From the NCBI GenBank assembly GCA_038217285.1, contig JBBQPO010000040.1, positions 1 to 29,524 on the forward strand: DNA of 29,524 bases. The letters run 5' to 3'. The notes beneath the pieces were generated by a model. The model saw only the letters and a list, made by a program, of their open reading frames with translations. It did not search any database and had not been told where the DNA came from. Positions 1-29,524 of this stretch are shown here, one piece after another. This stretch comes from Chthonomonadales bacterium. Lineage in GTDB: Bacteria > Armatimonadota > Chthonomonadetes > Chthonomonadales > Chthonomonadaceae. How positions within the stretch are numbered: position 1 is the first letter of the stretch; the number at the start of each line of letters is the position of its first letter. A program made the position numbers and the translations under genes.

Positions 1-1465
1 CGATGCCACACTGCATCTGATCGAAGGCGAACAGTGCTTTGAGACGCCGTTCTATAGCAGTTTCACCGTTATCAATGTGACCGCTTCGCACGTCACGCAA
101 CCCATCGAGATCGCGGATATTGCAGCGGTGTTCGTCTCATATCCGGTGACCAATCGAGGCGCGTTCTCATGCAGCGACAGCCATCTTGATCGCCTGTGGG
201 AAGCGTCGCGCTGGGCAACACAACTCTGCATGCAGGATCACTATCTCGACTCGCCCGATCATCAGGAGCCGATCTGCGATCCCGGCGACTATATGATTGA
301 GGCGCTGCTGAATGCCTACGCCTTCCGAGAGCCTGCTCTCACAAGGCAAGAGTTACGGAAGTTCGGAGCGCTCCTCGCAACCAACCACTACATCAACGTC
401 CATACCAGCTACTCCCTGCTCTGGCTTCAGATGCTGCTGGACTACTACGACACTACGGGAGATGTCGCGCTGGTGCGGGAGCTAGCGCCGCAGGTGTTCG
501 GCCTGCTCGACCGGTTTGCGACGTGGCGCGGCAAGAACGGCCTGGTCTCGGAAGCGCCCGACTATATGTTCATGGACTGGGTGAATATCGCTGGGATCGC
601 CTGTCATCATCCCCCGGCCGTGATCGGACAGGGCTATCTCACAGCCTTTTACTACCGGGCTCTGGCAGACGCGGTCCGGGTGGCCGACCTCACGGGGGAC
701 AGCGGCAGGTCCGCCATCTTCCAGGCTCGCCGCCCGCCGGTAGCAGCGGCCTTTCAACGCGAGCTCTGGAACCCGTCAAAAGGCCTCTATCGCGATGGAA
801 AGCCGTTCCAGACCACGGTCAAGCCGGGGCCGTGGCTTCCGGCCGACACCGACATCGAAACGTTCAGCCCCCACGTCAATGTGCTCGCCGTGCTGTACGA
901 CCTCGCGCCCAAAGAGCAGCAGACAGCCATTCTCAACCGCGTCATGGCGCAGCGCCCCCTGAACTGCCAGCCCTATTTTTATCACTTCGTTTTCAATGCG
1001 ATGGATCACTGCGGGCTGTTCGACGCCTATGCGACCGGCGAGATGAAACGCTGGGAGGTCAACCCGGAGACCTCCACCTCTCGGGAGATGTGGGAGACGG
1101 GCGACTGGAGCCATGCCTGGGGCGGCACTCCGCTCTACCAGTTGTCGTCCAAAGTGCTGGGAGTGACGCCGGAGACGCCGGGGTTCGCACGCATCACCAT
1201 CCGTCCGACTCTCTGTGATCTCTGGTGGGCGAAAGGTCTGGTTCCGACTCCGCATGGCACCATAGCAGTCTCCTGGCAGCGCACCGAAACCGGAATGCAG
1301 TTGGATGTGACGGTGCCGCCAGGCACAGAGGCGAACATCATCCTGCCTCTCGACCGCTTCCACAACCCTACCGCGACCCTGCAAAAAGCGGGCAGGGCCC
1401 AAACCCTACCCGCCTCCGGCTCCCTGCGCGTTCGCAGCGGCCAGTACCACTTCATCGTGCAGTAA
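1..1465 (+). CDS. Alpha-L-rhamnosidase-like glycoside hydrolase (GH78 six-hairpin domain plus C-terminal domain), 5'-truncated
   Basis: The frame is open from position 2 (DATLHLIEGEQCFETPFYSSF...), so the gene starts before the window. GH78-like motifs: GAFSCSDSHLDRLWEAS, YLDSPDHQEP, FMDW, REMW...SHAWGGTP, LGVTPETPGFARITIRP, GLVPTPHGTIAVSW. Confidence 0.8.
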   Translation, partial: DATLHLIEGEQCFETPFYSSFTVINVTASHVTQPIEIADIAAVFVSYPVTNRGAFSCSDSHLDRLWEASRWATQLCMQDHYLDSPDHQEPICDPGDYMIEALLNAYAFREPALTRQELRKFGALLATNHYINVHTSYSLLWLQMLLDYYDTTGDVALVRELAPQVFGLLDRFATWRGKNGLVSEAPDYMFMDWVNIAGIACHHPPAVIGQGYLTAFYYRALADAVRVADLTGDSGRSAIFQARRPPVAAAFQRELWNPSKGLYRDGKPFQTTVKPGPWLPADTDIETFSPHVNVLAVLYDLAPKEQQTAILNRVMAQRPLNCQPYFYHFVFNAMDHCGLFDAYATGEMKRWEVNPETSTSREMWETGDWSHAWGGTPLYQLSSKVLGVTPETPGFARITIRPTLCDLWWAKGLVPTPHGTIAVSWQRTETGMQLDVTVPPGTEANIILPLDRFHNPTATLQKAGRAQTLPASGSLRVRSGQYHFIVQ

Positions 1466-1792
1466 TTTTTCGATTTCCGAAAACTACTTGCCCAGTTCTG
1501 TCGTCTTCTCCTGCTCGTCTGAAAGGCGCGGCACAATGGCAGCGTCCTCGTGAGGAGAGACATTTCTTTTTGGAACAGGGAGATTGTGCGGAACTTCCTG
1601 ACTGCAGGCGGTGTTTCGGTTCCTACACCACGTTGCGCGAGGAGGGATTTCGCAGTACCAGCGCGAACTACCCGTTTGCCTAGCAATTCAACGCAGGTGA
1701 CTGTACACCGACATTACGCGACGAACCCACACGCTCTCCTGACGATAGTCGGTGGGTAGCAAAGTCGCCTCACACCGGAAGGAAAATCCCCA

Positions 1793-2113
1793 ATGAAACG
1801 TAATTTGATCGCTCTGTTCGCTGTCGCCGCTCTCGGACTCTCCACGCTCGCTGTCAACCCCGCCTACGCTCAGGACAAAATGGGTGGTAAAATGGGCGGC
1901 GACAAGATGGCCGGGCATGGTAAAATGGCCGATCACGGCAAAATGCACAAGGGCAGTAAGATGGCTGGGCACGGTAAGATGGCCGCTCACGGCAAAATGC
2001 ACAAGGGCGGTAAGATGACCGGTCACGGCAAAATGGACAAGGGCGGCAAGATGGGCAAGATGGATGGCAAGATGGACAAGGGCGGCAAGATGGATAAGGG
2101 CGGCAAGATGTAG
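1793..2113 (+). CDS. Secreted Met/Lys/Gly/His-rich repeat protein (similar to pentapeptide MXKDX-repeat proteins)
   Basis: RBS-like GGAAGGA upstream. 26-aa Sec signal peptide ending AYA. The 80-aa mature part is made of xxxGKM-type units, with 15 Met (each preceded by Lys) and 7 His. Confidence 0.85.
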   Translation: MKRNLIALFAVAALGLSTLAVNPAYAQDKMGGKMGGDKMAGHGKMADHGKMHKGSKMAGHGKMAAHGKMHKGGKMTGHGKMDKGGKMGKMDGKMDKGGKMDKGGKM

Positions 2114-2134
2114 TTGCTCTGAGATGCGTTGACC

Positions 2135-2177
2135 CCGGATCGTGAGGGCCTGCACGATCGAGGCCCTCGCGATCCGG
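2135..2177 (+). terminator. Strong hairpin after the Met-rich gene (terminator or mRNA-stabilising stem)
   Basis: CCGGATCGTGAGGGCCT (2135-2151) pairs with AGGCCCTCGCGATCCGG (2161-2177): 17 bp with one G-U pair. No clear U-tract follows. Confidence 0.5.
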
Positions 2178-2357
2178 ACGCGCTTCGTTGCAACATCACG
2201 GACGCTCGACTGTCTGACCCTCCGGGAAAGTCTGTCGGGCGTCTGTTCCTGCGTCCGCTCGGACGCCCAGCCTTCCTCTTCCGGACGAGTCAAGAGCGAA
2301 CCGCTTTCTCCTCTGCCTCGTCAATACCTGAGAATCTAACTCAAAAGGAGTCTTCCG

Positions 2358-3185
2358 ATGTCATTGGTTCGAATGGCGCGGCCTGTCGTTACGGCGATCG
2401 CTGCGTTTGCACTCTTCGCGTTGGTCGGTTCGACCGCGCACGCGTTTCCGAAGTTCGCCAAAAAAGAGAACGTCTCTTGCGGCTACTGCCATACGTCGGA
2501 AGGCGGCGGCGGTGCGCGTAACTTCCGGGGCAGCTACTACAAGGCACACAAATTGTCATTCGCTGAATTCGATGAGACTTTCGAGTCGAAAGCGGCCGGC
2601 GTCGATGCGAACAGCAAAGGCGAGTCCTCGGTCGCAAAAACCCCCGGCTATCCCAACGTCAAGTTGCCTGCCGTTCTCAACTTCGTGGTGAAGGACATCG
2701 ACGGCAAGCCGGTCAACCTGGGCCGCTACGCAGGCAAAGTGGTCATGATCGTCAACGTCGCTTCCAAATGCGGGAATACCCCGCAGTATGCCCCGCTGGA
2801 AGCCCTCTACAAAAAGTACAAGTCGAAGGGACTGGTCATTCTGGGATTCCCTGCCAACGACTTCGGAATGCAGGAGCCGGGCACCGAAAAAGAGATCAAA
2901 GAGTTCTGCTCGTTGACCTATAAAGTCGATTTCCCGATGTTCTCCAAGATATCGGTCAAGCCGGGCGAGACGCAGGCTCCGCTCTACAAGTTCCTGACCG
3001 ACAAAGAGGCCAATCCGATGTTCTCCGCGCCGATCGAGTGGAACTTCGCCAAATTCCTCGTCAATCGCAAAGGCGAGATCATCGCCCGGATCGGGGCCCG
3101 CACCTCTCCTGACAAGCCGGAAGTCGTTGAGATGATCGAAAAGGCGCTGGCCGAAGAGACCCCCGAAAAGACCGCTCGCCGTTAA
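2358..3185 (+). CDS. Exported glutathione peroxidase-family (Cys-GPx) protein fused to an N-terminal heme c-binding (CxxCH) domain
   Basis: RBS AAGGAG. Signal peptide ending AHA. SCGYCH motif (CGYCH codons at 2478-2492). GPx motifs NVASKCGNTPQY, LGFPANDFGMQEPG, KEFC and IEWNFAKFLVNRKG. Confidence 0.88.
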   Translation: MSLVRMARPVVTAIAAFALFALVGSTAHAFPKFAKKENVSCGYCHTSEGGGGARNFRGSYYKAHKLSFAEFDETFESKAAGVDANSKGESSVAKTPGYPNVKLPAVLNFVVKDIDGKPVNLGRYAGKVVMIVNVASKCGNTPQYAPLEALYKKYKSKGLVILGFPANDFGMQEPGTEKEIKEFCSLTYKVDFPMFSKISVKPGETQAPLYKFLTDKEANPMFSAPIEWNFAKFLVNRKGEIIARIGARTSPDKPEVVEMIEKALAEETPEKTARR

Positions 3186-3209
3186 GCGCCGTTTCGGCTC
3201 CCCGTGAGA

Positions 3210-3254
3210 ACAGATGGGCTGTGATGCAATTCACAGCCCGTCTGTGCGTTTTTT
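3210..3254 (+). terminator. Rho-independent terminator
   Basis: ACAGATGGGCTGTGA / TCACAGCCCGTCTGT 15-bp stem (one G-U pair), 6-nt loop, followed by GCGTTTTTT. Confidence 0.75.
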
Positions 3255-3259
3255 GGTTG

Positions 3260-3286
3260 TTGACAGGCTTCGAATGCGTTTATAAT
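3260..3286 (+). promoter_or_regulatory. Sigma70-like promoter candidate
   Basis: TTGACA (3260-3265) and TATAAT (3281-3286) are both consensus, but the spacer is only 15 nt. Confidence 0.45.
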
Positions 3287-3413
3287 GATAGTCAGGTGCA
3301 GCGCGGATCCAAACCGGAGACGTAGGGGTGCAAAATCTGCCATTATGCGGATGTTTTCTCCGGGGCGTTTCTATACAATATGAAAAGGCCCTATTTGAAG
3401 GAGTATATGAGCC

Positions 3414-3659
3414 ATGTCACAACAGAGGAACGACCTGAAGCCCTTACTATTATCCGCCGAAGAGGCGATGGGTCTGCTCGATCTGTGTCTAATGAGTCAG
3501 GCGGAGTTCGATGGGGAGAAAGAGCGCGCCCTGCTCAAGCTGTCCGCCCTGGTACGTCAGCATCTCGCGGCCGTCAACCTGAGTCCGGCGCGCCGCTCTG
3601 AATCGACGCTGTCTCTGGCAGGGCGCTTTCACGCATTGACAGCCCCTTCCAGCCTGTGA
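3414..3659 (+). CDS. Small hypothetical helical protein (81 aa)
   Basis: AAGGAG upstream (3398-3403). Amphipathic, Leu-rich, protein-like sequence (LLLSAEEAMGLLDLCLMS...ERALLKLSALVRQHL). No family recognised. Confidence 0.55.
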   Translation: MSQQRNDLKPLLLSAEEAMGLLDLCLMSQAEFDGEKERALLKLSALVRQHLAAVNLSPARRSESTLSLAGRFHALTAPSSL

Positions 3660-3679
3660 CGAATACAATCTGGGTTTCC

Positions 3680-3709
3680 TTGACCTGCTCGCTCTAATTC
3701 GGATATAAT
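3680..3709 (+). promoter_or_regulatory. Sigma70-like promoter for the CAP / NlpC-P60 genes
   Basis: TTGACC-N18-TATAAT about 100 nt upstream of the CAP gene. Confidence 0.55.
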
Positions 3710-3809
3710 TCACGCATCTGTGCGCTCCCTATGTCTGATCGGCTACGGAACGCCGTGAATTCAGCTCTCCTGTTTCCTATGGGCCTCCGATCAAGAGTGA
3801 GGTATCGTT

Positions 3810-4889
3810 GTGTTTTCCTTTTTTCGATCCGCTATCGTCACCTTCTGGCTGAGGATCTGTCTGCTGTTCCTGGCCAGCGGAATCTCGCTGATGGCGCCCT
3901 CCACGGCACAGGCTGCGGAGGCTATCGCCGTCACTCCCAAACCCTCCACTCCCGGACAGACCGTGACTTTGAAATGGTATTTTACCGGCACGAAGGTTGT
4001 CGTTTCCGGAGGCCGCTTCGGGAAGGGCGTCGAGGTGACCGGACGGACGACTCTGACCGATAGCCCCCAGAAAACCACGCGCTACACATTCGATGTCTGG
4101 TATCCCGACCCCAAAAGCACCGTAACACCGAAAGCCGTCATTCATGCACAGTATTCCGCGACTGCAGAAGTCGGCGAGGCTGTGAAGGAGCCGACCGAGG
4201 AGCAGATTGCTTATCAGGTGCTCGATCTGGTCAATAAGGAACGCACCGCCAATAAGCTGCCGCCCTTGCGCCTCCACCCGCAACTGCAGGCAGCATCGCA
4301 CTGGATGGCGCAGGATATGGCGACCAACGACTATCTGGATCATACCGACCATGAGGGACGAGAACTGGAGGGTCGGCTGGCCGCGTTTGAATACAAAGAT
4401 TACCAGGCTATCGGGGAGAATGTGGCTGCGGGGCAGGTGACAGCCGCGGAAGTCATGGAAGGCTGGATGCAGAGCCCCGGTCACCGCTCCAACATCCTCA
4501 GTCCGGACTTCTGTGAGATCGGCATCGGTCATCTGGTCAACAGTACCAGTAAGTTCCATCATTACTGGGCGCAGGCGTTCGGCAGGCAACTGGACAATTT
4601 CCCGGTGGTCATCAACTACGGCTGCAATCGCTGCTCCCGGCCCGACGTAAAACTCTACGTCTATGGGGAAGGCACGATGAAACAGATGCGCTTTAGCAAT
4701 GACGGGATCGCCTGGACCGCGTGGGAAGACTATCAGCCCAACCACGACTGGATCCTGCCCGCAGGCAACGGCAAGCATACCGTCTATGTCGAGCTTAAAG
4801 ACGGCAAGCACACCTTCCGTTCCACGGAGAACATCGAGCTTCTCCTCGCAAAGTCTCCTGCCTCCCCGCCTGCCGTAGCGCACAAATAG
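3810..4889 (+). CDS. Secreted CAP (SCP/Tpx-1/Ag5/PR-1) domain protein with flanking beta-sandwich domains
   Basis: Signal peptide (...APSTAQA). CAP motifs VLDLVNKER, HWMAQDMATNDYLDH, GENVAAG, GWMQSPGHRSNIL, EIGIG, YWAQAFG. C-terminal MRFSNDG...GKHTVYVELKD Ig-like module. Confidence 0.85.
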   Translation: MFSFFRSAIVTFWLRICLLFLASGISLMAPSTAQAAEAIAVTPKPSTPGQTVTLKWYFTGTKVVVSGGRFGKGVEVTGRTTLTDSPQKTTRYTFDVWYPDPKSTVTPKAVIHAQYSATAEVGEAVKEPTEEQIAYQVLDLVNKERTANKLPPLRLHPQLQAASHWMAQDMATNDYLDHTDHEGRELEGRLAAFEYKDYQAIGENVAAGQVTAAEVMEGWMQSPGHRSNILSPDFCEIGIGHLVNSTSKFHHYWAQAFGRQLDNFPVVINYGCNRCSRPDVKLYVYGEGTMKQMRFSNDGIAWTAWEDYQPNHDWILPAGNGKHTVYVELKDGKHTFRSTENIELLLAKSPASPPAVAHK

Positions 4890-4956
4890 ATTTCCCACCA
4901 CGATACGAGGACGGAACGGGTCCCTGGCCATTCCGTCCTCGTCTTGCAGGAGTTCC

Positions 4957-5868
4957 ATGGAAACCGTCATCGCTCTCTTTACCCATAACGTCGTGCCTCT
5001 GTATGCTGAGCCGAATGGTTCGAGCGAACAGGTCAGTCAGGGCATTTTTGGCGATATCGTGCAGGTGCTGGAGCAGCGTGATTCCTTCTTGAACGTCCGT
5101 ACGGCCGACACTTATACAGGCTGGGTCCGGGCGCTGCATCTGCGCCTTCTACAACCCGGCATTTCGTTCCCAGATATGGCGGAGAGGTATCCGGGCGCCT
5201 GGACCGCTATGGTTGGACACGCGCTGGCGGATGTTTGGGAGGCGCCGGACAGAAGCCGTTTGCGAACGAAATTAGTATGGGGAAGTTGGGTCACGGTACT
5301 GGAGACAGCGCTGTTTCGCACCGGCAGCTATGCGGTCGTGTTGCTTCCCGACAGCGGATGCGACTCGCCCGCCGACCTGCCTTTCTCCATCGGGTTTATG
5401 CTCTCAGAGGCGATTGATCGGCCCTCCCAACCGGAAGATTTCCAAGGGGAGACGGCGTGTGAACTGGCGCACCGGTTTATCGGGACGCCCTATCTGTGGG
5501 GCGGTGGGACGCCGTTCGGCTTCGACTGCTCGGGCTTCGTGCAGCGTATCTATTCCGTGCTCGGTATTACCCTGCCGCGAGACGCCTATCTGCAGGCGGA
5601 ATCATCGCTGGGCCGATTTCGTGAGCCAGGCAAGCCGTGGAAGGCGGGGGATCTGGTCTTCTTCGGGGGCCCGAGCGATCCGCGCCATCGGGGCATCACG
5701 CATGTCGGCATGGCGCTCGACAACCATTCTTTCATTCACGCTGTCGGCAAAACCGGCGTGACACTCTCCGCCTTCGACGACCCGGAAGTCCGCGAGGCCC
5801 ACACCTATCAGGGTTCGTGGCGATATACTCGCCCACGGGCAAAAGCCGTACAGGGCCAGCGCATTTAA
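4957..5868 (+). CDS. SH3-like plus NlpC/P60 (C40) peptidoglycan peptidase, YkfC-like
   Basis: FIGTPYLWGG, GFDCSGFVQ (catalytic Cys), GDLVFF, THVGM and FIHA (His). N-terminal SEQVSQ...YTGWV SH3-like segment. No signal peptide. RBS AGGAG. Confidence 0.88.
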   Translation: METVIALFTHNVVPLYAEPNGSSEQVSQGIFGDIVQVLEQRDSFLNVRTADTYTGWVRALHLRLLQPGISFPDMAERYPGAWTAMVGHALADVWEAPDRSRLRTKLVWGSWVTVLETALFRTGSYAVVLLPDSGCDSPADLPFSIGFMLSEAIDRPSQPEDFQGETACELAHRFIGTPYLWGGGTPFGFDCSGFVQRIYSVLGITLPRDAYLQAESSLGRFREPGKPWKAGDLVFFGGPSDPRHRGITHVGMALDNHSFIHAVGKTGVTLSAFDDPEVREAHTYQGSWRYTRPRAKAVQGQRI

Positions 5869-6014
5869 TTTTTCGCATCTCATGAGATCAAGGCTGGGCT
5901 CCGATGAGTGATTTCTCGCGAGACTCGGGGAACTGTGTAATCCGACTTTTTGAGATCAACAGGGCAGGTCTAGCGACCAATGTTACTTGTTGATACTCGC
6001 TGAATCGAATTTAG

Positions 6015-6042
6015 ATGCGCCAGCCCTGCAGGGCTGGCGCAT
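6015..6042. terminator. Perfect 28-bp palindrome between convergent genes (probable bidirectional terminator-like hairpin)
   Basis: ATGCGCCAGCCCTGCAGGGCTGGCGCAT is identical to its reverse complement. Confidence 0.55.
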
Positions 6043-6077
6043 TGAGAGTTACAAACGCATGACAACTTCATCGCCCA

Positions 6078-6854
6078 CTACACATGCGTATTTGGGACAA
6101 TTGGCTGGTACAACTCAGTCGCGAAGGGGGTAAAACCAGCAGGCCAGCGCATTGTCATATTGCATAACAAGCGAAACTGGCTGGGAGCAGGAGCAGGGTT
6201 CACGCGTTCCACAGCGACAGTTACAGCATCCGTCAGGGGTAGATTTTCTGGATGTACTAACTGAAAAACGTCATCATTGAGGTAGCGAGGACAAAATCCT
6301 ACATTATAGACGTCGCCCGGCTCCTGTTCACTTGTACGCAATAGAAGCGCTTTTGGATCGTGCGCATTCTGAAAGTCATGCATGAGCAGTAATCGCTCGC
6401 CAGAACGCAGGTTCGCCGCGCGTTCCAAAGAACATGCTGGCATATGCCGCAGGCCATGCGCGAAAAAGTGAATGTGATACTCCCCTTTGCTATCCGGTGC
6501 GGGGCACGGAAAAACTTCAAGCGTATCTGTGGCCCGTTGACCCCCACTGCGTGCAAGCAGTGCGATGGGATCGTCCTCATGTTCAGCGACACTTAGCCAT
6601 TCGGTATATTCGGCATAATCCGGGCGTGAAGGCGGCATCAGGCGATTTGCGAACAGAGGAAAAAGTTCCGTAGAAACGTACGTTGCGGTAAGATTTGGGA
6701 ACGATAAAAACGGACAGAACCCGGCTTTCTCCGATGCTTCCTGAGCACCTTTTAAGTAGACAAATTGATATTCGTCTTCAACGAGATCCAGCCGCCCTAC
6801 CGGATACCAGGAACGCAGATGAGGATCGCGCCAAGTTAAGAATAATGCTTTCAT
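6078..6854 (-). CDS. HIRAN-domain protein with an N-terminal HipA-N/HipS-like region (putative antitoxin or sensor)
   Basis: WYPVGRL...YQFVY, LFPLFANRLMPPSRPDY and LARSGGQRATDTLEVF, followed by HIRAN-like FFAHGLRH...LLLMHDFQNAHDPKALLL...VGFCPRYL. ATGA overlap with the upstream kinase gene. Confidence 0.75.
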   Translation of the reverse strand: MKALFLTWRDPHLRSWYPVGRLDLVEDEYQFVYLKGAQEASEKAGFCPFLSFPNLTATYVSTELFPLFANRLMPPSRPDYAEYTEWLSVAEHEDDPIALLARSGGQRATDTLEVFPCPAPDSKGEYHIHFFAHGLRHMPACSLERAANLRSGERLLLMHDFQNAHDPKALLLRTSEQEPGDVYNVGFCPRYLNDDVFQLVHPENLPLTDAVTVAVERVNPAPAPSQFRLLCNMTMRWPAGFTPFATELYQPIVPNTHV

Positions 6855-7789
6855 TTAAGCTCCTCACCCAGGGCCAACAACCTAACCCGGTTAATATTCA
6901 GAATCTTTCGGGCAAAGTCAGCGGCGGGTTGTGTAATACGGTTTTCAGGTATCTGTTGAAAAGGCGCGACCATCTCGTCGGAAGTAATGCTTGCTAATCG
7001 TTCGAGCCATACGGAAGCAGCGCCTGGACTGCGTTGAGCCGCAAGGCGAAAGGCTTCTACCGTTTTTAGAGGTTTGTTGTCTTCCTGATTGAGATATAGT
7101 GCTGATGTCGCCTTCTTCGTATAGGCTTCGACGGTGTGGCCTTGATCTTTTGTATTCAAACGTTTCTGACGTTCACTGTCCAGCAGATGGCATCCCAGAC
7201 TCGACGCATGGTCATAAGTCGGCGCGAGGTAGCGCTGCGGAATGGGATTCAGCGGGCTTCCTGTGCGCTCTATTATCCCCCAGTTCTCATGGTGGCGATC
7301 CGTATTGCCAATCCAAGCATCCAATAACAAATAGCCTATAAAGAGGTCTTGTGCGGTTTCAATCCCAGGTAAAGGTATCCAGTCCGGCACTAAGCCTGCG
7401 CCACTCATCTGAATGTTACGCATCACAATGTCAAGGGTATGTTGCGACGTTCTGAAGTTAGAGACAACTCCCGGCGCAGGATAGTTTCTCACCTGAGCTA
7501 CGAGAAGTTCATTCCCAAGAATAAGCGATGTTCCCTGCGGTACAAAATTAGGCGTGATGGTACCTTTCTTGCCATCACAGACCGCAAGCTCATACCGAGC
7601 ACACGGTAAGCCCAGTTGCAAAGCCATTTGCTCTGCGATTTTTTCCGACCAGTCTTCTCCCGTGTTAGGACGAGCCGCTTTCCAAAGGCTACGCTCCAAC
7701 GCACCATTATGAAACCAAAACTTTTCTTTCGTTCCTAGATATTCTACGTCCTCGGCGGAACTTTCATTAACAGGCGTTACTGAGAACAT
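6851..7789 (-). CDS. HipA-like Ser/Thr kinase (HipA_C / CtkA-like)
   Basis: LGTKEKFWF, LWKAARPNTGEDWSEKIA, catalytic loop LLDAWIGNTDRHHENWG and Mg-binding LAPTYDHASSLG. Start re-placed at the ATG at 7789 (MFSVTPV...). Confidence 0.85.
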   Translation of the reverse strand: MFSVTPVNESSAEDVEYLGTKEKFWFHNGALERSLWKAARPNTGEDWSEKIAEQMALQLGLPCARYELAVCDGKKGTITPNFVPQGTSLILGNELLVAQVRNYPAPGVVSNFRTSQHTLDIVMRNIQMSGAGLVPDWIPLPGIETAQDLFIGYLLLDAWIGNTDRHHENWGIIERTGSPLNPIPQRYLAPTYDHASSLGCHLLDSERQKRLNTKDQGHTVEAYTKKATSALYLNQEDNKPLKTVEAFRLAAQRSPGAASVWLERLASITSDEMVAPFQQIPENRITQPAADFARKILNINRVRLLALGEELK

Positions 7790-8037
7790 TTCGTGTGACC
7801 TAAGGGAGCAATCGAGGAAATTAGGATAGGATATGGAAGGTAAGGACAAGGTACAGGGAGAGGCGTTAGGACATGCTGTGCTCGGAGTCGTTAATTCGTC
7901 ATCGCGTCTACAACTGATTTCGGGCGGAGCCAGGCCCTCCACCAAATTCCCCTTTGCATCCTGTCCCCACAGTTGAAATTGTACCCTTAAATTAAATATA
8001 TCCGTGCTGGTCCCACCACAAAAGCCGCCGCGAAAGT

Positions 8038-8067
8038 TTGACAGAAGGGGAGTGGCTCTGGTATCAT
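8038..8067 (+). promoter_or_regulatory. Sigma70 promoter with extended -10
   Basis: TTGACA (8038-8043), an 18-nt spacer ending TGG, and TATCAT (8062-8067). Confidence 0.6.
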
Positions 8068-8139
8068 AGCATGTTGTCTGTCTTGTTGACAGATCCGCCC
8101 ATTCTACCATTTCCGAGAATTCCTCCGAAGGAGTGTCCG

Positions 8140-8352
8140 TTGCGTATTCGAGCGAAAGAGATCCGCCGCGCCCGCAAGCGCCGCGAAGAGCAGCTTCACG
8201 AAAAGATTAAGTCCTTGAGCGTGGCGAAGCCCCAGGCGCGTCCTTCGGTGCGTCCTGCTGTCCGTCCTGCTGCCAGGCCCGGATCGACGTCGGTCAAGCC
8301 CGCCGCACCGCGTCCCCCGCGTCCCAAACCGCCGACTCCTGCCGGGGAATAG
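8140..8352 (+). CDS. Small basic protein (70 aa) with an Arg/Lys-rich helix and Pro-rich tail, possibly DUF6800-like
   Basis: AAGGAG RBS followed by a TTG start at 8140: MRIRAKEIRRARKRREEQLHEKIK...PAAPRPPRPKPPTPAGE. The family resemblance is from recollection only. Confidence 0.65.
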   Translation: MRIRAKEIRRARKRREEQLHEKIKSLSVAKPQARPSVRPAVRPAARPGSTSVKPAAPRPPRPKPPTPAGE

Positions 8353-8364
8353 TCGCCTTTTTTC

Positions 8365-8504
8365 GACAGGATTGACAGGTCATTCAACTGGTAGGGTTGC
8401 CTTCCACTCGAACTGCCATTCTTCTGCACCCATTGCAGGAGGACGAATGCAGATCGAGATATGGGGGCGTCACTGTAAGTTGAAATCGTCCTGTCAATTT
8501 TGTT
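8365..8504. repeat. Intergenic element with imperfect terminal inverted repeats (MITE/REP-like)
   Basis: Left arm GACAGGATTGACAGGTCATTCAACT (8365-8389); right arm AGTTGAAATCGTCCTGTCAATTTTGTT (8478-8504). ATTGACAGG and TTCAACT pair exactly. Confidence 0.5.
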
Positions 8505-8517
8505 TTGAGGTTTTGCC

Positions 8518-9918
8518 ATGGGTCAGAGCATGATCGTGGTTGTCAATCCCTATACCGGGGAGCAAGTCGGGCAGGTTCCGGCGGGCACGGTTGCGGACGT
8601 CGAAGCGGCGGTCAGGCAGGCACAAGAGGGCGCGGACGCCATGCGGAAGATGCCGCTCTGCCGCCGCGCTGAGATTCTGGCGGCTACCGGGCAGATCCTG
8701 CTGCGTGAAACCGAATCGCTGGCACGCCTCATCACGGCCGAAGCGGGTAAAACCATTCGCGAAACCAGAGCGGAAGTGGCGCGCGCTGCGGGCATCTTCC
8801 AACTGGCGGCGGAGGAGACGCGGCGTCTGCATGGCGAGACGGTCTCTTTCGACGCCCTGCCGAACGGTGCAGGCCGCACCGGGTACTGGACACGCGTCCC
8901 ACTCGGCGTTGTCGGCGCGATCACGCCCTGGAATGTGCCTCTGGCGCTGGCTGCGCATAAGATCGCTCCGGCTCTGGGGGGAGGCAACGCCGTCGTTTTC
9001 AAGCCTGCCGAGCAGACGCCGCTCAACGCGCTACGACTGGTGGAGGCGCTGCGCGAGGCTGGCCTCCCGGAAAAGGCATTGCTCTGTGTGACGGGAGATG
9101 GCGCGGTCGCTGGAGACGCTCTGGTGACGCACCCGGACGTTGCGTTGCTCTCCTTTACCGGCAGTCGCGAGGTCGGGATGAAACTGCCGGGGCGCGCCGG
9201 TTTCAAGCGCGTCGCCCTGGAACTCGGTGGCAACAGCCCGGTGATCCTCACGCCGACAGCCGACCTGGCCGATGCGGCAGAAGCCATCGTGCGCGGCGGC
9301 TTCTCGGTCGCCGGTCAGCTCTGCATCTCCGTCCAGCGCGTCCTCGTCGCGGAGAGTGTGCAGGAGGCGCTGCTCGCGGAACTGCTGCCCCGCATTCGCG
9401 CCTTGCGTCTCGGCGATCCGCTGGACGAACGCACCGATGTCGGCACGCTGATTAGCCCGGAAGCATGCACACGCGTTGCGGAAGCGGTGCAGGCCGCGAA
9501 GCAGGCGGGCGCGAACGTGCTGATTGGCGGCGAACGGGTAGGGTTGTCCGCCTATGCGCCGACCGTTCTGAAGGACGTAGACCCCACCTCGCCGCTGGCG
9601 CGGGAGGAGGCGTTTGCGCCGCTCTTGCTGCTGATGCCGTACCGCACCTTCGACGAGGCGATAGCGCTCGCCAACGCCACGCCTTACGGTCTGAACGCCG
9701 GGATCTATACCAACGATCTGCGGGAGGCGATGCGCGCTGCCGAAGAGATAGATGCGGGGGCCGTGATGGTCAACGACGTGCCGTCGTTCCGATCCGATCT
9801 GATGCCCTACGGCGGCAGAAAGCAGAGTGGGCTGGGGCGCGAAGGCGTACGTTTCGCCATGCAGGAGATGACAGAGCCTAAACTCGTCTGTTTCCGTGCG
9901 CTCCCGCCCTCCCCATAA
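8518..9918 (+). CDS. NAD(P)-dependent aldehyde dehydrogenase
   Basis: GAITPWNVP, KPAEQTP, FTGSREVG, LELGGNSP (catalytic Glu), GQLCISVQR (catalytic Cys), EEAFAP, PYGGRKQSGLGREG. Confidence 0.95.
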   Translation: MGQSMIVVVNPYTGEQVGQVPAGTVADVEAAVRQAQEGADAMRKMPLCRRAEILAATGQILLRETESLARLITAEAGKTIRETRAEVARAAGIFQLAAEETRRLHGETVSFDALPNGAGRTGYWTRVPLGVVGAITPWNVPLALAAHKIAPALGGGNAVVFKPAEQTPLNALRLVEALREAGLPEKALLCVTGDGAVAGDALVTHPDVALLSFTGSREVGMKLPGRAGFKRVALELGGNSPVILTPTADLADAAEAIVRGGFSVAGQLCISVQRVLVAESVQEALLAELLPRIRALRLGDPLDERTDVGTLISPEACTRVAEAVQAAKQAGANVLIGGERVGLSAYAPTVLKDVDPTSPLAREEAFAPLLLLMPYRTFDEAIALANATPYGLNAGIYTNDLREAMRAAEEIDAGAVMVNDVPSFRSDLMPYGGRKQSGLGREGVRFAMQEMTEPKLVCFRALPPSP

Positions 9919-9962
9919 GATTTACTGAGAACACTCCTACGGATGAAAGCTCCAAGGTCGCT

Positions 9963-10931
9963 ATGAAGCCTATCACCAAGCCCTTCGCTATCTACCACGA
10001 ACACCCCGACTGGTTCCGTCCTCTGTTTGCGGAACTTGATCGCCGGGGAGTTCCGTTTGTCCGTCTGGACGCTGCACACCACTTTTTTGATCCCGCCGAC
10101 CGAAGCGAGGGCGACGCCTACAGCCTCGTTTTCAATCGCATGAGTCCCTCCGCCTATCTGCGCGGCGGCGGCAACAGCACCTTCTACACGCTGGGTGTAC
10201 TGGACCACTGGGAGCGGCAGGGGCTGCGCGTGGTCAACGGCAATCGCGCCTATACTATGGAGACGAGCAAGGCGCTGCAGTTGAGCCTGCTGACGTCGTT
10301 GGGGCTCGGCTATCCGCGGGCGCGTGTGATCAATCATCCTACGCTGGCTCCGGTCGCGGCAGAAGGGCTGCGGTTTCCCGTGGTCGTGAAGGCGAACATC
10401 GGCGGCAGTGGGGCCGGGATCGTGCGCTTCGATACGCCCGAGGAGCTGCGCGCCGCTGCGGCGGAGGGAACCATCGATCTCGGCCTCGACAGCACCGCCC
10501 TGGTGCAGGAGTTCACACCGGCCCGAAACGGGCATATCACCCGTGTGGAGACGCTGGGCGGGAAATATCTCTATGCGATCAATGTCTACACCGACGGCAG
10601 CAGTTTCAATCTCTGCCCTGCCGATGTCTGCCAGACGCGGGGTGGGGTGGAGCTGACGCGCTCTGCCTGCCCCATCGACGCGCCGAAGAGCGGCATCACG
10701 GTCGAAGCAACGACGCCTCCCACCGAAGTAATCGAGGCGGTCGAGCGCATCGTGCAGGCGGCGCAGATCGACGTCGGCGGCATCGAGTATATGATAGACG
10801 ACCGCGACGGACGGCTCGTCTACTACGACGTGAACGCGCTCTCGAACTTTGTGGCGGATGCGCGCAACGTCGTCGGCTTCGATCCACATGAGCGGTTGGT
10901 GGACTTTCTGGTCGCGGAGGCAAGAGGATGA
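9963..10931 (+). CDS. RimK/glutathione-synthetase-like ATP-grasp protein
   Basis: VFNRMSPS, RVVNG...SKALQ, FPVVVKANIGGSGAGI, LVQEF, GGIEYMID...YYDVNALSNF. Confidence 0.8.
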   Translation: MKPITKPFAIYHEHPDWFRPLFAELDRRGVPFVRLDAAHHFFDPADRSEGDAYSLVFNRMSPSAYLRGGGNSTFYTLGVLDHWERQGLRVVNGNRAYTMETSKALQLSLLTSLGLGYPRARVINHPTLAPVAAEGLRFPVVVKANIGGSGAGIVRFDTPEELRAAAAEGTIDLGLDSTALVQEFTPARNGHITRVETLGGKYLYAINVYTDGSSFNLCPADVCQTRGGVELTRSACPIDAPKSGITVEATTPPTEVIEAVERIVQAAQIDVGGIEYMIDDRDGRLVYYDVNALSNFVADARNVVGFDPHERLVDFLVAEARG

Positions 10932-11959
10932 CGATGCGCTATGGTTACTGGCTCCCCATTTTCGGCGGTTGGCTGCGCAACGTCGAGGACGAACAGATGG
11001 AGGCGACCTGGGACTATGTCTCCACCCTGGCGCAACGCGCCGAACAGATCGGTTTCGACCTGACCCTCGTCGCCGAGCTGAACCTCAACGACATCAAGGG
11101 CGTCGAAGCGCCGTCGCTGGACGCCTGGTCCACGGCAGCGGCCCTCGCCGCCGTCACGCACAAACAGGAGATCATGGTCGCGGTTCGGCCCACCTTCCAC
11201 AATCCGGCGCTGCTCGCGAAACAGGCCGCCAACATCGATCAGATCAGCCAGGGCCGCCTCTCGCTGAACGTCGTCTCCTCCTGGTGGAAAGACGAGGCGC
11301 AGAAGTACGGGGTCGCCTTCGAGCAGCACGAAGACCGGTATGCCCGCACCGAGGAGTGGCTGGCCATTCTGGACGGCGTCTGGTCCGGTGATCACTTCTC
11401 CCATACCGGCCGCTACTACAACGTCGAAGACAATGTGCTGCAGCCCAAGCCTTTCCCCTCCCGCCCGCGCCCGCTGCTCTATGCCGGGGGCGAGTCGGAT
11501 ACGGCGAAGGAGCTTATCGCCCGGACCTGCGACGGCTATGTGATGCACGGCGATCCCCCCGCGAAGATCGGTGAGCGGATCGCCGATATGCGGGCGCGAC
11601 GGGAGCGTTATGGCCTGCCGCCGCTGCTGTTCGGGGTCGCCGCGTACAGCATCGTGCGCGATACGGAGGCCGAAGCCGAGGCCGAAAAGGCGCGCATCAC
11701 GGACGTCAAAAGCTCTTCCGCCGGCTACGCTAACTATCAGCAGTGGCTGGCCGGAACAAAGCTGGAGCAGCAGGTGTCGCTGGAAGACTATTCTGTCTCC
11801 AACCGTGGCCTGCGCTCGGGACTGGTCGGGGATCCGGAACACGTAAAAGCGCGGATCGCGGAGTTCGAGGCGGTCGGGGTCGATTTTCTGCTGCTCCAGT
11901 GCAGCCCACAAATGGAAGAGATGGAGCGGTTCGCAGCACAGATCATTCACGCCGCCTGA
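10928..11959 (+). CDS. Luciferase-like (LLM class) FMNH2-dependent monooxygenase, SsuD/SfnG-like
   Basis: AEQIGFDLTLVAE, DAWSTAAALAAVT, VAVRPTFHNPALLAKQAANIDQISQGRLSLNVVSSW, YAGGES, LVGDPEHV. ATGA overlap with the ATP-grasp gene. Confidence 0.9.
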   Translation: MTMRYGYWLPIFGGWLRNVEDEQMEATWDYVSTLAQRAEQIGFDLTLVAELNLNDIKGVEAPSLDAWSTAAALAAVTHKQEIMVAVRPTFHNPALLAKQAANIDQISQGRLSLNVVSSWWKDEAQKYGVAFEQHEDRYARTEEWLAILDGVWSGDHFSHTGRYYNVEDNVLQPKPFPSRPRPLLYAGGESDTAKELIARTCDGYVMHGDPPAKIGERIADMRARRERYGLPPLLFGVAAYSIVRDTEAEAEAEKARITDVKSSSAGYANYQQWLAGTKLEQQVSLEDYSVSNRGLRSGLVGDPEHVKARIAEFEAVGVDFLLLQCSPQMEEMERFAAQIIHAA

Positions 11960-11971
11960 AGGTGCGTAGCT

Positions 11972-14187
11972 CTATTGCGTACCCAATACGGCAATACCCT
12001 GTCCCGGCACCGTCACCGTGAAGCCATCATCCTGTTTGGTCTGGGTGAGGCCGGTGTGCAGCCAGTCTGTCAGAGGAGTGGGGCCGACTTGGGCTGCGGT
12101 GAGAGCCATGGTTTTCGGGAGGGTGCTGCGGTTGAAGAGGACGACGACGCGCTCTTTGCCGTAGGAGCGGAGGAAGCCGAAGGTTGCGGTGTTGTTGTCG
12201 GCGATGAGGGTGCGATAGTCGCCGCGGCGCAGGACGGTGTGGGCGCGGCGGAGGGCCAGAAGACGTTTGTAGAAGGCGAGGATCGTCTGATCCTGCTGGG
12301 CGGAGTCCCAGATCATGGCGCGGCGGTTGTCGGGGTCTCTGCCGCCCTGCAGCCCGACTTCGTCGCCGTAGTAGATGCAGGGGACGCCGGGATAGGTCAT
12401 CTGAAAAAGCACGGCCTGCCGCTCGCGGTTCCAGTCGTTTTTGCAGAGGGTGCGGATTCTCTCGGTGTCGTGGCTGTCGAGGATGTTGAACATCGTGCCA
12501 GCGGCGGCAGGCGGGTAGTCGGCGCGGATATGCGCCAGGCTGCTGTCGAACTGCGACGGGGAGTATTTGCCGGAGACAAAGAAGTCGAGGACCGCGCCCC
12601 GGAACCGATAGTTCATCACCGAGTCGAACTGATCGCCCTGCAGCCAGTCATGCGCGTTGCCCCAGATCTCCCCGACCAGAAAGGCGTTCGGATCGGTCCG
12701 CCGTACGGTCTGTCGGAACGACTGCCAGAAGCGGTGATCCACCTCATCGGCCGCATCGAGTCGCCATCCGTCTATATGGGCGTCGCGGATCCAGCGTGTG
12801 CTCACCTCCAGCAGGTAGGCGCGGGTCGGGGGATTGTTGACGTTCAGTTTCGGCATCCAGGGCGAGCCGTACCAGCCGTTGTAGTGGGTCTGTCCGGCCT
12901 GCACGTTCACCGGAAATGAATCTACGAAGTACCAGTTCTTGTAGGGCGACTGCTCCCCGTCCTTCTCCAGACTCTTGAAGCCGGCGAAATCGACGCCAGT
13001 ATGATTGAACACGCCGTCCAGCAGGATATGGCCGCCATGCAGGTGCAGGCTGACCGCCAGGTCTTTCAGGTCGGTCGTCGTGCCGAAATGCGGGTCTACC
13101 TGATGGTAGTCGGTCGTGTCGTAGCCGTGGCTGCTCCGAGCGGTGAAAATCGGTGTCAGGTAGAGCGCATTGACGCCGAGATCGCGCAGGTAGGGGAGGT
13201 GCGCCGTGATCCCCTTCAAGTCCCCGCCCATGCGCTTCGACGACGAGGGCGGCCCGCCCCAGCGGATCGCGTCCGGCCCATTGTTGGCCGGGTCGCCATC
13301 CGCGAATCGGTCCGGGAAGATCTGGTAGAAGACCGCATCGTGGACCCAGTCGGGCACGGTGAACGGAGGATACTGCGACAGGTCGAGGGAGAACCAGTGG
13401 GGCGTCTCGGCAGCGGAGGCGAGGGTGTTCCGCACGTCGTAGATCTGCGGCGAACCGCCGTCGTCGAGCAGGAAAGCATACCGCAGCGTGAGGGAACTGG
13501 AGAGCGTCACTGTCCCACGCCAGTAGTCGAACAGCGGGTCGCTGCTGCCCCGGACCATGGCGACGTTCTGCCGGGGCTTCCCGCCCTCCGTAGCCGCCAT
13601 CACATCGCAGGAGCGGACATCGTCGCGCCGGGTCCGCAGCGTCAGCACTATGTGACCGTTGTCTACCCGTTGGACATAGGAGCCGATGGCTTCATGCCGC
13701 ACCGCAGAAAGCGTAATACGTCCGTCTCCAACAACTCCCGGCATACTCTCGTACTCCGTCGGCTTTACCACCAGAATCGAGTTGATGTTGCCGTTGCCGT
13801 CGTCCTGCGAGGTTGCGGTGGGATCGTTCATCCAGCGTGTGCCATCCACCACGAATTTGTAGGGATAGATACCAGGCGACAGCGAGAGCGTCACCGTCCA
13901 GGTCACTCGATCTGACTTCGGTCGGAGCGGAGTAGCTGTCGCGTTCCACCCATTGAAGGTGCCTGCAACTCCGATGGTGTGTGGCGCGCCCGTGGCCACG
14001 AAGGTAAACGTAACCGGACGGACCTCCGCCTGCAACCCTGCCGCCGCCCCCGGCCCAACCGTCCGCTGCGCTGACACGATCCCTGGCCTGGGGGCCTTCT
14101 GCGCCGGCACTGCCCCCGGCCTGACTGGCCTTTGCGCGGACGCCGCTCCCGTAAGACACAGGAGCAGAATACAAAAGAGTGTTTTCA

Positions 14188-14188
<1 letters not shown>
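11972..14188 (-). CDS. Secreted GH13 alpha-amylase family protein (neopullulanase/cyclomaltodextrinase-like) with an N-terminal glycogen-binding (CBM48/AMPK-beta-like) domain
   Basis: Start at ATG 14188 (MKTLFCILLLCLTGAASAQ signal peptide; TGATG overlap with the HD gene). VAGTFNGW...YPYKFVVDG CBM; FYQIFPDRF; HGYDTTDY; DGVFNH; catalytic DGWRLDAAD, GEIW and SHDTER. Confidence 0.92.
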
Positions 14189-18312
<4,124 letters not shown>

Positions 18313-18316
<4 letters not shown>

Positions 18317-19113
18317 GGCGGAGCAAAGGTGATCGGGTCTCCGATCCAGGCATCCGGTGGTGTGAGACCAAACAGCCGAACGATCGTGGGAGCAATGTCG
18401 GTGATGCGGACGGAGCGTTCGAGGGTATGGTGCGCAGGAACAGAGGGGCCGGAGAGCAGAAGGGGGGTCGTCACGTCATCGGCGCGATCTGTGCCATGCG
18501 TCTGGTCGTGGCCGCCGTGGTCTGAGGTGACGAGGATATGGCAGTCGGACGGCAGCGCCGCGCAGATGCGAGCGATGCACCCATCTGCGACCCCAATAGC
18601 ACGCAGGTAAGGCTCCGACATCCACCCGAAACGGTGCCCTGCCGTATCCGTGTAGCCCAGATAGACGAACGTGAAGTCCCACTCTGTGGTGCTGCCCAGC
18701 CAGTTCGCGGTCAGTCGCGCCAGCGCCACATCCCCGACACCTTCCGGCTCTTCGAAGTTGTTCAAAAAGAAGGAGGCCGCCAGCGACTCTGGAGCGGCGA
18801 GGTCACGCAGAGGCTCCCAGTTGTAGCAGAAGACGCTCTTCTTGCCGCCGCGCTGCAAGGTCTCAACCAGACCGGGAATCGGGCGTACAGGGGGTGACCA
18901 GGTGTTGGTGACGATGCCGTGCCGCGTCGGCTCCACGCCCAGAAAGAGAGACGTGTGGCAGGGCAGTGTGGAAGAGGGCACGACAGTTCGGCAGCGGAGC
19001 GTCGATGCGCCGCGTTCTAGCAGTCCATGCAGAAAGGGTGCGTCTGCCTGCATCATCGCGTCCGGGCGCATCCCATCCACCAGAAAAAGGACGACTTTAC
19101 CTGTCGTTGACAT
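18313..19113 (-). CDS. Alkaline phosphatase superfamily protein (type I phosphodiesterase / nucleotide pyrophosphatase-like)
   Basis: VDGMRPD, PSSTLPCHTSLFLG (Thr nucleophile), YTDTAGH, VTSDHGG...THG, ITDIAPT. No signal peptide. Confidence 0.88.
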
Positions 19114-19140
19114 TGGGCTTTCCTTGTGTCTACTTCCTGT

Positions 19141-20076
19141 CTACTTCGGCTTGAGGAGCCCCTGCACATCGAGCCAGTCGCCAAAGCGCTCGATCCAACT
19201 GTCCACAGGAAGGCCCCGCTTATTCATTCCGAAGCCGTGGCCGCCCTTGGAATAGATGTGCAGTTCCGCCGACTTCCCAGCGGTCTTCCACTCCGAGTAG
19301 AGTCGGGCGCTGCCCACCGAAGCCCCCACATCGTCATTGGCAACCAGGATAAAGAGGGGAGGGGCATCGGCAGGAACAGGGGCGTTCCCGGTGCTGCCGC
19401 CATAGATCGGCGCGGCGAAATTCGGGTGGCTGTCGGCGGTAGGATCCATCACGACGCCCATCGTGACGGCGCCGCCTGCGGAGAAACCGAGGATACCGAT
19501 GCGATCCGGCGCTATACCCCATTCGGAAGCCCGCTGCCGAACAACCCTGATCGCCTGCCTGCCATCCGCTGCGGCGAGGTCGGGAATGGCTTTGCGCTCC
19601 GTTTCTTCCTGTGGAGTGGGGACGATCTCCTTACCATCCGGCGTTGTGGACTTTCTCCCGAACAGAAAACCGAGATGTCTCTGGAACTCCCCTTCGGTTG
19701 CGCCGGTATTGAGGAGACGGTACTTGAGCACGAAGGCGGCGACCCCGCGCGCCTGCAGCCACTTCGCGACCTCGATGCCCTCGCTATCCCAGGAGAGGAA
19801 GTGAAACCCTCCTCCGGGGCAGATCACGACCGCAGTGCCCGTCGCCTTCGCGCGCTCCGGAAGATAGGCGGTCAGGGTGGGCGCGACGACATTGCGCACC
19901 ATCTTCTGCTTGCCGTTGAGATACTCGACTTCCTTCTGCGTCCAGCTCTCCGATCCCGGCGCAACTCCCGGCCACACCGGAATCACCATCTGCTGTCCCG
20001 AAACCCGCATCGCCGAAGCGACCATCCCCAGCAAAACCATCCAGCCAAACGGCGGTAAGAAAATCCCCGTTCTCAT
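19141..20076 (-). CDS. Secreted alpha/beta hydrolase (acetyl esterase/lipase-like)
   Basis: Signal peptide; ICPGGGF oxyanion hole; GFSAGG nucleophile; ANDD; GGHGFG. Confidence 0.9.
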   Translation of the reverse strand: MRTGIFLPPFGWMVLLGMVASAMRVSGQQMVIPVWPGVAPGSESWTQKEVEYLNGKQKMVRNVVAPTLTAYLPERAKATGTAVVICPGGGFHFLSWDSEGIEVAKWLQARGVAAFVLKYRLLNTGATEGEFQRHLGFLFGRKSTTPDGKEIVPTPQEETERKAIPDLAAADGRQAIRVVRQRASEWGIAPDRIGILGFSAGGAVTMGVVMDPTADSHPNFAAPIYGGSTGNAPVPADAPPLFILVANDDVGASVGSARLYSEWKTAGKSAELHIYSKGGHGFGMNKRGLPVDSWIERFGDWLDVQGLLKPK

Positions 20077-20077
20077 C

Positions 20078-20180
20078 CCTCTCTCCTCTCTTCTCTCTCC
20101 TCTTTTTCTCCTGCCTTCCTTTCTTCCTTCCTTTCTTCCTTCCTTTCTGCTCTGCCTCTGGATTTTCTTCCTTCTTTCCT
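20078..20180. repeat. Polypyrimidine tract with a tandem 12-mer TCCTTTCTTCCT
   Basis: The 12-mer occurs at 20117-20128 and 20129-20140, with a partial copy at 20141-20148. It shares a 20-nt core with 16222-16241. Confidence 0.75.
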
Positions 20181-20181
20181 G

Positions 20182-21480
20182 CTATGGGTGAGGAATCTCC
20201 CGAATGTAGATGTTCTTGAACTCCAGGGGAGTGGTGTGGTGCTGCAGCTCGATCTGCCCGACGGGATAGATCGGCTTGTTGCGCTCCCAGTAGTTCTCCA
20301 TCGGAACGCTCTGCACGACCAGTTCGTTGTTCAGATAGACCGTGACCCGCTCACCGACCATGAGGATGCGGAAGCGATTCCATTCGCCGATAGGTTTGTC
20401 GGCGCGGTGGCTCGGATGCGTGGTGTGTTTATCGTTGTTGTAGAGGCCGCCGGAGCCTTCGCCCATCTCCTGTGCGTTGCGGTTCGGGTGGTGCTCCGGA
20501 TCCCAAATCTGCACCTGCGGGCTGCCGCGCAGGTAGATGCCGCTGTCGCCGCTGGGAGTGATCTTCCAGTCCACCAGCATCTCGAAGTCGGCGTAGTCTT
20601 TCGCGGTGCAGAGGTTGTCGTTCTTGCCGTCGTAGGTGATGACGCCGTTCACGACGGTCCAGTGTTGTTTCGCGGCGACATCGGCCTTCTGCTGTGCCTC
20701 CGCAAGCTGCGCCGGGGCCATTTTGGCGCGGCTGGCGGGATTGCCGACGAGGCCCTTCCAGCCTTTCAGGTCTTTGCCGTCGAAGAGGGCGGTGAAGCCG
20801 TCCGGAGGCGTGTTCTCCTTTGCCGGCCTGGAAAGGTCTTTGAGGAAGATGTTGCGGAAGGCGCAACCGCTGGGGCCGTGGCCGAGAAAGCCGACATGTC
20901 CTGTAGCGCGCAGCATACCGGGGTGCTGCGCCAGGGTCTGCGGATCGGTGACGTCGTTCAGGCTGCCATCGACGGTGACCATGCCGTTGACGACGATCTT
21001 GATATGCCGCCCGATCGCGGTGATCTCCTCATGGTTCCACTGCCCGACCGGCTTCAGGGAGCCGCGTTTGGCCGGGATGACCTTGTAGACGCTGCTATGG
21101 TACTGTCCTGGCTCCAGATTGGCATACATCGGGTCGCTGTCGTCGAGCACCTGGCACTCCATGCCCATATAGGCGGCATCGCCTCCGATCGGAGCACGGA
21201 TGCCGATCCCGTTGTTGGCGGCATGCTCCAGTTGGAAATCGAATCGGAACACGAAGTCCGAATACTCTTTCTCCGTGAACAGATTGCCGCCGCCATCCGC
21301 AGGACAGACCAGGATGCCGTCTTTCGGCACATAGCCCGGCCCGAAGCCGCCGACCAGTTTCCAGCCGGTCAATGTCTTCCCATCGAACAGTTTCACGAAC
21401 CCCTTCTGTGCCGTCGCCTGACCTGCCACTCCGCAGATCAGCGCACAGAGCGCGAACAAAACTCCGAATGTTCTCTTCAT
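20182..21480 (-). CDS. Secreted protein with two DUF1080 (3-keto-disaccharide hydrolase-like) domains
   Basis: Signal peptide and two copies of the domain: LFDGKTLTGW...NNGIGIR...ECQVLD...GQWN...FRNIFLK and LFDGKDLKGW...DSGIYLR...QVQIWD...GEWN...IELQHH...FKNIYIRE. Confidence 0.9.
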   Translation of the reverse strand: MKRTFGVLFALCALICGVAGQATAQKGFVKLFDGKTLTGWKLVGGFGPGYVPKDGILVCPADGGGNLFTEKEYSDFVFRFDFQLEHAANNGIGIRAPIGGDAAYMGMECQVLDDSDPMYANLEPGQYHSSVYKVIPAKRGSLKPVGQWNHEEITAIGRHIKIVVNGMVTVDGSLNDVTDPQTLAQHPGMLRATGHVGFLGHGPSGCAFRNIFLKDLSRPAKENTPPDGFTALFDGKDLKGWKGLVGNPASRAKMAPAQLAEAQQKADVAAKQHWTVVNGVITYDGKNDNLCTAKDYADFEMLVDWKITPSGDSGIYLRGSPQVQIWDPEHHPNRNAQEMGEGSGGLYNNDKHTTHPSHRADKPIGEWNRFRILMVGERVTVYLNNELVVQSVPMENYWERNKPIYPVGQIELQHHTTPLEFKNIYIREIPHP

Positions 21481-21510
21481 GCCACCATCCTGTTTAGATT
21501 GGGGAGAGCG

Positions 21511-22176
21511 TCAGTCTCCCAGATGAACACGCTCATCGGAATGCCCCACGATAAAGTCCGCATGATACGCCTTGAATTTGCGAAAGGTCGCGTCGCCCCA
21601 GTTGGGACGAATATGGGGATTGTCGCTGTCTATCGACACCGAGTACTCGCCGGGTGGAACCTGCATTGTCGCGGACTCCGCCAGACGACTGGAGGCGCGA
21701 TAGACATGCCCATACCGGTCCCGTAAGGTCAGCGACATGGTGGTGTCCGCGTAGCAGTTGAACGTCAGTATCGGCATCTCCTGCGGGCTCTCGCTCTCCA
21801 CAAAAAGCGAGAGCTTGCCGGGCGAGGAGGCGGAGTCGGCAGGCGAAGCCGCCAGCGGGGAACCTCCGCGTCGGCTCCCAGTGGAGAACCCGGTATGTTC
21901 CAGAACGGCCTGCTTCACCACATTCCCAACCAGCGCGAGTAGAAGCACGCCGAGCCCCAGGGCCAGCAGCAGTGTCAGCGGTCTGGCGACGCTCTTGCGT
22001 TGTTGGGCCTGCCGCAGCGCGAGCGGCATCTCTGCCGAAAGCGGTGCGGAAGCGTAGCGGGGCGGGGCACCGGACGCAAGAGGAGGCTCAAAGACGAATC
22101 CGCATCGCCGACACTGCGTTATCTCCAACACGGCGGGCTGACCGCATTGAGGACAGGTTTTATGAGGCATCGTCAC
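21511..22176 (-). CDS. Zinc-ribbon plus single transmembrane helix hypothetical protein
   Basis: N-terminal CPQC...CRRC, TM helix LTLLLALGLGVLLLALVG, and a beta-rich C-terminal domain (VPPGEYSVSI). Confidence 0.7.
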   Translation of the reverse strand: MTMPHKTCPQCGQPAVLEITQCRRCGFVFEPPLASGAPPRYASAPLSAEMPLALRQAQQRKSVARPLTLLLALGLGVLLLALVGNVVKQAVLEHTGFSTGSRRGGSPLAASPADSASSPGKLSLFVESESPQEMPILTFNCYADTTMSLTLRDRYGHVYRASSRLAESATMQVPPGEYSVSIDSDNPHIRPNWGDATFRKFKAYHADFIVGHSDERVHLGD

Positions 22177-22304
22177 CGGTCGCCATCTTTCCTCTCGTCA
22201 TAGAATGCACCGCACCGATCCATGACTCTCTATTTCGCCACGGCTGACGCGGTTCCTGCGTGACATTGGAAAATGATGATATTTGCGTATGGCGGCGCGG
22301 CGGT

Positions 22305-22333
22305 TTGACAGCGGCGTGGGAGCGCGTTATACT
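22305..22333 (+). promoter_or_regulatory. Sigma70 promoter of the DUF1326 gene
   Basis: TTGACA (22305-22310)-N17-TATACT (22328-22333). RBS GAAGGAG before the ATG at 22372. Confidence 0.75.
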
Positions 22334-22371
22334 GAACCATAAGGAACGTCACCATCGAGAAGGAGCGCGGA

Positions 22372-23046
22372 ATGGACAGATTCGGAGCCGCATTGTTGTT
22401 GGGGTGGGGGCTGCTGTGTGGGCCACAGGCCGGGACGCCGAAGCCCGCTGCCACCCTCTGGCAGGCGACGGGGACGCTATTGGAGGTCTGCTCATGTCGT
22501 GTTCCCTGCCCTTGCAATTTCGGACAGGGTCCTTCCAACGACTACTGCCATACCGTCTATGCGTACCGACTGAAAACCGCCCGCTACGACGGTGTGACGC
22601 TGGACGGTCTGGTGTTCGGAGGAGGGGAAGGACCAAAAGGCGCGATGGGTTACCTCGATTCGCGCGCGGCCCCGGCCCAACGGGCCGCGCTGGAGAAGCT
22701 TGCCCTGGCCGTATACGGCAAAGGCGGCGCCTCGTCCGGCACGCGTGCCTTCACCTGGACCCGGATTGTCGCTGAAAGCGACCCGCAGCACTTCAAGATG
22801 GGGTTCGGGGAGACCGCCTCCATCTCCGCCAACATTCTGATCGGCCGGGACGGCAAGAACCCCATCGTGGTGGAGAACAATACCACCTGGCCTGTGCACC
22901 GTTTCATCAAAGGGAAGACCACCCGTTTCGACTACAAAGACAGCCTGGGAAACATTTTGCACTACGACGGTGTGAACGCCAATCTAGGCGAATTCAAACT
23001 CTCCAGCGATCAGGCTCTCCCGGCGGAAAAGCCGTGCTGTCGCTGA
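22372..23046 (+). CDS. Exported DUF1326-family putative metal-binding protein
   Basis: Signal-like N-terminus. Cys cluster LEVCSCRVPCPCNFGQGPSNDYCH, YDGVTLDGL, and YLDSRAAPAQRAALEKL. Confidence 0.8.
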   Translation: MDRFGAALLLGWGLLCGPQAGTPKPAATLWQATGTLLEVCSCRVPCPCNFGQGPSNDYCHTVYAYRLKTARYDGVTLDGLVFGGGEGPKGAMGYLDSRAAPAQRAALEKLALAVYGKGGASSGTRAFTWTRIVAESDPQHFKMGFGETASISANILIGRDGKNPIVVENNTTWPVHRFIKGKTTRFDYKDSLGNILHYDGVNANLGEFKLSSDQALPAEKPCCR

Positions 23047-23168
23047 AGCTGGCGGATTTCGGAGGCGGTCTTCGCGCTCTCCAAACGGAACATACCCGGA
23101 TAAGCACATTAGACTTATCCGGGCAGGCGAAGGTTCGAACCGTTGAACGTGGGAGCGGGGCAGACGGG

Positions 23169-23654
23169 TCAGTACTTCTCCCTCTCATAAGAGACGAACG
23201 TATTGTCCTCGACCTGACGGCGCTGCAGTTCCTGGACGAGTTCGTCCAGGCCGGAGTTTGCTTGCGCTTTGCTACCCGACTTCAACTGCGACAACACGAA
23301 GCCGACTGTCTGGCCGGTCAGGCGACGGGCGACATCGTCCATGACACCGGCAACCACCTCTGCCCGCGTTTTGGTCGGCTTGTAGTAGCCTTTACCGCCT
23401 TTGGGGCGGCGCTCGACTGTCAGCAGCCCTTTTTCCACCATGCGGCTGAGTGTCACGGCAATGGTAGAGGGCGACTGCATCTCGCGCTTCTCTGCGCGGC
23501 GCGAAAAGTGCATGGCCTCGTATACCTGCACGGAGGATTGCGGCTCACCCGCATCCCACAGGAGACGCAGAATATCACCTTCAAGAACGCCGAGGGAAGG
23601 CACATCGTCCCCGCCCACGCCGATATACTTGCGTCTTTTTTCCTTCGATTCCAC
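23169..23654 (-). CDS. BlaI/MecI/CopY-family winged-helix transcriptional repressor
   Basis: LGVLEGDILRLLW...SVQVYE...STIAVTLSRMVEKGLLTVERR...YYKP...RAEVV. Confidence 0.85.
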   Translation of the reverse strand: MESKEKRRKYIGVGGDDVPSLGVLEGDILRLLWDAGEPQSSVQVYEAMHFSRRAEKREMQSPSTIAVTLSRMVEKGLLTVERRPKGGKGYYKPTKTRAEVVAGVMDDVARRLTGQTVGFVLSQLKSGSKAQANSGLDELVQELQRRQVEDNTFVSYEREKY

Positions 23655-24170
23655 AGTCGAATACCGTCCTTTTCAGTTATTGACCGCCTCCAAACGCGAA
23701 AAGGTTGCCATTTCTGCGTTTGCGGCAATTCCAAGCGCTAGCCAACTATACACATCGATTGCGTTCGCTATGCACAGACAGTAAAATCGTTTATGCACGT
23801 AAATTCGATTGTTGTAACTCCGCTCCTAGTAGTGTACCCTACGGGTGATAAGCAACACAAGTGGTTATCGCTCACTAGAGTTATTGGCGTGCGTGGAGAG
23901 GCAGAGAGCCGAGCGAGCGCGAAAAGCCCGGCAGGAAACGGGCAGGCTTCCGAACAACATAGGCATCGTCCCCGCGCGCAGACGAGGCCGGTGATTGGAG
24001 CCAATGGACAGTGTGGATTGTTGTCGGGAGCGGACGCCGACCGATTTTCAATCCGATCAAACCAATGTACGAAGTCGGGTCGATTTACCGGGTAAGCTAT
24101 AATAGAATCGTCGATTCGCCCTCGGCACGGCTAACTTTGTCCTGGCAGTACCACAACATAGGATAAAAAT

Positions 24171-24746
24171 GTGTTAAACCTATCGGATAAGTCTCTGATT
24201 CAGTCCTGTCTTAACGGAGATAGACAGGCTTGGGACAGACTGATCCTGCGATATGAACGCCTGATCTACAATATCGCCTTACGGGCAGGCCTCTCTGCGG
24301 AAGACAGTGCGGACGTCTTCCAGGATGTCTGCCTGCAACTTATGAATAACCTCGAAAAGCTGACGGGCGACTTCAACGTTGCGGGTTGGCTGACACAGAC
24401 CACACACTGGGAATGCTTGCGTGTTCTGCGGAATAAGCGGCGCACCAGCTCTTTTACGGAAATGGAAGCCGAAGACGGGACCACTCCCATCAACCAGAGC
24501 CCCTCATTCGACCCGTTGCCCCTGGAAGTCATGCTGGTTCTGGAACAGGAGCAGATCGTTCGCAGCGCAATGGAAGAGCTTGGGGAGAGTTGCCGACGTC
24601 TGCTCATGCTGCTCTACCAGACCGATCCGGTGCCTTCCTACGCAGAAGTCGCACGTCAGTTCGATATCGTGGAGGGGGCGGTCGGTCCGAAGCGTGCCCG
24701 CTGCCTCAGCGGCCTCCGCAAAATTCTGAACCGTCGCGGCTTCTAA
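24171..24746 (+). CDS. ECF-type sigma-70 factor
   Basis: Region 2: DKSLIQSCLNGDRQAWDRLILRYERLIY...DSADVFQDVCL...GWL. Region 4: CRRLLMLLY...SYAEVARQFDIVEGAVGPKRARCLSGLR. Confidence 0.92.
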   Translation: MLNLSDKSLIQSCLNGDRQAWDRLILRYERLIYNIALRAGLSAEDSADVFQDVCLQLMNNLEKLTGDFNVAGWLTQTTHWECLRVLRNKRRTSSFTEMEAEDGTTPINQSPSFDPLPLEVMLVLEQEQIVRSAMEELGESCRRLLMLLYQTDPVPSYAEVARQFDIVEGAVGPKRARCLSGLRKILNRRGF

Positions 24747-25074
24747 TAGCTTCTCCTTCTTCGTAGGGCTGACGGCGCGGATCTCTTTACTTTGATGCGT
24801 TCCGAAGTCTGCTCTATAGGCCGCTTACGCCTACAAACGGTGTCCGTGCCTCTCCTTCCCGGTTCCCAATTCTCCTCTGATTCTCTCCTTTTCTGTCCCA
24901 AACGGCGCTAAAACGACGGATTTCGATCTATTTTCAAAAATAAGTGCCGACCCCCCGCATTTTTGAGCGATCTCGCGACTTATATATATAGGGGTAAATT
25001 TTTCAATAGCGATCTTAGCGGATCGTATCCCCGTGGCAAGACTGCCCGCTCCGGGATGTTAGGGAGAAGATAGA

Positions 25075-25668
25075 ATGCAGATTCGAGAACACATTGCAGA
25101 CGAAATGTTGTTGGATTATATCGAACAGCGTGGCGGTCTGGCAACGGAACGCAATGTCCGTGCACATCTGGCGACCGGCTGCGCCGAATGTCAGGACAGC
25201 CTGAACTACTGGCAGAAAATGCTCCGCGTCGTTCAGGATAAGACGATGACCACCCCGCTGCCCGTGCTGGAGCGTGCCTTCGCGCTGTTCGCAGAGCGAC
25301 AGGCCCCCGTATCCCTGCGACAGAGGGTGATGGCGACGCTACGGTTCGACAGCCGCGTTCAACCCGAACTGGCTGGCGCCCGTGATGGCGACCGAACCTC
25401 GTTCAAACTGCTCTTCGAAGCTCCGAACACCCGTATCGATCTGCTCTGTGAGCGTTCAGGTCCGGACTGGAGTATCGCTGGACAGGTTCTCTCTCTGGAG
25501 AGCAAGGACTACCTCTGGAAAGTGCTGGCAACCGGCACCGATAAGGTCGTTCGCACAGATGCCGATACGCTGGGTGAATTCCACCTGAGTGGACTGCGCA
25601 CCGGGGAGTACGATCTACTTCTGCAGGAACGCAGCCGCGAAATTACCCTGCCTGCCATTCAACTCTGA
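25075..25668 (+). CDS. Soluble putative anti-sigma factor: N-terminal zinc-binding (ZAS-like) domain plus C-terminal beta-sandwich (carboxypeptidase-regulatory-like) domain
   Basis: HIADEMLLDY...VRAHLATGCAEC (H...HxxxxCxxC). Linker LRFDS...LAGAR. C-terminus IAGQVL...DTLGEFHLSGLRTGEYDL. No TM helix. Directly downstream of the ECF sigma gene. Confidence 0.75.
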   Translation: MQIREHIADEMLLDYIEQRGGLATERNVRAHLATGCAECQDSLNYWQKMLRVVQDKTMTTPLPVLERAFALFAERQAPVSLRQRVMATLRFDSRVQPELAGARDGDRTSFKLLFEAPNTRIDLLCERSGPDWSIAGQVLSLESKDYLWKVLATGTDKVVRTDADTLGEFHLSGLRTGEYDLLLQERSREITLPAIQL

Positions 25669-25728
25669 TCCGCCTCTACTCTCTCTCTGCAAAGTAGAGA
25701 CAAGGGAATGCGCCCGTGACCGCTAACC

Positions 25729-25763
25729 GGGACTATCGCCTGACTATAGCAGGCGATAGTCCC
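25729..25763 (+). other. Perfect 14-bp intergenic hairpin between the anti-sigma and TPR-CHAT genes
   Basis: GGGACTATCGCCTG-ACTATAG-CAGGCGATAGTCCC, with no U-tract. Confidence 0.65.
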
Positions 25764-25814
25764 CCAAGTAGCCTACCGTTTGCTTCCATAATGTACGTCG
25801 AGAGGCCTGTATTT

Positions 25815-28670
25815 ATGCTCAATGACGCCGTGTTGCAACAGTTGAAAGACCTCCCTGCCGACCAACTGGCAGCGCATATTGCGTTGCTTGCCGCCGATAT
25901 TTCCGAGGCGGATGTTCAGCATTTGGCAGAGGCCGCGCGTAAGTTTTCGACGGATAACCCTGTCGAAGCCTTGCGCCTTGCCGAAATTGCGGTCCACATG
26001 GCAGCCTTCCTCAACACTGCTCGCCCGCGCGCGATCGCGCAGCGCGCCTATGGGGTTGCCCTGCGGGAGCAGGGGCAATGGGCCGAAGCCATCGCCTGCT
26101 TCGATGCTGGCGTCGAGGCGGCGATGGCCGCCGGAGACGCCCTGCTTGCGGCGCAAATCCCCATCGCAAAGATAGATACGCTTACCCATTTGGGTTGCTA
26201 TGACGAAGCGTTCGCTCTCGCCGGTACGCTTGCAAAGCAGTTAGAAACTCTGGGGTCTCCTGAAGACGCTGCCAAGGTGATGTGGAATGTCGGCAACGTT
26301 CACTTTCGGCAAGAATCGTATGCCCTCGCAGGAGAGTGCTGGCGTAAAGCCCTGGGCTATTTCGAGGCGCAGGGACAAAAGGTCGCGACGGCCCGACTGC
26401 AGATGAACATTGCCAACGTATTGACCCACCTGAATCATTTGCCCGAGGCCCTGGAGATGTTCCAGGCTGCCCGTTCGGCTCTGAGCGATACAAACACGGA
26501 CCGTACGATCGCGTTTCTTGACAGCAATATCGGTTTTCACCAATTTATGGGCGGTCGCTACACCGAAGCGCTGCAGTCTTATACCCGAGCGCGATACCGC
26601 CTGGTAGATCTGGCGCTCCCGCAAGAGGTCGCACAGTGTGACCGGGAAACGGCGGACGTCTATCTGGAGCTCAATCTGGTTCCCGAAGCGCGCGAGACGT
26701 TTGAACGGGTTATTCCGACATTCCAGCAGTTGAATATGACCGGCGAAGCGTCGCGCAGTGAGATGGGCCTCTCCCTTGCGCTGGCCTCCGAAGGCAGACA
26801 TGAGGAAGCGCTGCAGGCTCTGGAACGTGCAGAAAAGGGATTCCGAAAAGAGGGCAACCGGATCGGAGTAGCTCGGGCACGCCTGCAGCGGACCGAGTGG
26901 TGGCGCCGGGAGAACCCAGGGGGACACGGCAGCCCGGACGCTCAAGAGGAGGGACGGCAGCAGCGGGAGACTAGGGCGGCCTTACGCACCTTTCGCAAAC
27001 AGGGCGTCAAGATGGGGGTTTTGCAGTCTCGCTTGCATCTGGCGGAGATGAGGGTTGATCGCGGCGAAAGCCCGATCCGCATGTTGCGTTGTCTGTCTCA
27101 AGAAGCCGAGAAAGGATCGCTGATTGCGCTCCAGTGGCGTGTCGAGACCGCGCTTGCGCGCGCCTACATGAATGCAGGTCGCTGGCAGCTCGGCTTGAAG
27201 TACTACCGACGCGCGGTAGAAGCCGTCGAACGTGTGCGTCTGCTGCTCTATGGGGACGATTTCCGGGTGGCATTCCTGCAGGATAAGATGCGTCTCTACG
27301 AAGAGCTGCTGGCCCTCTTACTGGATCGCGGAACCCCGGCGGCTATTCAGGAGAGCTTCCAACTGGTGGAGCGTTCTAAATCGCGTACACTTCTGGAGCG
27401 GTTGGCGTCGATTCCGCGGGCCAGCGCCGATGCGACCGGAGCACAACAGGCCCGACTGACGCGGCTGGAAGAGTTGCGGAGCCAGTTGAACTGGGACTAT
27501 ACGCGTCTGGAGCAGGCCGCCGGGGACACCGTGCGCCTTTCCAATGCCGAAGCAGTGCCCTCGGAGCGTATTCAGGATCTGGAAACCGCCTACCTCCAGA
27601 CACACCGCGAACTCCAGATTATGGGAGATGGAACCGAGTTATCGCCGGATATGGACGCGGTCCGCATCCGAGACATCCAGAACCTGCTCACCGACGACGA
27701 GCAGATCGTCGAGTTTGTGACCATTCGTGACGAGGTGCTGGCGTTCGTCGTCAGTCGAACTCGTTTCCGTACATTCCGTTGTCTGGCGTCACGGACGGAA
27801 GTGGAAGAACTGGCCCACCGTCTGCGCTATCAATGGAACAAGTTCGGCCCGGTCGTGATGGAAAATGGCTATTCCGACCAGATCGCCGCTGCTACGGACA
27901 ACTTGCTCGTCTCCCTTTACGAACTGCTGATGGAGCCTCTGGAAGCGGAGCTTTCCTCGGCACGACTGACAATTATTCCCCATGGGACACTGCACAGTAT
28001 TCCGTTCCACGCACTGCGGACGGGAGAGGGCTATGTGCTGGATCGCTGGGAGGTCGCGTATGCGCCCAGTGCGGCCGTCTGGCGGTTCTGTCGCCTGCGC
28101 CCAGAGCCCCAGGGAGATCGGTCGCTTGTGTTCGGATTCAGTGACCCGGATATTGCGCATGTCCAGGAGGAGGTTGCCGCGCTCGCAGGTCTCTTACCCG
28201 CCGTGGACGTTTTTGAAAACGACGCCGCGAATCTCAACAATGTCCCGTCAGAGGGTTCCTATAAGTACCTCCACTTTGCAACCCACGCGATTTTCCGCAA
28301 GGACAACCCGCTCTTCTCCGGCCTCAAACTGTCGGATGGATGGTTGATCGCACATGACCTGTACCATCGTCGGCTCGACTGTTCGCTGGCGACCCTGTCG
28401 GCCTGCCGGACTGGCATGAGCGCTGTCGTTCCCGGAGACGAACTGCTGGGACTGGCGCGCGGTTTCTTGAGTTCCGGCGCTCGCGCCGTCATGGTCAGCC
28501 TATGGGCGGCCCATGACGAAGCGACCGCACAACTGATGGTGCAATGTTACTCCCGCATGGCGCAAGGCGCTTCGCGGGCCACGGCATTGCGAGAGGCGCA
28601 GCAGGCGGTGCGTAAACTCTATCCCCATCCTTACTACTGGGCCGCATTCGCACTCATCGGGGCGCGCTAA
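25815..28670 (+). CDS. TPR-repeat CHAT-domain (caspase/HetF-like, clan CD) protease
   Basis: Start re-placed at ATG 25815 (GAGAGG RBS). Long TPR-like helical array, then ERSKSRTLLE, IIPHGTLHSIPFHAL, YAPSA, HFATHA (catalytic His), LSACRTG (catalytic Cys), GLARGFLSSGARAVMVSLW, HPYYWAAF. No signal peptide. Confidence 0.93.
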   Translation: MLNDAVLQQLKDLPADQLAAHIALLAADISEADVQHLAEAARKFSTDNPVEALRLAEIAVHMAAFLNTARPRAIAQRAYGVALREQGQWAEAIACFDAGVEAAMAAGDALLAAQIPIAKIDTLTHLGCYDEAFALAGTLAKQLETLGSPEDAAKVMWNVGNVHFRQESYALAGECWRKALGYFEAQGQKVATARLQMNIANVLTHLNHLPEALEMFQAARSALSDTNTDRTIAFLDSNIGFHQFMGGRYTEALQSYTRARYRLVDLALPQEVAQCDRETADVYLELNLVPEARETFERVIPTFQQLNMTGEASRSEMGLSLALASEGRHEEALQALERAEKGFRKEGNRIGVARARLQRTEWWRRENPGGHGSPDAQEEGRQQRETRAALRTFRKQGVKMGVLQSRLHLAEMRVDRGESPIRMLRCLSQEAEKGSLIALQWRVETALARAYMNAGRWQLGLKYYRRAVEAVERVRLLLYGDDFRVAFLQDKMRLYEELLALLLDRGTPAAIQESFQLVERSKSRTLLERLASIPRASADATGAQQARLTRLEELRSQLNWDYTRLEQAAGDTVRLSNAEAVPSERIQDLETAYLQTHRELQIMGDGTELSPDMDAVRIRDIQNLLTDDEQIVEFVTIRDEVLAFVVSRTRFRTFRCLASRTEVEELAHRLRYQWNKFGPVVMENGYSDQIAAATDNLLVSLYELLMEPLEAELSSARLTIIPHGTLHSIPFHALRTGEGYVLDRWEVAYAPSAAVWRFCRLRPEPQGDRSLVFGFSDPDIAHVQEEVAALAGLLPAVDVFENDAANLNNVPSEGSYKYLHFATHAIFRKDNPLFSGLKLSDGWLIAHDLYHRRLDCSLATLSACRTGMSAVVPGDELLGLARGFLSSGARAVMVSLWAAHDEATAQLMVQCYSRMAQGASRATALREAQQAVRKLYPHPYYWAAFALIGAR

Positions 28671-28732
28671 ACCAGGAGGCGGAATCAAATGTCGCCCCTG
28701 TTACCTCCTGTATGCTGACTACAATAGTCGGT

Positions 28733-28750
28733 TGCGAAGTGAACTTCGCA
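28733..28750. promoter_or_regulatory. Inverted repeat upstream of the subtilase gene (candidate operator)
   Basis: TGCGAAGT-GA-ACTTCGCA, about 45 nt before the start codon. Confidence 0.35.
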
Positions 28751-28794
28751 CAGGAATATATAGTTCTCCGCTTCAGGAGATCAAGGAGACTGTC

Positions 28795-29524
28795 TTGCAA
28801 AAACGAATTTTTTCTCTGGCGCTGATGCTGGTACTGACTTGTATGGGAATGGCCTCTTATGCCATCGACTATGCTCCCAACGAGGTGCTGGTGCATCTGA
28901 AACCCGGTATGGACATCGTCGCCTTCAATCAGACCTTCAACACGACGACCCTCGCCGCATCGATCTATAACAACTCTTTCCGACTCGCATCTGTAGCGAG
29001 AGTGGATATTCCCACCCTGGTATCACAGATGACGATGGACAGTCGGGTGGCGTCGGCCAGTGTGAACCTCAATAATCGTGCCCTGGACACGGTCGTCACC
29101 GATCAGTTCATCTTTGCGGCGGATGCCGACGTAACTCATGCGAGTCAGTTCATCTTCGCAGCCGATCAGTACACCTTCACGAGTACGCAGTTCATCTTCG
29201 CGGCCGACCAGTTCATCTTCGCGGCCGACAGTAATCCCGGACTGTATGCCTACATGGGTCAATCGACTTCGTCGCTTATTCACTATGGCGCGACATCGAA
29301 GCGCTTCGACGGTAGGGGAGTTCTGGTCGCCGTACTGGACACCGGTATCTCAACGCGCAACGTCCTCCTCTCCTCCCACGTCACGACCGGATGGAACTTC
29401 GTGGACGGAAACAGCAATACGGACGACGTCCCTGCCGGTATCGACAGCAACGGCAACGGCGTCTTAGACGAATCTGCGGGGCATGGCACGATGGTCTCCG
29501 GCCTCATCAACCGCTATGCACAGG
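28795..29524 (+). CDS. Secreted S8 subtilisin-like serine protease, 3'-truncated by the window end (not in the ORF track)
   Basis: AAGGAG (28783-28788), then TTG at 28795; the frame stays open to the window end. Manual translation gives the signal peptide MQKRIFSLALMLVLTCMGMASYA, a propeptide (YAPNEVLVHLKPG...), a repeat insert, DGRGVLVAVLDTG (catalytic Asp), GWNFVD and AGHGTMVSGLI (catalytic His). Confidence 0.92.
   Translation, partial: MQKRIFSLALMLVLTCMGMASYAIDYAPNEVLVHLKPGMDIVAFNQTFNTTTLAASIYNNSFRLASVARVDIPTLVSQMTMDSRVASASVNLNNRALDTVVTDQFIFAADADVTHASQFIFAADQYTFTSTQFIFAADQFIFAADSNPGLYAYMGQSTSSLIHYGATSKRFDGRGVLVAVLDTGISTRNVLLSSHVTTGWNFVDGNSNTDDVPAGIDSNGNGVLDESAGHGTMVSGLINRYAQ
29104..29229 (+). 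repeat. In-frame 21-nt (7-aa) period array inside the subtilase: QFIFAAD-ADVTHAS-QFIFAAD-QYTFTST-QFIFAAD-QFIFAAD
   Basis: QFIFAAD copies at 29104-29124, 29146-29166, 29188-29208 and 29209-29229. The two intervening units are each exactly 21 nt. Confidence 0.92.

Follow-up and report, generated by a model that had tools for sequence, protein, structure and literature searches.

The gene combination described here has already been catalogued around the actinobacterial sigma factor group ECF54, which was treated by Casas-Pastor et al. (2021; PMC7826278) and by Huang et al. (2015), the content of the latter being taken from papers that cite it. According to the cited parts of PMC7826278 with its supplement and of PMC8999054, the ECF54 neighbourhood encodes a +1 protein resembling CarboxypepD_reg, a TPR-CHAT protein and a subtilase, and proteolytic regulation has been proposed for the group. 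The same parts of both papers describe ECF54 as 100% Actinobacteria, without an anti-sigma factor and with a promoter composed of GTATCAG (−35) and CTCC (−10). An earlier note on the present DNA had mentioned similar quartets in other phyla but no mechanistic description; the ECF54 catalogue corrects this as far as the neighbourhood is concerned. A fused relative, DdvA, which combines anti-sigma and TPR-CHAT in one protein, has been studied structurally (PMC11506125, as cited in part), and the relevant portion of bioRxiv 10.1101/2023.06.23.546230 describes how Csx29 cuts Csx30, whereby CASP-sigma is freed, and how CalpL cuts CalpT. We see about an even chance that the locus reported below is a self-contained, vertically inherited ECF54-type cassette, in which cutting of an anti-sigma factor by TPR-CHAT would free the sigma factor and raise the level of the subtilase.

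Gene layout and conservation of the cassette

The window, i.e. the whole stretch of 29,524 nucleotides that was analysed, constitutes contig C40 in its entirety. Its ORF listing contained four co-oriented genes on the + strand, encoding a sigma factor, an anti-sigma-like protein, a TPR-CHAT protein and an S8 subtilase, and both the domain matches and the four exact QFIFAAD units in the subtilase bore out what had been read from the letters alone. The first gene (24171..24746, +) encodes an ECF-type sigma factor of the sigma-70 family with 191 aa, which matched Sigma70_r2 of Pfam (E 2.2e-10) and, over residues 20-185, the NCBIfam model TIGR02937 (sigma70-ECF; 74.1 bits, cut-off 42.9). Region 2 was the sole Pfam match at E <= 0.01; judged by its sequence, the protein is small and appears to comprise regions sigma-2 and sigma-4 only, as expected of an ECF (group 4) factor. 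It is followed by a gap of 328 bp (24747..25074), the 3' part of which proved conserved when aligned with the gap of the same-genus orthologue and which may contain an internal promoter; an Rfam scan gave no matches in the window. As the sigma gene is split from the other three genes by a gap of 300-330 bp in the window's clade, the four genes possibly do not form one transcript. In cassettes of the type found on contig C10, a DUF4382/DUF5666 gene occupies the position of this gap.

Promoter searches gave no signal that could be attributed to the sigma factor. Upstream of the sigma genes, exact two-block words did not exceed chance, and a two-block Gibbs sampler reached 9.21 bits compared with 8.66-9.29 in three shuffles. 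The pattern AAC...CGT was not above chance in the cassette loci, nor was any promoter found by GGAAY-anchored inspection, and the best 7-mer with one mismatch occurred in 18 of 28 sequences, identical to the shuffle maximum of 18. The ECF54 motif in the relaxed form GTA[TA][CT]-N14-22-CTCC was absent from all 38 of the 300-nt upstream regions (shuffle mean 1.2), and a scan for sigma-70 promoters and terminators yielded nothing usable. Since no shared promoter motif emerged, autoregulation of the sigma factor and its control of the S8 gene are without sequence support.

The same quartet recurs elsewhere. A paralogous copy is located on C10 of the same genome, with identities of 41% for sigma, 32% for anti-sigma, 37% for CHAT and 28% for S8. 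All four genes were present in 17 of 20 loci from relatives, 14 of these 17 sharing the order and orientation seen in the window. A wider set of loci was gathered with the CHAT alignment; among the 59 CHAT-relative loci with sufficient flank, an anti-sigma gene was detected in 54, an S8 gene in 52 and both in 50, and relatives of the cassette were found in Armatimonadota, Acidobacteriota, Chloroflexota and other phyla. A clade comprising the window locus (W), L022, L023, L025 and L045 was recovered in all four gene trees with SH-aLRT values of at least 95, and such common clades indicate that the cassette genes travel as a unit. Three genomes (G000, G002 and G022) each contained two cassettes, one of either deep lineage; G002 belongs to the same genus as the host. 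Of the pairwise identity matrices, those of anti-sigma and CHAT correlated best (r 0.85, a figure inflated by relatedness), and at several loci, e.g. L001, L026, L027 and L030, the ORFs of these two genes have an overlap of 4 nt. The predicted localization was also constant, as an anti-sigma protein without TM helix, a CHAT protein without N-terminal signal and an S8 protein with hydrophobic N-terminus were common to the window and 19 loci across phyla. In gene content, domain make-up and conservation, the quartet is thus a conserved, co-inherited unit, and the co-occurrence of the four genes elsewhere, on which the earlier note had staked its reading, was confirmed.

The flanking genes are housekeeping genes and differ from relative to relative. 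On the 3' side of the subtilase, the genes on contig C123, where the subtilase probably continues (see below), and those of the orthologous locus are unrelated to each other, which sets the boundary of the cassette while giving no independent proof of the order C40 to C123. No Cas family was detected among the 23 window ORFs scanned, in agreement with the view that the circuit is CRISPR-independent, and the family scan of the ORFs revealed no peptide permease in the window.

The surroundings also bear on a role as an anti-phage or stress suicide module like Craspase or SAVED-CHAT, in which an invader would trigger CHAT and the sigma factor would induce defence genes. Such a role would accord with the fact that every characterised CHAT-sigma pairing is defence-linked in the cited parts of PMC11506125 and bioRxiv 2023.06.23.546230, and with the two paralogous cassettes carried by several genomes. 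However, PADLOC models matched neither the sigma factor nor the anti-sigma nor CHAT, the only hit being a generic one to the subtilase (E 8.4e-6), the variable flanks are of housekeeping type, the clades common to the four gene trees reflect genes moving as a unit, and the partner that recurs throughout is an exported protease rather than a toxin. We therefore consider a defence function improbable.

Anti-sigma-like protein and TPR-CHAT protease

The second gene (25075..25668, +) encodes a soluble protein of 197 aa that matched no Pfam family and whose sole NCBIfam match, to RsrA, was weak and below the cut-off (E 8.3e-4). Its zinc motif, HLATGCAEC (25165-25191, +), corresponds to H31-x4-C36-x2-C39 with H6 upstream and is a variant of the canonical HxxxCxxC spacing; H-x4-C-x2-C instead of H-x3-C-x2-C was found in 115 of 124 family members, and the set [C/H]...H-x4-C-x2-C was conserved in 120 of them. 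Matches to zf-HC2 were obtained for 29 of the 124 members, the window's own protein not being among them, and matches to CarboxypepD_reg for 28. When compared with the PDB, the profile of the protein retrieved NOMO2 (E 4.2e-10), RsiW (1.9e-4), 3hug_B (6.2e-3), ChrR (9.6e-3) and the DdvA chain 8rlz_A (E 9.9e-3). These signatures indicate that the +1 gene product is probably a hidden anti-sigma factor, and the anti-sigma-like character with zinc ligands that had been suggested for it is thereby strengthened. Hydropathy likewise upheld the claim that it lacks a TM helix (best 19-residue Kyte-Doolittle mean 0.48).

In an AF2 model (pLDDT 89.8, four helices) the protein consists of an N-terminal helical domain with the zinc ligands, a linker and a C-terminal CarboxypepD_reg-like beta-sandwich. 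Foldseek searches with this model gave no match at E <= 0.001, ChrR appearing at rank 27, and a wide VIA fold search returned generic beta-sandwiches over residues 83-197 with Z <= 8, the N-terminal domain lying outside the matches. The strand-loop LxFDSR....AGAR is nearly invariant in the family, as judged by residue counts; in the window, 25339-25389 (+) encode LRFDS, the strand with which the C-terminal part begins, and SRxxxxLAGAR, the conserved loop. Because LRFDS is modelled as a strand of the sandwich, its conservation is possibly purely structural. The inter-domain linker (residues 74-82, pLDDT about 60) is poorly conserved and contains no conserved cleavage motif. A search among longer proteins for anti-sigma-CHAT or sigma-anti-sigma fusions found none, which is weak evidence, the three passing sequences being multi-CarboxypepD_reg proteins.

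The third gene (25716..28670, +) encodes a TPR-CHAT protein, a predicted cytoplasmic caspase-like protease of 984 aa when counted from GTG, although Met34 at 25815 is a possible alternative start. CHAT (PF12770) matched residues 732-983 with E 5e-62, besides many TPR matches. Residues H853, H857 and C897 were invariant in 19 of 19 aligned CHAT relatives, so that the dyad described earlier as intact is indeed kept; His857 (28284-28286, +) and Cys897 (28404-28406, +) are the candidate catalytic pair, assigned by position and not by structure. The protein has no hydrophobic N-terminus, which agrees with the export signal having been reported as absent, and no HTH output domain was detected in it. 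It scored 49.3 bits with the Csx29 model, for which the cut-off is 300, and its TPR profile matched NprR (E 6.1e-6) and RapJ (E 5.8e-6) among many generic TPR matches in the PDB. Translational coupling between the anti-sigma gene and the CHAT gene is frequent.

The complex prediction proposed in the earlier note was carried out between CHAT (residues 185-984) and the anti-sigma protein (residues 83-197), and gave a score of 0.42 (runs 0.43, 0.42 and 0.42), whereas the best of three controls scored 0.00. At least 75% of the contacts were common to the runs, with a partner pLDDT of 76 or more. Of 157 solved complexes, 116 pass the mark used for this score, as do 2 of 215 mismatched pairs, yet scores from the mark up to 0.60 include only 18 of the 157 solved complexes and both of the passing mismatches. 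The model thus lends weak support to a contact between CHAT and the C-terminal part of the anti-sigma protein.

In the reading that we prefer, the 197-aa protein would be the missing anti-sigma factor, with its N-terminal zinc-finger helical domain retaining the sigma factor in the cytoplasm and its C-terminal beta-sandwich, carrying LxFDSR....AGAR, acting as handle or substrate for TPR-CHAT. A cytoplasmic cue sensed by the TPR array would switch on the His/Cys site, active CHAT would cut the anti-sigma factor, which would then be degraded, and the sigma factor thus freed would direct the synthesis of more exported subtilase, the constant output of the cassette. We infer these steps with a confidence that decreases from the identity of the anti-sigma factor through the CHAT substrate and the TPR-triggered cleavage to the sigma-driven subtilase.

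Zinc-finger anti-sigma factors are able to respond to redox without any protease. The anti-sigma protein might itself be the sensor, for redox or metal in the manner of RsrA or ChrR, with CHAT and the subtilase as outputs of the regulon and not regulators of the sigma factor, an explanation in line with the ligand set kept in 120 of 124 family members and with profile matches to redox and stress ZAS proteins. According to the cited part of PMC7826278, moreover, the ECF54 neighbours may act as regulators or as targets. This explanation nevertheless fails to account for the constant beta-sandwich with its nearly invariant loop, for the frequent translational coupling of anti-sigma and CHAT, and for the tightest co-divergence and weak predicted contact being those of this very pair, and we judge it unlikely.

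Subtilase and its heptapeptide

The fourth gene (28732..29523, +) is open at the contig end and encodes the N-terminal 263 aa of an S8 subtilase, the likely start being a TTG at 28795 behind AAGGAG. Its hydrophobic N-terminal segment is consistent with a signal peptide and fits the export assumed for this protein, which is a prediction from the sequence. The fragment further contains a pro-domain, the repeat array, Asp203 and His251. Peptidase_S8 matched the fragment with E 3.1e-7 and full-length orthologues with E 1.7e-45. The first 189 aa encoded on contig C123 match residues 274-459 of the full-length orthologue at an identity of 74%; since this stretch carries the Asn and the Gly-Thr-Ser serine, the subtilase gene probably runs from C40 into C123 after about 3 missing residues. 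Among 20 sequences, the D, H, N and S columns of S8 showed little or no variation, and across this presumed join the window's protein would possess the Asp/His/Ser triad and oxyanion Asn of Peptidase S8, the Asn and Ser being contributed by C123.

The array (29104..29229, +) is located between the pro-domain and the catalytic domain and is composed of four exact QFIFAAD units (29104-29124, 29146-29166, 29188-29208 and 29209-29229), a 7-aa spacer and a single decayed unit, QYTFTST (29167-29187); TRF reported a period of 21 with 4.2 copies. A heptapeptide ending in Asp was present in the pro-region of all 20 aligned cassette subtilases, whereas by eye it was missing from four other S8 genes with a DTG motif in the same genome. 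Most cassettes carry a single copy; 4-6 copies were counted in W, L022, L023 and L042, four in L027 and two in L041, and a related hexamer occurs in two copies each in L054 and L057. All 19 copies from four related genomes read QFIF[A/T]AD, with Ala at position 5 in 4 of 4 window copies and Thr in the other 15 of 15, while the codon table showed synonymous variation at six of the seven positions. One additional unit was encountered on a metagenome contig of a relative. In the full-length AF2 model of the orthologue, the region equivalent to the array is disordered (pLDDT < 50) and the heptapeptide is not placed. This conserved Asp-ending heptapeptide in the pro-region of cassette subtilases, amplified in several lineages, is new here. 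It is most simply read as the tail of the pro-peptide, near the autoprocessing junction, and its single copy in most cassettes means that a structural or processing role suffices to explain the motif.

In yeast, the multi-copy alpha-factor precursor is cut by Kex2, a subtilase-type protease, and in RRNPP systems a cytoplasmic TPR receptor senses a peptide that has been processed and imported, and acts through an HTH domain or a phosphatase. By analogy, the subtilase or another protease might free QFIFAAD-type heptapeptides that would be re-imported and bound by the TPR array, activating CHAT in a quorum-like or self-reporting positive feedback. The distribution of the heptapeptide (20 of 20 cassette subtilases, none by eye in the four other DTG-motif genes), its amplification in several lineages, the constancy of the peptide over 19 copies with drifting codons, the disorder modelled for the array and the extra unit on the relative's contig would all suit such a loop. 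Its sensor, however, is cytoplasmic and the peptide exported, with no peptide permease in the window; the matches to NprR and RapJ (E about 6e-6) are accompanied by generic TPR matches; and the motif, single-copy in most cassettes, needs no more than the structural or processing role. To us the loop is improbable, and it is equally improbable that the pro-region is a multi-copy heptapeptide precursor and the cassette a peptide-gated, caspase-like sigma switch whose signal would reside inside its own output protease.

Comparison with known systems

Taken as a whole, the interpretation given in the earlier note is partly supported. So far, protease-gated sigma switches are on record from CRISPR-linked systems and DdvA alone, and the present cassette spans several phyla; should its +1 protein be a zinc-finger anti-sigma factor cut by a stand-alone cytoplasmic TPR-CHAT, it would be the simplest natural switch of this kind. 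The two paralogous cassettes of this genome, if insulated from each other, would amount to a natural specificity experiment, and the selected, amplified heptapeptide of the subtilase is a concrete candidate for a ligand or a processing signal.

With ECF54 the locus shares the CarboxypepD_reg-like +1 protein, the TPR-CHAT and the subtilase, as in the neighbourhood description. In contrast to that group, the host genome, which is Chthonomonadales-like and belongs to the Armatimonadota, clusters with Chthonomonadales MAGs and not with Actinobacteria, the closest named records being MAGs of the Chthonomonadaceae or Chthonomonadales; the +1 protein displays anti-sigma signatures, and none of 38 loci showed the ECF54 promoter. 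An exported precursor in which identical short peptides stand in tandem, accompanied by a TPR protein in the cytoplasm, recalls alpha-factor and RRNPP; here, however, the repeats lie inside the pro-region of the protease itself, and release, import and binding are hypothetical. The ZAS proteins RsiW, ChrR, RslA and RsrA resemble the present protein in having a helical N-terminal domain, here probably of anti-sigma type, that carries His/Cys ligands, the present protein differing in being soluble, in its H-x4-C-x2-C spacing and in its CarboxypepD_reg-like C-terminal domain.

In the type III-E Craspase arm (Csx29, Csx30, Csx31 and CASP-sigma), as far as it is set out in the source, a cytoplasmic TPR-CHAT cuts a partner that sequesters a sigma factor, as is proposed here. 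That arm requires Cas7-11 and target RNA, whereas no Cas family was detected among the 23 ORFs scanned here, and the present anti-sigma-like protein combines a ZAS-like domain with a beta-sandwich. With the Csx29 model scoring far below its cut-off, the link to Csx29/Csx30 is one of analogy. CalpL/CalpT/CalpS and SAVED-CHAT/PCaspase/PCc-sigma, as presented in the cited portion of bioRxiv 10.1101/2023.06.23.546230, employ a protease that frees or cuts a sigma or anti-sigma factor as output, as is proposed here, but they are driven by cyclic oligoadenylate and have different protease or sensor domains; the SAVED domain is absent here. DdvS/DdvA of Myxococcus xanthus, according to the cited parts of PMC11506125 and PMC6061681, resembles the cassette in its ECF sigma factor, its zinc-bound N-terminal anti-sigma domain and its TPR-CHAT with a His/Cys dyad. 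DdvA, however, is described in these sources as one transmembrane polypeptide whose dimeric TPR-CHAT lies in the periplasm and which controls a CBASS-CRISPR island, whereas the present locus encodes a separate soluble anti-sigma and TPR-CHAT, with a subtilase attached and no defence island.

Gene content and boundaries of the cassette

The gene quartet that the earlier note had described was confirmed, as four ORFs of the same orientation at the 3' end of contig C40, which the window spans completely (29,524 bp; source assembly of 459 contigs, 6.2 Mb). The first (24171–24746, +) encodes a 191 aa sigma-70 family protein (Sigma70_r2, E = 2.2e-10) that scored 74.1 bits with the ECF superfamily model TIGR02937, exceeding its cut-off, and is followed by genes for a 197 aa anti-sigma-like protein without a Pfam match (25075–25668, +), a 984 aa TPR-CHAT protein (25716–28670, +; CHAT, E = 5e-62) and an S8 subtilase (28732–29523, +) whose ORF is still open after 263 aa, at the contig end. 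The subtilase likely starts at a TTG at 28795, which is preceded by AAGGAG and from which the N-terminus follows the classic pattern of positive charge, then a hydrophobic stretch, then ASYA.

The downstream sequence, which the earlier note wished to see obtained, is very probably found on contig C123 of the same genome. Positions 1–570 of C123 encode an S8 C-terminus of 189 aa, including the Asn and the Gly-Thr-Ser serine, with 74% identity to residues 274–459 of the full-length same-genus orthologue, and we infer the join because the window fragment ends ∼3 residues before this segment in orthologue numbering. The next gene on C123 encodes a PSCyt1/PSCyt2/PSD1 protein and bears no relation to the one that follows the orthologue; therefore, the cassette boundary would lie directly after the subtilase.

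Just upstream of the cassette (22372–23654) are genes for a DUF1326 protein (+) and a BlaI/CopY-family repressor (−), without evident link to it. At 6078–8110 (−), two genes have PADLOC matches to the candidate defence system PDC-M03 (component A, E = 1.7e-110; component B, also with a HIRAN domain, E = 9.7e-92) and sit in a low-GC island (GC 0.49–0.51 versus ∼0.6 elsewhere).

Co-inheritance of the four genes

As judged from sequence comparison, the quartet is a co-inherited unit. Its presence elsewhere, on which the earlier proposal depended, was observed in 17 of the 20 loci around anti-sigma matches, 14 of these 17 complete loci having the gene order and orientation of the window; the order differs in L028, the sigma gene is divergent in L036 and L039, contig ends cut L024 and L037, and no sigma was seen in L041. 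The anti-sigma was present in 30 of 61 same-order genomes, the window's own included. That genome carries a second quartet (contig C10, 4521–11493, − strand), whose identity to the window is 41% for sigma, 32% for anti-sigma, 37% for CHAT and 28% for S8, and in which an additional, lipoprotein-like DUF4382/DUF5666 gene separates sigma from anti-sigma; the same DUF4382 and DUF5666 insert was noticed in L024 and L029.

Contigs representing one genome per species contained CHAT relatives at 566 places. We analysed the best 80 of them, which come from Armatimonadota, Acidobacteriota, Chloroflexota, Verrucomicrobiia, Eiseniibacteriota and further groups (seven were the same records as previously fetched loci). 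Among these best 80 of 566, the anti-sigma was found in 64, S8 in 63, both in 57, a sigma by HMM in at least 30 and all four in at least 27; the corresponding figures for the 59 with enough flank were 54, 52, 50, at least 29 and at least 26. The sigma counts are lower bounds, since six Chloroflexota loci (L073, L080, L088, L090, L105 and L120) have upstream of the anti-sigma a conserved, faintly sigma-like protein of 228–294 aa without a Pfam match, which the sigma profile matched in only two of the six (∼E = 1e-8). In the S8-like genes of these six loci no DTG motif was recognized by the pattern used.

The clade of the window copy with L022, L023, L025 and L045, as well as the same smaller clades, recurred in all four gene trees (quick trees, supported by SH-aLRT only), and the window's genome, its congener G002 and the related genome G022 each carry two cassettes, one of either deep lineage. 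Pairwise identities correlated best between anti-sigma and CHAT (r = 0.85, a value inflated by kinship). In L033 (4417–7345) and L047 (4423–7354) the CHAT gene consists of two overlapping ORFs, possibly owing to a frameshift, misassembly or pseudogene formation.

The 197 aa protein and a proposed cleavage circuit

Profile comparisons indicate that the 197 aa protein is probably a disguised anti-sigma. By itself it gave a sub-threshold match to RsrA only. A family profile built from 21 cassette copies and searched against 1.84 billion cluster representatives matched 9,958 proteins at E ≤ 0.001, 227 of which reached E ≤ 1e-30; some of the matches are giant proteins aligned via the C-terminal domain only. 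The full-length members carried zf-HC2, the anti-sigma zinc finger of Pfam, in 29/124 and CarboxypepD_reg in 28/124. Positions 4–83 of the resulting 124-member profile matched the anti-sigma chains RsiW (1.9e-4), 3hug_B (6.2e-3), ChrR (9.6e-3) and DdvA (9.9e-3), and positions 134–188 the carboxypeptidase-regulatory-like repeats of NOMO2 (E = 4.2e-10). His31, Cys36 and Cys39 each occur in 123/124 members, with H-x4-C-x2-C spacing in 115, and ∼25 residues upstream there is an extra Cys in 79 members or His in 41 (His6 in the window). The AF2 model (pLDDT 89.8) has four helices (residues 9–73), a low-confidence linker (74–82) and a beta-sandwich (83–196), whose strand 1 is the conserved A-x-L-x-F-D and whose loop 1 reads S-R-x4-5-A-G-A-R (Asp92 in 119/124, Arg103 in 121/124). 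Fold searches with this model were filled by generic sandwiches and thus did not probe the helical domain. A hydrophobicity check bore out the lack of a TM helix in the window protein, and the CHAT protein likewise has no N-terminal hydrophobic segment and keeps its dyad as claimed, His853, His857 and Cys897 being invariant in 19/19 relatives; its match to the Csx29 model was weak (49 bits, cut-off 300).

Gene content, domain make-up, co-inheritance and predicted compartments are observed; beyond them, the cassette probably works by cleavage. The zinc-finger domain would hold the sigma, and the sandwich with its invariant loop would offer the cytoplasmic TPR-CHAT a handle or a substrate. On a cue sensed by the TPR array, the CHAT dyad would become active, the anti-sigma would be cut, and the freed sigma would raise the exported subtilase. 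Modelling of CHAT with the anti-sigma, a check that the earlier note had named, predicted a contact, though weakly: residues 185–984 with residues 83–197 scored 0.42 (best of three controls, 0.00), with at least 75% of contacts agreeing among runs and partner pLDDT of at least 76. On this scale, 116 of 157 solved complexes reach the mark, as do 2 of 215 mismatched pairs; scores of 0.60 or below account for only 18 of the 157 and for both passing mismatches. Several observations count against this model: the flexible linker shows no conserved motif, the first strand of the sandwich may be conserved for purely structural reasons, a 328 bp gap parts sigma from the other three genes in the window's clade, and no shared promoter was found across cassette loci. 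The earlier interpretation is supported in part.

The subtilase heptapeptide and known systems

The cassette subtilases keep Asp, His, Asn and Ser. The QFIFAAD repeats reported in the exported window enzyme were verified as four exact copies and one decayed; the exact heptapeptide has no other occurrence in the six-frame translation of the window's genome. QFIFTAD is found six times in L022, five in L042 and four in L023, TWTYSFD four times in 31 aa units in L027, QLAFAFD twice in L041 and a related hexamer twice in each of the acidobacteriotal L054 and L057; most other cassettes have one motif each. In 20/20 aligned cassette subtilases the motif ([Q/P]-hydrophobic-x-hydrophobic-x-[F/A/W]-Asp, the Asp invariant) lies between pro-domain and catalytic domain, and it was absent, by eye, from the four other DTG-bearing S8 genes of the window's genome. 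A full-length orthologue is modelled with a signal-like helix at its start, then a pro-domain (residues 40–105) and a catalytic domain, both confident and separated by a disordered stretch (108–185, pLDDT <50).

All 19 copies in four related genomes read QFIF[A/T]AD, with Ala at position 5 in 4/4 window copies and Thr in all other 15, and their codons vary freely (position 4, TTT 8 and TTC 11; position 7, GAT 10 and GAC 9; four Thr and four Ala codons in use). A constant peptide with freely differing codons indicates that selection on the peptide holds each copy; the copies change in concert, and the selected HEPTAPEPTIDE in the cassette subtilase is a new observation. At 29188–29220, one contig from metagenome run X2 steps back by 33 bases, with 9 intervening letters, giving an extra 14 aa unit in a related strain, as read from this single low-depth contig. 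A loose end in run X1, also a single low-depth contig, reads a QFIFTA-type unit.

From comparison with subtilisin, autoprocessing may occur at an almost invariant Tyr that lies eight residues past the motif, in which case the motif would be part of the pro-peptide tail. The motif may serve as an inhibitor strand, as a signal for sorting or processing, or as a peptide that is released. The feedback loop of the earlier note, in which a subtilase-derived peptide activates TPR-CHAT, seems quite improbable to us. The putative hidden anti-sigma and the lineage-specific peptide array are worth a bench test.

The earlier note named no mechanistic description of such quartets; our literature search yielded no mechanistic paper on the stand-alone cassette, but the neighbourhood is already catalogued for ECF54 (PMC7826278). 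Craspase, CalpL/CalpT/CalpS and SAVED-CHAT/PCaspase are described as CRISPR-linked protease-sigma circuits (bioRxiv 10.1101/2023.06.23.546230). [quoted passage not shown] In their supplement, Casas-Pastor et al. (2021; PMC7826278) describe ECF54 as 100% actinobacterial, with a carboxypeptidase-regulatory-like protein always at +1 and both subtilases and TPR-CHAT proteins in the vicinity; they state a 'lack of putative AS factor' and give the promoter as GTATCAG / CTCC. The window copy, in contrast, resides in a non-actinobacterium, and 0/38 cassette loci showed the ECF54 promoter; we therefore assign it to an ECF54-type neighbourhood and not to the ECF54 group. By its genes, the window cassette is a catalogued kind of system, here in a new phylum and with a mechanism that is proposed.

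Follow-up and report, generated by a model that had tools for sequence, protein, structure and literature searches.

A tandem heptad array at the propeptide/mature junction of a CHAT-linked S8 subtilase from Armatimonadota

Described precursors, CHAT-linked regulators and the new locus

Subtilase maturation follows a textbook scheme of one propeptide and one primary cut. Known pro-subtilisins have a single tail, and this C-terminal tail of the propeptide forms a substrate-like strand in the enzyme's own active-site cleft. Tandem identical peptide cores that are excised by an S8-family protease are known from the yeast alpha-factor precursor. Fungal Kex2-processed repeat proteins are likewise built of tandem identical short cores with spacers and are subject to S8-family excision (PMC7329392 and PMC9769878, in the sections drawn on here). 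In Bacillota, RRNPP(A) quorum sensing includes tandemly duplicated Phr pheromone propeptides, which are cut by extracellular proteases, and TPR receptors (the portion of PMC11343458 used here). TPR-CHAT proteins are tied to sigma control in the craspase system Csx29/Csx30/RpoE, where the sigma factor is of the ECF type (PMC10028731), and in the anti-sigma/sigma pair DdvA-DdvS, in which TPR-CHAT is the periplasmic domain of a membrane anti-sigma factor (PMC11506125; both in the passages concerned).

The locus described here lies in the genome (G000) of a soil/sediment Armatimonadota bacterium, in a stretch of 29,524 nucleotides that was analysed as a whole and is called the window below. It comprises four genes:

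24171..24746, + strand: ECF-type sigma factor, whose gene opens the cassette (Pfam Sigma70_r2; NCBIfam TIGR02937 sigma70-ECF, 74 bits versus a cutoff of 42.9)
25075..25668, + strand: soluble anti-sigma-like protein of 197 aa with a His/Cys-x2-Cys motif near the N-terminus and no hydrophobic segment discernible by eye
25716..28670, + strand: TPR-CHAT protein (caspase-like) of 984 aa (Pfam CHAT, E 5e-62, and several TPR families)
28795..29524, + strand: S8 subtilase, N-terminal 243 residues (Pfam Peptidase_S8, PF00082, above cutoff on residues 173-238)

A sigma factor gene is also located upstream in the loci of relatives. The 197-aa protein had no Pfam match and a weak, sub-threshold NCBIfam match to the anti-sigma factor RsrA (E 8e-4); most relatives' cassettes have an ORF of about 190-225 aa in the same slot. 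Thirteen homologues all retain the His and Cys residues of the CHAT domain, and inspection by eye revealed neither a signal peptide nor a membrane segment in the TPR-CHAT protein. In 15 of 18 loci of relatives a TPR-CHAT gene directly precedes the S8 gene, and the same arrangement is seen in the window, in one Chloroflexota MAG and in one metagenome contig. Judged by sequence, the S8 protease is the sole exported member of the cassette and the other three proteins look cytoplasmic, and the order ECF sigma factor, soluble anti-sigma-like protein, cytoplasmic TPR-CHAT protein and secreted S8 protease is conserved across two phyla. The CHAT linkage is general to the S8 family and not specific to its repeat-bearing members. 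PADLOC matched the S8 protein to generic subtilase and IetS models only, returned no match for the TPR-CHAT protein, the anti-sigma-like protein and the sigma factor, and recognised no known defence system. Neither Cas7-11/gRAMP nor Csx30/Csx31 was among the Pfam matches of the window. No trustworthy -35/-10 pattern shared by the regions upstream of four S8 genes and three sigma factor genes was recognised by eye.

Like craspase and DdvA-DdvS (PMC10028731 and PMC11506125, within the passages named above), the locus genetically links a TPR-CHAT protein, whose His and Cys residues are conserved, with an anti-sigma-like protein and an ECF sigma factor. It differs from craspase in that the window holds no CRISPR component and the match of the TPR-CHAT protein to the Csx29 model is weak (49 bits, cutoff 300), from DdvA-DdvS in that the TPR-CHAT protein is separate and soluble, and from both in having a secreted S8 protease as an invariable fourth component. 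With the RRNPP(A)/Phr systems, as portrayed in the cited portion of PMC11343458, it would share an exported precursor with several short peptide copies, maturation by an extracellular subtilisin-type protease and a TPR-containing cytoplasmic protein encoded next door. In contrast to these systems, the peptides are located within the protease's own propeptide rather than in a small separate gene, the TPR region is fused to a CHAT protease rather than to a phosphatase or DNA-binding domain, the host belongs to the Armatimonadota instead of the Bacillota, and peptide binding and import are putative. The Kex2 repeat proteins and alpha-factor, in the sections cited, are separate precursors with dibasic sites that are processed by kexin in the secretory pathway, whereas here precursor and protease form one polypeptide that has no dibasic sites. 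The pro-subtilisins (3WHI, 2E1P) and thermitase have the same fold and layout, with signal peptide, propeptide core, a tail leading into the catalytic domain and an Asp-His-Ser triad; unlike in these, the tail motif occurs here in 2-6 tandem copies which are kept identical by selection. Full-text literature searches, judged on titles and the beginnings of abstracts and covering non-subscription journals, revealed no description of a tandem-repeat subtilase propeptide with autoprocessing, of a selection-kept array of identical junction motifs, or of the four-gene cassette, which is uncharacterised as far as these searches show.

The S8 zymogen and its heptad array

The following features were assigned within the S8 gene:

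28795..28863, + strand: Sec-type signal peptide, residues 1-23, ending ASYA (read by eye)
28864..29070, + strand: propeptide core, beta-alpha-beta-beta-alpha-beta (strands and helices at residues 29-94 of an AF2 orthologue model, pLDDT about 97)
29104..29229, + strand: heptad array QFIFAAD, ADVTHAS, QFIFAAD, QYTFTST, QFIFAAD, QFIFAAD; in the alignment, the final unit coincides with the one junction motif that all other family members have
29230..29232, + strand: predicted mature residue 1, Ser146 (by homology only, within about 2 residues)
29338..29340, + strand: catalytic Asp182 (VLDTG; invariant column in a 93-sequence alignment)
29482..29484, + strand: catalytic His230 (GHGT; invariant column in the same alignment)

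The gene is cut by the contig end at position 29524. Its C-terminal 189 residues open another contig of this genome (G000:C123), with about three codons missing in comparison to the orthologues. This fragment matches positions 83-273 of the Peptidase_S8 profile and is followed by a PSCyt/PSD1 gene, which is the same synteny as in the orthologues. The full-length orthologues comprise 434-448 aa, also match PF00082 above the cutoff and have equivalent N-termini ending AKA, AHA or AFA; the orthologue from genome G002 has a Pfam Fervidolysin_NPro-like match, in favour of the propeptide assignment. The catalytic Ser (GTSFSAP) is encoded on G000:C123 and its column is invariant in the 93 sequences, so that the Asp-His-Ser order of an S8 zymogen is present.

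Structural comparisons were based on the AF2 model of an orthologue (overall pLDDT 88). Residues 27-434 of this model align to unautoprocessed pro-subtilisin E (3WHI) and pro-Tk-subtilisin (2E1P) with Z scores of 44-45 and rmsd values of 2.2-2.7, where the Foldseek and VIA-align outputs give aligned ranges rather than contacts. The propeptide domain is predicted to pack on the catalytic domain as in these solved pro-subtilisins. Thermitase was the closest mature enzyme (Z 41, 38% identity to the orthologue model). The last heptad of the orthologue occupies residues 138-144. The mature chains of Savinase, subtilisin E and BPN' begin, in the structural alignment, at model residues 145-146, that is the first or second residue after this heptad; thermitase residue 4 aligns to model residue 146. 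In a sequence alignment thermitase residue 28 corresponds to query residue 171, and extrapolation places thermitase residue 1 at about residue 144 of the query, the final residue of the heptad. The predicted position of the scissile bond may be off by about 2 residues. In the multi-copy AF2 model, short strands are predicted in the first and last heptad copies, the last-copy block has a pLDDT of 64, and residues 107-135, which hold the middle copies, have a pLDDT below 50 and no regular structure. The model of a single-copy paralogue has a pLDDT of 63 for the motif block and a short strand at residues 118-121 only.

The array corresponds to residues 104-145 in the translation of 28795-29523 (+ strand, TTG start). 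Its six 21-nt units start in register at positions 29104, 29125, 29146, 29167, 29188 and 29209, and four of them read QFIFAAD. Tandem Repeats Finder reported an array of period 21 at 29146-29232 with a score of 89. The DNA of the four QFIFAAD copies differs only by TTT/TTC, GCG/GCA, GCG/GCC and GAT/GAC, all of them synonymous changes, and the third and fourth copies are the same in DNA. The unit ADVTHAS represents a conserved AD-x4-S/T spacer, and QYTFTST is a decayed unit whose slot is intact in some relatives and reads DYVYS[ST]D in the nearest ones. An assembly artefact is excluded, since three other genomes of the genus and 17 metagenomic proteins carry an array of the same kind. When all 459 contigs were scanned in six frames, QFIFAAD and the looser pattern QF[IVL]F[AS]AD turned up at these four places only, and the search for further QFIFAAD-containing ORFs proposed in a preliminary description of this DNA thus came out empty. 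That description had recognised the exact 21-nt register, had read QYTFTST as a diverged unit and the synonymous differences as a sign of selection on the peptide, and had placed the array at the propeptide/catalytic junction. All of this is confirmed, by the comparison with relatives, by the copy comparison in four genomes and by the structural alignment of mature subtilisin residue 1 and the extrapolation from thermitase, respectively for the last three points. Its view of the array as an insert foreign to the standard fold had to be corrected: all relatives carry a homologous motif once, and only the multiplication is special.

Homology and conservation of the heptad

In the MAFFT alignment, 72 further family members have a single motif (QW.S.F[DN], HFHFAFD or QLAFAFD) in the columns of the last QFIFxAD unit. 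Relatives thus carry one homologous junction motif (QWTSTFD, HFHFAFD, QLAFAFD etc.) between the propeptide core and mature residue 1, and the alignment shows the heptad to be homologous to this single conserved motif. All 21 full-length proteins with at least 57% identity contain 2-6 units, in contrast to none of the 98 others among the matches listed. The multi-copy clade consists of this genus (4 genomes) and 17 metagenomic proteins; metagenome contigs encode relatives with QFIFTAD, QFIFTAN and QFIFSAN units. A DNA pattern for two adjacent units occurred in 3 of 401 genomes of the phylum, belonging to 1 of 207 genera, and a reversed-pattern control gave 0 hits. Among 5.8 billion proteins the motif was confined to this S8 clade (11 of 197 word-sharing candidates), and none of 79 candidates from this collection was a protein of 30-237 aa carrying it. 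These comparisons show that one clade only, Chthonomonadales-like Armatimonadota, multiplied the motif to 2-6 intact copies.

When the 19 intact copies of the four genomes were compared within each genome, the changes numbered at least 25 at synonymous sites and 0 at non-synonymous sites, counted on regular-expression matches, so that 2 in-register units in G000, 1 in G004, 2 in G002 and 2 spacers in G001 stand outside the count. On this copy comparison, the units are shown to be kept identical in protein while their synonymous sites drift. Because the in-register units just named fail to match the regular expression, some array positions clearly tolerate decay. Residues Q1, F2, I3, F4 and A6 are unchanged in the 21 proteins except for the first units QVVFKAD (P0005) and QIVFKAD (P0009). 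The fifth (T, S, N, G, A) and seventh (D, N, G) residues are constant across nearly all copies within a protein and vary between proteins. Units are either intact or different at 5-6 of 7 residues, with hardly any intermediate forms. The last two copies are the same in DNA in both G000 and G004, which shows ongoing slippage-type turnover, a neutral process.

Possible functions of the array

We lean towards the explanation that in this lineage the protease's own propeptide/mature junction motif was amplified in tandem, i.e., that the array is an amplified self-processing junction that sheds several heptapeptides. Each copy would offer a substrate-like strand to the active-site cleft of the enzyme itself, and self-processing after export would therefore cut at or beside every copy. 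Instead of a single cut, each zymogen would then shed several identical hydrophobic heptapeptides and 1-2 spacer-extended forms. The selected gain might be the number of cleavable or inhibitory tails per molecule, or that of released peptides, and the peptides could later act as a product-type inhibitor or timer of the protease, as a signal, or not at all. Judged from the alignments and models, maturation probably releases several heptapeptides. Several points count against this explanation: the uncertain register of the scissile bond, the moderate to low AlphaFold confidence at the junction, the selection count being conditioned on a regular expression, the decay tolerated at some array positions and the slippage-type turnover of the last two copies. 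In addition, Ala or Asp as the residue preceding the cut, being small or acidic, does not correspond to the classical P1 preference of subtilisins.

As an alternative, which we regard as unlikely, the array might be a tolerated slippage expansion of a flexible linker, in which either the last or the first copy alone acts as the junction, the others being spacer without a function of their own. The variation from 2 to 6 copies among close relatives, the identical DNA of the terminal copies in G000 and G004, the tolerated decayed units and variable spacers, the predicted disorder of the middle copies and the presence of other repeat kinds in the same linker are all consistent with this, as is a single environmental contig of depth 3.7 with 42 extra bases at the array. 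However, the excess of synonymous changes in the intact copies and the five residues unchanged in all but two units argue for selection, and neutral decay would predict a continuum between intact and altered units rather than the observed gap. An aggregation module is highly improbable; here the aromatic heptads would assemble into an amyloid-like, beta-aggregating or solenoid structure and thereby polymerise the zymogen or anchor it. The F-I-F core is strongly hydrophobic and presumably beta-prone, and the model has short strands in the first and last copies, but the amyloid-like or beta-solenoid motif proposed in the preliminary description found no support: the middle copies lack regular structure in the model, the units are only 7 residues long with polar spacers between them, and single-copy relatives have the same motif at a position of known role. 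Another suggestion made there, that the Asp-terminated units are cleavage sites or decoys for the neighbouring caspase-like CHAT protease, is hardly credible. The genes are adjacent and every unit was seen to end in Asp, but the S8 protein has a Sec-type signal peptide and the TPR-CHAT protein does not, so that different compartments are expected, and the last residue of the unit is Asn or Gly in several relatives. Craspase is reported to cut Csx30 at a non-conserved site (PMC11106740, in the part concerned), so that a caspase-like Asp rule finds no backing there.

A signalling role, also raised in the preliminary description, would build on self-cleavage: the shed heptapeptides would be re-imported and bind the TPR domain of the TPR-CHAT protein, which would cut the anti-sigma-like protein and free the ECF sigma factor, forming an RRNPP-like quorum-type circuit. 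We consider this quite unlikely, and equally doubtful is its wider form, in which the linker of CHAT-linked S8 proteases would be a built-in multi-copy pheromone precursor, with a peptide-activated caspase-like receptor outside the Bacillota and independent amplification in Armatimonadota and Chloroflexota. The conserved cassette with its TPR-CHAT gene next to the S8 gene is in agreement with such a role, and the module has no obvious sensor of the outside because the S8 protease alone is exported. The copies are kept identical and multiplied, in another CHAT-linked S8 protease independently and with unrelated units, as a peptide dose would predict, and the two paralogous cassettes of this genome differ in motif (QFIFAAD versus PFHLAFD). 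There are also precedents for tandem pheromone propeptides, extracellular proteases and TPR receptors in Bacillota (PMC11343458, cited portion) and for TPR-CHAT proteins under sigma/anti-sigma control (PMC11506125, PMC10028731, cited passages). The precursor appears to be exported (signal peptide by eye) with the units at the predicted processing site, and a TPR protein without export signal adjoins its gene; a small stand-alone propeptide gene as in RRNPP systems was not found, since the units lie inside a 440-aa protease and the rest of the genome is devoid of the motif. On the other hand, single-copy family members are equally CHAT-linked, so that the linkage is not peculiar to the repeat-bearing ones, the location at the processing junction is enough to account for the conserved motif, the window genes include no peptide transporter or oligopeptide permease, and the S8 protease may be a mere output of the sigma factor. 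For TPR-CHAT residues 45-984 (13-row alignment) combined with the array segment of the S8 protein (residues 96-147), complex prediction gave a score of 0.00 in two runs without controls and is uninformative either way. A signalling role towards the TPR-CHAT protein, with the heptapeptide as candidate ligand, is neither supported nor excluded.

To our knowledge, the only known trigger of a TPR-CHAT protease is that of CRISPR-bound craspase. The locus offers a concrete and synthesisable candidate ligand for a stand-alone TPR-CHAT protease and, if the signal hypothesis holds true, a quorum-type circuit outside the Bacillota with a caspase-like peptide-activated receptor.

In sister enzymes, units unrelated to the heptad were duplicated in the same linker: GNTRDIYGW is present four times in P0182 and twice in a Chloroflexota MAG, and further duplications comprise IDPRTIFF x2, QLAFAFD x2, W[ST]SGFN x2 and NSSGYVEPxPDP x3. 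According to these comparisons, the multiplication of unrelated units in the linker is independent in other lineages, including that of the Chloroflexota MAG. The array itself hints that the released peptide, or how many cleavable tails there are, is important for its own sake. The Chloroflexota cassette is adjoined by an SBP_bac_5 gene, which may be a coincidence.

The heptad array and its position in the enzyme

The window represents one entire contig of a 6.2-Mb draft genome with 60% G+C. The open reading frame of the S8 peptidase begins with a TTG start codon at 28795, continues past the contig end and comprises the following parts:

Residues 1-23, + strand: predicted Sec-type signal peptide, read by eye
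Between signal peptide and array, + strand: propeptide
Residues 104-145, from 29104, + strand: heptad array QFIFAAD-ADVTHAS-QFIFAAD-QYTFTST-QFIFAAD-QFIFAAD, six 21-nt units
After the array, + strand: SNPGLY..., followed by the catalytic residues Asp (VLDTG) and His (GHGT)

The assembly break at 29524 splits the gene. Its C-terminal part, 189 residues that include the catalytic Ser, is located at the start of another contig of the same genome (C123, 1-567), about three codons being missing before it (G-A-S/T in orthologues). The gene downstream of this fragment, PSCyt1/PSCyt2/PSD1, shows the same synteny as in the orthologues. The protein belongs to peptidase family S8 with a fervidolysin/I9-type propeptide, and tests of triad, fold and propeptide packing agreed with this assignment.

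Tandem Repeats Finder detected the period-21 array, and its translation matched the preliminary description in every detail: the four exact QFIFAAD copies are distinguished by changes at no more than four third positions, all synonymous, and the DNA of copies 3 and 4 is the same. A search for further QFIFAAD-containing ORFs, which had been proposed there, covered all 459 contigs of the genome and found neither QFIFAAD nor a relaxed form in any other frame. When proteins of 238-760 aa were searched with words from the array region, only S8 enzymes of this clade matched (11 of 197 candidates), and among proteins of 30-237 aa none of the 79 candidates did, so that there is neither a stand-alone precursor nor another carrier. 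Judged by these searches, the heptad motif is exclusive to this S8 enzyme.

The presumed location of the array at the junction of propeptide and catalytic domain was confirmed with P0004, the complete 434-aa orthologue of the truncated gene. Among solved structures, thermitase is the closest in sequence (E 8e-40). Its residue 28 pairs with P0004 residue 171, so that ungapped extrapolation places the start of mature thermitase at about residue 144, where the last heptad (138-144) ends. The AlphaFold2 model of P0004 (pLDDT 88, pTM 0.86) was confident for the propeptide core and the catalytic domain, and its best Foldseek match was unautoprocessed pro-subtilisin E. VIA-align superposed pro-subtilisin E and pro-Tk-subtilisin on residues 27-434 of the model (Z 44-45); it paired model residue 145 or 146 with the first residue of mature Savinase, subtilisin E and BPN', and model residue 146 with residue 4 of thermitase. 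According to the alignments with mature subtilisins, the array thus fills the exact stretch from the propeptide core to the first mature residue. In the model, the last unit is expected to directly precede the predicted scissile bond, within about 2 residues. Short strands were predicted in the first (105-107) and the last copy (140-143) and a helix from 145, and pLDDT was below 50 throughout residues 107-135. Both the spacing of the first copy from the propeptide core and that of the last copy to the catalytic domain resemble those in single-copy relatives, which is the expected outcome of an expansion at the motif itself. In the model of a single-copy paralogue of the source genome, the lone motif block had a pLDDT of 63 and no confident conformation.

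Distribution and turnover of the junction motif

A six-frame search of 61 related genomes gave matches in 35. In three orthologues from the same genus, QFIFTAD is present in four, five and six copies, with a shared AD-x4-S/T spacer after an early copy and ...RNPGL[FY]AY... after the last one; a fourth orthologue is truncated by a contig end. More distantly related S8 genes within the order possess a single related motif at this place (QLAFAFD, EFLFAFD, QIHFAFD), followed by x-G-P-x-P-G-x-Y-x-N-Q, and one of them (locus L011) has two copies of QLAFAFD. A search of 5.8 billion proteins with P0004 yielded 2,908 matches at E ≤ 1e-10, 120 of them listed, with source names including Chthonomonadaceae, Chthonomonadales and Armatimonadetes MAGs. 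Among the matches listed, all 21 full-length proteins at least 57% identical carry 2-6 QFIF-x-A-x units; none of the remaining 98 listed does, and these have a single QW[TSV]S[TG]F[DN], [HP]FHFAFD or similar motif. In a MAFFT alignment of 93 sequences, the last heptad shares columns with these single motifs. At the DNA level, a pattern of two adjacent heptads was present in 3 of 401 sampled genomes of the phylum, representing 1 of 207 genera (reversed control, 0); G004, the fourth array-bearing genome of the genus, lies outside this sample. From these alignments, the heptad is the conserved propeptide/mature junction motif of the family, tandemly amplified in one clade. The earlier view of an insert foreign to the standard fold therefore holds for the multiplication, which is confined to one clade, but not for the unit itself, which is native.

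The 19 units matching QFIF[TA]AD in four genomes show at least 25 synonymous and 0 non-synonymous within-genome changes, with about 4 of 21 sites in the unit being synonymous; this 25:0 count is conditioned on the pattern and excludes non-matching in-register units (2 in the source genome G000 and, in its relatives, 1 in G004, 2 in G002 and 2 spacers in G001). Given this conditioning, the informative point is the bimodality of the units: they are intact or deviate at five or six of their seven residues, and intermediate forms are almost absent. Count and bimodality bear out the suggested selection on the peptide. Positions 1-4 and 6 are constant across 21 proteins except for the first units of P0005 (QVVFKAD) and P0009 (QIVFKAD). 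Positions 5 (T, S, N, G; A in the source genome) and 7 (D, N, G) differ between proteins and are uniform in nearly all copies within one protein; position 5 is Ala in 4 of 4 copies in the source genome (GCG, GCA, GCG, GCG) and Thr in three sister genomes. The terminal copies are DNA-identical in G000 and G004, copy number ranges from 2 to 6 across array-bearing proteins, and one environmental contig (single, depth 3.7) has 42 extra bases, equal to two units, at the array, which together indicate ongoing birth and death of units. These patterns characterize the array as one whose units turn over by birth and death while purifying selection maintains the peptide. Related arrays with QFIFTAD, QFIFTAN or QFIFSAN units were present on metagenome contigs of other samples (runs X1, X2 and X4; window 29186-29226).

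Searching 1.84 billion cluster representatives with a profile added 150 further family members. Repeats were sought in the approximately 110 residues before the catalytic Asp, which could be evaluated in 240 of 252 proteins, and the following genuine tandem duplications in this linker were found outside the QFIF clade:

P0182: GNTRDIYGW, four copies
P0233: IDPRTIFF, two copies
P0031: W[ST]SGFN, two copies
P0035: NSSGYVEPxPDP, three copies

Other repeated 4-mers looked like chance. An S8 protein of a Chloroflexota MAG (L046, 6001-7419), 74% identical to P0182, has two copies of GNTRDIYGW with a spacer. Together with L011, these cases show that independent multiplications of the linker, involving unrelated sequences, have occurred several times. 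Among the best profile matches, several (P0124-P0138, P0187) are 1,200-6,900 aa long with two to four S8-like stretches and could represent fused or multi-protease members of the family.

The sigma factor/TPR-CHAT/S8 cassette

Upstream of the S8 gene, the conserved four-gene cassette (24171-29524) contains:

24171-24746: ECF sigma factor
25075-25668: soluble protein of 197 aa, weak RsrA-like anti-sigma signature
25716-28670: TPR-CHAT protein of 984 aa, no export signal

Across 13 homologues, both His and Cys of the CHAT domain are conserved without exception. In the relatives (loci L022-L040, L046 and L047), the TPR-CHAT protein has about 950-990 aa. Its gene is directly upstream of S8 in 15 of 18 loci of Armatimonadota examined; at the other three, which belong to one genus, the neighbours are FG-GAP, URO-D and hydantoinase genes. 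The sigma gene and the approximately 200-aa ORF were present at every locus fetched far enough upstream. The Chloroflexota MAG shows the identical order 213-aa ORF/TPR-CHAT/S8, and one metagenome contig has CHAT upstream of S8. A second, paralogous cassette (G000:C10, L038 7524-14493; also G002:C188, L040) encodes a single PFHLAFD motif and contains one additional gene, DUF4382/DUF5666, which separates the sigma gene from a 206-aa ORF. Since single-copy members also adjoin CHAT, the linkage is a trait of the whole S8 family rather than of the repeat-bearers. The remaining window genes are unrelated housekeeping and glycoside-hydrolase genes, with no peptide transporter among them.

The 124-nt gap between TPR-CHAT and S8 contains a perfect 8-bp inverted repeat, TGCGAAGT / ACTTCGCA, with a 2-nt spacer (28733-28750), which may act as an operator or form an RNA hairpin; the G001 orthologue has a similar, imperfect repeat at the same place. 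Beside the Chloroflexota cassette, a divergent SBP_bac_5 gene of the oligopeptide-binding family 5 of solute-binding proteins (L046, 3-1580, - strand) was found, maybe by coincidence; the window has no SBP_bac_5 gene. Listings from the openly accessible full-text literature included no description of the cassette or of a repeated-junction array.

Possible roles of the repeated junction

During subtilisin maturation, the active-site cleft is occupied by the C-terminal propeptide tail, first as a substrate and then as a product inhibitor. By analogy, each heptad copy would be bound and cleaved by the enzyme itself, and maturation would then shed several identical heptapeptides, plus spacer-extended forms from early copies; this is the reading towards which we lean. 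That the array arose by slippage alone and has no function is unlikely, as the substitution pattern contradicts it; the array is a real, non-random, selected feature. That many identical copies were selected, and this on more than one occasion, makes better sense if the shed peptide or the tail number is itself of importance, and peptide or tails could act as protease inhibitor, protease timer or signal.

The preliminary description had offered three roles. A shed heptapeptide sensed as a signal by the neighbouring TPR-CHAT protein would fit the oddity that S8 alone is exported from a module whose sigma, anti-sigma and TPR-CHAT members are cytoplasmic, and has parallels in the known tandemly duplicated Phr propeptides (PMC11343458) and the known control of sigma factors by TPR-CHAT proteins (PMC11506125; PMC10028731). 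We consider this role quite unlikely; the putative link of the array to TPR-CHAT activation is potentially far-reaching. An amyloid or beta-solenoid found no support in the structure models and is highly improbable, and cleavage of the heptads by CHAT, disfavoured because S8 and CHAT are predicted to reside in different compartments, is extremely so.

Membership in the RRNPP family was rejected, as a small precursor gene is lacking and the receptor is of another type, and the label craspase is not applicable to the cassette. With self-cleavage of the copies, the array may work like multi-core peptide precursors such as Phr or fungal Kex2-processed repeat proteins; in contrast to these, the multi-core precursor would here be fused to its own processing enzyme.
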